Source: an uncultured Ruminococcus sp.
GTDB taxonomy: Bacteria > Bacillota > Clostridia > Oscillospirales > Ruminococcaceae
Reading direction: 5' to 3'
Assembly (NCBI GenBank): GCA_944388405.1
Contig: CALXIQ010000036.1
Span: forward strand, 301 to 64,300
Length of the DNA: 64,000 bases
Part shown: piece by piece, positions 1 to 64,000 of the stretch
Position numbering within the stretch: the stretch's first letter is position 1
Layout: every line of letters begins with the position of its first letter
Notes under the pieces: generated by a model
Told to the model about the DNA's origin: nothing
Seen by the model: only the letters and a program-made list of their open reading frames with translations
The model's database searches: none
Made by a program: the position numbers and the translations under genes

Positions 1-1
1 C

Positions 2-2002
2 GACAGCGGAGAAATTGCTCCTACTACTTGTAACAAAGATGAACATACCCACGGCGACGGTAACTGCAATTATGACTGTGGAAAAGAGCAACACATCCAT
101 ATCGATTCCTGCTATAACTGCGGAAAAACAGAGCACACCCATATCGATTCTTGCTATGAGCTGACCTGTGGTATACAGGCACATACTCAGCATACTGACG
201 ACTGTTATATGAGCTCGCTCCACCCGGGTGAGAATTTGTGGGTATACGAAACGTGCGAAGAAGTAACCATAGCCGCCGACGGCAGTACAGTGCTGAATGT
301 GTATTTTAACAGAAGGGAATTTACACTGACGTTTAATTATGATTACAACAGATGGGATGGCTATCGAGAGCGTGAGGAGATAACTGCTCGCTGGGGTGAA
401 TATATTGCTGACGAATACAATGATATAGTTGATAATGCAGGAGATTCGTTCTGGAGTGAAAACTATAACGGCTCAGGTCCTTATACAAATTATATCGGTA
501 TAATGCCTCAAGAAGACAGAACCTATTATTTAAACCATGATGGCGGTAACAGCAGAAGCACTATGACATATTATGGTGAAGATTTAAATGGCGAATATCA
601 GGTTATTTTCACATTGACGCTCAGAGGAAACTATTATGTTACCGTGGAAGATTTTTATGAGTTTGAGGGATATACTTTCAATCGCCGAATGAGCAGTGAA
701 GAAGGCGACGATTGTGACGGTGCTCAGTTCTATTATGATCGCAATGAATATACACTTAACTTTTTCTCCGGCAACAACAATACCCCTGTTCATTCAGAAA
801 ATGTAAAGTATCAGGAAAACCTTGGACAGTATAATTATACGCCTACAACCCCTCCCGAAGGAATGGAAGAGGACGCTCAGTTTGTGGGCTGGTATCAGAA
901 CCCGGAGTGCACCGGTGAAGAATACATTCTTTCCGAGCACACTATGCCGGCCAATGACATGGCGCTCTATGCCAAGTGGGTCAACGGTTTGTATACAGTC
1001 AGAACCTTTACCGATGAAACTATGGAGGAGCTTTACACATACGACGGCTACAACGGAGTGCAGGATAATATAGTAAAATACACTCTTGCAACTGCGCCCA
1101 CCGACCCCACAAAGGAAGGCGAGGTGTTTGTAGGCTGGTTCTACAATGACAATGGAGAAGAAAAGCCTTTTTCCTTCACAATGCCTATTACAAGGAACTA
1201 TGATTTGTATCCAAAATTCTCGGACGAAGCGTTTGTATCATATACGGTACGCTATCTCGAGCAGGGAACTAATACGCCACTTGCCGATGATAAAACAGGA
1301 ACAGCAAGAATCGGCTCAAACGTTACCGAAAGGGCAAAAATGGGAGACGAGTTGAACTTAGCGCCGGCTGGAACCAATTACTTCCCATTGCAAACGGGCA
1401 CCAGCATTACATTAAACCGTGATGGTCAGGAGATAATTTTCTATTATACTCCTGCCACCGCAATACAATATACGGTCAGATATGTGAATGCAAGTGATGA
1501 AGATTTAATTCCCTCCGTAACTAAAACAACTGCAGATTCAGTGGTTACGGAAACATATGTTGAGATTGAGGGCTATACGCCCAGACAGTACCAGCAGACT
1601 CGGGAGCTGTCGGCAAATGCTGAGGATAACGTTATAGTGTTTGTCTACGATTCATCGGCGACAGAACTTGAAATCTGGAAAAAAGGCGCAGACGAAGCCC
1701 TTGACCCCGATGCAAACTTTGTATTCAATATCAAGGGTATTGATGAAAATACCTCGCATATCGACCTGACCGTAACAATAAACGGAAACGGTCACATCAA
1801 CATCACCGACCTGCCGGTAGGCGAATATACTGTTGAAGAAACCGACTGGTCATGGCGGTATACACCTGAAAATAAAACACAGGAAATTACATTATCAGCC
1901 GGAGAAAATAATCAGCTGATATTTGAAAACAACAGAACCGAGGATCAGTGGCTGGACGGCGAAGCTTCCTGCGTAAATGAATTTGTATGGAAGCAGGAAT
2001 AA
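2..2002 (+). CDS. Large surface/fibre-associated protein, 5'-truncated by the window edge: Cys/His repeats, Listeria-Bacteroides (InlB B/Flg_new-like) repeats, MucBP-like domain, C-terminal SpaA/prealbumin-like domain
   Basis: Frame is open from nt 2, upstream of the ORF-track Met at 209. FVGWY...LYAKW and VFVGWF...DLYPKF repeats, YTVRYV..D..L..S MucBP-like segment, LPVGEYTVEETDWSWRY SpaA-like segment. Confidence 0.7.
   Translation, partial: DSGEIAPTTCNKDEHTHGDGNCNYDCGKEQHIHIDSCYNCGKTEHTHIDSCYELTCGIQAHTQHTDDCYMSSLHPGENLWVYETCEEVTIAADGSTVLNVYFNRREFTLTFNYDYNRWDGYREREEITARWGEYIADEYNDIVDNAGDSFWSENYNGSGPYTNYIGIMPQEDRTYYLNHDGGNSRSTMTYYGEDLNGEYQVIFTLTLRGNYYVTVEDFYEFEGYTFNRRMSSEEGDDCDGAQFYYDRNEYTLNFFSGNNNTPVHSENVKYQENLGQYNYTPTTPPEGMEEDAQFVGWYQNPECTGEEYILSEHTMPANDMALYAKWVNGLYTVRTFTDETMEELYTYDGYNGVQDNIVKYTLATAPTDPTKEGEVFVGWFYNDNGEEKPFSFTMPITRNYDLYPKFSDEAFVSYTVRYLEQGTNTPLADDKTGTARIGSNVTERAKMGDELNLAPAGTNYFPLQTGTSITLNRDGQEIIFYYTPATAIQYTVRYVNASDEDLIPSVTKTTADSVVTETYVEIEGYTPRQYQQTRELSANAEDNVIVFVYDSSATELEIWKKGADEALDPDANFVFNIKGIDENTSHIDLTVTINGNGHINITDLPVGEYTVEETDWSWRYTPENKTQEITLSAGENNQLIFENNRTEDQWLDGEASCVNEFVWKQE
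77..160 (+). repeat. Two 42-bp tandem units encoding CGKxxHxHIDSCY, part of 4 Cys/His repeats spanning 29-208
   Basis: tgtggaaaagagcaacacatccatatcgattcctgctataac / tgcggaaaaacagagcacacccatatcgattcttgctatgag. Confidence 0.85.
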
Positions 2003-2020
2003 GAGAGGAGGGCGGAAAAT

Positions 2021-2596
2021 ATGTATAATGCAAATCGTTTCAAAAGGACGAGAAAGAATAAACAGCTTATTGCTCTGCTCTCTGTTCTTACGGTAATACT
2101 GGGGCTGGCGGGCGGTATAACGCTGGCGTATATCTTCACCCAGACCCAACCGATAGAAAATACCTTCCGACCCACCGAGGTCACCGTCGAAATCGAAGAG
2201 GAGTTTGACGGCAGTGTAAAAAGCGATGTGAAAATCACAAACACCGGAACAGCTCCGTCCTACATACGAGCCGCAGTTGTGGTCACATGGGTAACAAGCG
2301 ACGGCAGCACTTTGGCTGAAACCCCGGTTGAGGGCGAGGATTATGATATAACCTACGCAGAGAACACAGGCTGGCTTAAAGGCGACGATGGATATTGGTA
2401 TTACACAACGCCGGTAAATCCCAATGAATCCACAGGCATATTGATTGACGAGTGTACACAGCTTGCAGAAAAAGCCGACTGTCAATTGGCAGTGGAAATT
2501 CTTGCTTCGGCAATTCAGAGCGACCCGTCGGACGCCGTCACCGAGGCGTGGGGAGTAACGGTTTTAGACGGCGTTATCAGTAATCAGGGGGTGTAG
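2021..2596 (+). CDS. Secreted protein with SipW-type signal peptide (TasA/camelysin-like fibre subunit candidate)
   Basis: Basic N-terminus, hydrophobic core, then GGITLAY-IFTQTQPIENTF, the typical SipW-class cleavage context (T-x-A-Y...N-T-F). RBS GAGGAGGG upstream. Confidence 0.65.
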   Translation: MYNANRFKRTRKNKQLIALLSVLTVILGLAGGITLAYIFTQTQPIENTFRPTEVTVEIEEEFDGSVKSDVKITNTGTAPSYIRAAVVVTWVTSDGSTLAETPVEGEDYDITYAENTGWLKGDDGYWYYTTPVNPNESTGILIDECTQLAEKADCQLAVEILASAIQSDPSDAVTEAWGVTVLDGVISNQGV

Positions 2597-2599
2597 AAG

Positions 2600-3259
2600 A
2601 TGAAAAAATCAGTGAGGAAAGCGGCGTCGTTGCTGCTAAGCTTAATAAGTGCGATTTGCTTGTCATTTACCGCTTTGGCGGCTGACGCTTCCGTTACTTA
2701 TGACGGCAATGCCAGGGAATTTATCTTCGCACCGGGAAGCGATTATTCCCCCACCGACCTGTTTGATAACTTCAAAGGCGTAATGCCCGGCGATTCCCTG
2801 ACTCAGCAGATTGAAGTGAGAAACGATGTTTCAAACAATGTCAAGATAAAGCTTTACCTGCGCTCTCTCGGGGCGCAGGACGGCTCGGAGGAATTTCTGT
2901 CACAGATGAATCTTACCGTGGCTCAGGACGGAGATTCTCAGCTGTTTGACGCCCCGGCTGATGAGACGGACGGTCTTACCGACTGGGTGTATCTGGGCAC
3001 ATTCTATTCTGGGGCTGAAATTGGCCTTGATGTGATCCTCAATGTCCCCGAAACAATGGACAACGCCTTTCAGGACGCTGTCGGTGAGTTAAGCTGGCAG
3101 TTTAAGGTTGAGGAGCTTCCTGTTGAGCCGGACGACCCCACACCGCCGGATACAGGCTCCGATTCGGAGCTTCTGCCTTACGGCATTGCAATCGGGTGCT
3201 GTTTCGTGTTGTTGACAGCGCTGCCGATTGTGGCGAAGAAGCGCAGACAGCAGCGTTAA
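2600..3259 (+). CDS. Secreted, sortase-anchored surface protein (TasA-like beta domain plus PPDTG sorting signal)
   Basis: Sec signal ending ALA-ADA; [18 protein letters not shown] motif typical of TasA/camelysin-like proteins; C-terminal PPDTG, hydrophobic segment, KKRRQQR. Confidence 0.65.
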
Positions 3260-3301
3260 AGTCTGTTTATCAGACAGTCCTGACAGCTCATGCCATATAG
3301 C

Positions 3302-3344
3302 AAAAATATAAGACGGCAAGAAAAATCTCTTGCCGTCTTTTGTT
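3302..3344. terminator. Bidirectional intrinsic terminator
   Basis: AAGACGGCAAGA/TCTTGCCGTCTT 12-bp stem with A- and T-tracts between convergent genes. Confidence 0.85.
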
Positions 3345-3364
3345 GTGCTTAGCTGTTTGTCAGG

Positions 3365-4738
3365 TTATTCACCCGACTTTCTCAGTGATTCGTTTAATGA
3401 TTTTTTGGATAGCATTACATACGGCACAATGCAGGATATGCATACAAATACCAATATAATTATCACAGCAAGCAGCAGCTGGTAAACGCCTGCTTGTATT
3501 ACCGTGTTCTCAAGCAGATTTGCTGACTTGCAGATTAAAAATCCTCCCAACGTTATAATCAGCGCCGTCAGGCAGACTATTATGTTGTAAAGCATTGAGA
3601 TTAAAATCAGATGCTTTTTCTTTGCACCGCATAAATACAGTATCGAATAGCTCTTGCTTTGATTCTTGCAGTTTATGGCGTTTACGCTTATCGAGCCTAT
3701 CATTGCAAGAATATATATCGCCGCAATTATCGGCAGCAGGGTGTAAACATCGTTCATTATCATATTTAAGCTGTTTTCCTGTATTTCGGAAAATCTCAAG
3801 GAGTAGCTCAATAAAGGCATATCTTCGTTGACAAATTTTCTGTTGTACATCTTTTCTTCTTCGGTAATGGATTCGTTGTATTTGATGTACAGCAAATCTG
3901 ACATTATTGCTTCCGCTCCGGTTTTGTTCCATTCATCCATTGAAAAGAACACCACAGGCTGGTTTACCGGTTCTTCCCCTTCCGTATAACCGTCTGATTC
4001 AAAGCTTCTTTCTATTTGCTCTTCGGTATATCCTAAGTTTGTATACTCATCTCTTACGCTGTTGAAATGTCTGCCGAACAAATTTAAATATGACGGCGTT
4101 CTGATATCTATTGTGTCAATTGAATTGTTGCTTATCGTTCCAAGGTATTTTTCATTGTCGCCGATAATGCCGATTATCTCAACTTCTATAGGCACATCCA
4201 GCACTTGAAACTTTGCAATATCTCCCACCTTGTAGCCGTAAGGGTTTTCGGTTATAACCGCCTGTGGATATTCGCTCTCCGGGTTGCTTTCCGTTATCCA
4301 CACTCCCTCTTGTACTTCGGGGATATACAGATTTGCGGCGTAATCGTCGTAAATAAGTGCATAAGCCATTAAAGAATACGTGGATTGGGTGCCCAGTTCG
4401 GGAATACCGAAGTCGGGAGTTTCCACTGTTACGGTATATCCTGTTTCAAGGTTGGTATAATTTATTGTTGAAACCAACTCTACGTTTCTCAGCTTTTCTT
4501 TTATCTGGTCGGTGCCGGTTATAACCTCGCCATTGTCCTCAAAATTTTGAAACCAGCCGTTGCAAAACAATCCGTCGTTCTCAAGGAGGTCTTTAATTGC
4601 GATGTAGTCGCCCACCTTTTCATCTACAGCCGAAGTCATTATCAGCGACACCGTAAACACCGCTATCATTTGTAGGATAATAAGTATATTTATCAGCGGA
4701 TGAGCCTTGAAGTTCTTTTTAATTATCTTTAAATACAT
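3365..4738 (-). CDS. FtsX/MacB-type ABC transporter permease
   Basis: One N-terminal TM, large acidic extracytoplasmic domain, three C-terminal TMs with YSILYLCGAKK (FtsX-like I.L..G) motif. Confidence 0.75.
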   Translation of the reverse strand: MYLKIIKKNFKAHPLINILIILQMIAVFTVSLIMTSAVDEKVGDYIAIKDLLENDGLFCNGWFQNFEDNGEVITGTDQIKEKLRNVELVSTINYTNLETGYTVTVETPDFGIPELGTQSTYSLMAYALIYDDYAANLYIPEVQEGVWITESNPESEYPQAVITENPYGYKVGDIAKFQVLDVPIEVEIIGIIGDNEKYLGTISNNSIDTIDIRTPSYLNLFGRHFNSVRDEYTNLGYTEEQIERSFESDGYTEGEEPVNQPVVFFSMDEWNKTGAEAIMSDLLYIKYNESITEEEKMYNRKFVNEDMPLLSYSLRFSEIQENSLNMIMNDVYTLLPIIAAIYILAMIGSISVNAINCKNQSKSYSILYLCGAKKKHLILISMLYNIIVCLTALIITLGGFLICKSANLLENTVIQAGVYQLLLAVIIILVFVCISCIVPYVMLSKKSLNESLRKSGE

Positions 4739-5877
4739 ATCATACCCTCCTTCTTAAACTTCAGATTTTTGTAGAGCAGCATTATGTTCAGGAGATAGGA
4801 CAGTATGCAGTAGATTACAATTATGCTGACGTAAATGTAAGGGGTGTAGGCTTGGGTAATAAGGGGGAAGGTTTCGGAAAGCAGCGGCATAAGAAGCTTG
4901 CTGTAAACCACTGCCGAAATCACACCCACCGGCAGCATAACCAGCATAATTTCATTGGCGGTGGAAATGCTCAGCCGTGAGGTTATTCCTCCGTATATGC
5001 GAAGAATTTCAAGCTGTCTTTGACGGCTTATGATTATGTAATTATACAGAATCGATATATTAAGCGCCGAAAGAATTGCAATGCACACCGAAATTATAAT
5101 TACGCTGAAATAGTAGGCGTTGTTTGCCGCCAGATCAAGAATTGCTTCGTTAATCGTTACCCTGTCACCGAAAAAGCCTTCTATGGTTGCTTCAAACTCT
5201 TCATATACCGACTGGGTTATCCTCTGGTTAAGCCCGAAATAAAAAGCGTCAAACATTTCGGTATCGTCGGGAATTGAGTTAAAGGGCACATATACGCTTT
5301 GAAAACCATAGCCGGCAATATTGGGGTTTGCAATACCTATTACATCATAGCTGCTTCCGAAGGCGGTAACGGTATCGCTTTGCTCCGGGGCAGGGGGAAT
5401 CTGAAATTCATATTCTTCTCCCAGAATCACCGCTACCATATCGCCGTTGCTGTACTGCTCCTGAGTAAAGAAACTGCCCTCCATCATCATCAGATCGTCA
5501 AGCATGGGGTCAAATACACTGTTTGCATATTCAATTTTCCCGTCATTATACTGAAGAAAAAAAGTTACCGGCACAGCTTCCTCTATTCCACTGACCTGTG
5601 TGCTGGTGGAACAGCTCATATCTGCGACATTTTCATACAACTCCGGGGGAACCTGCCTGATAAATTCCTCAATATCGCTTTTATAGATAATGTCGTTAAA
5701 GTTAAATGCCACGACAAAACTATCAAGCTCGCCGTCCTCAAGATTCCTGCTGTACTGATAAAACAAGCCTATAGAGAAAAATATTACTGTGAATGAGGTG
5801 AATATTACAAACAAGAGAATAACAAAGATTGAGGTGTTGTTTCTGGCAAGTATTTTAAGATTCTTAATGGAATACAT
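4729..5877 (-). CDS. FtsX/MacB-type ABC transporter permease
   Basis: Same topology; RQLEILRIYGG motif. Start moved to ATG 5877 behind AAAGGAG. Overlaps the next permease by 10 nt. Confidence 0.75.
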   Translation of the reverse strand: MYSIKNLKILARNNTSIFVILLFVIFTSFTVIFFSIGLFYQYSRNLEDGELDSFVVAFNFNDIIYKSDIEEFIRQVPPELYENVADMSCSTSTQVSGIEEAVPVTFFLQYNDGKIEYANSVFDPMLDDLMMMEGSFFTQEQYSNGDMVAVILGEEYEFQIPPAPEQSDTVTAFGSSYDVIGIANPNIAGYGFQSVYVPFNSIPDDTEMFDAFYFGLNQRITQSVYEEFEATIEGFFGDRVTINEAILDLAANNAYYFSVIIISVCIAILSALNISILYNYIIISRQRQLEILRIYGGITSRLSISTANEIMLVMLPVGVISAVVYSKLLMPLLSETFPLITQAYTPYIYVSIIVIYCILSYLLNIMLLYKNLKFKKEGMICI

Positions 5878-6559
5878 TCTTTCTTTCACTCCTTTTGACG
5901 AAACATCCAAGATCAATACTCACAGATTTGAATTTTATGCCTTCGCAGATATTTCAGTCGGGTAATTGGGATTACAAAACAGTATTTTTTCTCTGCATCG
6001 GGCTCACCTTGCTTTCTTTATTTAAACAAAACAATGAATTATAAACCACCTTGTGTGCTTTATGGTTTTATCTCATAAATTATCCTTAATAGCATTATAC
6101 CATACATAGAAAAAATGTCAATAAAATCAGGAAAATTTGCATTATCTTTAGAGTATATGCACAAAAGTCTAAGCAAGATTTTGTTAAACATTTTTGGGTA
6201 TCGGCAGAAATGTCATCATTGCTTTCCTATGAAAAATGTGATTTATCGGGCAATACTGAATAATGCACAAATTATCCCCATACATATTGTGAAAAAGGTA
6301 GAATTTCAGGTAAACATCAGTAAATTGCATAAAGATGCTTGAAATAATTTTGCATCAGTGTATAATTAAATTATGGGAAAGAATTATACATAACGCCCGG
6401 TTGTGATGGCGTTAATGTGGACGGATTTAATTATCATAAGGTATATATACAACGAAGAAAAAATTAGCTTGATAATGTAAAAAGTCTGAACGAAAGGTGC
6501 TGAGCGTTTATACGACACATTTCACGGCAAAAATTTGAAAATTATAGGAGGCTAATTTT

Positions 6560-8185
6560 ATGAAAAACAAGCTGATAATCTTTTTATGTTCACTTTCCCT
6601 TCTGCTGACCGGCTGTGCTGAAGGAGAAACTACGTCGTCACAAGGTGGCGACTTGAGCAACTCGGGAGCGTCGGACAGCACTCATGCGGAGGAAAGCGCA
6701 GAGGAGGTTGCAGAACCGGAGGATAGCGGCGATGACTTTGAAGCGGAGTACAACGCCGTTGCGGAAAAATATCCCGACAAAACCGTGCTGGTGTGGGCAA
6801 ATGTGACTAAGGCAAGATATCAGGACGAGGTTAATGAGTATCTTGCAGAGCATGGCAGCGACTATGTAATTTGTTTCAGATCATTTAACCCTGCCGCCGG
6901 TCTGACGGGCGAGAGCGATGAAGCTGCAACCTACGCTGAGGCAGTGGCGCAAGCTATAGAGGATTCTCAGCAGATTGATATAATAAGCTCCGGCATCAGA
7001 TATTTTGGAATGGACTCATTTTATAATATCTATCACAACTGCGTAGTCAACGGCTGGTTTGAACCTCTTGATGATTATCTCGAAAACACTGAGCATGGTC
7101 AGGAATTGTATAACCTTATGCCGGAAAACTATTGGCAGAGCCTGACGGTGAATGGCTCAATCTATGGCTTTGACGGTGCGGGTTATTGCCTGAAAGAGGA
7201 AGCGTGCTATATTATCAATGCCAATCTTGCGGACGAACAGGGCGTTGACCTTGACAATTTCGCAGGGGAATATGACGATTCCATCAGGGCGATTGCTGAT
7301 GTTTGCAGTGAAAACGGCTGGTATTTTGATGTAAACATTCTGGAGCAACCGGCGGTGTACAGCGATAATCAGTTTATAGCTTCAATGGTTTATATTGATG
7401 ACAACGGACAGGCGGCGAACTTTTTTGAAAGTCAGCCGGCTGAAGACCTGTACAACGCCATTTGCTACGGATTTGATAATGGCGTAATTTTAAGTGCAAT
7501 AACCGACGAATGGGAGGAAGGAACCCAGTTTACTAAGGAAAACGATTTTGGTTTAACTACATCTTCCCTGTGCGGCGGCTTTATAAACGGAAATTCCTGC
7601 GAAAAGATTCCCGACGGTCTGGGCATCGGTAATACGATAACAACCGATGCATACTATTATTACCCCGCCGTTTCAGATATGATATATTCCGCCAAAAGTG
7701 GCGTGGGAGTGTGTTCATCATCACAGTACAAGGACCTGGCATTTGAAGCAATCTGCGAGGTAATGACAAACCGGGAGCTTAACAATATTATCTGCTACGG
7801 CACAGACTATGAGATTGTGGACGGCTACGCTGTTACGGAGGAGTTTTATGTTCCTCCCTTAGGGCTGGAAAGCTTTGCGGTAAAAACCCCCTGTCGGGAC
7901 GCTGAAACTATTGAAACCGTCGACCGAATGAAGCAGGCGCTTGAAGATTTTGAGCTGATGGATTATGCAGGCTTCTGCTTTGATACCCGACCGGTGGCAC
8001 AGCAGATAATTGCTGTTGACACACTGATGTCGGAAATATGCAATGAATTTCCTTCCTCACAGTACGCAACAGGGGAGGACTATCTTGCCGACCTGAACGC
8101 ACGGCTTTACGACGCCGGATTACAGGACATCATAGACGAAGCCAATCGACAGCTGGAGGTATACAATAATGAAGAAAATAGTTAG
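6560..8185 (+). CDS. Extracellular solute-binding lipoprotein (family 1 / DUF3502-like C-terminus)
   Basis: Lipobox LTGC, Ser/Glu-rich linker, GWFEPLDDYL and NGSIYG motifs, GFCFDTRPV and AGLQDIIDEANRQL C-terminus. RBS AGGAGG. Confidence 0.75.
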   Translation: MKNKLIIFLCSLSLLLTGCAEGETTSSQGGDLSNSGASDSTHAEESAEEVAEPEDSGDDFEAEYNAVAEKYPDKTVLVWANVTKARYQDEVNEYLAEHGSDYVICFRSFNPAAGLTGESDEAATYAEAVAQAIEDSQQIDIISSGIRYFGMDSFYNIYHNCVVNGWFEPLDDYLENTEHGQELYNLMPENYWQSLTVNGSIYGFDGAGYCLKEEACYIINANLADEQGVDLDNFAGEYDDSIRAIADVCSENGWYFDVNILEQPAVYSDNQFIASMVYIDDNGQAANFFESQPAEDLYNAICYGFDNGVILSAITDEWEEGTQFTKENDFGLTTSSLCGGFINGNSCEKIPDGLGIGNTITTDAYYYYPAVSDMIYSAKSGVGVCSSSQYKDLAFEAICEVMTNRELNNIICYGTDYEIVDGYAVTEEFYVPPLGLESFAVKTPCRDAETIETVDRMKQALEDFELMDYAGFCFDTRPVAQQIIAVDTLMSEICNEFPSSQYATGEDYLADLNARLYDAGLQDIIDEANRQLEVYNNEENS

Positions 8186-8261
8186 TCTGATGCTTGCAGC
8201 GACGGCAGCACAGACACCGCTGCGGCAGGGATATATAGATCGGATTCAGCTTAAAGCCTGA
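8169..8261 (+). pseudogene. 30-codon remnant beginning like a signal peptide (MKKIVSLMLAA...), probable truncated next gene
   Basis: GAGGT RBS at 8156-8160, ATG overlapping the end of the SBP gene, signal-like start then early TGA. Confidence 0.4.
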
Positions 8262-8436
8262 ATTTTCCTATACATTAAGATAGTATTCAGATTTGCGATT
8301 TCAGCCGTAAAACTATCGTTTTTACTAAGTTTTTTTAAAAAACCTATTGCAAAAACAGACAAGGTGTTGTATAATATTATTGCATTCATTAGTGTTTTAA
8401 TGCGACACTTAAATAAAATATGGAGGGAATGTTACT

Positions 8437-9927
8437 ATGAAGAAATTTGGAAGAAGGCTTATTGCCGGACTTTGTTCTGCCGCAATTGCCGCAAGTATGT
8501 TTACAATGGCATCGGCTTCGTCCGCAACAACCTTGAATTCGTTTGAAGCGGTAAGTGAAAATGTAAAGCTTATAGGCCGTTCTTATCGTGGCGATGATAC
8601 TACTTATTTTAACTATACCGCAAGCGGTGTAGAGTTTACCTGCACAGGCTCAATGGTAAGATTTAAGGTGCGTCAGGCAGGCGACCCCACAAGAATCGCT
8701 ATTTATGTAAACGATGCACTTTATTCTGTGGGAATGCTCAGAGTAGGTTCAAACACTGGCGTTATCGACGTAGCGCTTGAAGAGGGTGAAAACACCGTTA
8801 AGCTGATCAAGCTTTCCGAATCTGCAAACTCCACCCTTGCAATCGACAGTATTGAGACTGACGGTGAAGCTATTGCTCCCACAGCTGCAAAGACTCATTC
8901 CATCGAGTTTATCGGCGACTCAATCACCTGCGGTTACGGCGCTGACGGTGCTTCCAACGAAGCGTTTTCAACTTCAAATGAAAACGGAGCAAAGACTTAT
9001 GCATATCTTACCGCTCAGAACTTTAACGCTGACTACAGCATGGTTTCTGTAAGCGGAGCGGGAATTATTTCGGGCTATACCGGCACACAGGGCGTAAAGA
9101 ATGAAACTCTTGTTGTTCCTACATTCTATGAAAATCTCTGTTACACATGGAGCTACATAGACGGTGCAAACGTTGGAAACTATGAGTGGGATTTCTCACA
9201 GTATCAGCCTGAGCTGGTTGTAATAAACCTGGGTACAAACGATAACTCCTACACGGGAAGCGATGCTACAAGACGTGCTGAGTATGAGGAAGGTTATGTT
9301 GAGTTCCTAAAGGTAGTAAGAGAAAACAACCCCGACGCTAAAATCCTCTGTACTCTTGGAATAATGGGTCAGCAGCTTTATGATTCAATGGCAAACGCTG
9401 TTGAAACATACACAACTGAAACAGGCGACAGCAACATCTATACTTATGAGTTTGCCGTTCAGGATACAACCAACAACGGTACAGCTCCCGACTGGCATCC
9501 TTCAGAGGCGTCCCACAGCGACGCTGCAGTAGAGCTTACAGATCAGATTGAAGCAATCATGGGCTGGGAAACGGTAACTCCTACCGAAACGGGAATGGCA
9601 GGCTACAGCAAGGACGACGACGCTGTATTTGACGTTGTTGCCGAAGAAGAGCCCGAGGATTCTTCTGTTGCGGATTCTGAGGCTGATTCATCTGTAACGG
9701 ATTCCGAGGCTGATTCTTCCGTTGCAGATTCTGAGGCTGATTCTACTTCCGACGCTTCAAGCGATACAGGCTCGACCGATTCTTCCGAGGTAAGCTCTGA
9801 GGAGTCTGTTCCTTCAACTGAGTCGCCGGCTACCGACAACAACCCGTCTACCGGAGCGGTAGCAGGAACAGCGGCAGTTGCAGTATTGCTCAGCGCTGCG
9901 CTTGTAACAGTAAAAAGGAAAAAGTAA
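8437..9927 (+). CDS. SGNH/GDSL carbohydrate esterase (CE2-like), cell-wall anchored
   Basis: Signal peptide; IEFIGDSITCGYG block I, VINLGTND block III, DWHP block V; Ser/Asp linker; NPSTG + TM + KRKK sorting signal. Confidence 0.85.
   Translation: MKKFGRRLIAGLCSAAIAASMFTMASASSATTLNSFEAVSENVKLIGRSYRGDDTTYFNYTASGVEFTCTGSMVRFKVRQAGDPTRIAIYVNDALYSVGMLRVGSNTGVIDVALEEGENTVKLIKLSESANSTLAIDSIETDGEAIAPTAAKTHSIEFIGDSITCGYGADGASNEAFSTSNENGAKTYAYLTAQNFNADYSMVSVSGAGIISGYTGTQGVKNETLVVPTFYENLCYTWSYIDGANVGNYEWDFSQYQPELVVINLGTNDNSYTGSDATRRAEYEEGYVEFLKVVRENNPDAKILCTLGIMGQQLYDSMANAVETYTTETGDSNIYTYEFAVQDTTNNGTAPDWHPSEASHSDAAVELTDQIEAIMGWETVTPTETGMAGYSKDDDAVFDVVAEEEPEDSSVADSEADSSVTDSEADSSVADSEADSTSDASSDTGSTDSSEVSSEESVPSTESPATDNNPSTGAVAGTAAVAVLLSAALVTVKRKK
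9658..9738 (+). repeat. Three 27-bp tandem repeats encoding DSSV(A/T)DSEA in the linker
   Basis: gattcttctgttgcggattctgaggct / gattcatctgtaacggattccgaggct / gattcttccgttgcagattctgaggct. Confidence 0.9.
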
Positions 9928-9969
9928 TTTTTAAATGCTGGCTGCATTTAAAGTAATGTGTTAAAAATC

Positions 9970-10009
9970 AAAAGCCCTGTCGGCAGAAATTGCGCGGCAG
10001 GGCTTTTTT
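9970..10009 (+). terminator. Intrinsic terminator
   Basis: AAAAGCCCTG...CAGGGCTTTTTT. Confidence 0.75.
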
Positions 10010-10121
10010 GCTGATCGTTAATTTTGTGTTTGGTTAAATTTTTCTTTTTATAAGAGAGATTGCTGCTTTTTTGTGGGCTGTGAGTATAAACGTCGTAATC
10101 GGCGGCAAAATAATTCCGTAG

Positions 10122-11432
<1,311 letters not shown>

Positions 11433-11801
11433 CATGAAAATATAGTAATATACCAAATGTTGTGCTCGGGCAACTTTATTGATACAGCCGATAGATTTCT
11501 TCGAACATTTAATGCATATTATAGAAAAATAAGTTGCATTTTGAGGAACAATTTATACTAAAATGGTATAAGTATTGCGAAAGTGTAGAGTAATTTGTTT
11601 AGCTGTGTTAATTTTTCGGGCTTTTCCTTGACTTGAAGGGCGAATTGTGTTAATATGAATTTAGAGGTTAGTATGTTGTAAATCATATTAATCATGTAAA
11701 TTTTCATATGTTTGATATGTATAATTTCAAACGTCTGATTTGTTTATATTGTTTAAATTTCGGTCTGCTTTTTGGCAGCCACTGAAAGGACTGATTTGTT
11801 G

Positions 11802-13877
11802 ATGGCAAAGGAATTTTTACAGGAATGGGAGGGCTTCAATCCCGGAAGATGGAGCACCTCTGTAAATGTCCGTGACTTTATACTGAAAAATTTTACTCCC
11901 TACGATGGCGACGAAAGCTTCCTTGCGGGACCTACCGAAGCGACAAATAAGCTGTGGCAGCAGGTAATGGAACTGTCGGAAAAGGAGCGTGAGGCAGGCG
12001 GAGTGCTTGATATGGATACCAAAATCGTATCCACAATAACTTCCCATAAAGCAGGGTATCTTGATAAGAATCTGGAGCAGATTGTAGGCTTCCAGACAGA
12101 TAAGCCCTTCAAGCGTTCCCTCCAGCCCTTCGGCGGAATCAGAATGGCTCAGAAAGCTTGCCAGGAGAACGGCTATGAGGTTGACCCTGAAGTCGTGGAG
12201 ATATTCACAAAATATCGAAAGACCCACAATCAGGGCGTTTTTGACGCATACACTCCCGAAATGAAGCTGGCAAGACACGCTGCTATTATTACCGGACTTC
12301 CCGACGCATACGGCAGAGGAAGAATTATCGGAGATTATCGAAGAGTTGCGCTTTACGGCGTAGATTTGCTTATCGAGGATAAGAAAAATCAGCTTGCTAC
12401 CTCGCTGGTAAGAATGACATCCAAGAACATCAGACTGAGAGAGGAGCTTGCAGAACAGCTGAGAGCGCTGGACGACCTGAAAAAACTGGGCGAGATTTAC
12501 GGCTTTGATATTTCCCGTCCCGCAAAGAACGCAAAAGAGGCTATTCAGTGGCTTTATTTCGGCTACCTTGCTGCTGTTAAGGAGCAGAACGGAGCCGCCA
12601 TGTCGCTGGGCAGAACCTCAACATTCCTTGATATTTATATTCAGCGTGACCTTGAAAAGGGTCTTATCACCGAGGAACAGGCACAGGAGTATATCGACCA
12701 CTTTATTATGAAGCTGCGTCTTGTTAAGTTTGCAAGAACTCCCGAGTACAATCAGCTGTTCTCCGGCGACCCCACCTGGGTAACCGAATCTATCGGCGGA
12801 GTTTCAATCGATGGCGTTCCTATGGTAACGAAAACCTCATTCAGGTATCTCCATACCCTTGACAATCTTGGACCTGCTCCCGAGCCTAATATGACGGTGC
12901 TGTGGTCGAAAAAGCTCCCTCAGAATTTCAAGAAGTTCTGTGCCAAGATGTCTATCAGAACCTCATCTATCCAGTATGAAAACGACGATATGATGAGAGT
13001 TACCCACGGCGACGATTACGCAATCGCCTGCTGTGTATCCTCCATGAGAATAGGCAAGGAAATGCAGTTCTTCGGAGCAAGAGCCAACCTGGCAAAATGT
13101 CTGCTGTATGCAATCAACGGCGGCGTTGACGAAAGACTGAAAATTCAGGTAGGACCAAAGTACAGACCCGTGGAAGGCGACTATCTTGACTTTGACGACG
13201 TAATGGAAAAGTACGAGGACATGATGGAATGGCTGGCAGGACTATATGTAAACACCCTCAACGTTATTCACTATATGCATGACAAGTACTGCTATGAAAA
13301 GATTCAGATGGCGCTTCACGACAGAGACGTAAAGAGATATTTCGCAACAGGAATCGCCGGACTTTCGGTAGTTGCCGATTCGCTGTCGGCTATCAAGTAC
13401 GCAAAGGTCAAGTGCATAAGAGATGAAAACGGAATTGTTACCGACTACGAGATTGAAGGCGATTTCCCCAAATACGGCAACAACGACGACAGAGTTGACA
13501 GCATTGCGGTGGACATCGTAACAAAGTTTATGAACATGATTAGAAAGCACCACACCTACCGTGACGGCGTGCCTACAATGTCTATTCTCACCATTACCTC
13601 AAACGTGGTTTACGGCAAGAAAACAGGAAACACCCCCGATGGCAGAAAAATGGGCGTACCTCTTGCACCGGGAGCAAATCCTATGCATGGCAGAGATACT
13701 CACGGAGCTGCGGCATCGCTGTCCTCAGTGGCAAAGCTGCCATTCAGACATGCTCAGGACGGTATTTCTAACACCTTTTCAATTGTGCCTGACGCTTTGG
13801 GTAAGGATTCTCAGGTATTTGTAGGCGACCTTGATATTGAAAGCATTGCAAAGGAGCTGAATTCTGATGGGGTATAA
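11802..13877 (+). CDS. pflB: Pyruvate formate-lyase catalytic core lacking the C-terminal glycyl-radical domain
   Basis: PFL sequence throughout with IACCVS active-site Cys pair and GANPMHGRD; ends 21 aa after SIVPDALGK with no RVSGY. Start ATG 11802 behind GAAAGGA. Confidence 0.93.
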
Positions 13878-14079
13878 CGTTACAAAGGACGAAGAAAACG
13901 GACAGCTTGACGAGCTGGTGGAAATGATAGACCTGCTGATGGAAAGCGGCGACGGGCATATTACAATAAAAGCCGATGAAACGGAAGAGGGCATAAAGGT
14001 TAGAACCTTCAGGTCAAACGACTGCGGTGGCACAAAAGGCGCCTGCTGTCAGCCCAATGAGCAGATAGACGACGAGTAA
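13867..14079 (+). CDS. 70-aa acidic protein resembling the N-part of the glycyl-radical domain, with a C-x6-CC motif
   Basis: Own RBS AAGGAG (13851-13856), in-frame TGA directly upstream (13858), overlaps the pflB stop; similarity to the downstream domain visible by eye. Confidence 0.75.
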
Positions 14080-14126
14080 TCTAAGCCTATGTTAAAGTAA
14101 ATTATTATTATGAAAGGAAGATTTAT

Positions 14127-14378
14127 ATGGCAAATGTAGAACCAAACGAAAAACAGGTTGATAATCTGGTTGAACTTCTTGATGGTTATGTGGAAAAAGG
14201 CGGACATCACCTCAACGTAAATGTATTTACAAGAGAAACCCTGCTGGACGCTCAGAAGCACCCCGAAAAGTATCCTCAGCTTACTGTAAGGGTATCGGGA
14301 TACGCCGTTAATTTTGTAAAGCTTACCAAAGAGCAGCAGGACGACGTTATCTCCAGAACATTCCACAACCAAATCTGA
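14127..14378 (+). CDS. grcA: Autonomous glycyl-radical domain (GrcA/YfiD-like; the C-terminal domain of PFL)
   Basis: [21 protein letters not shown]...[15 protein letters not shown]...RTFH; own RBS GAAAGGAAG. Confidence 0.93.
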
Positions 14379-14389
14379 TAGCTATGTGC

Positions 14390-14419
14390 AAACAGGGCGC
14401 TTAAAGGCGTCCTGTTTTT
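14390..14419 (+). terminator. Intrinsic terminator after grcA
   Basis: AAACAGGGCGC-TTAAA-GGCGTCCTGTTTTT. Confidence 0.8.
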
Positions 14420-14485
14420 GTTTTGGAGGGATTTGAAAGACAGGTTGTGTTTTCGCTAAAAACATGGTATAATAAAAATAGTAGT

Positions 14486-14596
14486 TAGAAGCTAGAAACT
14501 AGAGGCTAGACAACGGGGAGGAAATTTTTTCTTACCTTTAACACAAAGCAGGTAAGGACAGTTCTTGCCTCTTGCCTCTAAATATCTTGCTTCTGG
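14486..14596 (+). repeat. Inverted heptamer-repeat element in the pflA 5'UTR
   Basis: tagaagc-tagaaac-tagaggc-tagacaa (14486-14513) facing tcttgcc-tcttgcc-tcta...tcttgct-tctgg (14563-14596), with inner stem CTTACCT/AGGTAAG. Confidence 0.7.
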
Positions 14597-14612
14597 AAAC
14601 GAGGTGTTGTTT

Positions 14613-15371
14613 ATGGAAGGATATATTCATTCGACCGAAAGCTTCGGAACGGTTGACGGTCCGGGGATAAGGTTTGTTATATTTATGCAGGGCTGTCCTA
14701 TGAGGTGCAAATACTGTCACAATCCGGATACCTGGGCGATAGGCAAAGGCGAGGTGCGGACGGCGGAAAGTCTGCTGGAGGAATATGAATCATACAAGGA
14801 ATTTTTAAAAAACGGCGGAATAACCTGCACAGGCGGAGAACCCCTTTTGCAGCTGGATTTTGTCACCGAGCTGTTTGAAAAGGCAAAACAACGCAAAATC
14901 CACACCTGCCTTGATACGTCGGGAATAACCTTTATGCCGGAAAATGAGCAGGTGGTGGAAAAATTTAAAAAGCTGATGAAATATACTGACCTTGTTATGC
15001 TGGATATTAAGCATATAGACGACGAGGAGCATAAAAAGCTGACAGGCCACAGCAATAAAAATATTCTGGCGTTTGCCGAATTTTTAAGCAAAGAGGGCAC
15101 AGAACTTTGGGTGCGTCATGTGGTAGTGCCGGGAATAACCGATAATGATAAATATCTTCACGACTTGGGATATTTCCTTGGAGGACTGAAAAATCTCAAA
15201 GCGCTTGACGTTCTGCCTTATCACACCATGGGAAAGGCAAAATATGAACAGCTTGGAATGGAGTATCCTCTTGGAGATACCCCTGCGGCGGATAAGTCTC
15301 TTGCGGTTCACGCCAAGGAGATAATTATGGAGGGTTTAAAGGACAGGTTGAGAAAAAAGGAGGGTGAATAA
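14613..15371 (+). CDS. pflA: Pyruvate formate-lyase activating enzyme (radical SAM)
   Basis: GYIHSTESFGTVDGPGIRFVIFMQGCPMRCKYCHNPDTW; start ATG 14613 behind GAGGTG. Confidence 0.95.
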   Translation: MEGYIHSTESFGTVDGPGIRFVIFMQGCPMRCKYCHNPDTWAIGKGEVRTAESLLEEYESYKEFLKNGGITCTGGEPLLQLDFVTELFEKAKQRKIHTCLDTSGITFMPENEQVVEKFKKLMKYTDLVMLDIKHIDDEEHKKLTGHSNKNILAFAEFLSKEGTELWVRHVVVPGITDNDKYLHDLGYFLGGLKNLKALDVLPYHTMGKAKYEQLGMEYPLGDTPAADKSLAVHAKEIIMEGLKDRLRKKEGE

Positions 15372-15424
15372 GCTTTCTTGGACAACCTGAGCAAAGACGC
15401 CGGGTCCTTTTGCAATGTCCTTCC

Positions 15425-15453
15425 TTGACAATACGCAAAAAGTGTAGTATACT
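15425..15453 (+). promoter_or_regulatory. Sigma70-type promoter of the hyd maturase operon
   Basis: TTGACA-17 bp-TATACT. Confidence 0.75.
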
Positions 15454-15459
15454 GAACTT

Positions 15460-15620
15460 GTGGCAAGGGGAAAGAATCTCTGACTCCGAACCCTTGATTT
15501 TATCTTACCGAAAGATATGTTCTGACGGAAAAGGCTTGAAATAATGACGTTTGCGCGGCTGTTTGGTTAGACGGTCTGCATTGTTGTGTCCCTGCCTTTT
15601 TCGGCGGGGATTTTTGTTTT
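15460..15620 (+). promoter_or_regulatory. Structured ~160-nt 5' leader ending in an intrinsic terminator (candidate attenuator/riboswitch)
   Basis: Stems CAAGGG/CCCTTG, TATCT/AGATA, GGCTGTTT/AGACGGTC, then TCCCTGCC/GGCGGGGA + TTTTTGTTTT just before the first RBS. Confidence 0.55.
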
Positions 15621-15633
15621 AAGAAGGGCTGAT

Positions 15634-15894
15634 ATGAACAGAATTGCGCTTATTGGAATTATGGTTGAGGACAGGTTTGCGGCAGGCAGAATAAACGAGG
15701 TTTTACATCAGTACGGAAAATATATTATCGGAAGAATGGGTATTCCTAACGCTAAGGAGCATCTCAGCGTAATAAGCGTTGTGCTGGACGCTCCCGCCGA
15801 TGTGATAAGCGCCCTCTCAGGAAAGCTGGGAATGATTAAAGGCGTTTCCTCAAAAACCATCTATTCAAAGCTTGAGGACAGTAAGGGGGAATAG
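15634..15894 (+). CDS. TM1266-family putative iron-only hydrogenase system regulator (ACT/NikR-C-like)
   Basis: RIALIGIMVE...INEVLHQY...IIGRMGIP...SVISVVLDA...ISALSGKLG...V..K pattern; lies directly before hydE-hydG-hydF. Confidence 0.8.
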   Translation: MNRIALIGIMVEDRFAAGRINEVLHQYGKYIIGRMGIPNAKEHLSVISVVLDAPADVISALSGKLGMIKGVSSKTIYSKLEDSKGE

Positions 15895-15896
15895 TT

Positions 15897-16946
15897 ATCA
15901 GCAAAAACATTTCACTTATTGACAAGCTTTATAACACCTGTGAGCTGAGCCGTGAGGAATACGCTTATCTTATAGCAAACCGTGATGATGAATCTGCACA
16001 GTATCTGTTTTCTCTTGCACGAAGGGTAAGAGAAAAATACTACGGCAAAAAGGTGTATATCAGAGGGCTTATCGAGTTTACAAACTACTGCAAAAACGAC
16101 TGCCTTTACTGTGGAATACGCCGTTCCAATAAAAACGCTGAACGCTACCGATTGGAAAAGTCCGAAATTCTGGACTGCTGTAAAGAGGGCTGGAAGCTGG
16201 GTTTCAGAACCTTTGTGTTGCAGGGCGGGGAAGACGGTTTCTATTCCGTCGAAAAGATATGCGGCATAGTCAGAGGGATAAAAGAACTTTTCCCAGATTG
16301 TGCGGTTACTTTGTCTATCGGCGAGAAAAGCCGTGAAAGCTATCAGGCGTATTTTGACGCCGGTGCGGATCGGTATCTTTTGAGGCATGAAACCGCAGAC
16401 GACGACCATTATGCAAGACTACATCCAAAGGAGCTTTCGGCTCAGAACCGCCGCAGGTGCTTATATGATCTGAAAGAAATCGGATATCAGGTGGGAGCAG
16501 GATTTATGGTGGGTTCGCCATATCAGACAGCCGATAATCTTGCTTCTGATATGATGTTCATAAAAGACTTTAAACCTCATATGGTTGGAATAGGTCCTTT
16601 TGTTCCGCACCACGATACTCCGCTTGCAAACGAAAAACCCGGCACCCTTGAGCTTACGCTTTTTATGCTGGGGCTTATAAGACTTACGTTGCCATCGGTT
16701 TTGCTGCCTGCCACTACCGCACTGGGAACTATAGACCCTCAGGGTAGGGAAAAAGGCGTGCTTGCCGGAGCAAATGTTGTAATGCCGAATCTTTCTCCTA
16801 TGAGCGTGAGAAACAAGTATATGCTGTACGACAACAAGATAAGCACCGGCAGTGAGTCGGCGCAGAGCGTTGACGATCTGAAAAAAAGAATGTCGCAAAT
16901 CGGTTACGATGTAGTGGTAGACCGGGGAGATGCGATTAAGCCTTAA
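15897..16946 (+). CDS. hydE: [FeFe]-hydrogenase H-cluster radical SAM maturase HydE (no ATG/GTG/TTG at the expected start)
   Basis: YIRGLIEFTNYCKNDCLYCGIR, YLLRHETA, LLPATTALG, GANVVMPN. HydE-like N-terminus (LIDKL...LFSLARRVREKYYG) extends in frame upstream of the ORF-track GTG at 16053. Confidence 0.88.
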   Translation: MSKNISLIDKLYNTCELSREEYAYLIANRDDESAQYLFSLARRVREKYYGKKVYIRGLIEFTNYCKNDCLYCGIRRSNKNAERYRLEKSEILDCCKEGWKLGFRTFVLQGGEDGFYSVEKICGIVRGIKELFPDCAVTLSIGEKSRESYQAYFDAGADRYLLRHETADDDHYARLHPKELSAQNRRRCLYDLKEIGYQVGAGFMVGSPYQTADNLASDMMFIKDFKPHMVGIGPFVPHHDTPLANEKPGTLELTLFMLGLIRLTLPSVLLPATTALGTIDPQGREKGVLAGANVVMPNLSPMSVRNKYMLYDNKISTGSESAQSVDDLKKRMSQIGYDVVVDRGDAIKP

Positions 16947-16980
16947 ATTTTGACACTAAAATTTTATATAAGAAAGAAGA

Positions 16981-18435
16981 ATGGATATGTACAACCCGAA
17001 ATCTTTAAAAGCAGAGGAATTTATCAATCACGAGGAGATACTTGAAACTCTTGATTATGCTGAGAAAAACAAGCATAACCGTGAACTGATTGAGCAGATT
17101 CTTGAAAAGGCAAAGCCCAGAAAGACCGATAAAGGCGTTGAGTGCGCAGGTCTTTCTCACAGAGAGGCAAGCGTTCTGCTGGCGTGCGACATTCCCGACA
17201 TGACCGAGAAAATGTATCAGCTGGCAAGAGATATAAAGGAGGCTTTCTACGGCAACCGAATTGTTATGTTCGCCCCGCTGTATCTTTCCAATTACTGCGT
17301 AAACAAGTGCGTTTACTGCCCCTATCACTATCAGAACAGAACAATTCCCAGAAAGAAGCTTACTCAGGAGGAGGTAGCCAAGGAGGTTATTGCCTTGCAG
17401 GACATGGGTCACAAGCGTCTTGCCATCGAGGCTGGAGAGGACCCGGTGAACAATCCTATCGAGTATATTCTTGAGTGCATAAAAACAATTTATTCTATAA
17501 AGCACAAAAACGGTGCAATCCGCAGAGTTAATGTAAACATTGCCGCAACCACCGTGGAAAACTACCGTAAGCTTAAAGAAGCAGGCATCGGAACCTACAT
17601 ACTTTTCCAGGAGACCTACCACAAGGAAAGCTACGAAAAGCTTCACCCGGCAGGACCAAAGCACAACTATGCTTATCACACCGAGGCTATGGACAGAGCC
17701 ATGGAGGGCGGAATAGACGATGTTGGACTTGGGGTTCTGTTTGGTCTGGAACTGTACAAGTATGAATTTGCCGGACTGCTTATGCACGCCGAGCACCTTG
17801 AAGCCGTTCACGGAGTAGGTCCTCACACCATCAGCGTGCCCAGAGTAAAGCACGCCGACGACATCGACCCCGACGTTTTTGACAACGGCATTGACGACGA
17901 TACCTTTGCTAAGATAATCGCCTGCATCAGAATTGCCGTGCCTTATACGGGAATGATTATCTCCACAAGAGAAAACCAGTCCTGCCGCGATAAGGTGCTG
18001 GGTCTGGGAATTTCTCAGATTTCCGGCGGTTCAAGAACCTCGGTAGGGGGCTATGCGGGATATACTTCTGAGGAAAGACCGCACGATACAGAGCAGTTTG
18101 ACGTTTCCGACCAGCGTTCTCTCGACGAGGTTGTAAAGTGGCTGATGGATCTGGGATATATTCCGTCATTCTGCACCGCCTGCTACCGTGAGGGAAGAAC
18201 CGGCGACAGATTTATGAGCCTTTGCAAAACGGGTCAGATTCAAAACTGCTGTCACCCTAACGCTCTTATGACATTGAAGGAATATCTTGAAGATTACGCT
18301 TCCCCGGAAACCAAAGAGGTAGGAGAGAAGCTTATTACTGAGGAGCTTAAAAAGATACCCAACGAAAAGGCAAGAAAGCTTGCAACGGAATATATCGAAA
18401 ACATTCACCTCGGCAAGCGGGATTTCAGATTCTGA
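16981..18435 (+). CDS. hydG: [FeFe]-hydrogenase H-cluster radical SAM maturase HydG
   Basis: FAPLYLSNYCVNKCVYC plus C-terminal CTAC-x22-C second-cluster motif (SFCTACYR...NCCHPN). Confidence 0.93.
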   Translation: MDMYNPKSLKAEEFINHEEILETLDYAEKNKHNRELIEQILEKAKPRKTDKGVECAGLSHREASVLLACDIPDMTEKMYQLARDIKEAFYGNRIVMFAPLYLSNYCVNKCVYCPYHYQNRTIPRKKLTQEEVAKEVIALQDMGHKRLAIEAGEDPVNNPIEYILECIKTIYSIKHKNGAIRRVNVNIAATTVENYRKLKEAGIGTYILFQETYHKESYEKLHPAGPKHNYAYHTEAMDRAMEGGIDDVGLGVLFGLELYKYEFAGLLMHAEHLEAVHGVGPHTISVPRVKHADDIDPDVFDNGIDDDTFAKIIACIRIAVPYTGMIISTRENQSCRDKVLGLGISQISGGSRTSVGGYAGYTSEERPHDTEQFDVSDQRSLDEVVKWLMDLGYIPSFCTACYREGRTGDRFMSLCKTGQIQNCCHPNALMTLKEYLEDYASPETKEVGEKLITEELKKIPNEKARKLATEYIENIHLGKRDFRF

Positions 18436-18474
18436 TTTAAATTGACGTTATAAATTTCAAGGAGGAAACACGCT

Positions 18475-19677
18475 ATGAGTCTTAACACAACCCCATCATC
18501 AGACAGAGTACACATTGGCATTTTCGGAAGAAGAAACGCAGGAAAGTCCAGCGTCATAAACGCCCTGACCGGGCAGAAATTAGCTATCGTTTCGGAAGTC
18601 CTCGGCACTACCACCGACCCGGTGTCAAAGGCAATGGAACTGCTCCCACTGGGTCCTGTGGTGATGATAGACACCCCGGGACTTGACGACGACGGCGAGC
18701 TGGGAAAGCTGAGAGTGCAGAAGGCTTTGCAGGCGCTTAACAAGACGGATATTGCAGTGGTGGTAATAGACGGCAGTCAGGGCAGGACAGATGCGGACGA
18801 AGCGGTAATAAAACGTATCAAGGATAAGGGAATACCCTACATCGTGGTTTACAACAAGTCTGATATAAACGCTCCCCAGACGTTTAGCGAAAACGAAATT
18901 GCAGTCAGCGCCGAAACGGGAGAAAACATAAACGAACTTAAAGAGCGTTTAGCAAGGCTTGTCCCTGAGAAAACCCACGAGTTTCCCATAATCGCCGACA
19001 AGGTTGAAAAGGGCGATTTTGTGGTGCTTGTAATTCCCATAGATTCGGCAGCACCTAAGGGCAGAATTATTCTTCCCCAGCAGCAGGTTATAAGAGAATT
19101 GCTGGAGTGTGGCTGCACCTCGGTAGTATGCCGCGAGCATGAGCTGGCGGACACTTTGCGTGATTTAGGCAAGAAACCTAAATATGTCGTTACCGATTCT
19201 CAGGCGTTTGCACGGGTTTCAAAGGACACTCCGGAGGACATCTGCCTTACCTCCTTTTCAATTCTGTTTTCCCGTCACAAAGGAAACCTTGAGATTCAGG
19301 CGAGGGGAGCGGCTATGCTTGACAAGCTCCGGGACGGAGATACAGTGCTTATCTCCGAGGGCTGTACTCATCATCGACAGTGCGAGGATATCGGAACGGT
19401 AAAGCTGCCCGGCTGGATCAAAAAGCATACGGGCAAGAATATCAACTTTGAGTTTACCAGCGGAACCGAGTTTCCATACGACCTTTCCAAATACAGCTTG
19501 ATAATTCACTGCGGAGGCTGTATGCTTAACGAACGGGAGATGAAATATCGAATAAAGTGCGCTATCGACGCCGGAGTTCCTATTACAAATTACGGTACGG
19601 CAATAGCGTATATGAACGGAATACTCAAACGAAGCCTGGAGATTTTTCCGGAGATTTCAAAAAAGGTGTTTGATTAA
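18475..19677 (+). CDS. hydF: [FeFe]-hydrogenase H-cluster maturation GTPase HydF
   Basis: GRRNAGKS P-loop, GTTTDPV, DTPG, NKSD, CTHH and HCGGC Fe-S ligands. Confidence 0.95.
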   Translation: MSLNTTPSSDRVHIGIFGRRNAGKSSVINALTGQKLAIVSEVLGTTTDPVSKAMELLPLGPVVMIDTPGLDDDGELGKLRVQKALQALNKTDIAVVVIDGSQGRTDADEAVIKRIKDKGIPYIVVYNKSDINAPQTFSENEIAVSAETGENINELKERLARLVPEKTHEFPIIADKVEKGDFVVLVIPIDSAAPKGRIILPQQQVIRELLECGCTSVVCREHELADTLRDLGKKPKYVVTDSQAFARVSKDTPEDICLTSFSILFSRHKGNLEIQARGAAMLDKLRDGDTVLISEGCTHHRQCEDIGTVKLPGWIKKHTGKNINFEFTSGTEFPYDLSKYSLIIHCGGCMLNEREMKYRIKCAIDAGVPITNYGTAIAYMNGILKRSLEIFPEISKKVFD

Positions 19678-19679
19678 AC

Positions 19680-20256
19680 GCCGGTGATTACAATCTTGGC
19701 AGGCTGTTAAAAAGTTTTGCCGGAGCTGTAATCTTTTGCGAAGCATACTCTGTCCGCCTGATTTTCCTGATTCAGAAAAGAGGCTTTTCTGCAGATTTTC
19801 CATGAAATTTTTAATGCAGCGCAGGACAGCCTCAATGGAAGTGAAACCTGCTCTTTGCTGATTTACAGACTGATTTTGCTGATGAGCAAAAACTTCTTTG
19901 AAAATCAGAATGTGAGAATAGTCAGAAAAGAAATACTCCTTGAAGCTGTCAGGTTTATGAACGAGCAATTTGCTCAGGACATCACTCTGGAACAGCTTGC
20001 GGAAATAGCGGGAGTTTCCGTGCAGCATTTCTGCCGCTGTTTCAAAGAGCGAATGGGAATGAGACCTGTCGAATATCTTGCCAGACGGAGAATTGCCCAG
20101 TCAAAGCACCTGCTTCTGAACACAGATAAAAGCATTGAGGAAATTGCGCAGGAGGTGGGGTATCACGGAGCAACTTATTTCGGAATGGTTTTTCGCAGAT
20201 ACGAGGGTATGACCCCAAGTGAGTTTCGTAAATCAAAAGGCTTGCTTAGCCTGTGA
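19680..20256 (+). pseudogene. 5'-truncated AraC-family regulator (HTH domain intact)
   Basis: DITLEQLAEIAGVSVQHFCRCFK...SIEEIAQEVGY...YFGMVFRRYEGMTPSEFR. Frame is open only from 19771 with no RBS/start and no room for a cupin domain after hydF. Confidence 0.65.
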
Positions 20257-20441
20257 ATGTTCATATTGTTGGAATGTGAGAATAATTTGTGATTGACAAT
20301 TGCCTTCTTCGGTCGGATAATAGTAATGTAGCTATTGTCCCACCGAAGATTTTTTTATGATTTGTCAGCGGCAGCGTTGTGAGCAGCTATGCTTATGCCG
20401 GCTGTATTCAGAGGGATGCGATTTGCCCGGAGGAGGAAGTT

Positions 20442-22913
20442 ATGGATATTGTCATCAATGGTTTAAAGGCGGAGCTTTCAGAGAATAAGCTATATCGGGG
20501 TGCCGGTATGGTCAGCGGAAATAATTCCTCCCGTTTGCTTCTGGATTACAAGGCGGAAAATCCCAAGGCATATTGGGAGATTCTCAACTGCCTGTTTGGC
20601 GATGAAGGAGTGGGAATCAATCATCTTAAGCTGGAAATGGGCTCTGACGTCAACTCATCTTCGGGAACAGAACCCTGCGTTATGCGAACGGAAACGGAGA
20701 AACCCGACGTAACCAGAGGCGCAGGCTATCAGCTGGCGGCGGACGCTCTTACCGTCAATCCCAACCTTACCCTTGATATGCTTTACTGGAGCGAACCCTT
20801 GTGGGTGACAAATTCCGATGATGTGTATGCCGCCCGCTACAAATGGTACAAGAAAACATTGGATGCAGCTTTTGAAACTTACGGATTGAAATTTGACTAT
20901 GTCAGCGCAGTTCGAAATGAAAGAGAAATTGATGGGGAATGGGTAAAGTATCTTTCAAAAAGTCTGAAAGCTGAAACGGACTGTCCTTACGATTATTCTT
21001 CAATTAAAATTGTCGCGGCAGATGAAGTGTGCACCTGGAACATTGCAGGTATGATGTTAGGCGATTCAGATTTACTGAAGGCTGTTGACGTGCTGGGAAG
21101 TCACTATACAAGCTGGTCAAGCCAAAATGCCAAGCTGCTGGCAGACAAATACGGTAAGGAACTTTGGTTCAGCGAGGCGTCTTCTCCAATGAGCTATGCA
21201 CAGGGTACATATCGTTATGACGGCACGGGGTCGGGTATGTCTGACATAAACGGCGTTCTTGATGTTTTCAATCGAATTATAACCATGTATCCCGGAGGAA
21301 AGATGACCCTGTATGAGTATCAGCCGGCAGTTGCCGCTTATTATGACGGCGTAACCTATGGTCAGAAGCAGCTGATTGTGGCAAACGAGCCGTGGGGCGG
21401 CAGCTATTATCTGGACAGCGGTTATTATATGTCCCTTCATTTTTCACAGTTCATAAAAAAAGGTTGGGCATTCATTGATGATGCCTGTTACGCAGACGGA
21501 GTTGTTGGCGGCGACGGTCATGCAGTCGTAGACGCCAAATACAGCTTTATGACGGCTTCTGATACGCAAACGGGAGATTACAGCACGGTCATCACCAATA
21601 CAACCCCGGAGCCGATTACTTATAATTTCAAGGCGTGCAATGTTGACAAGGCAGCTTCAAATGTTTATGTATGGGAAACAAGAGGTCCGGACGGCGGTGA
21701 GTGGAATGAAAATTATTTCAGAATGACGGAAACAATAACACCTGCGGAGAATAACGGCTTATACACCTATTCAGTCACAGTAACACCCTATTCTATGGTG
21801 ACGGTTTCTACTTTAGAACATAGTCAGTCGGAATATGAATATAAAGAATGCAGTCCTGAAATTCTATCACTGCCATACAAAGATGATTTTGAATACAAGG
21901 ATTACCCCAAGGACTATCTGTCCTCAAGAGGAAACGCCCCCAGATACACTACCGACCAGGGCGGGGCGTTTGAGGTTCAGAATTTAAACGGTCGCAATGT
22001 TCTGATGCAGATGATTACGCCGGATATTAAAGCGCAGGAATGGGGCTATACCCCCAATCCCACCACCAATTTTGGCGACGACAGATGGTATAACTACAGC
22101 ATCTCTGCCGATGTTTTGCTAACCAAAAGCGTTGCACCGCAAGAAAATTATGCGGGTATAGGATTGAGATTCAATCTGGCATGCACATCGGAAAGCGGGT
22201 ACCGGATATGCATTTATGAAAACGGTAAATGGAAACTGAACAATGGCAGCCGCACAATTGCAGAGGGGGTTATCTCCGAATTTGACAGCAGCGTGTGGCA
22301 CCATTTAAAGCTTCAGGCGGTGGATTCAGCGGTGACTGCATGGATAGACGGTGCGGAAGTTGCCGCTTGCAACGACAATCCTTGCTGCAGCGCAGGACGT
22401 GGGGCGTTATACAGTTGGTGGAGCAATAACTGCTTTGACAATATCGCAGTTGAACCGGTGGAAGGTTTGGAACCGTATATCACCCGATTTGACAATACAG
22501 ATGCCGCATTTTCTTACAACGGAAACTGGACCCACAACACAATGAGCAGTTTCAGCAATTACAAGCGGACTGTTTCCGAGGGAAGGGAAGGTGCTGAGCT
22601 GACCTTCACATTTACAGGCACAGGCTTCGCCCTTTTAGGCGGAGCGGCACAGTCGGGCATTAGCATAAGGCTGGACGGTGAAACCGTGGCAAAAAATTTC
22701 CTGCCCAAGGCGGAGGGAAACCGTGAGGTAATCTTTCAAATGAGCGGACTTGAATCGAAGGGGCACATTTTAGAGGTTACCGTCCTTTACGGCACATTGG
22801 CAATTGATGCCGCCCAGGTGAGCGGTATGCCTGTGGTGTTGACGTGTGATACAGTTGGAAGCAGCGCTAAGACACAAGAGAATATGAAAAATCTTTGCCT
22901 GTGCAGTGACTAA
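20442..22913 (+). CDS. GH59-like (galactocerebrosidase family) glycoside hydrolase, no signal peptide
   Basis: GAGMVSGNNSSRLLLDY, HLKLEMGSDVNSSSGTEP, RNERE acid/base and LWFSEA nucleophile regions; start ATG 20442 behind GGAGGAGG. Confidence 0.75.
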   Translation: MDIVINGLKAELSENKLYRGAGMVSGNNSSRLLLDYKAENPKAYWEILNCLFGDEGVGINHLKLEMGSDVNSSSGTEPCVMRTETEKPDVTRGAGYQLAADALTVNPNLTLDMLYWSEPLWVTNSDDVYAARYKWYKKTLDAAFETYGLKFDYVSAVRNEREIDGEWVKYLSKSLKAETDCPYDYSSIKIVAADEVCTWNIAGMMLGDSDLLKAVDVLGSHYTSWSSQNAKLLADKYGKELWFSEASSPMSYAQGTYRYDGTGSGMSDINGVLDVFNRIITMYPGGKMTLYEYQPAVAAYYDGVTYGQKQLIVANEPWGGSYYLDSGYYMSLHFSQFIKKGWAFIDDACYADGVVGGDGHAVVDAKYSFMTASDTQTGDYSTVITNTTPEPITYNFKACNVDKAASNVYVWETRGPDGGEWNENYFRMTETITPAENNGLYTYSVTVTPYSMVTVSTLEHSQSEYEYKECSPEILSLPYKDDFEYKDYPKDYLSSRGNAPRYTTDQGGAFEVQNLNGRNVLMQMITPDIKAQEWGYTPNPTTNFGDDRWYNYSISADVLLTKSVAPQENYAGIGLRFNLACTSESGYRICIYENGKWKLNNGSRTIAEGVISEFDSSVWHHLKLQAVDSAVTAWIDGAEVAACNDNPCCSAGRGALYSWWSNNCFDNIAVEPVEGLEPYITRFDNTDAAFSYNGNWTHNTMSSFSNYKRTVSEGREGAELTFTFTGTGFALLGGAAQSGISIRLDGETVAKNFLPKAEGNREVIFQMSGLESKGHILEVTVLYGTLAIDAAQVSGMPVVLTCDTVGSSAKTQENMKNLCLCSD

Positions 22914-22967
22914 GCTTGTTAATGCGGGAGTCGCTGGCGGGACAAATCAAAAGGAAATGTAAGTACA

Positions 22968-24311
22968 ATGACATATACTACCGATATGACAAAAGGCAGC
23001 GAACTTGGACATATTCTCAGGTTCGCCCTGCCTATGCTGGCAGGAAATCTGCTTCAGCAGCTTTATAATATTGTGGATTCAATAATAGTTGGCAGATACT
23101 TAGGATATCAGGCGCTGGCGGCCGTGGGGGCGACCGGTTCTATCACATTTCTGTTTTATAACCTTTGCATCGGCCTGTCCACCGCAGTGGGTATTCTGGT
23201 TGCACAGCGGTTCGGTGAAAAGAATTACGCTGACGTAAAACGGTATATTGCCAATTCCGCCTACGTCACCGGCATATTCGGCATTGCTTTGAGCGTATTA
23301 TCCGCTCTGGCAACTCCGCTGCTGCTTACCATGCTGAACACACCCCAATCGGTGTTTGATGCTGCAGTGGGATATATGCGAATTTCCTGCGCCGGAACAA
23401 TAGCGGTGGCGGCATACAACTGGATAGGCTCGATAATGCGCGCTCTGGGAGATGCAAAAACGCCGCTGCTTTTTCTGATTGTTGCCAGCATTCTCAACGT
23501 TGTGCTTGATCTGCTTTTTGTTGTGGTATTTGACATGAATGTAAACGGAGCTGCATGGGCGACAATAACAGCTCAGGCGGTTTCGGCGGTGGGGTGCATA
23601 GTCTTTGCCTTTTTAAAAAATCCCATGTTCCGCCTTACCGGGGAATCGTGGATATTTCATAAAAAAGCAGCTTTTTTGTGCGTCCGCATGGGAATACCCA
23701 TTGCTCTTCAGAATGCGCTGGTATCGGTATCTATGATCTATCTGCAAAAAACCGCCAACAGCTTCGGCGATACGGTTATGGCAGCATATACCGCTACTAT
23801 GCGAGTGGAGCAGCTTATTCAGCAGCCCTTTTCATCTCTCAGTGCTGCGGTGGCGTCTTTTACGGGGCAAAACGTAGGCGCAGGAGAAAGGGAGCGGATA
23901 AGAATCTGTTACCGCCAGAGCATGAAGCTTGCTGCTTGCTTTGCGATAATTATGCTGGTAGTATTTCTTTTGTTCAGCAGAAACATCATCGGCATTTTTG
24001 TTACAGAGCCGGAGGTTTTCGACATTGGCGGAACAGCACTGAAATTCTCCGCCTTTTTCTATATATTCCTTGGTACAATCCATGTCACCAGAGGATTCCT
24101 CAACGGAGCCGGTGATGTGAATTTCGCTTTGATAAACGGCATAGCAGAGGTTGTGGGACGCATTGGGTTTGCATCTATATTGGTACATATCTCCTCTGTT
24201 GGATATATGGCAGTCTGGGGAACGACTTGTCTGACATGGTTGTTGACCGCTGTTATGAGCATAATCCGTTATAAAAATGGCAAGTGGAAATATAAATCCT
24301 TGTCTCTTTAA
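22968..24311 (+). CDS. MATE family efflux transporter
   Basis: DMTKG...ILRFALPMLAGNLLQQLYNIVDSIIVGRYLG..ALAAVG and MRALGDAKTPL motifs, ~12 TM. Confidence 0.93.
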   Translation: MTYTTDMTKGSELGHILRFALPMLAGNLLQQLYNIVDSIIVGRYLGYQALAAVGATGSITFLFYNLCIGLSTAVGILVAQRFGEKNYADVKRYIANSAYVTGIFGIALSVLSALATPLLLTMLNTPQSVFDAAVGYMRISCAGTIAVAAYNWIGSIMRALGDAKTPLLFLIVASILNVVLDLLFVVVFDMNVNGAAWATITAQAVSAVGCIVFAFLKNPMFRLTGESWIFHKKAAFLCVRMGIPIALQNALVSVSMIYLQKTANSFGDTVMAAYTATMRVEQLIQQPFSSLSAAVASFTGQNVGAGERERIRICYRQSMKLAACFAIIMLVVFLLFSRNIIGIFVTEPEVFDIGGTALKFSAFFYIFLGTIHVTRGFLNGAGDVNFALINGIAEVVGRIGFASILVHISSVGYMAVWGTTCLTWLLTAVMSIIRYKNGKWKYKSLSL

Positions 24312-24401
24312 ATTGAATTTCAGCAGCCGATGTCTTTTGCCGAGTAAATGTATTTTATATATAATTGCTCAGTCAAGCTTTGACAACTGAAGTTATATAA
24401 T

Positions 24402-24461
24402 AAAAGAGCGTGTTTGCGTAAAGCCGGTTGTGCGATCTTGTGCAAGCACGCTCTGTTTTTT
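24402..24461. terminator. Bidirectional terminator between MATE and treR
   Basis: AAAAGAGCGTGTTTGC...GCAAGCACGCTCTGTTTTTT. Confidence 0.75.
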
Positions 24462-24471
24462 GTGTAAATAA

Positions 24472-25194
24472 TCAGCCGTTTCGATGTGAAATTTCATGAA
24501 ACTCAAAATACTTGGGGCTATGGCGTGATTGGGTAAATTCAAACATAACTCCGTCGCTGTTGAAGGTGGAATTATTTACTGCGGCGACGCAGTTACAGCC
24601 GTCTAATTGCAAGTGCTTTTCATCGTGCTCGGTAATTGGTTCTACACGTATTACACGCTTTGTGGTGGTAATAACAACTCCGAGGGTATTTTCCAGGTAG
24701 GCGTAGATCGACCCCTGAGCCAACTCTTCGGTAAGTCCCACTGCAACGTCCTTGAGAAAATAATTGTGGTCCACAATCAGCGGAACGCCGTCAATATATC
24801 GCAGCCGCTGGATATAATATATATCACAGCCGATAGGAAAACCCGTCCGCCGATTTATGTGGGCGTCGGTGGTCAGCTCTGAAAACAAAAGGATTTCTGT
24901 ATAACAGTTGAGTTTGTTTCTTTCGGAAGCTTCGGTAAATGATTCAATTCTGTTAAGCGAAAATATGGAGTGTTTATCCGCTTCGTGTATAACCACAACG
25001 CCTTTTCCGTGAACGGACTGTACCAGACCTTCTGATGAAAGCAGTTCTATAGCCCTGCGCACTGTGTTTCTTGAGCATTGAAATTCATTTGTAAGGTGAG
25101 CCTCCGAGGGAATAAGCTGCTGAAAGGCATAGGTTCCGTCTTGTATTCTGTCCCGAAGCTCTTGATATATCGCATAATATTTGCTTTTTGGCAT
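24472..25194 (-). CDS. treR: Trehalose operon repressor (GntR/HutC family, UTRA domain)
   Basis: KYYAIYQEL...IPSEAHL...SRNTVRRAI...QSVHGKGVVV; UTRA domain; divergent from the tre PTS operon. Confidence 0.9.
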   Translation of the reverse strand: MPKSKYYAIYQELRDRIQDGTYAFQQLIPSEAHLTNEFQCSRNTVRRAIELLSSEGLVQSVHGKGVVVIHEADKHSIFSLNRIESFTEASERNKLNCYTEILLFSELTTDAHINRRTGFPIGCDIYYIQRLRYIDGVPLIVDHNYFLKDVAVGLTEELAQGSIYAYLENTLGVVITTTKRVIRVEPITEHDEKHLQLDGCNCVAAVNNSTFNSDGVMFEFTQSRHSPKYFEFHEISHRNG

Positions 25195-25312
25195 AAATAT
25201 CTCTCCCTCGTGTAATTATATATTTATGGACACTTTAAAGAAAACCCATATAAAAGCCCTTGTAAAATCAGATTATGGGGACGAAATCCCAGGCGCAAAA
25301 CCACTGCACACG

Positions 25313-25328
25313 ACTTGTATAAACAAGT
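25313..25328. promoter_or_regulatory. Putative TreR operator 1
   Basis: ACTTGT-ATAA-ACAAGT palindrome. Confidence 0.7.
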
Positions 25329-25396
25329 TACAAAGAAATTATAGCAAATATTTTGCGCCTTGTCAACAGCTTTTTGGAGTTGCAATTTCCGTTGAA

Positions 25397-25412
25397 ATTT
25401 GTTTAAACAAGT
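25397..25412. promoter_or_regulatory. Putative TreR operator 2
   Basis: ATTTGT-TTAA-ACAAGT. Confidence 0.65.
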
Positions 25413-25477
25413 TGCATAAAAACTTCGCCGATAATTTGTGCGTTGTCAACAAACTTTTGTGAATGTGAAAAAAGCTC

Positions 25478-25506
25478 TTGACAAACTTGTTTAAACAAGT
25501 TATAAT
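25478..25506 (+). promoter_or_regulatory. treP promoter with a perfect palindromic operator in the spacer
   Basis: TTGACA (25478-83), 17 bp containing ACTTGTTTAAACAAGT (25485-25500), TATAAT (25501-06). Confidence 0.88.
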
Positions 25507-25627
25507 GTAACCATAAAAGAAGGCCCGAAACTGATGAACATACTTAATCTCATTGACAGCGTTGCAACATAAAAAGGGCTTTCGGCTTTTCTAAAAAATG
25601 ATAAGTTTGAAAGGACGGTTGATTGGT

Positions 25628-27577
25628 ATGGGAAAATACCAGAAGGATGCTGCTTTGCTGCTTGACCTTGTAGGCGGCGTCAAGAACATTAACGCAGTGT
25701 CTCACTGCATGACCCGTATGCGGTTCGTACTGGCGGACGACAAGCTGGCGGACACAAAGGCAATCGAAGAATTGCCATCAGTAAAGGGAACCTTTACGCA
25801 GGCAGGTCAGTTTCAGGTTATTATTGGAAACGACGTGGCGGATTTTTATAATGAATTTACCGCCAATGCAGGCATCGAAGGTGTAAACAAGGAAGCCGCC
25901 AAGGAAGCGGCGAAGAGCAATCAGAATCTTGCACAGCGTATTATGGGCAATCTGGGCGAAATATTTGCGCCGCTGATTCCCGCGCTTATCTGCGGAGGTC
26001 TTATCCTCGGTTTCAGAAACATAATAGGCGAGATTAATTTCTTTGAGGACGGAACAAAAAGCCTGGCGGATATTTCTCAGTTCTGGGCAGGACTTTACAG
26101 CTTTCTTTGGCTGATAGGCGAAGCGGTGTTCCACCTGCTGCCTGTAGGAATTGTATGGTCTATCACAAAGAAAATGGGAACCACTCAGATTTTAGGTATC
26201 GTTCTGGGACTTACGCTGGTATCCTCTCAGCTGCTTAACGGATTTAACGTGGCTTCAACCGACCCGGCGGATATTCCCGTATGGGATTTCGGATTTGCAC
26301 AGGTGCAGATGATAGGCTATCAGGGACAGGTTATTTCGGCGATGCTGGCAGGTTTCGTGCTGGTTTATCTTGAGAAGTTTTTCAGAAAGATATGTCCTTC
26401 CGTAATAAGCATGATAGTTGTGCCGTTCTGTTCGCTGGTGCCGGCGGTTATTATCGCTCACACTGTTGTAGGACCAATCGGCTGGAGAATCGGCGACGCT
26501 ATAGCCAACGTGGTTTACAGCGGTCTTACTTCAAACTACGGCGTAATCTTTGCAGGCATATTCGGACTTTTGTACGCTCCCGTTGTAATGACAGGACTTC
26601 ATCATATGACCAACGCCATAGACACCACTCTGTCTACACTGTACGGCGGAACAATTCTGTGGCCGATGATTGCCCTCAGCAACATAGCTCAGGGTTCAGC
26701 CGTGCTGGGAATGGCAGTGCTTCAGAGAAAAAACAATCAGGCAAAGCAGATAAACATTCCTGCGTTAATTTCCTGCTACCTTGGCGTAACAGAGCCTGCG
26801 CTGTTTGGTGTTAACTTGAAATACGGCTTCCCCCTTGTCTGCGGAATGATAGGCTCGGCAGTGGCTGCGGTAGTTTCGGTAGGCTTCGGCGTTCAGGCGT
26901 TCAGCATAGGCGTAGGCGGAATCCCGGGAATACTTTCGATAAAAACCGAGTTCTGGGGTATCTTCCTGCTCTGTATGGCGATAGCTATTGCAGTACCTTT
27001 TGTGCTTACCCTTATCGTAGGAAAGAAAAAGCTTTCAGGAAAAGACCTTGAGTCCAAGGAGGAGGCTGCTCAGCCTGCTGAAATTTCCACACAGAAGTCG
27101 GATAATTCAGCTGAGACAGTTGCAGATGCGGTTTATGCTCCACTTTCCGGTAAGGTTATTCCCATTGACGACGTGCCCGATGAGGTTTTCTCTCAGAAGG
27201 TACTGGGAGACGGAATTGCAATTGAGCCCACCGAAACGGTTGTAGTCGCCCCATGCGACGCAGAGGTAAGCGTAGTAATGGAGGGCAGCAATCACGCCTG
27301 CGGTCTTAAGCTGGCAAACGAGTTGGAGATACTGATTCATGTTGGAATAAATACTGTAGATATGAACGGCGACGGATTTAAAATGTTTGTTTCGGTAGGG
27401 GACAAGGTGAAAAAGGGCGACAAGCTTATTGAATTCTCACCTGAAAAAATCAAGGCGGCAGGTCACCCCACAACCACAGTTGTGTGCGTAACCGAGGAAG
27501 GCTCTGCCCAGCAGATAGAGTTCTCTTCCGGAATGGACGGCCTTGCAGGAGAAACCAAGCTGATTAGTTGGAAATAA
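25628..27577 (+). CDS. treP: PTS trehalose-specific EIIBCA component
   Basis: EIIB SHCMTRMRF, EIIC TMs (GLHHMTNAID, GVTEPALFG), fused EIIA (FSQKVLGDGIAI, ILIHVGINTV). Confidence 0.9.
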   Translation: MGKYQKDAALLLDLVGGVKNINAVSHCMTRMRFVLADDKLADTKAIEELPSVKGTFTQAGQFQVIIGNDVADFYNEFTANAGIEGVNKEAAKEAAKSNQNLAQRIMGNLGEIFAPLIPALICGGLILGFRNIIGEINFFEDGTKSLADISQFWAGLYSFLWLIGEAVFHLLPVGIVWSITKKMGTTQILGIVLGLTLVSSQLLNGFNVASTDPADIPVWDFGFAQVQMIGYQGQVISAMLAGFVLVYLEKFFRKICPSVISMIVVPFCSLVPAVIIAHTVVGPIGWRIGDAIANVVYSGLTSNYGVIFAGIFGLLYAPVVMTGLHHMTNAIDTTLSTLYGGTILWPMIALSNIAQGSAVLGMAVLQRKNNQAKQINIPALISCYLGVTEPALFGVNLKYGFPLVCGMIGSAVAAVVSVGFGVQAFSIGVGGIPGILSIKTEFWGIFLLCMAIAIAVPFVLTLIVGKKKLSGKDLESKEEAAQPAEISTQKSDNSAETVADAVYAPLSGKVIPIDDVPDEVFSQKVLGDGIAIEPTETVVVAPCDAEVSVVMEGSNHACGLKLANELEILIHVGINTVDMNGDGFKMFVSVGDKVKKGDKLIEFSPEKIKAAGHPTTTVVCVTEEGSAQQIEFSSGMDGLAGETKLISWK

Positions 27578-27589
27578 GCGGAGGTATTT

Positions 27590-29224
27590 ATGAATTTCAA
27601 AAATATCACAGTTTATCAGATATACCCCAAGTCATTTTACGACGGCAACGGCGACGGCGTGGGAGATTTGCAGGGAATAACCCGGAAGCTTGATTATATC
27701 CACAACCTGGGGGCAGATTTTATCTGGATTACGCCGTTTTTCCGCTCCCCACAGCGTGATAACGGGTATGACATATCAAATTATCGGGAAATAGAGCCGA
27801 TGTACGGCACCATGGCGGATTTTGATGCTATGATGGAAAAAGCAAATTCCCTGGGAATAGGCGTAATGCTTGATATGGTGTTTAATCACACCTCAACTGA
27901 GCATGAGTGGTTTCAGAAGGCGCTGCAGGGTGATAAGGAGTATATGGATTACTATATCTTCCGTGACGGCAGTCCCGACGAGCCGCCTACAAACTGGCAG
28001 TCGAAGTTCGGCGGCAATGCGTGGGAATATGTTCCTCACCTGAAAAAATGGTATCTGCATCTTTATGATAAAACGCAGGCGGACTTGAACTGGGAGAATC
28101 CCAAGGTGCGCAGCGAACTGAAGGATGTGCTGAGGTTCTGGAAGCAAAAAGGCGTAAAGGGCTTCAGGTTTGATGTAATCAATGTGATATCAAAGCCTGA
28201 ATATTTTGAAAATGATACGATAGGCGATGGCAGACGCTTTTACACAGATGGTCCCAAGGTCCATGAGTATCTTAAAGAGCTTCACCGTGACGCAGGCCTT
28301 GACGAGGTAGTGACGGTAGGGGAAATGTCCTCAACCTCGCTGGAAAACTGCGTGCGCTATACAAATCCCGAAGAAAAAGAGCTTAGCATGTCATTCAGCT
28401 TCCATCATCTAAAGGTGGATTACCGTGACGGCGATAAATGGAAGCTCCAGCCGGTGGACTACCGCAAGCTTAAGGACCTCCTTGAAACGTGGCAGCTTGG
28501 TATGGAGGAAAACGGCGGCTGGAACGCATTGTTCTGGTGCAATCACGACCAGCCAAGAACGGTATCACGCTTCGGTGATACGGGGGTTTACTGGAAGCAG
28601 TCGGCGAAAATGCTGGCAACTCTTATGTACCTTATGCGTGGAACGCCCTATATTTATCAGGGCGAAGAAATCGGCATGAAAAATGCAGGTTTTAACAGTA
28701 TTCAACAGTACCGTGATGTGGAAAGCCTTAACTATTATAAAATCCTGACCCAAAGCGGATTGTCGGATAAAGAAGCGCTGCATGTAATATCAGAGCGTTC
28801 AAGGGATAACGGCAGAACTCCAATGCAGTGGACAGATGGCGATTATGCGGGATTTTCTCACCACGAGCCGTGGATAGGTCTGTCAGAGGATTCAAAAGGT
28901 ATCTGTGCAGAAAACCAGATTAATGACGAAGATTCTATATTTGCATATTTCAAATCGCTGGTTAAACTGCGTAAGGAGAACCCCGTTATCGCCGACGGAA
29001 GCATAGAGTTTATGTATTCTGAAAGAGAGGATATTTTCTGCTATCGCCGCAGCCTTGAGGGTCGGGAGATGATTGTGCTTTGCAATCTGACCGCAGACAC
29101 AGTTTCGGGAGATTTTGCATCACATCTTGCAGGAATGAGCAGGCTTATGGGAAATTATCCCGACAGCAGCGTCCACAGCGGCGGTGAACTCAGACCGTAC
29201 GAGGCGGTTGTATATCAAAACTAA
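27590..29224 (+). CDS. treC: Trehalose-6-phosphate hydrolase (GH13)
   Basis: VYQIYPKSF, DMVFNHTS, GFRFDVIN, TVGEMSS, NHDQPR, RDNGRTPMQW; directly after treP. Confidence 0.9.
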   Translation: MNFKNITVYQIYPKSFYDGNGDGVGDLQGITRKLDYIHNLGADFIWITPFFRSPQRDNGYDISNYREIEPMYGTMADFDAMMEKANSLGIGVMLDMVFNHTSTEHEWFQKALQGDKEYMDYYIFRDGSPDEPPTNWQSKFGGNAWEYVPHLKKWYLHLYDKTQADLNWENPKVRSELKDVLRFWKQKGVKGFRFDVINVISKPEYFENDTIGDGRRFYTDGPKVHEYLKELHRDAGLDEVVTVGEMSSTSLENCVRYTNPEEKELSMSFSFHHLKVDYRDGDKWKLQPVDYRKLKDLLETWQLGMEENGGWNALFWCNHDQPRTVSRFGDTGVYWKQSAKMLATLMYLMRGTPYIYQGEEIGMKNAGFNSIQQYRDVESLNYYKILTQSGLSDKEALHVISERSRDNGRTPMQWTDGDYAGFSHHEPWIGLSEDSKGICAENQINDEDSIFAYFKSLVKLRKENPVIADGSIEFMYSEREDIFCYRRSLEGREMIVLCNLTADTVSGDFASHLAGMSRLMGNYPDSSVHSGGELRPYEAVVYQN

Positions 29225-29265
29225 TACGCAAAAAAGCGTAATTAAATATTTGGAGGTAATTATTT

Positions 29266-29523
29266 ATGAAAACATTTAACTACACAATCAAGGACGAAGT
29301 GGGAATCCATGCAAGACCCGCAGGTCAGCTTGCAAAGCTTGCCAAGGAATTTTCAAGCACAGTTACAATTGAAAAGGACGGCAAGTCGGTAAACGCCACA
29401 AAGCTTATGATGCTTATGGGAATGAACATCAAGTGCGGCGATACAATTACCGTAACCGTAGAAGGCGACGACGAAGCTGCGGCAGCCGATAAGGTAAAGG
29501 CATTTCTTGAAGAAAATCTGTAA
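29266..29523 (+). CDS. ptsH: HPr-family phosphocarrier protein
   Basis: GIHARPA His15 motif; 85 aa. Confidence 0.9.
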   Translation: MKTFNYTIKDEVGIHARPAGQLAKLAKEFSSTVTIEKDGKSVNATKLMMLMGMNIKCGDTITVTVEGDDEAAAADKVKAFLEENL

Positions 29524-29567
29524 TTTATCGCCGTAATCGGCTTTTTGTTAAGAAGCTTATAAATGAT

Positions 29568-29599
29568 GGAGCGTGGCGGGGTAAATCCCGTCACGCTCC
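29568..29599. terminator. Stem-loop between convergent HPr and LysR genes
   Basis: GGAGCGTGGCGGG/CCCGTCACGCTCC. Confidence 0.65.
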
Positions 29600-29614
29600 G
29601 TTAGTCGTATAAAG

Positions 29615-30505
29615 CTATGTTTGCAAGCTATCAGAGTACACCTCTCGGGCGGAGGAAATCAGGCTTTTAAGGGCGGGATTTCCCTGAGTGGTTTTGTAAA
29701 ACAAGCCGAATGAAACCGGCTCCATATCGGTTATGGGTATAAAACACAGTTCGGGGTCGTGCATATTGGGCAGCTGTGGAAAAAGCATAAATCCCGCCCC
29801 CGATTTGACATGAGCCACGGCGGTTTCGTAGCTTTCGCAGTAATAAAGGCTTACTCCGGTGTTGTTTGTGACAAGACGGCTTTGGTTTTTAAAAACCACG
29901 TTTGAGCAGGTGTGTCTTTCTATAAGCAAGGCTCGTCCCCAAAGCTCCTTTTCGGTAAGCGACGTATGGGACGCTAAGTGATAATCGCCCGAGCATATGC
30001 AGGTTATTGGGCAGCGGCAGATTTCTGTGTAAACGCCGTTAATTTCAACACCAGCTCTTTCGGTAAACCCCAGCATTACCTGGATTCTTTCATCGGAAAG
30101 CATATAGTCAAGGGATTTAAAGGGCACAACGTGTATGGACGGCTGAAGTCGGGTATATGCTTTTGATAGCTTTTTCAGTATGGGCGGAAGCATATCAAGC
30201 TCCGCCTGATTATGACAGCCTATTCCTATTCTTATGGGCTTTTCGCCCTTTGCCTGGGACAGACGCTCCTTGGTGGTAAGGGCGATCTTCATTATAGCCT
30301 CCGCATCTGAAATAAACTGCACTCCCTCGTGGGTAAGGCTTACGCTTTTGCTGGTGCGCACAAAAAGCTTTACACCCAGTTCATTTTCCAGGGAATTTAT
30401 CTGATGGCTCACTGCCGGCTGGGTTATGTTTATCGCTTCCGCCGCCTTTGAAAAATTAAGATGCTCCACAACCGCAAGAAAACATTCAAGCTGCACAGTA
30501 TTCAT
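29615..30505 (-). CDS. LysR-family transcriptional regulator
   Basis: QLECFLAVVEHLNFSKAAEAINITQPAVSHQINSLENELGVKLFVR. Confidence 0.93.
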   Translation of the reverse strand: MNTVQLECFLAVVEHLNFSKAAEAINITQPAVSHQINSLENELGVKLFVRTSKSVSLTHEGVQFISDAEAIMKIALTTKERLSQAKGEKPIRIGIGCHNQAELDMLPPILKKLSKAYTRLQPSIHVVPFKSLDYMLSDERIQVMLGFTERAGVEINGVYTEICRCPITCICSGDYHLASHTSLTEKELWGRALLIERHTCSNVVFKNQSRLVTNNTGVSLYYCESYETAVAHVKSGAGFMLFPQLPNMHDPELCFIPITDMEPVSFGLFYKTTQGNPALKSLISSAREVYSDSLQT

Positions 30506-30676
30506 TAAAACCAATCCTTTCGCTTTTGTTGAATGTGAACAAATAAAATTACATGATTATCAACTATAAAAAACTCTTATTAATTATAACATATTTGAAT
30601 TTTACTTTCAAGAGGAAATGGTGTATTATTTATAAGGGTAAAATGTTAGCTTCAAAGCAGTAAGGAGGTTAATAGT

Positions 30677-31165
30677 TTGCGTGATAACAAAAAGAAATCA
30701 ATTTTGAAGAGTTCAAAATTCATTCATCTCAAGATTGAAAGTACAATCAACAGTCTGCTGGCGGATAAGGGTATTACTGCGGCGCAGAGCCATATTCTGA
30801 TGTATATCCTTGAGCATCAGGGCGAAAACGTGTATTCAACGGAAATACATAAGGATATGAATATATCAAGGGCTACGGTTTCGGGCCTGATAAAAAAGCT
30901 GAGAGCTAACGGGTATCTGACCTATGAAAGCTGCGACTGTGACGAAAGACAGAAAAATCTGGCGCCAACTGCCAAAGCCCGAGCTTTGCGGGAGGATATA
31001 GAAAACTGCATGGCTTGGATCGAAAATTGCGTGTTTTGTGATTTTTCTGAAAGCGAGCTTGAAATTATGGATAAGCTTCAGAAAAAAATGATCGAGAGCA
31101 CAGCAAAAATAACCGGAGGAGGAACAAATAATGAGAGATATTATCGCCCAGATAAAACAGTATAA
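30677..31165 (+). CDS. MarR-family transcriptional regulator
   Basis: ITAAQSHILMYI...ISRATVSGLIKKL...GYL...DERQK; TTG start behind AAGGAGG. Confidence 0.88.
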   Translation: MRDNKKKSILKSSKFIHLKIESTINSLLADKGITAAQSHILMYILEHQGENVYSTEIHKDMNISRATVSGLIKKLRANGYLTYESCDCDERQKNLAPTAKARALREDIENCMAWIENCVFCDFSESELEIMDKLQKKMIESTAKITGGGTNNERYYRPDKTV

Positions 31166-32867
31166 GAAGGCGTCTCTTTTAGCGCCGTTTTACGTGACGC
31201 TGGAGGTTATTATGGATGTCCTTCTGCCATTTATAATGGCAAAGATAATTGATGAAGGAATTGAGAAAGGCATCATGGGCAATGTTTACTTGTACGGCGG
31301 ACTGATGCTATTAGCAGCTTTTACCAGCCTTGTAACAGGTGTGCTTGCCGGAAAATATTCAGCCGAGGCGTCAACCGGCGTTGCCTGTAACCTTAGAGAG
31401 GCAATATACAGAAAAATTCAGAGATATTCATTTTCAAACATTGATAAGTTTAGCACAGCCGGTTTGGTAACAAGAATGACCACCGACGTAACTAACGTTC
31501 AGAATGCATATCAGATGGTTATAAGAATTGCCGTCAGAGCCCCGCTTATGCTTATATGCAGCATGGCAATGTGCTTTTTTGTCAATGCGGAAATGAGCCT
31601 TATCTTTCTTATTGCTATCATTTTCCTTGCGGTGGTTTTGCTGCTTATTATGTTAAAGGCAATGAAAATTTTCAACGTTGCGTTCAAAAGATATGATGAC
31701 TTAAACGCAAGTGTTCAGGAAAATGTATCAGCTATAAGAGTTGTTAAGGCTTATGTAAGAGAAGATTTTGAAAAGCAGAAGTTTGCAAAGGCTTCGGGAA
31801 ATCTTTACAAGCTGTTTAAAAAGGCTGAAAGCGTACTGGCATTTAACAACCCGGCTATGATGCTGGCTATTTACGGCAGCATTATGCTTATAAGCTGGCT
31901 GGGTGCAAATTTTATTGTTGCAGGCGATATGACAACCGGTGAGCTTTCTTCAATGTTTACATATGTAACCACATCCATGATGTCACTTATGATGCTGTCT
32001 ATGATCTTTGTTATGATTACAATGAGCACTGCCAGCATTAGGCGTATTTCAGAAGTCTTGAGAGAGCAGCCTGAGCTTCATAACTGTGAAGATCCAAAAA
32101 CAGATATGAAGGACGGCTCGGTTGACTTTAATCACGTTTTCTTTTCCTATAAGCACGGTGACGGCAAGAAGGTGCTTTCAGATATTGATCTGCACATCAA
32201 GTCGGGTGAAACTATTGGTATAATAGGGCCTACCGGCTGCGGAAAATCCAGCCTTGTAAGCCTTATCAGCAGACTGTACGACGTTGATTCCGGCTCGGTT
32301 TGCGTAGGCGGCAGAGACGTAAGAGAATACGATATGGAATATCTGAGAAATCAGGTTTCTGTGGTTTTGCAGAAAAACGTGCTGTTTTCGGGAACAATAC
32401 TTGAAAACCTGCGCTGGGGAAATGAAAACGCTACCGATGCTGAGTGCATAGAGGCTTGTAAAGCGGCTTGTGCAGACGACTTTATCGAAAGCTTCCCCGA
32501 TAAGTACAACACCTACATAGAGCAGGGCGGAACCAACGTTTCAGGCGGTCAAAAGCAAAGACTTTGTATTGCCAGAGCACTGCTGAAAAAGCCAAAGGTT
32601 CTTATACTTGACGACTCTACAAGTGCGGTTGATACCGCAACCGATGCTAAGATAAGAGCGGCGTTTGCAAAACATATCCCCGGAACCACCAAGTTTATTA
32701 TTGCTCAGAGAATTTCCAGCGTTCAGGACGCAGACAGAATCCTTGTGCTTGACGGCGGAAAGGTAAACGGCTTTGGAACACATAACGAGCTGATTGAAAC
32801 AAATGAGATATACCGTGAAATCTACGAGTCCCAGGTCAAGGGCGGCGGAGATTTCGACCAGCAGTAA
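31131..32867 (+). CDS. Heterodimeric ABC exporter, subunit 1 (permease + ATPase)
   Basis: TMD + GPTGCGKS, VSGGQKQRL, degenerate Walker B LILDDS. Confidence 0.92.
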   Translation: MRDIIAQIKQYKKASLLAPFYVTLEVIMDVLLPFIMAKIIDEGIEKGIMGNVYLYGGLMLLAAFTSLVTGVLAGKYSAEASTGVACNLREAIYRKIQRYSFSNIDKFSTAGLVTRMTTDVTNVQNAYQMVIRIAVRAPLMLICSMAMCFFVNAEMSLIFLIAIIFLAVVLLLIMLKAMKIFNVAFKRYDDLNASVQENVSAIRVVKAYVREDFEKQKFAKASGNLYKLFKKAESVLAFNNPAMMLAIYGSIMLISWLGANFIVAGDMTTGELSSMFTYVTTSMMSLMMLSMIFVMITMSTASIRRISEVLREQPELHNCEDPKTDMKDGSVDFNHVFFSYKHGDGKKVLSDIDLHIKSGETIGIIGPTGCGKSSLVSLISRLYDVDSGSVCVGGRDVREYDMEYLRNQVSVVLQKNVLFSGTILENLRWGNENATDAECIEACKAACADDFIESFPDKYNTYIEQGGTNVSGGQKQRLCIARALLKKPKVLILDDSTSAVDTATDAKIRAAFAKHIPGTTKFIIAQRISSVQDADRILVLDGGKVNGFGTHNELIETNEIYREIYESQVKGGGDFDQQ

Positions 32868-32885
32868 GAAAGGAGGAAGCGTATA

Positions 32886-34796
32886 ATGGATATGAAAAAA
32901 GCAAGGGCAATGGGCAAACAGCCTATGCAAAAAGGACAGATGAAGCTTTTGGGACGTGTGCTTAAATACGTTCTCAAGCACTATACTTTTTCGTTTATCG
33001 TAGTAGTTATATGCATTCTCATTCAGGCAGTAAGCACTATTTACGGAATGACATTTATGCAGGCATTGGTGGATGATTATATTGCACCTTTGATTGGACA
33101 GGGTTCACCAGATTTCAGTCCTTTGGCAGGCGCGCTGCTGCAATTGGGCATTATTTATGCAATAGGTCTGGTGGCAGCTTATGCATATAACAGAATAATG
33201 GTTAATGTGGGACAGGGTACCCTGAGATATTTGAGAGACGATTTGTTTTCCAACATGGAAACCCTTCCTATCAAGTATTTTGACACTCACCCTCACGGTG
33301 ATATAATGTCGGTTTACACCAACGATGTTGATACCCTCAGACAGTTTATCTGCCAGAGTATTCCTCAGGTGATAAACTCATCGGTTACTTTGGTGCTGGC
33401 ATTTGTTTCGATGATTACAATGAACATTCCAATGACCATTCTTACTGTGGTAATGGCAGTAATTATGCTGATTGTAACAAACAAGATTTCTCAGAGATCG
33501 GGAACCCACTTTACAGCTCAGCAGAGAGATTTGGGTATTGTTGACGGATTTATCGAAGAAATGCTGGAAGGTCAGAAGGTTGTAAAAGTTTTCTGTCATG
33601 AGGAAAAAGCTGTTGAAGACTTTGTAGAGCTTAACGAGCAGCTTAGAAAAAGTGCTAACGAAGCGAACAAGTTTGCCAACATTATAATGCCTATAAACGC
33701 AAACATCGGAAACATAAGCTATGTATTGTGCTCAGTTTTTGGAGCATTGCTGTATCTATTGGGAGTGCCTGGCGTGTCAGTTGGTAAAATTGTAGCGTTT
33801 GTAGGTCTTAACAGAAACTTCACACAGCCTATTACTCAGATAAGCCAGCAGATGACCTTCGTTGTTATGGCGTCGGCAGGCGCTCAGAGGCTTTTCAGTC
33901 TTATGGATGAAGAACCTGAAAAGGATGAGGGCTACGTTGAGTTTGTAAATGCTAAATACAACATGGAAGGCGAGCTTGAGGAATGTGAAGAAAGAACTGG
34001 AACTTGGGCATGGAAGCATCCTCATAAGGCGGACGGCACCGTAACCTACACCAGAATGATGGGCGAGGTTGTGTTTGACGGAGTAGACTTTGGCTACAAT
34101 GACGACAAGATAGTTCTTCACGACATAAAGCTTTATGCAAAGCCCGGTCAGAAGATTGCCTTCGTAGGTTCTACCGGAGCGGGAAAGACTACCATCACAA
34201 ACCTGATAAACCGTTTTTACGATATTCAGGATGGTAAAATCCGCTACGACGGAATTAACATTACAAAAATCAAAAAGCCTGCCCTGAGAAAGACGCTGGG
34301 CATAGTGCTTCAGGATACCCATCTGTTTACCGGCACGGTTATGGAGAATATACGTTACGGAAATCTTGATGCAACGGATGAGGAGTGTATGGCGGCAGCA
34401 AGACTTGCCAATGCCGACGAATTTATTCAGCGGCTTCCCGATGGATACAATACCGTGCTTACCAGCGACGGCGGCAACCTCAGCCAGGGTCAGCGTCAGC
34501 TTATCGCTATCGCCAGAGCGGCGGTAGGAGATCCTCCTGTACTGATTCTTGACGAGGCGACTTCTTCGATAGATACCAGAACCGAGCAGCTTGTTCAGGC
34601 GGGTATGGACGCACTTATGACGGGCAGAACTACATTTGTAATTGCTCACCGCCTTTCAACGGTAAGAAATTCCGACTGTATCATGGTTCTTGAGCAGGGA
34701 AGAATTATCGAGAGAGGTACTCACGACGAGCTTATTGCCAAGAAGGGCAAGTACTATCAGCTTTACACAGGAAACTTCGCAGAAGAACCTGCATAA
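32886..34796 (+). CDS. Heterodimeric ABC exporter, subunit 2 (permease + ATPase)
   Basis: TMD + GSTGAGKT, LSQGQRQ, LILDEA, IAHRL. Confidence 0.92.
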   Translation: MDMKKARAMGKQPMQKGQMKLLGRVLKYVLKHYTFSFIVVVICILIQAVSTIYGMTFMQALVDDYIAPLIGQGSPDFSPLAGALLQLGIIYAIGLVAAYAYNRIMVNVGQGTLRYLRDDLFSNMETLPIKYFDTHPHGDIMSVYTNDVDTLRQFICQSIPQVINSSVTLVLAFVSMITMNIPMTILTVVMAVIMLIVTNKISQRSGTHFTAQQRDLGIVDGFIEEMLEGQKVVKVFCHEEKAVEDFVELNEQLRKSANEANKFANIIMPINANIGNISYVLCSVFGALLYLLGVPGVSVGKIVAFVGLNRNFTQPITQISQQMTFVVMASAGAQRLFSLMDEEPEKDEGYVEFVNAKYNMEGELEECEERTGTWAWKHPHKADGTVTYTRMMGEVVFDGVDFGYNDDKIVLHDIKLYAKPGQKIAFVGSTGAGKTTITNLINRFYDIQDGKIRYDGINITKIKKPALRKTLGIVLQDTHLFTGTVMENIRYGNLDATDEECMAAARLANADEFIQRLPDGYNTVLTSDGGNLSQGQRQLIAIARAAVGDPPVLILDEATSSIDTRTEQLVQAGMDALMTGRTTFVIAHRLSTVRNSDCIMVLEQGRIIERGTHDELIAKKGKYYQLYTGNFAEEPA

Positions 34797-34803
34797 GCTT
34801 TAC

Positions 34804-34846
34804 ACCTCCGCATATCTCAGATGATGTGCGGAGGTTTTTATTTTTT
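34804..34846 (+). terminator. Intrinsic terminator
   Basis: ACCTCCGCATAT...ATGTGCGGAGGTTTTTATTTTTT. Confidence 0.85.
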
Positions 34847-34995
34847 GCGATGTTAATAAAAAAATATTGCATAATACGCCGCCTTGTGCTATACTGTGAA
34901 AGAGCATTAAGGCGGCGTTTTGATTTGTATGCAAAACTAAGGGGATAGCGGAAGCCTTGAGGACTTGCCGCCGAAGAATGTTAAGGAGGTTTTTT

Positions 34996-36318
34996 ATGCC
35001 TAATCCTATTTTACCGCTGTGGGAGTATATTCCCGACGGCGAGCCGAGAGTTTTCGGCGACAGAGTTTATCTTTACGGCTCTCACGACAGAGCAGGTTGC
35101 GACGCATTCTGCGACTATAAACTGAAAGTGTGGTCTGCGCCTGTGAGCGATTTAAACAACTGGCAGTGCCACGGCGACAGTTTTCACACTGCACCTGATT
35201 ACGACCATGAGTCCGATACCTCAGAGTGGACTGACCGTGAGCTTTACGCTCCCGACGTGGTGTGCAAGGACGGCAAGTACTATCTTTACGCCTATATTGT
35301 AGGTTCAAAGGGCTGCGTGGGAGTAAGCGACAAGCCGGAGGGTCCCTTCACGCTGCTTTCGAGGTATAAATATGATGAATCCGACGCCGGGGACGAGGGA
35401 ATTTTCAACGACGCCGGAGTGCTGGTGGATGATGACGGAAGAGTTTATATCTATTACGGATTCGAAAAATCCCATATGAACGAGCTTAATCCCGACAATA
35501 TGTATGAAATAGTCAAAGGCTCATACAAGGCTGACGTTATCCCCCCGGGAATGGAGGATGACGATTTCTTTGAAGCAAGCTCCCCCCGAAAGGTGGGAGA
35601 TAAATATTATCTCATCTATTCGCCGAGAAAGGGAAGCAGGCTTTTTTATGCAATTGCCGACAACCCTTACGGTCCCTTCAAGCGAATGGGATACATAATC
35701 GACAACGGTGTTGATTACCCCGGCGGCAACAATCACGGCTCTATCTGCTGTATAAACGGTCAGTGGTATATTTTCTATCACAGAATGACAAACGGCACTA
35801 TAATGTCACGCAGAGCCTGCGTAGAAAAAATTGAAATTGACTCTGACGGAATAATAAAGCCGGTGGAGATGACCTCCCTTGGGTTTGAGGATTCGTTAAA
35901 TCCCTATAAGGTTACTCCCGCAGAGCTTGCCTGCGTTTTAAAGGGCGGCTGCTTTATTACCGAAAAGAGCAGCTTTTCACGTCCTGTTACCAATATAAAG
36001 ACCGGCTCGGTAATAGGCTACAAATACTTTGATTTCGGCGACGATTTTTCAAGCAAAACAATGGAGCTATGTCTTAACGTAAGTGGTGCGGGATGTGACA
36101 GCACCGTTCATGTGCTTATAGACGATTATGAAAACGGCGAGGAAATCGGCGTCTGCCATGTTGGCATGAACGACGGCGAATATAAGGCGAGGGTAAAATC
36201 CGTTACGGGAAGGCACGCTGTGTTCTTTAAGGTGGAGCACGACTACACCGGCTGGTTTGCCGATGCCTTTAAGGAAAGAAACCTCTTTGACCTGAAGGAA
36301 TTTGTGTTCAGAAAATAG
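34996..36318 (+). CDS. GH43 glycoside hydrolase with C-terminal CBM6-like domain, no signal peptide
   Basis: PNPILPLWEYIPDGEPRVFGDRVYLYGSHD, LYAPDV, FFEASS, GNNHGS, YKYFDFG; start ATG 34996 behind AAGGAGG. Confidence 0.85.
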   Translation: MPNPILPLWEYIPDGEPRVFGDRVYLYGSHDRAGCDAFCDYKLKVWSAPVSDLNNWQCHGDSFHTAPDYDHESDTSEWTDRELYAPDVVCKDGKYYLYAYIVGSKGCVGVSDKPEGPFTLLSRYKYDESDAGDEGIFNDAGVLVDDDGRVYIYYGFEKSHMNELNPDNMYEIVKGSYKADVIPPGMEDDDFFEASSPRKVGDKYYLIYSPRKGSRLFYAIADNPYGPFKRMGYIIDNGVDYPGGNNHGSICCINGQWYIFYHRMTNGTIMSRRACVEKIEIDSDGIIKPVEMTSLGFEDSLNPYKVTPAELACVLKGGCFITEKSSFSRPVTNIKTGSVIGYKYFDFGDDFSSKTMELCLNVSGAGCDSTVHVLIDDYENGEEIGVCHVGMNDGEYKARVKSVTGRHAVFFKVEHDYTGWFADAFKERNLFDLKEFVFRK

Positions 36319-36324
36319 CAGTTT

Positions 36325-36359
36325 CATATCCCCTTGCCGCAGTACGGTAAGGGGATGTG
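36325..36359 (+). terminator. Stem-loop after GH43
   Basis: CATATCCCCTTGCCG/CGGTAAGGGGATGTG. Confidence 0.65.
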
Positions 36360-36788
36360 AATTTTTGATGACGACAATTTTGATGACAATAAATTGCAAG
36401 AATAGTCATATAAATTTATCGGAGATATGTCTTATATATTAAGCGAAAACGTTTAAAAATACTTTTTTGTATAATTATTTTCCAATGCAATTGGGGATTT
36501 CGGCGGAATAAAAGTACTTGATAAGCAGTTTGGACGCAGGTTATCGGGGAAAGCAATGGAGTATGTAAAATCTCGGTCAGCCAAGAGTAAAATCGAAAGC
36601 ATTTTCGGCTTTTATCGACTAAAAATGATAATATGATATAAACGAAAATACTGCACAAAGTTCGTACTTTATTAATACTAAAATAATAAAATTCCTACTT
36701 GAACATTTCGTCGTTTTGTGGTATGATAAAACTCGGAATCGGCTTTTTTGTGTTGGTTCTAATTATTTTGTTATCAGGAGGAATTAGT

Positions 36789-37745
36789 TTGAGTAATGCT
36801 GTTTCCAAAAGAGGAACCAAAATAACGGTTCTCGGTACCGGCAGCGTGGGTGCCACCATCGCTTATACGCTTGCTCTTGAGGGTCTTTGCTCGGAGCTGC
36901 TGCTTATTGATATTAACGAGAAAAAGGCAGAGGGCGAGGCAATGGATATAGAACAGGGCAAGGCATTTTGCCCCGAAACGGATATACGCAGCGGAAAGGC
37001 TGAGGACGCCGTAGGTTCTGATATAGTCATCGTTACTGTGGGCATCGCCAGAAAACCGGGACAGACAAGAATCGATCTTGCCAAGACAAACGTAGGTATA
37101 ATCAACAGCGTAATGCCCGATCTTGCCAAGGCAGCGCCTGACGCAGTTTATATTATCGTAAGCAATCCTGTGGATATTCTTACATATGCCGCAGTAAAGG
37201 CATCGGGAATAGACCCACACAGAATAATCGGCTCAGGCACTATGCTTGACTCGTCAAGACTCAGAACCTGTCTGGCGTCTTATATAAACGTAAGCGCACA
37301 GAACGTTCACGGTTATGTTCTGGGAGAGCATGGCGATACAGCGGTTATTCCCTGGTCGCTTATCTCAATTGCAGGTATGCCTATCGACGATTTCTGCAAA
37401 ATGTCCGATCAGGGCATTGAAATCAAAAGGGAGGAAATCGAGGAAGATGTCCGCACTGCGGGAGCACGAGTTATTTCCTTGAAGGGTGCAACCTACTATG
37501 CTATTGCAATGTCCGTAAAGCAGCTTTGCGAAAGCATTATACGCGATTCGGGAGCTATCGCTACCGTTTCATGCCTTACACATGGCAGATACGGAACCAA
37601 GGACGTATGTCTCAGCCTGCCGTACGTTATCGGCGCTGGCGGAATAAAGAGATCGTTCTGTCCCGTACTGCTTCCCGAGGAGCAGGAAAAGCTTATAAAG
37701 AGTTCGGAAGCTTTAAGGTCTGTAATTGATCAGCTGGGAATCTAA
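36789..37745 (+). CDS. mdh: LDH/MDH-family dehydrogenase, probably malate dehydrogenase
   Basis: GTGSVG, VSNPVD, GTMLDSSR, GEHGD; specificity loop GIARKPGQTR has Arg at the LDH-Gln102 position; adjacent to malic enzyme. TTG start behind AGGAGG. Confidence 0.75.
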   Translation: MSNAVSKRGTKITVLGTGSVGATIAYTLALEGLCSELLLIDINEKKAEGEAMDIEQGKAFCPETDIRSGKAEDAVGSDIVIVTVGIARKPGQTRIDLAKTNVGIINSVMPDLAKAAPDAVYIIVSNPVDILTYAAVKASGIDPHRIIGSGTMLDSSRLRTCLASYINVSAQNVHGYVLGEHGDTAVIPWSLISIAGMPIDDFCKMSDQGIEIKREEIEEDVRTAGARVISLKGATYYAIAMSVKQLCESIIRDSGAIATVSCLTHGRYGTKDVCLSLPYVIGAGGIKRSFCPVLLPEEQEKLIKSSEALRSVIDQLGI

Positions 37746-37822
37746 CATAAAAATCACCGCAGCGTCAAGCTCGAGGGCTTTGCGGAATGTGGCTTAAACT
37801 TTTAGAAAGGACTTGAATTTAA

Positions 37823-38995
37823 ATGGATTATGCAAAGGAATCGCTTAGGCTTCACTATGAATGGAAAGGAAAGATAGAGGTTATCTGCCGCGCTCCTTTG
37901 GAGACAAGAGACGATCTTTCACTGGCTTATACTCCCGGAGTAGCTCAGCCCTGTCTTGAGATTCAGAAGGATGTAAACAAAAGCTATGAGCTTACAAGAC
38001 GTTCCAATCTTGTAGCAGTAGTAACTGACGGAACCGCAGTTCTCGGTCTGGGAGATATCGGACCTGAGGCAGGTATGCCTGTAATGGAGGGTAAATGCGC
38101 ACTGTTTAAGGCGTTCGGCGACGTTGACGCAGTTCCGCTTTGCATTCGTTCAAAGGAAGTTGACGATATTGTAAATACAGTCAGACTTATTGCAGGAAGC
38201 TTCGGCGGAATCAATCTTGAGGATATTTCCGCTCCCAGATGCTTTGAAATTGAAAGAAAGCTTAAGGAGTGCTGCGATATTCCTATTTTCCACGACGACC
38301 AGCATGGTACTGCGGTTGTAACTCTTGCCGCAATGCTTAACGCTCTCAAGCTTACAGGAAAGAAGCTTGACGAGATTAGAGTTGTTACCAGCGGCGCAGG
38401 CGCAGCAGGTATTGCTATTATCAAGCTGCTTATCTCAATGGGTCTTAAGGACGTTGTTCTGTGCGACCGTTCGGGAGCAATCTACAAGGGCAGAGAGGGT
38501 CTTAACCCTGAGAAGCAGGAAATGGCTGAAATCACAAATAAGGAAATGAGAAAGGGCACACTTGCCGACGTTCTCAAGGGCGCAGACGTATTTATCGGCG
38601 TATCCGCACCAGGCTGCGTAACTGAGGAAATGGTAAAGAGCATGGCTCCCGATCCTATCCTCTTCCCGATGGCTAATCCTACTCCAGAGATTATGCCCGA
38701 CCTGGCAAAGAAAGCAGGAGCTGCAGTTGTGGGCACAGGAAGAAGCGACTTCCCTAACCAGATTAACAACGTACTTGCTTTCCCCGGAATTTTCAGAGGT
38801 GCACTTGATGTAAGAGCAAGCGACATCAACGACGAAATGAAGATTGCAGCTGCAAAGGCTATCGCTTCATTTGTTACCGACGATAAGCTTTCGGCTGATT
38901 ACATTATTCCTTCCGCTCTTGACAGAAACGTTGCGGCTGCCGTTGCAAAGGCTGTAGCTCAGGCTGCAAGAGAGTCGGGAGTTGCAAGAATTTAA
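37823..38995 (+). CDS. NAD(P)-dependent malic enzyme (short type)
   Basis: LAYTPGVA, VTDGTAVLGLGDIG, MEGK, INLEDISAPRCF, FHDDQHGT, GAGAAG, GRSDFPNQINNVLAFPG. Confidence 0.93.
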   Translation: MDYAKESLRLHYEWKGKIEVICRAPLETRDDLSLAYTPGVAQPCLEIQKDVNKSYELTRRSNLVAVVTDGTAVLGLGDIGPEAGMPVMEGKCALFKAFGDVDAVPLCIRSKEVDDIVNTVRLIAGSFGGINLEDISAPRCFEIERKLKECCDIPIFHDDQHGTAVVTLAAMLNALKLTGKKLDEIRVVTSGAGAAGIAIIKLLISMGLKDVVLCDRSGAIYKGREGLNPEKQEMAEITNKEMRKGTLADVLKGADVFIGVSAPGCVTEEMVKSMAPDPILFPMANPTPEIMPDLAKKAGAAVVGTGRSDFPNQINNVLAFPGIFRGALDVRASDINDEMKIAAAKAIASFVTDDKLSADYIIPSALDRNVAAAVAKAVAQAARESGVARI

Positions 38996-39036
38996 TTTCG
39001 GCGATTCAGGTAAAATTTATAACCGTAAAATAATAT

Positions 39037-39078
39037 GCGCAGCTTTCTTTGCCAAACGGTAGGGAAGCTGCGTTTTTT
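39037..39078 (+). terminator. Intrinsic terminator
   Basis: GCGCAGCTTTC...GGGAAGCTGCGTTTTTT. Confidence 0.75.
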
Positions 39079-39146
39079 ATGTCTTGCAATTAAAGTGCTT
39101 TTGCAGTATAATAATAGGGTAATGTCAGGAACGGAGGATTTTTATA

Positions 39147-39815
39147 ATGCTAAAAGCGGTAATTTTCGATATGGACGGACTTATGCTTGATACCGAAAGG
39201 CTGCTGCAAAGGTTCTGGTGCGAAGCGGCTGCGTTTTACGGTTATACAATGCCACCTGAAACAGCGCTGGGAATGCGTTCGCTGTCCTCAAGGTATTCAA
39301 AAAAATATCTGAAGCGGTGTATGGGAAAGGATTTTGATTATCAGACGGTAAGGGCAAAGCGCATCCAGCTTATGAACGCATACATAAAGCAAAATGGTGT
39401 TATAAAGAAAAAAGGTCTTGATGAGCTGCTGGATTTTCTGAAAACCACTCCGCTGAAAGCCGCAGTGTGTACCGCCACCGATTTTGAGCGCACTAAAATG
39501 TATCTTGAAAATGCGGGTGTGTTTGATAAATTCGACGAGTTTATGTGCGGCAATATGGTGGAGAGAGGAAAGCCTGCGCCGGATATTTACGAATTTGCCT
39601 GTCGAGGTCTCGGACTTGAACCTGATGAGTGCATTGCGCTGGAGGATTCGCCCAACGGCGTTATCTCCGCTGCCGTTGCAGGACTTGATACAATAATGAT
39701 TCCCGACCTTACTCAGCCGTCTGAAGATATAAAGCCGCTTTTGTATGACTGCTGCGAAAGTCTTGACAAAGTTATAGATATTTTAAAAAAAGTAATGAAC
39801 GAGGGTAGTAATTAA
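39147..39815 (+). CDS. HAD-family phosphatase (beta-PGM-like subfamily IA)
   Basis: FDMDGLMLDTE, GKPAPDIY, LEDSPNG. Confidence 0.88.
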   Translation: MLKAVIFDMDGLMLDTERLLQRFWCEAAAFYGYTMPPETALGMRSLSSRYSKKYLKRCMGKDFDYQTVRAKRIQLMNAYIKQNGVIKKKGLDELLDFLKTTPLKAAVCTATDFERTKMYLENAGVFDKFDEFMCGNMVERGKPAPDIYEFACRGLGLEPDECIALEDSPNGVISAAVAGLDTIMIPDLTQPSEDIKPLLYDCCESLDKVIDILKKVMNEGSN

Positions 39816-40930
39816 TGGAGCTTTCAGAATTAAGACAAGAAATCAACGCTGTTGACAAACAGATAGAGGAGCTTTTTGTAAAGCGCATGCAGCTTTGCTT
39901 TGACGTTGCCGAATATAAGATACAAAACAATCTTCCCGTGTTTCAGAGCGGCAGAGAAAAGGAAATACTTGAACGGGTGAGAAACGATATGCCCGATGAG
40001 CTTAAAAGCTCCGCCGAGGTTTTGTTTACCTCAATAATGGACATCTCAAAGTGCAAGCAGTATCAGAAGTTTTTTGCCGATAAAAACAAAATAGAGTGTG
40101 ATAAACTTGACCTTTCGGGATTCCATAAGGTTGCAGTGCCGGGAACAAACGGCTCATACTCCCATATATCCTGCGACAGGTTTTTTAAGGAGTATTCCCC
40201 GATTTTCTATGAGGGATTTGAAGAGGTGTTCAAGGCGGTGGAGAATGGCAGTGTAGAGTTCGGAGTGCTGCCCATTGCAAATTCCACTGCCGGTTCGGTA
40301 GGACAGACCTATGAGCTTTTGAAAAAATACGACCTTAAGATATGCGCATCGGCAAAGGTTAAGATAAACCACTGTCTTGCGGTAAAAAAGGGCACCGACA
40401 TAAAAGACGTTAAAACGGTATATTCTCACGAACAGGGGCTTTCTCAGTGCTCAGATTTTATACGCAGCATGGGATTCAAAACAAGCGCATATTCAAATAC
40501 CGCCCTTGCCGCAGCCTTTATAAAATCCTCAGATGAGCCCTACGGAGCAATATGCTCAGAGCAGTGCGCCGAGGAAATGGGACTTGAGATAATAAGACAT
40601 GATATAGCCAATGCCCATGAAAATTACACCAGATTTATTCTGGTTTCAAAAAGAACCCTTGTGGCTCAAAATGCCAACGTGGTTTCAGTTTCCCTTGCGC
40701 TGCCTCACATCTCGTCGGCTTTGTACCGGCTGCTGACAAAGTTTTCGGTAGCGGGACTTAATCTGCTGATGATAGAGAGCCGCCCCATAGCCAATACCGA
40801 TTTTGACGCGGTATTCTATCTTGATTTTGAAGGGTCGGTAAATTCCCCCGACGTTGCAAAGCTTCTTAACGAGTTAGAGTCGGAGCTGTCGTATTTTAAG
40901 TTTTTGGGAAACTATATTGCTCTTGATTAA
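39815..40930 (+). CDS. pheA: Bifunctional chorismate mutase / prephenate dehydratase
   Basis: [15 protein letters not shown]...KR CM domain; [21 protein letters not shown]; ACT domain NLLMIESRP. Confidence 0.9.
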
Positions 40931-40950
40931 TATTGAAAGGCTGTGAGTTT

Positions 40951-41433
40951 ATGCTTAGAATAGGACACGGTTACGACGTCCACAGGCTGGAGCAGGGCAG
41001 AAGGCTTATTCTGGGGGGAGTGGATATTCCCTACGAAAAAGGTCTGCTTGGTCATTCCGATGCTGATGTGGTAGTTCATGCTATAATGGATTCTCTGCTG
41101 GGAGCGGCGGCTCTGGGGGATATAGGCAAGCTTTTCCCTGACAGCGACCCCGAGTATAAAGGAGCTGACAGCTTAAAACTGCTGGGTCGGGTATGTGAAA
41201 AAATCAGGGCGGAGGGATATGGCATATCAAATATAGATTCCACTATAGTTGCTCAAGCCCCTAAGCTTGCGCCATATATAGAAAAGATGCGAGGAAATAT
41301 TGCTGCTACCTGCGGTGTGGACATCTCGCAGGTGTCGGTCAAGGCTACCACCGAGGAGCGTCTGGGATTTACGGGAGAGGGTCTTGGTATTTCTGCGACG
41401 GCGGTTTGCCTGCTGGAGAAAAAGGATGGATAA
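40951..41433 (+). CDS. ispF: 2-C-methyl-D-erythritol 2,4-cyclodiphosphate synthase
   Basis: [33 protein letters not shown]. Confidence 0.95.
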
Positions 41434-41454
41434 TAAAAAAATAAAATCAATGAA

Positions 41455-41495
41455 AAAAGGGCTGCACGCTGTTGAATTTCAGCGGGCAGCCCTTT
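41455..41495. terminator. Bidirectional terminator
   Basis: AAAAGGGCTGC...GCAGCCCTTT. Confidence 0.75.
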
Positions 41496-41525
41496 GATTG
41501 GGAATATAAAAAATTAAGTTGCAGT

Positions 41526-42077
41526 CTATTTGTTTTTGTACATAACCTTTGTTTTCAAATCAACCTGGTCGTAGCCCCATTTGAAGGACAGCCAGGTTGA
41601 AAAGGGATAAAACAGTGGCAAAACCACAAATAAAATAAAAGCTCTTGAGTCCATCTGATTTATGTCGGCGGTATGTGCCACAAGGTCGATAACGGGAAAG
41701 AAGCAGGCGTTAAGCAGCTTGAAGGCAGGCAGGAAATTGCCGATTATTCCACCCTTTGAAAGCGCCAGCACAACTATTGTTATATAGCTTGGAATCATTG
41801 CAAACAGACCGATTATAAGCCCAAAGTTACGGCAGGGCTTTGCCCCTCTGAGAGTTACCTTGCTGTGAGCCTTTTCACCCTGTTTAAGTCCATAATCCGC
41901 CATAATGCACACAAGGGTGAGTATTCCCACCAGCCCGAAAATAACGTTGCCAAGCAGCCCTAACGCTACCGACACCGCCCAGAAGAACAGAAAAACCACC
42001 AAGCCGAAAAGCTCGCACTGCAAAACCTTTACAAAGCCGAATAAAACAAGTCTTACTTTATTTATTTCATTATCCAT
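41526..42077 (-). CDS. Hypothetical integral membrane protein (about 4 TM)
   Basis: Hydrophobic segments, RBS-like AGCAAAGCGAA, basic C-terminus; no family recognised. Confidence 0.65.
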   Translation of the reverse strand: MDNEINKVRLVLFGFVKVLQCELFGLVVFLFFWAVSVALGLLGNVIFGLVGILTLVCIMADYGLKQGEKAHSKVTLRGAKPCRNFGLIIGLFAMIPSYITIVVLALSKGGIIGNFLPAFKLLNACFFPVIDLVAHTADINQMDSRAFILFVVLPLFYPFSTWLSFKWGYDQVDLKTKVMYKNK

Positions 42078-42299
42078 TTCGCTTTGCTTCCACTGGAAGC
42101 CGCTCCTTTCATGATGTTTTCAATATTATAGCATATAAATGTACTCATTTCAACCGTATAAAATTAATTTTTTATTGCAATGGCAATTTGTCTGTGATAT
42201 AATAACCTTGAAAGGAAGAGTTGACCCACTTGAAGAAATTGCTTGGCGGCTCTTTTTATGATATAATGAAATCAGATTTTTACTGAAATGAGGTTTGTT

Positions 42300-43028
42300 A
42301 TGAAAACGGCTTTTGTAACGGGAGGTTCAGGAGATATAGGCTCACAAATATGCCGTATGCTTGCAGCAAAAGGATATGCCGTGGCTGTAGGATATTGCAG
42401 CTCAAAGGAAAAAGCAGAGGCTCTCTGCAACGATTTGAGAGAGCAAGGTGCGGTTACCGCAGCGGTTGCGTTTAATGCGGAGGATCTATTTTCTGTACAA
42501 AAAAGTGTACAGAAAGTCTCCGGTATGCTGGCCCCACCGGAGGTGCTGATAAACTGCGCAGGGGAGGCAAGAATAAGCCTGCTTACCGACCTGAGCGATG
42601 ATGAGCTTATAAAGCTTGTGAATGTAAATCTTACGGCGGCAATGCTGGCGGCAAAAGCGGCGCTACCGGAAATGGTAAGACGGAAAAGAGGAAAGATAAT
42701 AAGCATTTCATCGGTGTGGGGAGAGGTTGGAGCTTCCTGCGAGGTTGTATATTCCGCTGCAAAGGCAGGGCTTATCGGGTTTACAAAAGCCCTTGCCAAG
42801 GAGGTAGCTTCCAGCGGCATAAACGTAAACTGCATAAGCGCAGGAATGATTGACACAAAAATGAACGCCGCTCTATCTCAAAGCGACATTGACGAAATTG
42901 TTATGCAGATTCCTGCCGGACGAATGGGCACGCCGGAGGACATTGCAAATGCAGTGGAGTTTCTTATATCTGAAAAGTCAAGCTATATAAACGGTCAGGT
43001 TGTCCGCTGCGACGGAGCATGGCTTTAA
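42300..43028 (+). CDS. SDR oxidoreductase, FabG/YmfI-like
   Basis: TGGSGDIG, INCAG, SSVWG..GASCEVVYSAAK (YxxxK), YINGQV..DGA. Confidence 0.85.
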   Translation: MKTAFVTGGSGDIGSQICRMLAAKGYAVAVGYCSSKEKAEALCNDLREQGAVTAAVAFNAEDLFSVQKSVQKVSGMLAPPEVLINCAGEARISLLTDLSDDELIKLVNVNLTAAMLAAKAALPEMVRRKRGKIISISSVWGEVGASCEVVYSAAKAGLIGFTKALAKEVASSGINVNCISAGMIDTKMNAALSQSDIDEIVMQIPAGRMGTPEDIANAVEFLISEKSSYINGQVVRCDGAWL

Positions 43029-43179
43029 GCTGCTTATGCATTAACCACAAAAGGGTACGGGAAAACTTTGATAATATTGTTATAAACAGCATTGACTGTT
43101 TGTTGTAAATGTGTTAAAATTAATATATGATATTATTTCGTACGTTAATTAATGAAAACAGTAATTAAGGAGAAAAATT

Positions 43180-44094
43180 ATGAAGAAAATTTCAGCAATA
43201 CTAATTTCGTTGATAATGACCTGTGGGGTTTTTGCTTCCTGCGGAAATGATGATTCCGACAGCGAGGAAAATAACACCTCATCGGAGGCGTCAGATTCTG
43301 CCGCACGGGAGGTACGCCTTGCAGAGGTTTATACCGCAAATATAAATCGCGGCGAATTTACAATTGACATGACCATTAACGCCCCCATGGTAGGAGAAAT
43401 GCCTTGTGTAGTTTGGGCAAAAGACGGAAATTATTATAGTCAAGCGAATTCAATGGGATTAAATGCAGAGGTCTATATTGTAGACGGAACAGGCTATATG
43501 ATAATACCCGATGCGGGGATTTATTATGATATGGTTGAAATGGGTATTATGGATCTTGAAGATATGGGAGTTAATACCTTAGCTTTAGACGATTCCTGTG
43601 AATATGTTGAAACCAGGGAAGAGGACGGAATGACTGTTGAGGTTTATAACGCTACCTATACCGACGATTACGAACTTGAAATTGACGATTCGGCAGATAC
43701 CCCACAGGACAGCCAGACGGAGGATTCAGAAGAGGATTATACCTTTGTGATGACAATTGCCTATTACTTTGATGACAATGACCGGCTTGTAAAGGCTGTC
43801 ACCAGTGACGAGCTAACAGGGGAAACGACCGTAACAATCAACTCGCTGGAATGGACTTGCGAGGATATTGTGCTGCCTGATCTTGCGGGACTTACGGAAA
43901 TGACCGAGGACACCCAGCTTACCGAGGAGCAGCAGCTGAGGCTTAATCTTGCGGCGCTTGGAGTAACGGAAGAAATGCTTACCGAAGCAGGTTATACATA
44001 TGAGGATATTCTTGCCCTCAGCGATGAGGAAGCTATGACGGTGCTTGCAGACCTTGGCGTAGACATTTCCGCACTGACGGGCGGGCTTGAGTAA
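43180..44094 (+). CDS. Acidic lipoprotein of unknown function
   Basis: Signal peptide with lipobox FASC; RBS AAGGAG; beta-rich core, helical C-terminus. Confidence 0.75.
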   Translation: MKKISAILISLIMTCGVFASCGNDDSDSEENNTSSEASDSAAREVRLAEVYTANINRGEFTIDMTINAPMVGEMPCVVWAKDGNYYSQANSMGLNAEVYIVDGTGYMIIPDAGIYYDMVEMGIMDLEDMGVNTLALDDSCEYVETREEDGMTVEVYNATYTDDYELEIDDSADTPQDSQTEDSEEDYTFVMTIAYYFDDNDRLVKAVTSDELTGETTVTINSLEWTCEDIVLPDLAGLTEMTEDTQLTEEQQLRLNLAALGVTEEMLTEAGYTYEDILALSDEEAMTVLADLGVDISALTGGLE

Positions 44095-44124
44095 AATTAT
44101 ATGACAAAAGCAGATGAAAAGGCT

Positions 44125-44153
44125 GAGCCGTACAAAGCTGTACGGCTCTTTTT
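44125..44153 (+). terminator. Intrinsic terminator
   Basis: GAGCCGTACA/TGTACGGCTC + TTTTT. Confidence 0.8.
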
Positions 44154-44303
44154 CGTTAATATATCCAAAAATAAATAGCGAAAACTGTTTTGTTTTCCTA
44201 AAAAACTTTCGGCAAATTGACTTTGGGTAAAAATCTGCTATAATATTTGTATAAGATTCTTATGAGAATGAAAACGTTCTCATCTGGGAGGATGACAGAA
44301 ATA

Positions 44304-45644
44304 ATGATAATTAAAAAAATCAAAAAAATTGCCTGCTCTGTACTTTGTGCAGGCTTAGCTCTCTCCACAGCAGTTGGAACATACCCCGTTTTCGCCGACT
44401 CCGAAGTAAAGACGTTATCGGATATGACTACTATGGAATTGGTTAAGGATATGGGCGTAGGCATCAATCTTGGAAACACTTTTGAATCCTGCGGCGACTG
44501 GATTAACGGCACAACCGTTTCCGATTATGAAACGGCTTGGGGAAGTCCGATTATAACTCAGGAAATGATTAACGGTTATGCAGAGGCAGGATTCGGCGTG
44601 CTGAGAGTGCCGGTGGCGTGGTCAAACCTTATGGGGGATGATTACACTATAGATTCCGTCTACATAGACAGGGTCAAGGAAGTTATAGACTGGGCTTGCG
44701 ATGCCGATATGTACGTTATAATGAACATTCACTGGGACGGCGGCTGGTGGGAAAACTTCCCCACGGACACAGAGGAATGTATGTACAAGTATGAGCGCAT
44801 CTGGACTCAGCTCAGTGAAGCCTTTAAGGACTATGATGAACAGCTTATGTTTGAATCTCTCAACGAAGAGGGCGGCTGGGACAGCGTATGGAACAGATAC
44901 AGCGGTTCAGATTCCGGCAAGGCTGAGGCTTACGGGCTGCTTAACGAGATAAATCAGACTTTTGTGGATATAGTGAGAGCAAGCGGTGGAAACAACGCCT
45001 CCCGACATCTTCTTATAGCAGGCTATGCCACGGATGTAGAGCTTACCTGCGACGAGATGTATGAAATGCCGGACGACCCTGCAAACCGCTGTGCAGTATC
45101 AATTCACTACTATACCCCCTCTACTTTCTGCATCCTTGAAGCAGACGCAGACTGGGGACAGGCTAAGACCGAATGGGGCGACGAGGACGACCTGGCAGAG
45201 CTGGAAGACCATCTTAACAACCTGAAAGAAACCTTTATAGACAACGGCGTCCCGGTTATAATGGGAGAATACGGTGTAGCTGCCGGAAACAAAACCACCG
45301 AACAGGTAAACAACTTCCTTATTACAGTTACATCTGAAGCATACGCAAAAGGTATCTGCCCCATTCTATGGGATGCTACCGGTGAATACAACGTCTACGA
45401 CAGATACACATGTCAGATGAGCGACAGCGAACTTGCCGCTGCTTATAAAGAAATCGCACCGGACGCTGCTGCCGTATTAAAGACAGTTAACAGAGACGAA
45501 AGCGGTTCAGAAAGTTCAAATGAATCCTCAGCTTCAACTTCCTCTACAGATAACGATCTGAGCCCATTGGCAATCGGCGGAATAGTTGCAGGTGTAGTTG
45601 TTGTAATGGGCGGAGCATTTCTGATTATTAAAAAGACAACCTGA
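44304..45644 (+). CDS. GH5 endoglucanase-like enzyme (GH5_4-like) with C-terminal membrane anchor
   Basis: MGVGINLGNTFE, RVPVAW, MNIHWD, FESLNEE (acid/base), IHYY, IMGEYG (nucleophile), WD; signal peptide; Ser-rich linker + TM + KK. Exact start uncertain (44292 or 44304). Confidence 0.88.
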   Translation: MIIKKIKKIACSVLCAGLALSTAVGTYPVFADSEVKTLSDMTTMELVKDMGVGINLGNTFESCGDWINGTTVSDYETAWGSPIITQEMINGYAEAGFGVLRVPVAWSNLMGDDYTIDSVYIDRVKEVIDWACDADMYVIMNIHWDGGWWENFPTDTEECMYKYERIWTQLSEAFKDYDEQLMFESLNEEGGWDSVWNRYSGSDSGKAEAYGLLNEINQTFVDIVRASGGNNASRHLLIAGYATDVELTCDEMYEMPDDPANRCAVSIHYYTPSTFCILEADADWGQAKTEWGDEDDLAELEDHLNNLKETFIDNGVPVIMGEYGVAAGNKTTEQVNNFLITVTSEAYAKGICPILWDATGEYNVYDRYTCQMSDSELAAAYKEIAPDAAAVLKTVNRDESGSESSNESSASTSSTDNDLSPLAIGGIVAGVVVVMGGAFLIIKKTT

Positions 45645-45698
45645 GCCGAATATTAAAATTAATGCAGTACTCTTTCTGAAAAAAGGGTGACAGGCTGG

Positions 45699-45725
45699 AG
45701 CAGACGCATTTGCGTCTGCTTTTTT
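45699..45725 (+). terminator. Intrinsic terminator
   Basis: AGCAGACGCA/TGCGTCTGCT + TTTTT. Confidence 0.85.
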
Positions 45726-45787
45726 GCGTGAAAGAGGTCATAATTATCATTTTGCTGCGGTGAATTTAAAAATTTCGCTTTTTCCCC

Positions 45788-45844
45788 TTGATTTTTTACG
45801 TAGTATATTATATAATATTATTTAGGTTGTTAAAATAATAACAA
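45788..45844 (+). promoter_or_regulatory. pgk promoter with downstream Rex-like operator
   Basis: TTGATT-17-TATAAT (45788-45816); TTGTTAA-AATA-ATAACAA at 45827-45844, one mismatch from TTGTTAA-N4-TTAACAA. Confidence 0.7.
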
Positions 45845-45909
45845 CGGTAAAATTTATGTCAAATGTCGGGTCATACCCGGGAAATTATAATGAGAGGATG
45901 TCAGGTAAT

Positions 45910-47127
45910 ATGGCAGGTTTAAACAAGGTTACGGTTGACGACATTAATGTTAAGGGCAAGAAGGTTCTTGTCAGAGTTGATTTCAACGTTCCTCTTAAGG
46001 ACGGCGTTATCACCAACGACAACAGAATCACTGCCGCTCTTCCTACTATTAAAAAGCTGGTTTCCGACGGCGGAAAGGTAGTGCTTTGCTCACATCTGGG
46101 CAAGCCCAAGAACGGTCCAGAGGATAAGTTCTCGCTGGCTCCAGCTGCGAAAAGACTGGCAGAGCTTATGCCTGAAACAAAGGTTACTTTCGCTAAGGAC
46201 GATACAGTTGTAGGCGATAATGCAAAGAAAGCTGTTGCCGAAATGAACGAAGGCGAAATAGTTGTGCTTGAAAACACCAGATTCCGCGGCGCTGAGGAAA
46301 CAAAGAACGGCGAGGGCTTCGCTAAGGAGCTTGCAGATCTCGTTGACGACCAGGTATTTGTTATGGACGCTTTCGGTTCGGCTCACAGAGCTCACGCTTC
46401 CACAGCAGGCGTTACAAAGTTTGTTAAGGAAACTGCGGTTGGATATCTTATGCAGAAGGAAATCAACTTCCTTGGAAACGCAGTAGAGGATCCCGTTAGA
46501 CCTTTCGTTGCAATTCTGGGCGGCGCAAAGGTTGCCGATAAGCTTAACGTTATCAATAACCTTATCGAAAAGTGCGATACTCTTATTATTGGCGGCGGTA
46601 TGGCTTATACCTTCCTGAAGGCTCAGGGTAAGGAAGTTGGTACTTCGCTGGTTGACGACACTAAGATTGATTACTGCAAGGAAATGATTGAAAAGGCTGC
46701 AAAGGCAGGCAAGAAGCTGCTTCTGCCGGTTGACACCACCGTTGCGGACGCTTTCCCCGATCCTATCGACGCTGAGATTTCAGTTGAAGTTGTAGAGGAA
46801 ATTCCCGCTGACAAGATGGGTCTTGATATAGGCACAAAGACAGCCGAGATGTATGCCGAGGCTGTAAAGAGCGCAAAGACTGTAGTATGGAACGGTCCTA
46901 TGGGTGTGTTTGAAAACCCTGTGCTTGCTAAGGGCACAATTGCCGTTGCAAAGAGCCTTGCTGAAACAGACGCTACCACAATCATCGGCGGAGGAGATTC
47001 CGCAGCTGCAGTTATTCAGCTTGGCTTTGCCGATAAGATGAGCCACATTTCCACCGGCGGCGGAGCTTCTCTTGAGTATCTTGAGGGTAAGGTTCTTCCC
47101 GGCATCGACGTTATTGCAGATAAATAA
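45910..47127 (+). CDS. pgk: Phosphoglycerate kinase
   Basis: [54 protein letters not shown]. Confidence 0.97.
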
Positions 47128-47221
47128 TATCAAGAGCCGATTGGCGTCCGTGGGCAGTGGTCTGCGGATATTAAATCGGCTTTCAGGACTGACTCAGCCC
47201 TGAGTTGATCGCAAATAAATT

Positions 47222-47250
47222 CGGGGCGGTGTTTTGTCGCCCCGTTTTTT
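47222..47250 (+). terminator. Intrinsic terminator between pgk and tpiA
   Basis: CGGGGCGG/TCGCCCCG + TTTTTT. Confidence 0.75.
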
Positions 47251-47355
47251 AAAGTGTGAAAATGTTTCACCTTGCTTTGTCCGTGAAAGGGTTTTGAAAA
47301 ACAAGGCGTTTTCTGGACAGATGATTTTATAACTTAACAAAAAGGAGTTTTTATC

Positions 47356-48132
47356 ATGAAAAAAGACGTTAGAAAGGCTATCATTGCCGGTAACTGGAAG
47401 ATGAACAAAACCAGACCCGAGGCCAAGGAGCTGCTTGAAGCTATCAAGCCGCTGGTTGCCAATGCAGAGGGAAAGGTTGAGGTTATTGCCTGCGTTCCTT
47501 TTACGAACCTTGAAACTGCCGTTAATACTACCGCAGGCTCAAACGTAAAGGTTGGCGCAGAGAACGTTCACTTTGAAAAGAGCGGTGCATTCACAGGTGA
47601 GATTTCGGCGGATATGCTGGTTGAGCTTGGCGTTGAGTACGTTGTTATCGGACACAGCGAAAGAAGACAGTATTTCGGCGAAACCGACGAAACTGTAAAC
47701 AAGAGAACAAAGGCTGCCCTGGCCGCAGGTCTTAAGCCTATCGTTTGCGTAGGCGAGCTGCTTTGGGAGCGTGAGTGCAACATCACCGAGGAGGTTATCG
47801 CTCGTCAGATTAAGCTTGATTTGTTCGACGTTTCCGCTGAGGACGTTAAAAAGACAGTTATCGCTTACGAGCCTGTATGGGCTATCGGCACAGGAAAGAC
47901 CGCTACCGCTGACCAGGCTGAGGAGGTTTGCGCATTTATCCGCAGCACGCTTGCTAAGCTTTACGACGAGGAAACCGCACAGGCTGTTACAATCCAGTAC
48001 GGCGGTTCGATGAACGCAAAGAACTGCGCAGAGCTGCTTGCCAAGGAGAACGTTGACGGCGGACTTATCGGCGGAGCTTCCCTTAAGGCTGAGGACTTTA
48101 ACACAATAGTTCAGGCAGCTGTAGAGGGCTAA
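47356..48132 (+). CDS. tpiA: Triosephosphate isomerase
   Basis: AGNWKMN, GAFTGE, IGHSERR, AYEPVWAIGTG, YGGS, LIGGASL. Confidence 0.97.
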   Translation: MKKDVRKAIIAGNWKMNKTRPEAKELLEAIKPLVANAEGKVEVIACVPFTNLETAVNTTAGSNVKVGAENVHFEKSGAFTGEISADMLVELGVEYVVIGHSERRQYFGETDETVNKRTKAALAAGLKPIVCVGELLWERECNITEEVIARQIKLDLFDVSAEDVKKTVIAYEPVWAIGTGKTATADQAEEVCAFIRSTLAKLYDEETAQAVTIQYGGSMNAKNCAELLAKENVDGGLIGGASLKAEDFNTIVQAAVEG

Positions 48133-48168
48133 TGTCAAGCGTATTTTTTTGAAAGGATTGATAAACTT

Positions 48169-49755
48169 ATGTCAACTAAAAAACCTGTAGTGCTTGTTGT
48201 TATGGACGGCGTAGGATTTTCCAAAACAGGACTTGGGGACGCTGTTTCACAGGCTAACACACCTACTTTGGATATGCTTTTAAAGGATTATCCTCATACC
48301 TCTCTTAAAGCTCACGGCGATGCTGTTGGCTTGCCTTCAGACGATGATATGGGTAACTCTGAGGTTGGTCACAATGCTTTGGGCTGCGGACAGATTTATT
48401 CTCAGGGAGCAAAGCTGGTAAACGAATCAATTGAAAGCGGAAAGATGTTCAGCTCGGATACATGGAAGTCACTGGTGTCCAATGTTATTGAAAATAAATC
48501 GACAATGCATTTTATCGGCCTGCTCTCAGACGGTAATGTGCACTCCAACATTTCGCATCTGAAAATGATGATTAAAAGAGCCAAGGAAGAGGGCGTTTCA
48601 AAGGTAAGATGTCACATTTTGCTGGACGGCAGAGATGTTCCCGCAACCTCAGGTATGACTTATATCGAGGATCTGGAGAACTGCCTGGCTTCTCTTAACG
48701 ACGAAAGCTTTGACGGAAAGATAGCTTCCGGCGGCGGAAGAATGAAGATAACAATGGACAGATATCAGGCTGACTGGAATATGGTCAAGCTGGGCTGGGA
48801 TACCCACGTTAAGGGCGAGGGCAGAATGTTCCCCACAGCGGCTGAGGCGTATACCACCCTCCGTGAGGAAACCGGAGCTATCGACCAGGATCTTCCTCCG
48901 TTTGTTATCGGTGAAAACGGCGTTCCGGTAGGAAAGATATGCGATAACGACAGCGTAATTCTGTTTAACTTCCGCGGCGACAGAGCTATTGAGCTTTCAA
49001 TGGCGTTTGACGAGCCTGATTTCGATAAATTCGATAAGGGCGGTTACAACCCCAAGGTTATGTATGCCGGAATGTTGCAGTATGACGGCGACCTTAACCT
49101 GCCCAAGAATTATCTTGTAAATCCTCCTGAGATAACCAACACTCTTTCGGAAGTGCTGGTTAAGAACGGACTGAGCAGTTATGCGGTTTCCGAAACTCAG
49201 AAATACGGTCATGTAACCTATTTCTGGAATGGAAACAAGTCGGAGAAATTTTCCGAGGAGCTTGAAACCTGGAAGGAGATACCCTCAGACAAGGTTTCCT
49301 TCGACCAGCGTCCCTGGATGAAGTCGGCTGAGGTTACCGACGATATGATAGCTGCTATCAAGTCGCAGAAATACGACTTTATCAGATGCAACTATCCTAA
49401 CGGCGATATGGTAGGACATACGGGAAATATGGACGCCACGATCATCGGCGTTGAGTCGGTAGATTTAGGCCTTGCAAGGCTTATCAAGGTGTGTGAGGAG
49501 TACAATTGCACCCTTCTGGTGACAGCCGACCACGGCAACGCCGATGAGATGCTTGAAAAGAACAAAAAGGGCGAAATTGCTGTCAGAACCGCTCATTCGC
49601 TCAACAGAGTTCCCTTTATTATCTGGAACAAGGAAACACGTCATGATATTATTGACGCCGACAGCACGAAATATGGTCTTGCCAATGTAGCTCCTACAGT
49701 TGCAAAGCTGCTGGGAATCGAGGCTCCAGAGTGCTGGGAAGCTTCTATGATTTAA
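48169..49755 (+). CDS. gpmI: 2,3-bisphosphoglycerate-independent phosphoglycerate mutase
   Basis: VMDGVG, MGNSEVGH, LDGRD, NFRGDRA, ETQKYGHVTYF, NGDMVGH, TADHGN. Confidence 0.96.
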   Translation: MSTKKPVVLVVMDGVGFSKTGLGDAVSQANTPTLDMLLKDYPHTSLKAHGDAVGLPSDDDMGNSEVGHNALGCGQIYSQGAKLVNESIESGKMFSSDTWKSLVSNVIENKSTMHFIGLLSDGNVHSNISHLKMMIKRAKEEGVSKVRCHILLDGRDVPATSGMTYIEDLENCLASLNDESFDGKIASGGGRMKITMDRYQADWNMVKLGWDTHVKGEGRMFPTAAEAYTTLREETGAIDQDLPPFVIGENGVPVGKICDNDSVILFNFRGDRAIELSMAFDEPDFDKFDKGGYNPKVMYAGMLQYDGDLNLPKNYLVNPPEITNTLSEVLVKNGLSSYAVSETQKYGHVTYFWNGNKSEKFSEELETWKEIPSDKVSFDQRPWMKSAEVTDDMIAAIKSQKYDFIRCNYPNGDMVGHTGNMDATIIGVESVDLGLARLIKVCEEYNCTLLVTADHGNADEMLEKNKKGEIAVRTAHSLNRVPFIIWNKETRHDIIDADSTKYGLANVAPTVAKLLGIEAPECWEASMI

Positions 49756-49775
49756 GCTTTGAATAATCGAAAAAC

Positions 49776-49818
49776 AAAACTCCGTATGCAGCTTTTGCGT
49801 CTGCATACGGAGTTTTTT
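49776..49818. terminator. Bidirectional terminator
   Basis: AAAACTCCGTATGCAG/CTGCATACGGAGTTTTTT. Confidence 0.88.
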
Positions 49819-50878
49819 ATTTTATCGGGTCAATACCTTTTGAGATAATACAGTACTGGGGGTCGTACTGCGATATAATGGTCGGAAGTCGTCTGAGCCT
49901 GAAAACCTTCGGCACAGATTTGGGGTACCTCGGTAGGAAAAGCTTGACTTTAAGTCCGCCCGTAGGTGAATTTTCAAGCTCCACCGTACCGTCGAAGGCG
50001 TCGGTCATGGCTTTTACAACGGCAAGCCCCAGCGATTCGTGAGGCGAAAATTTTTTAAATCCATTATTGAAATCAAGGTGTTTTTCAATTTCGCCAACAT
50101 CGGCGGAGGTTCCGTTGTCGGATACCGAAACGCAGACTCTATCACCATCGGCGGTAAGTTCAAGGGTTATTTCCTTGTTTGCCGAGTCGTTATACATATA
50201 TGCGTTAATTATAAGATTCAAAACAGCGGCTTCAAACCGTGAATAATTAATATCAATGTATATCTGTTCTGCAATTGTTACCCTGAAAGCGCAGCTGTTG
50301 ATTTCCAGCATGGGGCGAACCCACTCTGCGGTTTCTTCAAGCCGCTGTGACAAGGAAAGATACTCGGTAGACATGCCGCCTGAATAATATTTTGATATTT
50401 CGTTCATATTAACTGTGGAGGCGATGGTGCGAAGCACATGATACCTGGTTTGGCTGTCAATGGCGGAAATGTTGCAATCATCAGGGAAATTCTCCTTATC
50501 CTTTTCCATTATATTCAGAATTTCGGCAAGCTCAAGTCTTATATTTCCCAGGAAATTATTCTTATAGTTTAAAAGCTGAGAGCGGCAGAAAAGTCTGTGA
50601 ATTTCGTCAGGTTTAAAAAATTCTATTTTGTAAAGCTTAACAACACCTTCCTCATACAGCGGAGTTATTCTGGAAGAGCTTCCCGAGCAGTGAAAGCAAA
50701 TTATTTCTTTTTCAATCGGAAGCTCAGGCTTTTTATCCCCTATCGTAAAATCGGAAAGCAGTAAGTTGTCGGGAATCTGTTCGTGGTTTTTCCACAACAT
50801 TCTGAATTCGTTATCAACTGCGGCGATATAGCAGTCGGAATCGGAATACAGCTGCTTTAAACATTCAAGAAAACTCAT
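49817..50878 (-). CDS. HATPase_c-domain (histidine-kinase-like) protein lacking the H-box His
   Basis: N box LNLIINAY, G1 VSDNGT, G2 remnant SLGLAVVK, GGLKVKLFLP; H-box region reads FLGNIRLELAEIL. Confidence 0.7.
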   Translation of the reverse strand: MSFLECLKQLYSDSDCYIAAVDNEFRMLWKNHEQIPDNLLLSDFTIGDKKPELPIEKEIICFHCSGSSSRITPLYEEGVVKLYKIEFFKPDEIHRLFCRSQLLNYKNNFLGNIRLELAEILNIMEKDKENFPDDCNISAIDSQTRYHVLRTIASTVNMNEISKYYSGGMSTEYLSLSQRLEETAEWVRPMLEINSCAFRVTIAEQIYIDINYSRFEAAVLNLIINAYMYNDSANKEITLELTADGDRVCVSVSDNGTSADVGEIEKHLDFNNGFKKFSPHESLGLAVVKAMTDAFDGTVELENSPTGGLKVKLFLPRYPKSVPKVFRLRRLPTIISQYDPQYCIISKGIDPIK

Positions 50879-51197
50879 AGAAATCTCTACCCCCTTTTGA
50901 TTTTAATCAAACTCTCGCCTAGCGGGTTTAAATAAAACCTGGTTTCATATATTATACAATATCCAGAAATAATAGTCAAGAATCATAAAGGGGTAATAAT
51001 TACACAAATATAGCTTGCGTGTAAATTTTCAAATGAAAAAGTCGCAATTTCTGTGAGAATAAGATATTTTGTCGAATTATGTTTAAACAAAAGCAATGAA
51101 ATCACGTCCGAAGAGGGCGATAATTTTTCTTTCCTGCTTCAAAAAGGATATAAAAGAAAATGTATGAAAAATTCCGTTATATTTTTTATAAAAGTAC

Positions 51198-51226
51198 TTG
51201 CAAAAATAAGCTGAATGTAGTATAAT
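51198..51226 (+). promoter_or_regulatory. gap promoter
   Basis: TTGCAA-17-TATAAT. Confidence 0.75.
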
Positions 51227-51259
51227 AAATGTAGAATTTTTTTAGGAGGTAAATTAATT

Positions 51260-52297
51260 ATGGCAGTTAAAGTCGCAATTAATGGTTTTGGACGTATTGG
51301 ACGTCTTGCATTCAGACAGATGTTCGGCGCAGAGGGTTATGAGGTAGTTGCTATCAACGACCTTACAAAGCCTTCAATGCTGGCTGATCTTCTTAAGTAT
51401 GATACAGCGCAGGGCGGTTACTGCGGTAAGATCGGTGAGAATCTTCACACTGTAGAGGCTGACGATGAGGCAGGCACAATTACAGTTGACGGCAAGACTC
51501 TTAAGATCTATGCTATGGCAAACGCAGCTGAGCTTCCTTGGGGAGAAATCGGCGTAGACGTTGTTCTCGAGTGCACAGGTTTCTATTGCTCAAAGGCTAA
51601 GTCACAGGCTCACATTGACGCAGGCGCTAAGAAGGTTGTTATCTCTGCTCCTGCAGGCAACGATCTGCCTACTATTGTATATTCCGTAAACGAGAAGACT
51701 CTTACAGCTGACGATACAATCATTTCAGCAGCTTCTTGTACAACAAACTGTCTTGCTCCTATGGCTAAGGCTCTTAACGATTATGCTCCTATCCAGAGCG
51801 GTATCATGTCAACAATTCACGCTTACACAGGCGACCAGATGATTCTTGACGGTCCTCACAGAAAGGGCGACCTGAGAAGAGCAAGAGCAGGTGCAGCTAA
51901 CATTGTTCCTAACTCTACAGGTGCTGCTAAGGCTATCGGTCTTGTTATCCCCGAGCTGAACGGAAAGCTTATCGGTTCTGCTCAGAGAGTTCCTGTTCCT
52001 ACAGGTTCTACAACAATCCTTACCGCTGTAGTTAAGGGTTCTGACGTTACAGTTGAGGGCATCAACGCTGCTATGAAGGCTGCTGCTTCCGAGTCCTTCG
52101 GTTACAACACTGATCCTATCGTTTCTTCCGACGTTATCGGTATGAGATATGGTTCGCTGTTCGACGCTACTCAGACAATGGTTGCTAAGATTGCTGACGA
52201 CCTCTATCAGGTTCAGGTTGTTTCTTGGTACGACAACGAGAATTCTTACACATCACAGATGGTAAGAACTATCAAGTATTTTGCTGAGCTTGGCTAA
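51260..52297 (+). CDS. gap: Glyceraldehyde-3-phosphate dehydrogenase (type I)
   Basis: [34 protein letters not shown]; strong codon bias. Confidence 0.97.
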
Positions 52298-52311
52298 TTA
52301 AGTTAAATCGT

Positions 52312-52350
52312 AAAGCCTCTGACCGAAAATCAGGTCAGAGGCTTTATTTT
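52312..52350. terminator. Terminator between gap and XRE gene
   Basis: AAAGCCTCTGACC/GGTCAGAGGCTTT. Confidence 0.85.
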
Positions 52351-52377
52351 TTTGAAGATAACCGACAGCGGCAGACT

Positions 52378-52590
52378 TTATCTGTTGGTGGCTTTTTTAT
52401 CGGTACGATTGAGAATATAGTCTACCGATACATTGTGAAAGTCCGCAAGCTTTATCAGTATCTCGGTGGGGATGTCCAAATCGCCTCGTTCATAGTTGCT
52501 GTAAACACGCTGACTGCAGTTCAAAATTTTAGCGATTTCGGTTTGAGTCATATCGGCATCCTCGCGGAGATTTCTTATTCTGGCATACAT
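52378..52590 (-). CDS. XRE-family HTH transcriptional regulator (70 aa)
   Basis: RIRNLREDADMTQTEIAKILNCSQRVYSNYERG...ILIKLADFHNVSVDYIL; RBS AAAAGGAG before ATG 52590. Confidence 0.92.
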   Translation of the reverse strand: MYARIRNLREDADMTQTEIAKILNCSQRVYSNYERGDLDIPTEILIKLADFHNVSVDYILNRTDKKATNR

Positions 52591-52673
52591 ATTAATACTC
52601 CTTTTGGTATATTTACACAAAAAACAACACAAAACTTTGTTAATATTATTATAGTTTATAGCGACTTTTAGTA

Positions 52674-52787
52674 TTGACTTATAGCGTAAAATCCGCTATA
52701 ATATAATTAAGAAATGAATATAAGACTGATTACATTCAGCTTAACCATTTCTTTTTATTTTATTATATTTTAGCGGATTATCCGCTA
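52674..52787 (+). promoter_or_regulatory. Promoter with two palindromic putative XRE operators
   Basis: TTGACT-17-TATAAT (52674-52702); TAGCGTAAAATCCGCTA (52682-98) in the spacer; TAGCGGATTATCCGCTA (52771-87) abutting the RBS. Confidence 0.75.
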
Positions 52788-52803
52788 AGGAGGAGTTTGT
52801 ATT

Positions 52804-53001
52804 ATGGAAGCTTTATTGTTGGTATTTTTAATTTTAGCGGGAATAGCAATTTATTTTATTCCGACGATTATTGCGTTTGTGAGGGGAAGAATAAATAAAG
52901 GAGCTATTTTATGCATGAATCTGTTTTTAGGCTGGTCCTTTATCGGCTGGGTAGTTGCCTTGATCTGGGCTGTCAAGGAGCCTGATAACGTTGGAAAATA
53001 A
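52804..53001 (+). CDS. Superinfection immunity protein (T4 Imm-like, small membrane protein)
   Basis: YFIPTIIA..R......I..MNLFLGWSFIGWVVALIWA signature. Confidence 0.85.
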   Translation: MEALLLVFLILAGIAIYFIPTIIAFVRGRINKGAILCMNLFLGWSFIGWVVALIWAVKEPDNVGK

Positions 53002-53827
53002 CGCTGCGATAAAATTAGGCGTAGTATTTTCCGGAGGTATTGCAAAAGGCGCATATGAGGTGGGATTTATGTCTGCCTTAAGCAGACATCGGAGATTTTC
53101 CGTAGCAGCCATATCAGCCGCATCGATTGGTGCTCTTAACGGATACGCTCTTTCGTCAGGGAAGCTGATCGAAGCGGAAACGCTTTGGAAATCGGTTGAT
53201 ATTAAAAGCGTAACGGGTATGTATCGTCAATTGCTTAAACGACATAGGATATATGAGTTTGTGGACAAAATATTCAGCGAGGATGACAAGCTGGAGAATC
53301 CTTTGTATATTGTATGTCTGCCGGCTTCCTCTGTTCAGCCTCAATACATATTGCTTAACGACTTGTCGGCAGTTGATAAAGAGAAATTTTTAAAGGCGTC
53401 AATATCTGTTCCCGTTGTTATGGAGCCGGTATTAATCAACGGTACAAAATATTTTGACTGAGCGATACTGGATAATACTCCGATTAAGCCTTTACTGTCT
53501 TATCGTCTTGATTTGATTGTTGCGATTCAGTTTGACGATTATGTTCAGTCAGACCTTACAAATTGCGGATGTCCCGTTTTGTACCTGAATTTACAGAACA
53601 AAAGTCACATAAAGGACAGCTTTGTTGTTGACGCCAAGGCAGTTGAGTATATGATAAGTTACGGCTTTGATGTGTCTGACGATCTGCTTACTTTAATTGA
53701 AAACTCATTTTCGGATTATGGCAGATTTATTGCTTTAATTCAACGCTATAATTCGTGTTTGAAGAAAGGCGGAATAAATGCTGACAGAATAGTAAGCAGA
53801 ATTAACAGGCTCAGCCGTATTCGCTGA
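52991..53827 (+). pseudogene. Patatin-like phospholipase interrupted by one in-frame TGA (53459-53461)
   Basis: GGIAKGAY oxyanion motif, AASIG nucleophile elbow, ASISVP, YFD*AILDNTP catalytic-Asp motif; frame continues to TGA 53827. Confidence 0.8.
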
Positions 53828-53841
53828 GGAGAGGATTGTTT

Positions 53842-53982
53842 ATGAACAGATTTATAATATCTTTGGGAGTGACGGCGTTAGTTATGCTAACGGTGTCAGT
53901 TGGTTATTTAACTTTAAGGCAATTATTTAAAAGCGTTGATTTCCTGAAAAAATTGTTTGTTGCATTAAATAAGAAATCATAA
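53842..53982 (+). CDS. 46-aa small membrane protein (not in ORF track)
   Basis: RBS GAGGAGAGG, ATG 53842, MNRFIISLGVTALVMLTVSVGYLTLRQLFKSVDFLKKLFVALNKKS*. Confidence 0.6.
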   Translation: MNRFIISLGVTALVMLTVSVGYLTLRQLFKSVDFLKKLFVALNKKS

Positions 53983-54026
53983 CGGGAAAATCATATTGAG
54001 AGTAAATAATACCTCCATCATAATTT

Positions 54027-54051
54027 AGCCGTCCTTAAGGGCGGCTTTTTT
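54027..54051 (+). terminator. Intrinsic terminator closing the imm-patatin unit
   Basis: AGCCGTCC-TTAA-GGGCGGCT + TTTTT. Confidence 0.75.
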
Positions 54052-54132
54052 GCGTATATATGCAAAAAGCCGTTGAAAAAGCTCGAATATTGTGATATAA
54101 TAAATGCAATAAATATTTTAGGGGGCTTTGGC

Positions 54133-54423
54133 ATGAACGATGTTTTGCAGACCTTTCTCGATGAGGAGATAACCGATGCGGTGTATAATGAGCTGTGGAA
54201 TTTCGTGTCCTCAGATTCGGTAGTAAGGGGAACTTTCGAGTGCTCAAACCATGTGGTGATGAAAATTTCTCCCACTCAGTTTGTTATCTACAGAATACGC
54301 ATAGGGGTGGAAAACACCAAGTGTCAGCCTGCAGTGCTGGTGGCGAAAACATTCTTTCTGAAAAAAATAAACAGCAAGGCGTATGAAAGACGGCTGCCGG
54401 ATATACAGAACATTTTTGACTAA
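54133..54423 (+). CDS. Hypothetical protein (96 aa) upstream of rarA
   Basis: GGGGG RBS, ATG 54133, 13-nt gap to rarA; no family recognised. Confidence 0.6.
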   Translation: MNDVLQTFLDEEITDAVYNELWNFVSSDSVVRGTFECSNHVVMKISPTQFVIYRIRIGVENTKCQPAVLVAKTFFLKKINSKAYERRLPDIQNIFD

Positions 54424-54436
54424 AGGAGATGCGCAA

Positions 54437-55705
54437 ATGTCGGTTCCATTGGCTGAAAGAATACGTCCCAAAACCCTTGACGACGTGGTGGGACAGCCGC
54501 ACCTGCTGGGAAAAGACAAGCCGTTGCGACGGATAATCGAAAGCGGCAGGATACCCAATATGATTTTTTACGGTCCGTCCGGAATAGGAAAGACTACCGT
54601 AGCAAGGATTATTGCCGAAAACGCCAACATGACAATGCACAAGCTTAACGGCACTTCCGCGTCCATTGCCGATATAAAACAGATTGTAGCTGAAACAGGC
54701 ACCCTAAGCGGAATAGGCGGAATACTGCTTTATCTGGACGAGATACAGTATCTCAACAAAAAACAGCAGCAGTCGCTGCTTGAATATATAGAGGACGGAA
54801 GCATTACCCTTATTTCCTCAACCACTGAAAATCCCTATTTTTATGTGTATAACGCAATAATAAGCCGCTCCACCGTGTTTGAGTTCAAGCCTCTTACTCC
54901 CGAGGAGATAATGCCGGCAATAAAGCGGGCGTTTCAGATATGCGCCGATGAGCTGGGACTGAAGCTGCGGCTTGAAAGCGGAGTGTGCGAGCACATCGCC
55001 AGAGGCTGCGGGGGAGATGTGAGAAAGTCCATAAACACCGTTGAGCTGTGTATTCTTTCTGCGGATAACGACGGCAGCTCACTTACGGTAAGCATGGATA
55101 CGGTAAAACTCCTTACCCAGCGCAGCAATATGAAATACGACCGTGACGGCGATCAGCATTATGATATTCTTTCGGCTTTGCAGAAGTCCATAAGAGGGTC
55201 TGATGAAAACGCTGCCCTTCATTACGCTGCACGGCTTATCGAAGCCGGGGATATTATTTCTCTTTCACGCCGCCTGCTGGTCATCGCCAGCGAGGATGTG
55301 GGGCTTGCCTATCCACAGGCTGCGGCGATTACCAAGGCGTGCGTGGACAGCGCAATGCAGCTTGGGCTCCCGGAGGCGAGAATACCTCTTGCCGAAGCGG
55401 TGGTGCTGCTTGCAACCGCTCCCAAATCAAACAGCTCCTATCTTGCAATGGACGCCGCCCTTAAGGACGTAAGACAAGGCGGAGCGCTTGATTTCCCGAG
55501 ACATCTCCAGAATAAGCATTTTGACGGTGAGGACGCAGTGGTAAAGGGTCAGCATTATCTGTATCCTCACGATTTCCCCAATCACTACGTGGAGCAGCAG
55601 TATCTGCCCGACGCCTTGAAGGACAGGGTGTATTACAAATTCGGCGACAATAAAAATGAACAGCTTGCCTTGCAGTACAGAAATAAAATAAAAGGCGGAA
55701 AATAA
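54437..55705 (+). CDS. rarA: Replication-associated recombination protein A (MgsA/RarA AAA+ ATPase)
   Basis: PLAERIRP, YGPSGIGKT, LDEIQ, TTENPYF, SALQKSIRGSD, ASEDVG, YLYPHDFP. Confidence 0.93.
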   Translation: MSVPLAERIRPKTLDDVVGQPHLLGKDKPLRRIIESGRIPNMIFYGPSGIGKTTVARIIAENANMTMHKLNGTSASIADIKQIVAETGTLSGIGGILLYLDEIQYLNKKQQQSLLEYIEDGSITLISSTTENPYFYVYNAIISRSTVFEFKPLTPEEIMPAIKRAFQICADELGLKLRLESGVCEHIARGCGGDVRKSINTVELCILSADNDGSSLTVSMDTVKLLTQRSNMKYDRDGDQHYDILSALQKSIRGSDENAALHYAARLIEAGDIISLSRRLLVIASEDVGLAYPQAAAITKACVDSAMQLGLPEARIPLAEAVVLLATAPKSNSSYLAMDAALKDVRQGGALDFPRHLQNKHFDGEDAVVKGQHYLYPHDFPNHYVEQQYLPDALKDRVYYKFGDNKNEQLALQYRNKIKGGK

Positions 55706-55710
55706 AATTT

Positions 55711-55755
55711 TGACCGACGCTGGGTCTTTTTATAAGAAACGGCGTCGGTCGTTTT
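55711..55755. terminator. Terminator between convergent rarA and S1 genes
   Basis: GACCGACGC...GCGTCGGTC + TTTT. Confidence 0.7.
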
Positions 55756-55766
55756 AAATTGTATTG

Positions 55767-56687
55767 TCAGAATTGAGTTACTATCTTTTTGTCGGCAAGG
55801 GGAGTGGAATATTCCCACCGGGAGATATGTCCGCTGTTGATAAAATACTTTAGCTTTGAAGGGAAGTTGGTGTTTTCAAAAACGTCTACGATTATAAGCT
55901 TTACCTTCATTTTTTCGGGAATAAGCGCTTTTATGTATACGCTTGCCGCCTGGCCTACCTGAACGTTGTCCCGAGGCTCCGCCAGCCCTGCAAGGTTGGG
56001 AGCAAGCTCGATAAATATGCCGTAGCTTTCCACCGAGCGCACTATTCCGCCTACCGTTTCACCTGCCTGAAATCTGGCTGCATTTTCCTCCCAGGTCCCC
56101 AGCAGTTCTTTGTGAGAAAGACATATCCGTCCGTTTTCTATTGACTTTATCACAACAAAAATATCCTGACCGTTATAGAATCTGTCGTTGGGGTGAGCTA
56201 TTCTTGAAACGGAAATTGCGTCTATGGGAATGAGGGATGGTATTCCACAGCCCACGTCCACAAAGCAGCCGAAGGGTTCAAGGTGTGTCACCTTAGCCGG
56301 GATAACGTCACCGCTTTGAAGAGTGGAAATATACCGCTCCATACATTCCTCCTGAGCCAGCCTGCGTGAGAGGGTGTATATATTTTCTCCGACGGAATTT
56401 TTTGATACGCCGAGTATCTTAAAGCAAACAGGCTTGTTGACCTTTGAAAGCAGCGCAATATCCCTTGTAGTTCCCTCGGCGATGCCTATAGCACCCTCGG
56501 TTCTGGGAATAATCCCTCGTCCGCAGGGCAGCTCCACAATAAGATTGTGGTCGCTGTCGCAGATAACCGCCTGAGCTTCAAGGATTACGCCGTGAGCCCA
56601 CGCCTCCGCCATTGATTGCTGGCTTTTCAGGTGATTTCTGTTGCCCGCCGTGTCAAAAAGCTTTCCTTCGGGTAGATATTTATTCAT
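55767..56687 (-). CDS. S1 RNA-binding domain protein
   Basis: AKVTHLEPFGCFVDVG and GIVRSVESYGIFIELAPNLAGL S1 repeats. Confidence 0.85.
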   Translation of the reverse strand: MNKYLPEGKLFDTAGNRNHLKSQQSMAEAWAHGVILEAQAVICDSDHNLIVELPCGRGIIPRTEGAIGIAEGTTRDIALLSKVNKPVCFKILGVSKNSVGENIYTLSRRLAQEECMERYISTLQSGDVIPAKVTHLEPFGCFVDVGCGIPSLIPIDAISVSRIAHPNDRFYNGQDIFVVIKSIENGRICLSHKELLGTWEENAARFQAGETVGGIVRSVESYGIFIELAPNLAGLAEPRDNVQVGQAASVYIKALIPEKMKVKLIIVDVFENTNFPSKLKYFINSGHISRWEYSTPLADKKIVTQF

Positions 56688-56904
56688 TTTAAACCTCTTT
56701 CTCCGCAGATTTTATATTCTTATCAGGCCCTTTTACTGCGGTATACAGACCTTGTTGAAATACAGCAAAGCCATACCCTTCGCTGCTTTTAAATCTCAGT
56801 TAATTGTATGAGGCTTAAATGAAAAATAGTACGGTTTGTCCCCCAAAGGCTGGGACAGGTGAATTTATGACAAAAATACGCACAAAACGATTAACGCCAA
56901 TAAA

Positions 56905-56952
56905 TAAACCGGGGCGGTCGCTGCTTTATACTGAGCGACCGCCCCGATTTTG
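56905..56952 (-). terminator. Terminator after ArsC/Spx gene
   Basis: CGGGGCGGTCGCT/AGCGACCGCCCCG. Confidence 0.75.
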
Positions 56953-56965
56953 TTTTGAAAAAGTT

Positions 56966-57310
56966 TTAAATCTCGTCCCATTCCGCCTGCTTGAAGCCTA
57001 CCAGAACCTTGTCCTCCGTTACAAGTATCGGACGCTTTACCAGCATTCCGTCGGTGGAAAGCAGCCTGAGCTGCTCCTCCTCGCTCATTTGGGGCAGCTT
57101 GTCTTTAAGCCCCATTGTCTTGTAAAGGGTGCCGGAGGTGTTGAAAAACCGCTTGAGGGGAAGTCCGCTTTTTTCATACCATTCCTTGAGCTCCTCATAT
57201 GAAGGCTTGTCTTCTTTGATGTGCCTGTCTTGAAAGTCCAGATTTTTGGACTCAAGATATTTTCTTGCCTTTATGCAGGTTGTGCATTTAGGGTAGTTTA
57301 CAAAAAGCAT
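56966..57310 (-). CDS. ArsC/Spx/MgsR-family protein
   Basis: YPKCTTCIKAR (CxxC), FFNTSG..YK, MLVKRPIL. Confidence 0.9.
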   Translation of the reverse strand: MLFVNYPKCTTCIKARKYLESKNLDFQDRHIKEDKPSYEELKEWYEKSGLPLKRFFNTSGTLYKTMGLKDKLPQMSEEEQLRLLSTDGMLVKRPILVTEDKVLVGFKQAEWDEI

Positions 57311-57396
57311 TATTACATTTCCTTTCATTATGCCAAGACAGGAAGCACGAAGAAATCCCGGCTTCCTGTCTTGTGATGTTATTTAACTTGTGAAAA

Positions 57397-58848
57397 TTAA
57401 GCTTCTACCGGCTCAAATTCAATTCTGATTTTCGGCAGCTTTTCAATTACCGAGTAGGAATTGTAAAGTCCGTCCTCGGTTGAAATGTCGTTTTCACCGC
57501 TGGCAGGAGGAGCAAACATTCTCAGGGTCAGATCGCAAGGACCGTCCAGAGGCTTTTCAAAGAATGCGCTCATAAGGTCAATGGTTCTCGCCTTGGGTGA
57601 CTTGTAGAACCACTTGCCGTTAATCTCCATCATAATGTTTGAATCATCGTCAAAGGTTACCTCGCAGAAGTGAGGATTCTTTTCAAAATGGAGGGGTAAC
57701 TCAATTCCCTCTGCGTCCTCAGCGCCACCCCATCTCAGCTTAACAGGGAAGCTCAGCTCCTCGCCCTTGGTCATTGCAGGCTTGAAAAAGTCGTCGTGAA
57801 TAATTTCCTTGTAAGTCTGCATAACAGGCTGTTCTATTCCGCAGTCGGAATAGTTGGGATCTTCAATCTCAAGACCTAAGCGTCCCCTGTCACGGAACTG
57901 ATAGAATGTAAATGCGCTGAACCATTCCTCGGGGTCGTTTTTAAGCATATCGCAGAAGCCCTTTACCATTTCCGCCTGGTCGTAAGGACCTGTAACATCG
58001 CCGTCGGCATTAAATTCGCTCATTACCATAGGCTTTGCAACGCCGCCGTTGATTGCCTTGAATCTGTTGTAGGACATCTTTGTAAGCTTGTAGGTGTTTT
58101 CTACCGTATCCCTCTTGAAGGACTTGTTTTCGGAATCTTTGAGAGCTACATCAAAAGGCCAGCCCCAATGGAGAGCCATGTACTTGTCAACCGACCAAAT
58201 GTCAGTTTCTTTTACAGCCTGTGAAAATTCCTTTTCCATAATAATTTCGGTTGCATTGGGGTCTTCGATGCCGCCTATGCACAGAATGGTTGAAACGTTG
58301 GGTGCATACTCCTTTATTATCTTGTTGAATCTGCAATAAAAGTCAGCAACACCCTGATAGCCTGCTTCACCTGTTCTCTTGGTGAAGGAGAACCAGTTGC
58401 CGGTGGCCTCGTGATTTATTCTCAGCAGTAGTCTGCCAAAGGGTCTGAGGTCCTTGGCAATAGCAATAAGGTGCTCATCGGAAACGTTGGGGTCTACTGT
58501 CAGCGTAAGGGTAACGTCCTGACCGTGGCGGCGAACATCCCTCATATATGTAAAAGGTTCGTCGTCGGTGGTGCCGTTAAGACCGCCCTTGTAGGTAAAG
58601 TAATCATCATACGGATAGTCCCACTGGAAAGAAACTTCCGCATCCTTCATAACCTCCGAAATTCTTCCTGGCCATTCCTTGTCAAGGGGGTAATAGCAGT
58701 ACATCAGAGAAATGCTTCTGTGAGGTCTGCCAAGCTTGTGGAGAATGTAATCCTGGTTTACATATTCTCCTCTTTCGGAACCGTCACCCAGGTCAACGGC
58801 GCACTTGGCTTTTCCCATATGAACGGAATATGCTTTTAATTCGCTCAT
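57397..58848 (-). CDS. GH26-like (clan GH-A) glycoside hydrolase, no signal peptide
   Basis: LLRINHEATGNWF (GH26-like HE acid/base), WSVDKY, PMVMSEF (nucleophile), FTFYQF. Confidence 0.6.
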   Translation of the reverse strand: MSELKAYSVHMGKAKCAVDLGDGSERGEYVNQDYILHKLGRPHRSISLMYCYYPLDKEWPGRISEVMKDAEVSFQWDYPYDDYFTYKGGLNGTTDDEPFTYMRDVRRHGQDVTLTLTVDPNVSDEHLIAIAKDLRPFGRLLLRINHEATGNWFSFTKRTGEAGYQGVADFYCRFNKIIKEYAPNVSTILCIGGIEDPNATEIIMEKEFSQAVKETDIWSVDKYMALHWGWPFDVALKDSENKSFKRDTVENTYKLTKMSYNRFKAINGGVAKPMVMSEFNADGDVTGPYDQAEMVKGFCDMLKNDPEEWFSAFTFYQFRDRGRLGLEIEDPNYSDCGIEQPVMQTYKEIIHDDFFKPAMTKGEELSFPVKLRWGGAEDAEGIELPLHFEKNPHFCEVTFDDDSNIMMEINGKWFYKSPKARTIDLMSAFFEKPLDGPCDLTLRMFAPPASGENDISTEDGLYNSYSVIEKLPKIRIEFEPVEA

Positions 58849-58859
58849 TTTTCGTCCTC

Positions 58860-59927
58860 CTAATCATGATAGATTAATGAATTTATTTCGTCAAATATAT
58901 CAGCAAGGTCTAAAAAGACCTGATTGCTTTCTTCGGTTTCAGGCGCCTGCTCGGTGAATATGCAAAGCACAAAGGGGGATTCTGCATAAACAATAGCGCA
59001 GTCGTTGTATACAAACTCGTTAAATTCCGAGCCGTATTTCTGTGAAACCTTGTACTTTTCCGAGAGATTTTTGCCTATCTGCTCGTTAAGGTCGGTGTCG
59101 GTCATAAGCTCGGTAAGCCACAGCCCAAGCTCGCTTTCTTCGCCAAATTCGTAAATATCCCTGTATGATTTAAGCATATCGGCGGTGGTGGCATATGTAA
59201 ATATCCAGTCAGAGCCTACATAATAATCCGCTCCGATTTCACGCTGCAGCGAGTTGAACGCTTCCCAGCCATAATACTGCTCCAGCAGATAATAAGCGGT
59301 GTTGTCTGAACGCTGAATTGCCGCTTCAATAAGCTCCCTTGCGGTAAATTCAGTGCCCATATCCATAGAAGCGATGTAATCCTCCCCCACTATATCTCCC
59401 ATCCAGTTTTTGTCCTTGACAATTATTTCGTCCAGGTCGATACCGCTTGCAAGTATGCTTTTTACATAGGGAGCCTTTATTGTGCTGCAGGTCATAAATT
59501 CCTTCTGGGAGTTGTAATTTATCTGTGCCCCGGTTTCGATGTTTTCATAAGAAAATGCCAGCGCAGAACCGAACCTGCCGCATATCTCGTCGATTCTTTC
59601 AAGGCAATCCTCCAGCTGTTCATTGGACGTAACAGTCGAAAAGCCTGAAAGGGAAGCGCTGTGACCGCTGAGCAGCTCTTGTGCAATCTCCTCCGGCTCA
59701 ACTGTTGTTACCGTTTCTGCCTGTGAAGATGAATCCCAGGAAACATCGGAAGATTCCGCCACGCTTTCCGAAACGTCTGCCTGTGACGAATCGTCGGAGG
59801 TTGTGGTTGTAACCGTTTCCAACACGGAAGAAACCGCCGCCTCATTTGACGGAATTTCTTCACCGCCGCAGCTTGAACAACCTGCCGCCGCTAAAATCAA
59901 AGCTGTAAGCAACGCTAATTTTTTCAT
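58860..59927 (-). CDS. Serine hydrolase lipoprotein, class A beta-lactamase-like fold
   Basis: Lipobox AAGC; STIK (SxxK), SDN, KYG (KTG variant), YNDCAIV. Confidence 0.8.
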   Translation of the reverse strand: MKKLALLTALILAAAGCSSCGGEEIPSNEAAVSSVLETVTTTTSDDSSQADVSESVAESSDVSWDSSSQAETVTTVEPEEIAQELLSGHSASLSGFSTVTSNEQLEDCLERIDEICGRFGSALAFSYENIETGAQINYNSQKEFMTCSTIKAPYVKSILASGIDLDEIIVKDKNWMGDIVGEDYIASMDMGTEFTARELIEAAIQRSDNTAYYLLEQYYGWEAFNSLQREIGADYYVGSDWIFTYATTADMLKSYRDIYEFGEESELGLWLTELMTDTDLNEQIGKNLSEKYKVSQKYGSEFNEFVYNDCAIVYAESPFVLCIFTEQAPETEESNQVFLDLADIFDEINSLIYHD

Positions 59928-60063
59928 AAAGTAAACCTCTTAAAGCTGTTATACATTTTCGCACTACCGAATTTTCGTGCTGTTATCGTTAAGTTTATGA
60001 TAACATATAGACAAATCAAAGTCAAGCTTTAAGAGGCTTAATTCTCTTTGCGGAAAGCGACGG

Positions 60064-61614
60064 TTATTTTGTTTTTATCAGAAACGCAGAGCAGGCAGGA
60101 ACGGTAATTTTTATGCCATCAAGCTTTATTTCTCCGCCGATTTTGAAAAGCACTTCCCCATTAATATTGCAGGGAACTTCACATTCCGACTGTCTGCCGA
60201 GAGGATTGATTACGGCGAATATCTCCTCGTTGTCGGTAAATCTGCGGTAAATAAGGGGATAGCTGTCATTTTCGGCGTATACAAATTCAAAGCCGCCGAA
60301 ATTCTGCAAAGCCTCGTGGGACTGTCTTACGGCAATAAGTTCTTTTACTGTATTAAGCAGCGAATCGGGGTCAGATTGCTGTGACAAAACATCGGGACGG
60401 TCTGAGGATTTGTCCATTGGTATAAGGGTTTCACTGCCGGAAGAAAAGCCGGCGTTAAGGGTTTTATCCCACTGCATAGGAGTGCGTGAGCCTGTTCTGC
60501 CAAAGCCGCCCTCCACTGAGGTCAGCCCCTCAACATATCTCATGCCTATTTCGTCGCCGTAATACACAAAAGGAGCGCCGCACATTGAAAGGAGGAAGGT
60601 AAAGCAAACCTTTAAATCGTCGGTATCTCTGCCTCTTGCAAGTCTGTCCATATCGTGATTTGAGGAGGGGATGCAGATTAGCCCCTTGCCGTCAGCCGAA
60701 TCGTAAAATTTCTGATATTCCTGACGGAAAATTGAAATATCTCCGCCTGATTTTGAGAAGAAAGGCTTTTCGCTTCTGAAAAGGGAAGTGTAGCACATCG
60801 GTCCGAAGTGAAGCAGGAAATCCATATGGAATCCCCCGGCTATAGACTTTTCCGGCTCGCCCCATTCTGAAACCATGGCGCAGTGAGGATATTTTTCATC
60901 AAGGAACTGCCTGAAATCCTGCCACAGTCTGATGTTTTCACTGCCGTCCGGGTCGTTTTTTACAAGCGACCCCGCCATATCCACTCTGAAGCCGTCGCAG
61001 CCCATATCGAGCCAGAATGACATAACGTCCTTTATAGCCGCTCTTGTCGCCATGGGAGCGTCGTCGTCCGGCGACTGCATATAATCCCTTGTACGGTTTG
61101 CATAGCCGTAATTAAGGGCAGGCTGAGTGGAGAAAAAGTTTACTCCGGCGCTTCCGTCACGGTCGGATATTCCCCTTATGCAGGGTATTCCCTCGGTGCT
61201 TTCCCAGATGGAATTTGTCCAAATGTATCTGTGTGTAAACTGATTTTTCTCAGCTTTCATAGACTCCTTAAACCACTTGTGCTCCACCGAGGTGTGTCCC
61301 GGCACAAGGTCAAGCAGAAGATGCATATCACGCTTGTGGATTTCGTCTATAAGCAGTTTCATATCTTCGTTAGTGCCATATCGGGGAGCAATTTTTTTAT
61401 AGTCTCTTACATCGTACCCGGCGTCGGTAAAGGGCGAGTCAAAGCAGGGGTTTATCCAGATTGCGTTGAAGCCCATTGACTTGATATAGTCAAGCTTCTG
61501 TGTTATTCCCTTTAAATCTCCTATTCCGTCGCCGTTTGAATCCTTGAAGGACTGGGGATAGATTTCATAGAACACTGCGTTTTTCAGCCACTCGGGCAGC
61601 TTGTTTACACTCAT
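60064..61614 (-). CDS. GH13 alpha-amylase-family hydrolase (alpha-glucosidase/TreS-like), cytoplasmic
   Basis: FYEIYPQSF, DLVPGHTS, GFRVDMAG, VSEWG, SNHD, YYGDEIGM, RTPMQW. Confidence 0.88.
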   Translation of the reverse strand: MSVNKLPEWLKNAVFYEIYPQSFKDSNGDGIGDLKGITQKLDYIKSMGFNAIWINPCFDSPFTDAGYDVRDYKKIAPRYGTNEDMKLLIDEIHKRDMHLLLDLVPGHTSVEHKWFKESMKAEKNQFTHRYIWTNSIWESTEGIPCIRGISDRDGSAGVNFFSTQPALNYGYANRTRDYMQSPDDDAPMATRAAIKDVMSFWLDMGCDGFRVDMAGSLVKNDPDGSENIRLWQDFRQFLDEKYPHCAMVSEWGEPEKSIAGGFHMDFLLHFGPMCYTSLFRSEKPFFSKSGGDISIFRQEYQKFYDSADGKGLICIPSSNHDMDRLARGRDTDDLKVCFTFLLSMCGAPFVYYGDEIGMRYVEGLTSVEGGFGRTGSRTPMQWDKTLNAGFSSGSETLIPMDKSSDRPDVLSQQSDPDSLLNTVKELIAVRQSHEALQNFGGFEFVYAENDSYPLIYRRFTDNEEIFAVINPLGRQSECEVPCNINGEVLFKIGGEIKLDGIKITVPACSAFLIKTK

Positions 61615-61862
61615 AAAAATGCACTCCTTTTTGATTGGATTTTATGTTTTCAGTCTTTGGTTTCTGTCAGAAATCAGGTTTTTTCAACTCTGATTTGATG
61701 TTCATATTTTAACATCGTTTACATCGGAATTAAAGTATATTCATCGGTTATTGTTTGTATATTCTGTGAATATTAGCTTTGACCTAAAACCCTTACAATG
61801 GGGCAAACAAAAACCGACCGTGATTATATCAACACGGTCGGTCAAGTGGGGAGGAGTAAATT

Positions 61863-62564
61863 CTACTCCACCCTCATCATTCGGTATCCCACGCCGATGT
61901 GGGTCTGAATATACTGAGGGGAATCGGGGGCGGATTCCAGCTTTTTTCTGAGGGTCGCCATAAATACACGCAGCGACGCCACATCGTTTTCCCAGCTGCT
62001 TCCCCATACTTTCTGGGTAATATATGTGTGAGTCAGCACCTTACCGACGTTTTTTGCCATAAGGCACAGCAGCTTGTATTCTATAGGGGTAAGATGCAGC
62101 TCATTGCCGTCAAGATAAGCGCAGCCGGCGGCAAAATCAATTTTAAGCTTGCCGTTTGTAAACACCGAACCGTTAGCAGCTCCGTCTGCATTGATCATAG
62201 CAAGCCGCCGCTGGGTAACACGCAGCCTTGCCAGCAGTTCTTCCACCGAAAAGGGCTTGGTGAGATAATCGTCCGCACCGCTGTCCAGAGCCTCGATTTT
62301 ATCAGCGTCCTCGCTTCTTGCGCTAATCACAATTATAGGCACATTTGACCAGCTTCGTATCCGCTTTATAACCTCTATGCCGTCGATGTCGGGCAGTCCA
62401 AGGTCCAGCAGAATTATATCTGGATTGTGTGATGAAGCCTCCATAACGGCGGTTTCACCGTTGGGCGCAACTATGTGCTTGTATTCGTGAGTTTTAAGGG
62501 TGGTGGTGATAAGGTTTCGCACGGGAGCGTCGTCCTCTACCACAAGAATCAAAGCCTTATTCAT
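61863..62564 (-). CDS. kdpE: KdpE-like response regulator
   Basis: LVVEDD, LLDLGLPDIDG, DDYLTKPF, HLTPIEYKLL, YIQTHIGVGYR. Confidence 0.88.
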   Translation of the reverse strand: MNKALILVVEDDAPVRNLITTTLKTHEYKHIVAPNGETAVMEASSHNPDIILLDLGLPDIDGIEVIKRIRSWSNVPIIVISARSEDADKIEALDSGADDYLTKPFSVEELLARLRVTQRRLAMINADGAANGSVFTNGKLKIDFAAGCAYLDGNELHLTPIEYKLLCLMAKNVGKVLTHTYITQKVWGSSWENDVASLRVFMATLRKKLESAPDSPQYIQTHIGVGYRMMRVE

Positions 62565-64000
62565 TTATATTCACCTCTTCTGACGGTAAAGTAAAAGTAA
62601 AAACACAGCCGTGGGGTGAATTATCCGTCAGGGTAATTTCACCGCCGTGAGCTTCGATAATTGATTTGCAAAGATAAAGCCCGAGACCAAGGCTTCGGCG
62701 GCTGTCGGCAATTTTGTTTTCCCCGGTAAAAAACATTTCAAACACCCTGGGTTTGATACTGTCGGGAATGCCGCCGCCGTTATCGGCAATGCTGACTGAT
62801 ATGGCGTCTCTTTTTTTCTCAGCCGTTATTTTTATCTCCGAACCTGTCGGCGTATATTTTATTGCATTGTCCGCTATATTTATGATAACCTGAATAATCA
62901 GCCTTGCGTCCATGCGTGCAAGCATCAGCTCGTCCTTGTATTCAACGGAAATTTTATGACCGCTGTCCTTGCGACAGATGTGGCGAACCGCTTCGTCGAT
63001 AACCTCGTCAATAAGCTCAAGAGACATGTTGAAGTTCATTCTACCCTCTTCGATTTTGGTGATAGACAGCAGATTTTCCACCAGACTTATCAGCCAATGG
63101 GAGTCGTTGTAGATGTCTGTGAAAATCTGCATCTTCGTTTGGTCGTCCAGCTTGTCGTAATTGGACATAAGATTGCCGGCATTGCCTGAAATCGAGGTCA
63201 GCGGCGTGCGCAGGTCGTGAGAAATGGCTCGGAGCAGATTGGCTCTCAGCTGTTCGTTTTTAGCCATCACCGCCGCCGCTTCCTTTTCCTTTGAATTGCG
63301 GCTGTTTTCGATTGCAAGAGCACATTCCCCCAGCAGTGAAAGCAGCACGCTGTTTTCAAAGTAATCAAGGGGCTTGTTGCCTATTCTTATACCCACAACG
63401 CCGTAAACCTTGTCTTTTATGCGAATGGCAAGGTAGAGGCATTGGGCGTTTTTCAGCGTGTCGGTTGTGGCGCCTGCACGCCTTTTATTGTCAAAAACCC
63501 ACTCCACGGCGCTCTTTTCCTTTTCGGTGAAAAAGCTTTGTCTGTCCGTTTGCTGAGAAGCTGCAAAAAGGCAGCCTTCTGAAAGCTTGCCGTCCACCTC
63601 CGGGTAGGCGATAACATCACGCTCAAGCAGCTTTACAAGCTGGCCTGCTGTGATATTTATAATATCGTTATCGTCCCGAGCTTTTTGAAGCAGCTGATTT
63701 GTATCGAACATAACCTTTGTCCTAAACGCCGAACGTGCGGAAAGCCGGGCATGGTATTTAAGTTTTGCGGCAAGAGTACCGGTTATAACCGACGCTGCAA
63801 GCATAATCACAAAGGTCACAGGGTATCCCGAATCGTAAGCGTGAAAGGTAAGCCTTGGAGTGGTGAGAAAAAAGTTAAAGAGAATTACGCTCAGTACCGA
63901 GCTTAAAACGCAGCATACATATCCTCTTGTAAAAATCGAGGTCACCAACGCCCCGAGAATATACACGGTAATAACATTTGATTCGGTAAATCCCAGTCTG
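62557..64000 (-). CDS. kdpD: KdpD-like sensor histidine kinase, N-terminus beyond the window
   Basis: Frame open to the window edge (LGFTESNVITVYILG, DUF4118-like TMs), GAF, LLRAISHDLRTPL, NAIKYT, DNGGG, GLGL. Confidence 0.88.
   Translation of the reverse strand, partial: RLGFTESNVITVYILGALVTSIFTRGYVCCVLSSVLSVILFNFFLTTPRLTFHAYDSGYPVTFVIMLAASVITGTLAAKLKYHARLSARSAFRTKVMFDTNQLLQKARDDNDIINITAGQLVKLLERDVIAYPEVDGKLSEGCLFAASQQTDRQSFFTEKEKSAVEWVFDNKRRAGATTDTLKNAQCLYLAIRIKDKVYGVVGIRIGNKPLDYFENSVLLSLLGECALAIENSRNSKEKEAAAVMAKNEQLRANLLRAISHDLRTPLTSISGNAGNLMSNYDKLDDQTKMQIFTDIYNDSHWLISLVENLLSITKIEEGRMNFNMSLELIDEVIDEAVRHICRKDSGHKISVEYKDELMLARMDARLIIQVIINIADNAIKYTPTGSEIKITAEKKRDAISVSIADNGGGIPDSIKPRVFEMFFTGENKIADSRRSLGLGLYLCKSIIEAHGGEITLTDNSPHGCVFTFTLPSEEVNINE

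Follow-up and report, generated by a model that had tools for sequence, protein, structure and literature searches.

A decayed copy of a rare XRE–Imm–patatin cassette between gap and rarA in an uncultured Ruminococcus, with a possible membrane-level conflict function

The patatin-fold lipases CapV and CapE are membrane-destroying executioners in abortive infection, and to our knowledge the patatin effectors described so far are fired by nucleotide signals, as in CBASS. For the members of the phage T4 Imm family that are encoded on bacterial chromosomes, we know of no role. Few defence systems have been tested in gut Clostridia. Few defences act at the site of phage entry (such as SNIPE, Zorya and Kiwa; PMC13190303).

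The window analysed here is a stretch of 64,000 nucleotides from an uncultured Ruminococcus sp. (assembly GCA_944388405.1, contig CALXIQ010000036.1). Its gap–rarA interval holds an AT-rich islet of 1.7 kb in which an XRE gene is divergent from a three-gene operon. The features of the islet, with positions in the window, are as follows.

52310-52347, + strand: terminator hairpin downstream of gap at the left edge of the islet, a 15-pair stem followed by a T-run
52378-52590, − strand: XRE-family repressor gene, 70 aa, with its ATG at 52590 (HTH_3, E = 6e-14)
52674-52702, + strand: operon promoter, TTGACT, 17-nt spacer, TATAAT (11 of 12 consensus positions)
52682-52698, no strand: candidate operator O1, a 17-bp palindrome TAGCG-N7-CGCTA between the −35 and −10 elements
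52709-52753, + strand: 5′-terminal leader hairpin with a U-rich tract downstream of it, folding energy −12.8 kcal/mol
52771-52787, no strand: candidate operator O2, a second TAGCG-N7-CGCTA palindrome, abutting the ribosome-binding site of the Imm gene
52804-53001, + strand: Imm_superinfect (phage T4 Imm family) membrane protein, 65 aa (PF14373)
52991-53828, + strand: patatin-like phospholipase gene, one reading frame with a TTG start (PF01734)
53842-53982, + strand: 46-aa peptide with one membrane helix and a basic amphipathic tail, ribosome-binding site GGAGAGGA
54027-54046, + strand: operon terminator at the right edge of the islet, an 8-pair stem followed by a T-run

The original prediction had described an AT-richer unit of 1.7 kb bounded by terminators between gap and rarA, and this description is borne out. 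The GC content of the islet is 0.376, compared with 0.451 for the genome, 0.468 for gap, and 0.499 for rarA, and terminator-like hairpins lie at both ends. DNA similarity to the closest relative, G014, stops at the gap stop codon (52297), and similarity to G014 and to G013 restarts at about 54047-54064. In another genome, G020, an XRE remnant alone is left at the gap site, a case of decay. The islet is one among several alternative cargoes at a variable gap–rarA site, and among the sampled members of the genus the cassette is confined to this species. Ten large ORFs were scanned within about 8 kb. All of them are housekeeping or metabolic genes or belong to a two-component pair (among them pgk, tpi, gpmI, a GH5 cellulase, an S1-domain protein, an amylase, a histidine-kinase-like protein, and a response regulator), and none is a cyclase or an integrase, as had been stated at the outset. 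Furthermore, no CD-NTase cyclase is found in the islet, in these ORFs or in the intact cassettes described below, and the cassette itself contains neither a sensor nor a cyclase.

The first gene of the operon encodes the T4-Imm-like protein that was expected. It matches PF14373 with 65.8 bits (cut-off 27.9) over all 42 model positions, and phrog_1039, 'immunity to superinfection', with E = 2e-21. Two hydrophobic stretches at about residues 3-25 and 34-56, with the basic loop RGRINKG between them, can be read directly from the sequence, and this pattern of two helices and a basic loop is conserved across six cassette lineages. A tblastn search returned 1313 phage records, the best of them 48-54% identical, and the family is overwhelmingly phage-encoded. 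In a sample of 201 genomes of the order, PF14373 occurs in only 7, three of which carry the cassette. One could read the islet as a prophage moron, the remnant of a degraded prophage with its Imm gene; the phage bias of the family speaks for this, as does the match of the XRE protein to phage repressor families in PHROGs (phrog_8, E = 5e-20). However, none of the cassettes has phage structural, integrase, or lysis genes beside it, and in the contexts examined none lies inside a defence island, prophage, plasmid, or viral contig. Likewise, a scan of IMG/VR gave no relative of the lipase, PHROGs gave no match to it, a phage genome collection gave matches at 25-30% identity only, and plasmids gave no close relative. 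A prophage origin is, in our view, most improbable. Of the phrase 'prophage moron relic' in the original prediction, 'prophage moron' has no support, since housekeeping genes flank the cassette in every context examined and no link to a prophage was found, whereas 'relic' is apt for this genome.

The relic character comes from the second gene. It starts with TTG, its first 11 nt lie within the 3′ end of the Imm gene, and the N-terminal piece of its product matches PF01734 with 55.1 bits (cut-off 27.7), in agreement with the reading of this gene as a patatin translationally coupled to Imm. The Gly-rich loop SGGIAKG and the catalytic serine are present, the latter in an elbow that reads A-A-S-I-G rather than G-x-S-x-G, the first glycine being replaced. 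A single in-frame TGA at 53462-53464 splits the gene, so that gene callers give products of 156 and 104 aa. This TGA directly follows the codon of the catalytic Asp and replaces the glycine of the D-G-A motif, a residue that does not vary among 43 relatives; every relative examined has the motif intact. All 11 of the strain loci that were aligned share the TGA, and the 156-aa truncated product is found on 53 contigs, in 74 index blocks, as four protein variants. A sequencing or assembly error is ruled out by the same split into 156 and 104 aa across independent assemblies. Recoding of TGA is ruled out as well: among the 45 tRNA genes found there is no tRNA with a UCA anticodon and no tRNA-Sec, and TGA terminates 205 of 849 long ORFs (24%) and is thus an ordinary stop codon in this genome.

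Could some lipase still be made? The stop might keep a dangerous enzyme scarce, either by low-level read-through of UGA or by assembly of a two-piece enzyme from the 156-aa and 104-aa products. The TGA is the sole lesion in 840 nt, with the frame open on both sides, it is kept in all strains, and the N-terminal piece retains the Gly-rich loop, the Ser, and the Asp; moreover, in Bacillus subtilis tRNA-Trp decodes UGA at a low level. Read-through by tRNA-Trp would, however, place a bulky residue in the catalytic turn where the relatives have only glycine. No suppressor tRNA was found, TGA is in common use as a stop, and the strains are too alike to reveal constraint past it. We regard continued production of the lipase as very improbable. 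Every strain sampled carries the inactivating stop codon, and the lipase gene should be annotated as a pseudogene. The 'abortive lipase' of the original prediction therefore cannot be the local copy.

The other genes of the islet have fared differently. Strain diversity is about 0.2-0.4%, and because of this there is no power to measure selection on the lipase fragments, which show zero differences between the two main haplotypes and only three singletons among strains (two amino-acid changes and one synonymous). The Imm gene has four synonymous differences and zero amino-acid differences between haplotypes, and the XRE gene has two differences in total, both in one codon and synonymous. That all six coding differences of the diverged haplotype are synonymous suggests that XRE and Imm are still under constraint in this species. 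The ORF for the small peptide, which begins 13 nt past the patatin stop and encodes the 46-aa membrane protein that had been predicted, with one transmembrane helix, is found as an exactly identical protein on 45 contigs. XRE, Imm, and the small peptide are intact, and the surviving function is at most that of an XRE-controlled Imm protein.

The same cassette is found elsewhere with intact lipases. An XRE gene on the opposite strand, then Imm, then a patatin gene that overlaps it, is an order shared by at least six patatin lineages of gut or rumen Clostridia, and a small ORF with one transmembrane helix accompanies it in five of them. Loci with this order are L013-16, L018/19, L027/28, L039, L040/41/42/47, and L076/77. 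The peptides at this position (L013/L015, L017, L018, L027, and L039) are 39-55 aa long with 20-35% identity; the L040 lineage has none. The flanking housekeeping genes differ for each lineage, for example an ABC transporter and YebC, an M20 peptidase and PnuC, or MnmA and a dehydrogenase. Since the gene order recurs in unrelated contexts, the arrangement of the islet is more than chance, and the co-occurrence on which the original prediction depended is upheld. At 50% identity, the cassette lipases fall into about 9-10 clusters in a set of 1.84 billion representatives, and no Imm–lipase fusion protein is seen among the top 150 representatives. Context was compared for clade members with known loci; five or six further members (P0088, P0091-P0095), known solely from the representative search, stand outside this comparison. 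A literature search returned no paper describing an Imm–patatin pairing, consistent with the original prediction, which knew of no named system with this combination. The cassette is a rare, apparently undescribed and horizontally moving four-gene unit of gut and rumen Clostridia, and the locus in our window is a decayed copy of a real cassette. Taken alone, this account of its anatomy and broken state is very probably correct.

The XRE gene has a promoter of its own and points away from the operon, the divergent arrangement described in the original prediction, and its 70-aa product has no sensor domain. The 3′ end of O1 runs into the −10 element, and O2 meets the Imm-gene ribosome-binding site AAGGAGG at 52787-52794. 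The exact operator motif has two occurrences in the 2.15-Mb genome, both at this locus, and we take the two 17-bp palindromes to be operators of the divergent XRE. The arrangement of −35 element, operator, and −10 element is also seen in L018, L019, L027, L039, and L067/L068, and the full layout of −35, O1, −10, leader hairpin, O2, and ribosome-binding site is conserved in five cassettes. In L018, L019, L027, and L039, a hairpin occupies the same position in the leader with a different sequence; it could serve for attenuation or to stabilise the mRNA, and a search of the leader against Rfam gave no known RNA family. L013 has another class of XRE (108-113 aa) with different palindromes at the same two positions. 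This conserved two-operator promoter design strengthens the 'XRE-switched' reading of the original prediction and, together with the leader hairpin, offers a compact and easily studied regulatory unit. The XRE is about 90% identical to those of L018, L027, and L039, whereas the lipases of those cassettes are only 42-45% identical to the one in the islet. Furthermore, in another species the same XRE and operator switch drives an unrelated cargo, a transmembrane protein and a pAdhesive_15 protein; the regulator is therefore generic and uninformative on the function of the cassette.

The lipases linked to Imm form one clade (support 100/99). Those outside it, about 25 loci at ≤36% identity, have no Imm gene, and a scan of JGI metagenomes gave full-length matches that are all at ≤36% identity and all without Imm. 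The Gly-rich loop SGG[IFM][AS]KG is present in nearly all relatives, and Ser45 and D-G-A are conserved across them. The elbow is [A/S]-x-S-x-G throughout the Imm-linked clade, a form that is probably still active. An AlphaFold model of the intact relative P0004 (pLDDT 86, pTM 0.86) gives top structural matches that are all patatins, with PlpD the best, followed by the CBASS effectors CapE and CapV at TM of about 0.6. The intact cassette lipase, of about 278 aa, is a compact patatin fold with a Ser-Asp dyad and without a signal peptide.

The stand-alone lipases of the sister clade keep a conserved position beside yaaL and bofA, two genes linked to sporulation, which would suit a role outside conflict: lipid remodelling, programmed autolysis, or content release under XRE control, with a holin–antiholin-like pair and a lytic lipase. 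In form, a protein with two transmembrane helices, an enzyme, and a peptide with one helix and a basic tail do resemble a lysis cassette. Yet neither the Imm protein nor the small peptide has a Pfam holin match, and the very patchy distribution of the cassette, its restriction to a single species among the sampled genus members, and its AT-rich islet also speak against such a role. Its loss in several lineages is what one would expect of accessory cargo. A physiological role of this kind is, we think, distinctly unlikely.

What is the function of the intact cassette? The defence link proposed originally did not emerge from PADLOC: the PADLOC-DB v2 HMMs gave no match for the Imm protein, the lipase (E ≤ 1), or the small peptide, and the CapV and CapE models did not match the lipase. 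The XRE alone gave weak matches to HTH models including capH (E from 1e-7 to 7e-6), which look like generic HTH similarity. The NCBIfam models yielded no specific match for the lipase, the RssA score of 40 bits falling below the cut-off of 272. An anti-phage function would follow by analogy from the known roles of the Imm and patatin families.

A competing explanation is selfish persistence rather than phage defence, with the lipase as a self-directed toxin and the upstream, coupled Imm as its antidote. A small protector gene that comes first and overlaps its enzyme fits the logic of type II toxin–antitoxin systems, tight repression from two operators suits a toxic product, the islets are isolated amid housekeeping genes and outside defence islands, and decay is recurrent. 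The XRE itself is not placed like the antitoxin of a type II pair, whose gene is adjacent to and co-transcribed with that of the toxin: here the XRE gene is divergent and the Imm gene intervenes between it and the lipase. On the other side, we know of no PF14373 member that acts as an antitoxin. Relatives of the lipase at about 33% identity stand alone, with no Imm at all, and Imm remains constrained here despite a dead lipase. In G064 (L042/L077), the Imm gene is apparently frameshifted beside an intact lipase, in a metagenome-assembled genome where an assembly error is possible. Addiction of this kind seems unlikely.

We suggest instead that the cassette may act as a membrane-level conflict module. 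In this proposal, the Imm-family protein would block or sense the entry of a phage genome, and Imm and the one-helix peptide would tether the lipase to the inner membrane face, or gate it there. The lipase would then destroy the membrane of a cell whose entry barrier fails, combining exclusion with abortive infection. Taken broadly, the conflict function that we infer would be phage exclusion or abortive infection, or else toxin–immunity. The whole statement, that the locus is a decayed copy of a horizontally moving cassette that acts at the membrane as outlined above, falls a little short of an even chance. It is possible, though doubtful, that the intact cassettes form a new membrane-level anti-phage system of Gram-positive gut anaerobes. 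Imm would block or sense entry and, with the one-helix peptide, license the tethered lipase to kill without a nucleotide second messenger, and the portable two-operator XRE switch would keep the cassette silent and mark a cargo-swapping hotspot beside gap in the genus.

How does the cassette compare with known systems? The switch resembles those of restriction-modification C-proteins and CapH/BrxR-type regulators, which likewise have a small divergent HTH repressor gene and palindromic operators over the cargo promoter; it differs in that its XRE lacks a sensor domain and in its use with unrelated cargo elsewhere. The stand-alone clostridial patatins of the sister clade (300-312 aa, about 33% identical) share the fold and the catalytic motifs of the cassette lipase, and the similarity reaches through the C-terminal helical region, but they have no Imm, XRE, or small peptide and keep the canonical G-x-S-x-G. 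PlpD, the patatin passenger domain of a Pseudomonas aeruginosa type Vd secretion system (PDB 5FYA, 5FQU), is the best match (profile E = 7e-22, TM 0.60-0.67), and both proteins are compact, with little beyond the patatin core. By contrast with the cassette lipase, which has neither a signal peptide nor such domains, PlpD is exported and is fused to POTRA and β-barrel domains.

Phage T4 Imm (PF14373, PHROG 1039) is, like the islet protein, a small inner-membrane protein with two transmembrane helices, and the islet protein is 48-54% identical to the best-matching phage members. It differs in its chromosomal location, in its translational coupling to a lipase, and in being kept off by an XRE repressor, and a block of DNA entry by it is putative, by analogy. 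The conserved, coupled Imm–lipase partnership provides a concrete hypothesis for the bacterial Imm proteins, and if the proposal is true, the cassette joins the few defences that act where the phage enters. The CBASS effectors CapV and CapE are likewise cytosolic patatin-fold lipases with a Ser-Asp dyad (TM about 0.6, Foldseek E from 1e-8 to 1e-10). The cassette lipase is shorter, about 278 aa compared with about 300-340, and neither a CD-NTase nor any other signal generator is encoded near it. It has two small membrane proteins as partners, not a nucleotide signal, and, if the proposal is true, a lipase gated in this way would follow a different activation logic.

The islet between gap and the 96-aa ORF preceding rarA is 1.7 kb long and is laid out as follows.

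Features of the islet and its neighbours
51260–52297, + strand: gap, left neighbour of the islet
52310–52347: terminator-like hairpin bounding the unit
52378–52590, − strand: XRE gene, 70 aa; HTH_3, E = 6e-14
XRE–Imm intergenic region, 213 bp
52804–53001, + strand: Imm-like gene, 65 aa; PF14373 (Imm_superinfect), 65.8 bits against a cut-off of 27.9
52991–53828, + strand: patatin gene, TTG start; PF01734, 55 bits
53842–53982, + strand: small ORF, 46 aa; single hydrophobic helix, basic tail
54027–54046: terminator-like hairpin bounding the unit
54133–54423, + strand: conserved 96-aa ORF, right neighbour of the islet
54437–55705, + strand: rarA, after the 96-aa ORF

The original prediction had described an AT-rich, terminator-bounded unit in which an XRE gene is divergent from an operon for Imm, a patatin and a 46-aa membrane protein. 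The ORFs, HMM matches and hairpins agree with this description, as does the GC content of 0.376, compared with 0.451 for the genome. The first 11 nt of the patatin gene lie within the Imm gene. The Imm protein also matches phrog_1039, 'immunity to superinfection', in PHROGs (E = 2e-21) and 1313 phage records by tblastn, the best with 48–54% identity. Ten large ORFs, all within about 8 kb, were scanned. They encode Pgk, Tpi, GpmI, a GH5 cellulase, a histidine-kinase-like protein, an S1-domain protein, a beta-lactamase-family protein, an amylase, a response regulator and a protein for which Pfam gave no match. None is a phage gene, and the absence of a cyclase and an integrase, which had been remarked on, holds among these ORFs.

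Protein searches gave a close group of lipases, 275–283 aa with 42–53% identity to the window lipase, and a second group of about 300 aa with about 33% identity. The claimed gene set recurs in the close group: every member with available upstream DNA has an XRE gene on the opposite strand, followed by Imm (61–68 aa) and an intact lipase gene that overlaps or abuts Imm.

Cassettes in other genomes
L013–L016: metagenome contigs; flanks ABC transporter and YebC
L018/L019: metagenome contigs; flanks M20 peptidase and PnuC
L027/L028: short metagenome contigs; one uncharacterised ORF downstream
L039: Eubacteriaceae MAG
L040/41/42/47 and L076/77: rabbit-gut Clostridia MAGs; flanks MnmA and a dehydrogenase

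A single-TM, basic-tailed peptide of 39–55 aa lies 3' of the lipase in five of six lineages, and likewise in L017, an L013-lineage contig that lacks the upstream region; the L040 group yielded no such peptide. This recurrence shows that XRE, Imm, lipase and, usually, the small peptide form a conserved, mobile unit. In a maximum-likelihood tree the Imm-linked lipases are a single clade (support 100/99), and an Imm gene is absent from about 25 loci whose lipases have ≤36% identity. The cassette is rare. Only about 9–10 clusters at 50% identity score >275 bits among 1.84 billion representatives, the next best scoring 216 bits; of 201 genomes sampled from the order only 7 encode PF14373, three of them with the cassette, which is absent from the other species sampled in this genus. 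Christensenellaceae-like MAGs (L045, 3186–5169; L046, 3209–5142) have a different architecture, without Imm: opposite a divergent XRE gene lies a longer patatin gene (318–349 aa) that overlaps another gene, whose product is a polytopic membrane protein of 240 aa with a zinc ribbon. In one rabbit-gut genome, G064 (L042, 3318–3492, the same locus as L077), the Imm gene lacks 17 nt at its 5' end relative to sister genomes and is therefore out of frame, which is either real decay or an error in the metagenome-assembled genome. The adjacent lipase is intact, 276 aa.

Judged by their sequences, the lipases of the relatives are catalytically equipped. They keep Ser45, the D-G-A motif and a Gly-rich loop, whose sequence in the window and its closest relatives is SGGIAKG; the nucleophile elbow is [A/S]-x-S-x-G across the Imm-linked clade. 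The structure model of P0004, an intact relative (pLDDT 86, pTM 0.86), matches PlpD best (TM 0.60–0.67), then the CBASS effectors CapE and CapV (TM about 0.6), and further VipD, plant patatin and ExoU. PlpD also comes out of a profile search against solved structures (E = 7e-22). The C-terminal 60 or so residues are helical, and there is neither a signal peptide nor an extra domain. The lipase has no match in PHROGs or among the PADLOC models, and its score against NCBIfam RssA is far under the cut-off.

The local copy of the cassette is a relic with a dead lipase. A single TGA at 53462–53464 is the sole break in an otherwise continuous patatin frame, and it lies where both alignments, one of 10 relatives and one of 43, show the invariant glycine of the catalytic D-G-A. 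Four sequence variants of the truncated 156-aa product occur across 53 contigs and 74 index blocks of NCBI, ENA and Logan assemblies, and the 156 + 104 aa split is present in all ten other strain loci aligned, so the stop is in every strain sampled and an assembly error is ruled out. Recoding of TGA is also ruled out, since TGA terminates 205 of 849 long ORFs in the genome, and neither a tRNA with anticodon UCA (0 of 45 tRNA genes) nor tRNA-Sec was found. The strains, which differ by only 0.2–0.4%, have no lipase lesion beyond the TGA. Local read-through of this codon is very improbable.

The window strain has a diverged tract at 52336–52953 that spans XRE, the operators and Imm, with 9 differences in 618 nt (1.5%) against the between-strain background of 0.2–0.4%. 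This tract looks like a recombination patch. One change is in the O1 spacer, and all six coding changes (four in Imm, two in one XRE Arg codon) are synonymous, because of which XRE and Imm look to be under constraint in this species. The gene order would fit a toxin–immunity or addiction module. However, Imm looks constrained here after the death of the lipase, lipase relatives exist without Imm, and the apparently frameshifted Imm of G064 adjoins an intact lipase; such a module is unlikely. L038, a low-coverage strain assembly, has a 48-bp deletion matching window 52592–52639 that takes out the XRE ribosome-binding site and 5' region, while the remaining cassette, TGA included, is unaltered.

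The window, L018, L019, L027 and L039 share an intergenic design: a −35 TTGAC; O1, a 17-bp palindrome, TAGCG-N7-CGCTA, whose 3' end reaches into the −10; a hairpin near the leader 5' end, whose sequence varies from locus to locus (−9 to −14 kcal/mol); and O2, a second palindrome copy directly 5' of the Imm ribosome-binding site. The 2.15-Mb genome has just two exact copies of the motif, both of them at the islet and 89 bp apart. The 70-aa XRE, which has no sensor domain, would bind O1 and O2, and the two-operator layout fits the expectation for tight repression of a harmful product. The L013 cassette has different palindromes, of ACACA-N4-TGTGT type, at both operator positions and an XRE of another class, 108–113 aa. 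The window hairpin, at 52709–52753 between O1 and O2, is followed by a U-rich tract and so could be an attenuator; its position is kept in the other four loci. Cassettes with lipases only 41–45% identical have 70-aa XREs that share about 90% identity. The same XRE and promoter-operator also adjoin gap in another abundant Ruminococcus-like species, where the cargo they drive is unrelated and consists of a pAdhesive_15 protein and a TM protein of about 90 aa. This makes the switch portable rather than cargo-specific.

The gap–rarA spacer is a cargo-swapping hotspot in the genus, and the window islet is one of several alternative cargoes, because spacer content differs between species (window 52298–54047; L063 2172–2588; L064 3095–5370; L065 1841–2121; L067–L074). 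From gap to the 96-aa ORF, the spacer of the closest relative, G014 (RarA 97% identical), measures 416 bp and contains a 75-aa ORF. That of G013 measures 2.3 kb and encodes two other XREs together with small membrane proteins, DUF4190- or DUF2752-like; in G020 only a C-terminal XRE remnant is left. The XRE-operator switch with the TM and pAdhesive_15 proteins is a further alternative at this site. Decay at this site is recurrent. The 96-aa ORF, directly upstream of rarA, has its own near-consensus promoter (54073–54101), shows 85–88% conservation within the genus, and is matched by nothing in Pfam, NCBIfam, PHROG or PADLOC.

We infer that the cassette is a conflict module at the membrane. An exclusion or abortive-infection role is tentatively favoured, because the one Imm that to our knowledge is characterised blocks the entry of phage DNA, most of the Imm family is carried by phages, patatins are known to act as suicide effectors, and the distribution is patchy with recurrent loss. 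A lysis or lipid role outside conflict is quite unlikely. The membrane-level defence originally proposed gains from the recurrent Imm–lipase unit and the catalytic motifs of the relatives; against it, the local lipase is dead, and no cassette context is linked to a defence island, prophage, plasmid or PADLOC system. Of the alternative proposed, a prophage moron relic, the relic stands for the local copy and the prophage does not; with no phage gene among the neighbouring ORFs scanned either, origin from a prophage is extremely improbable.

A full-text literature search found no paper pairing PF14373 with a patatin, and a paper on membrane-level defence and another on modular defence discovery do not mention the pairing. 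Within the literature covered, the combination thus appears undescribed, in accord with the original remark that it is not known as a named system, and the intact cassette family is a reasonable candidate for experimental testing. The novelty is in the arrangement of known parts, not in the components themselves.
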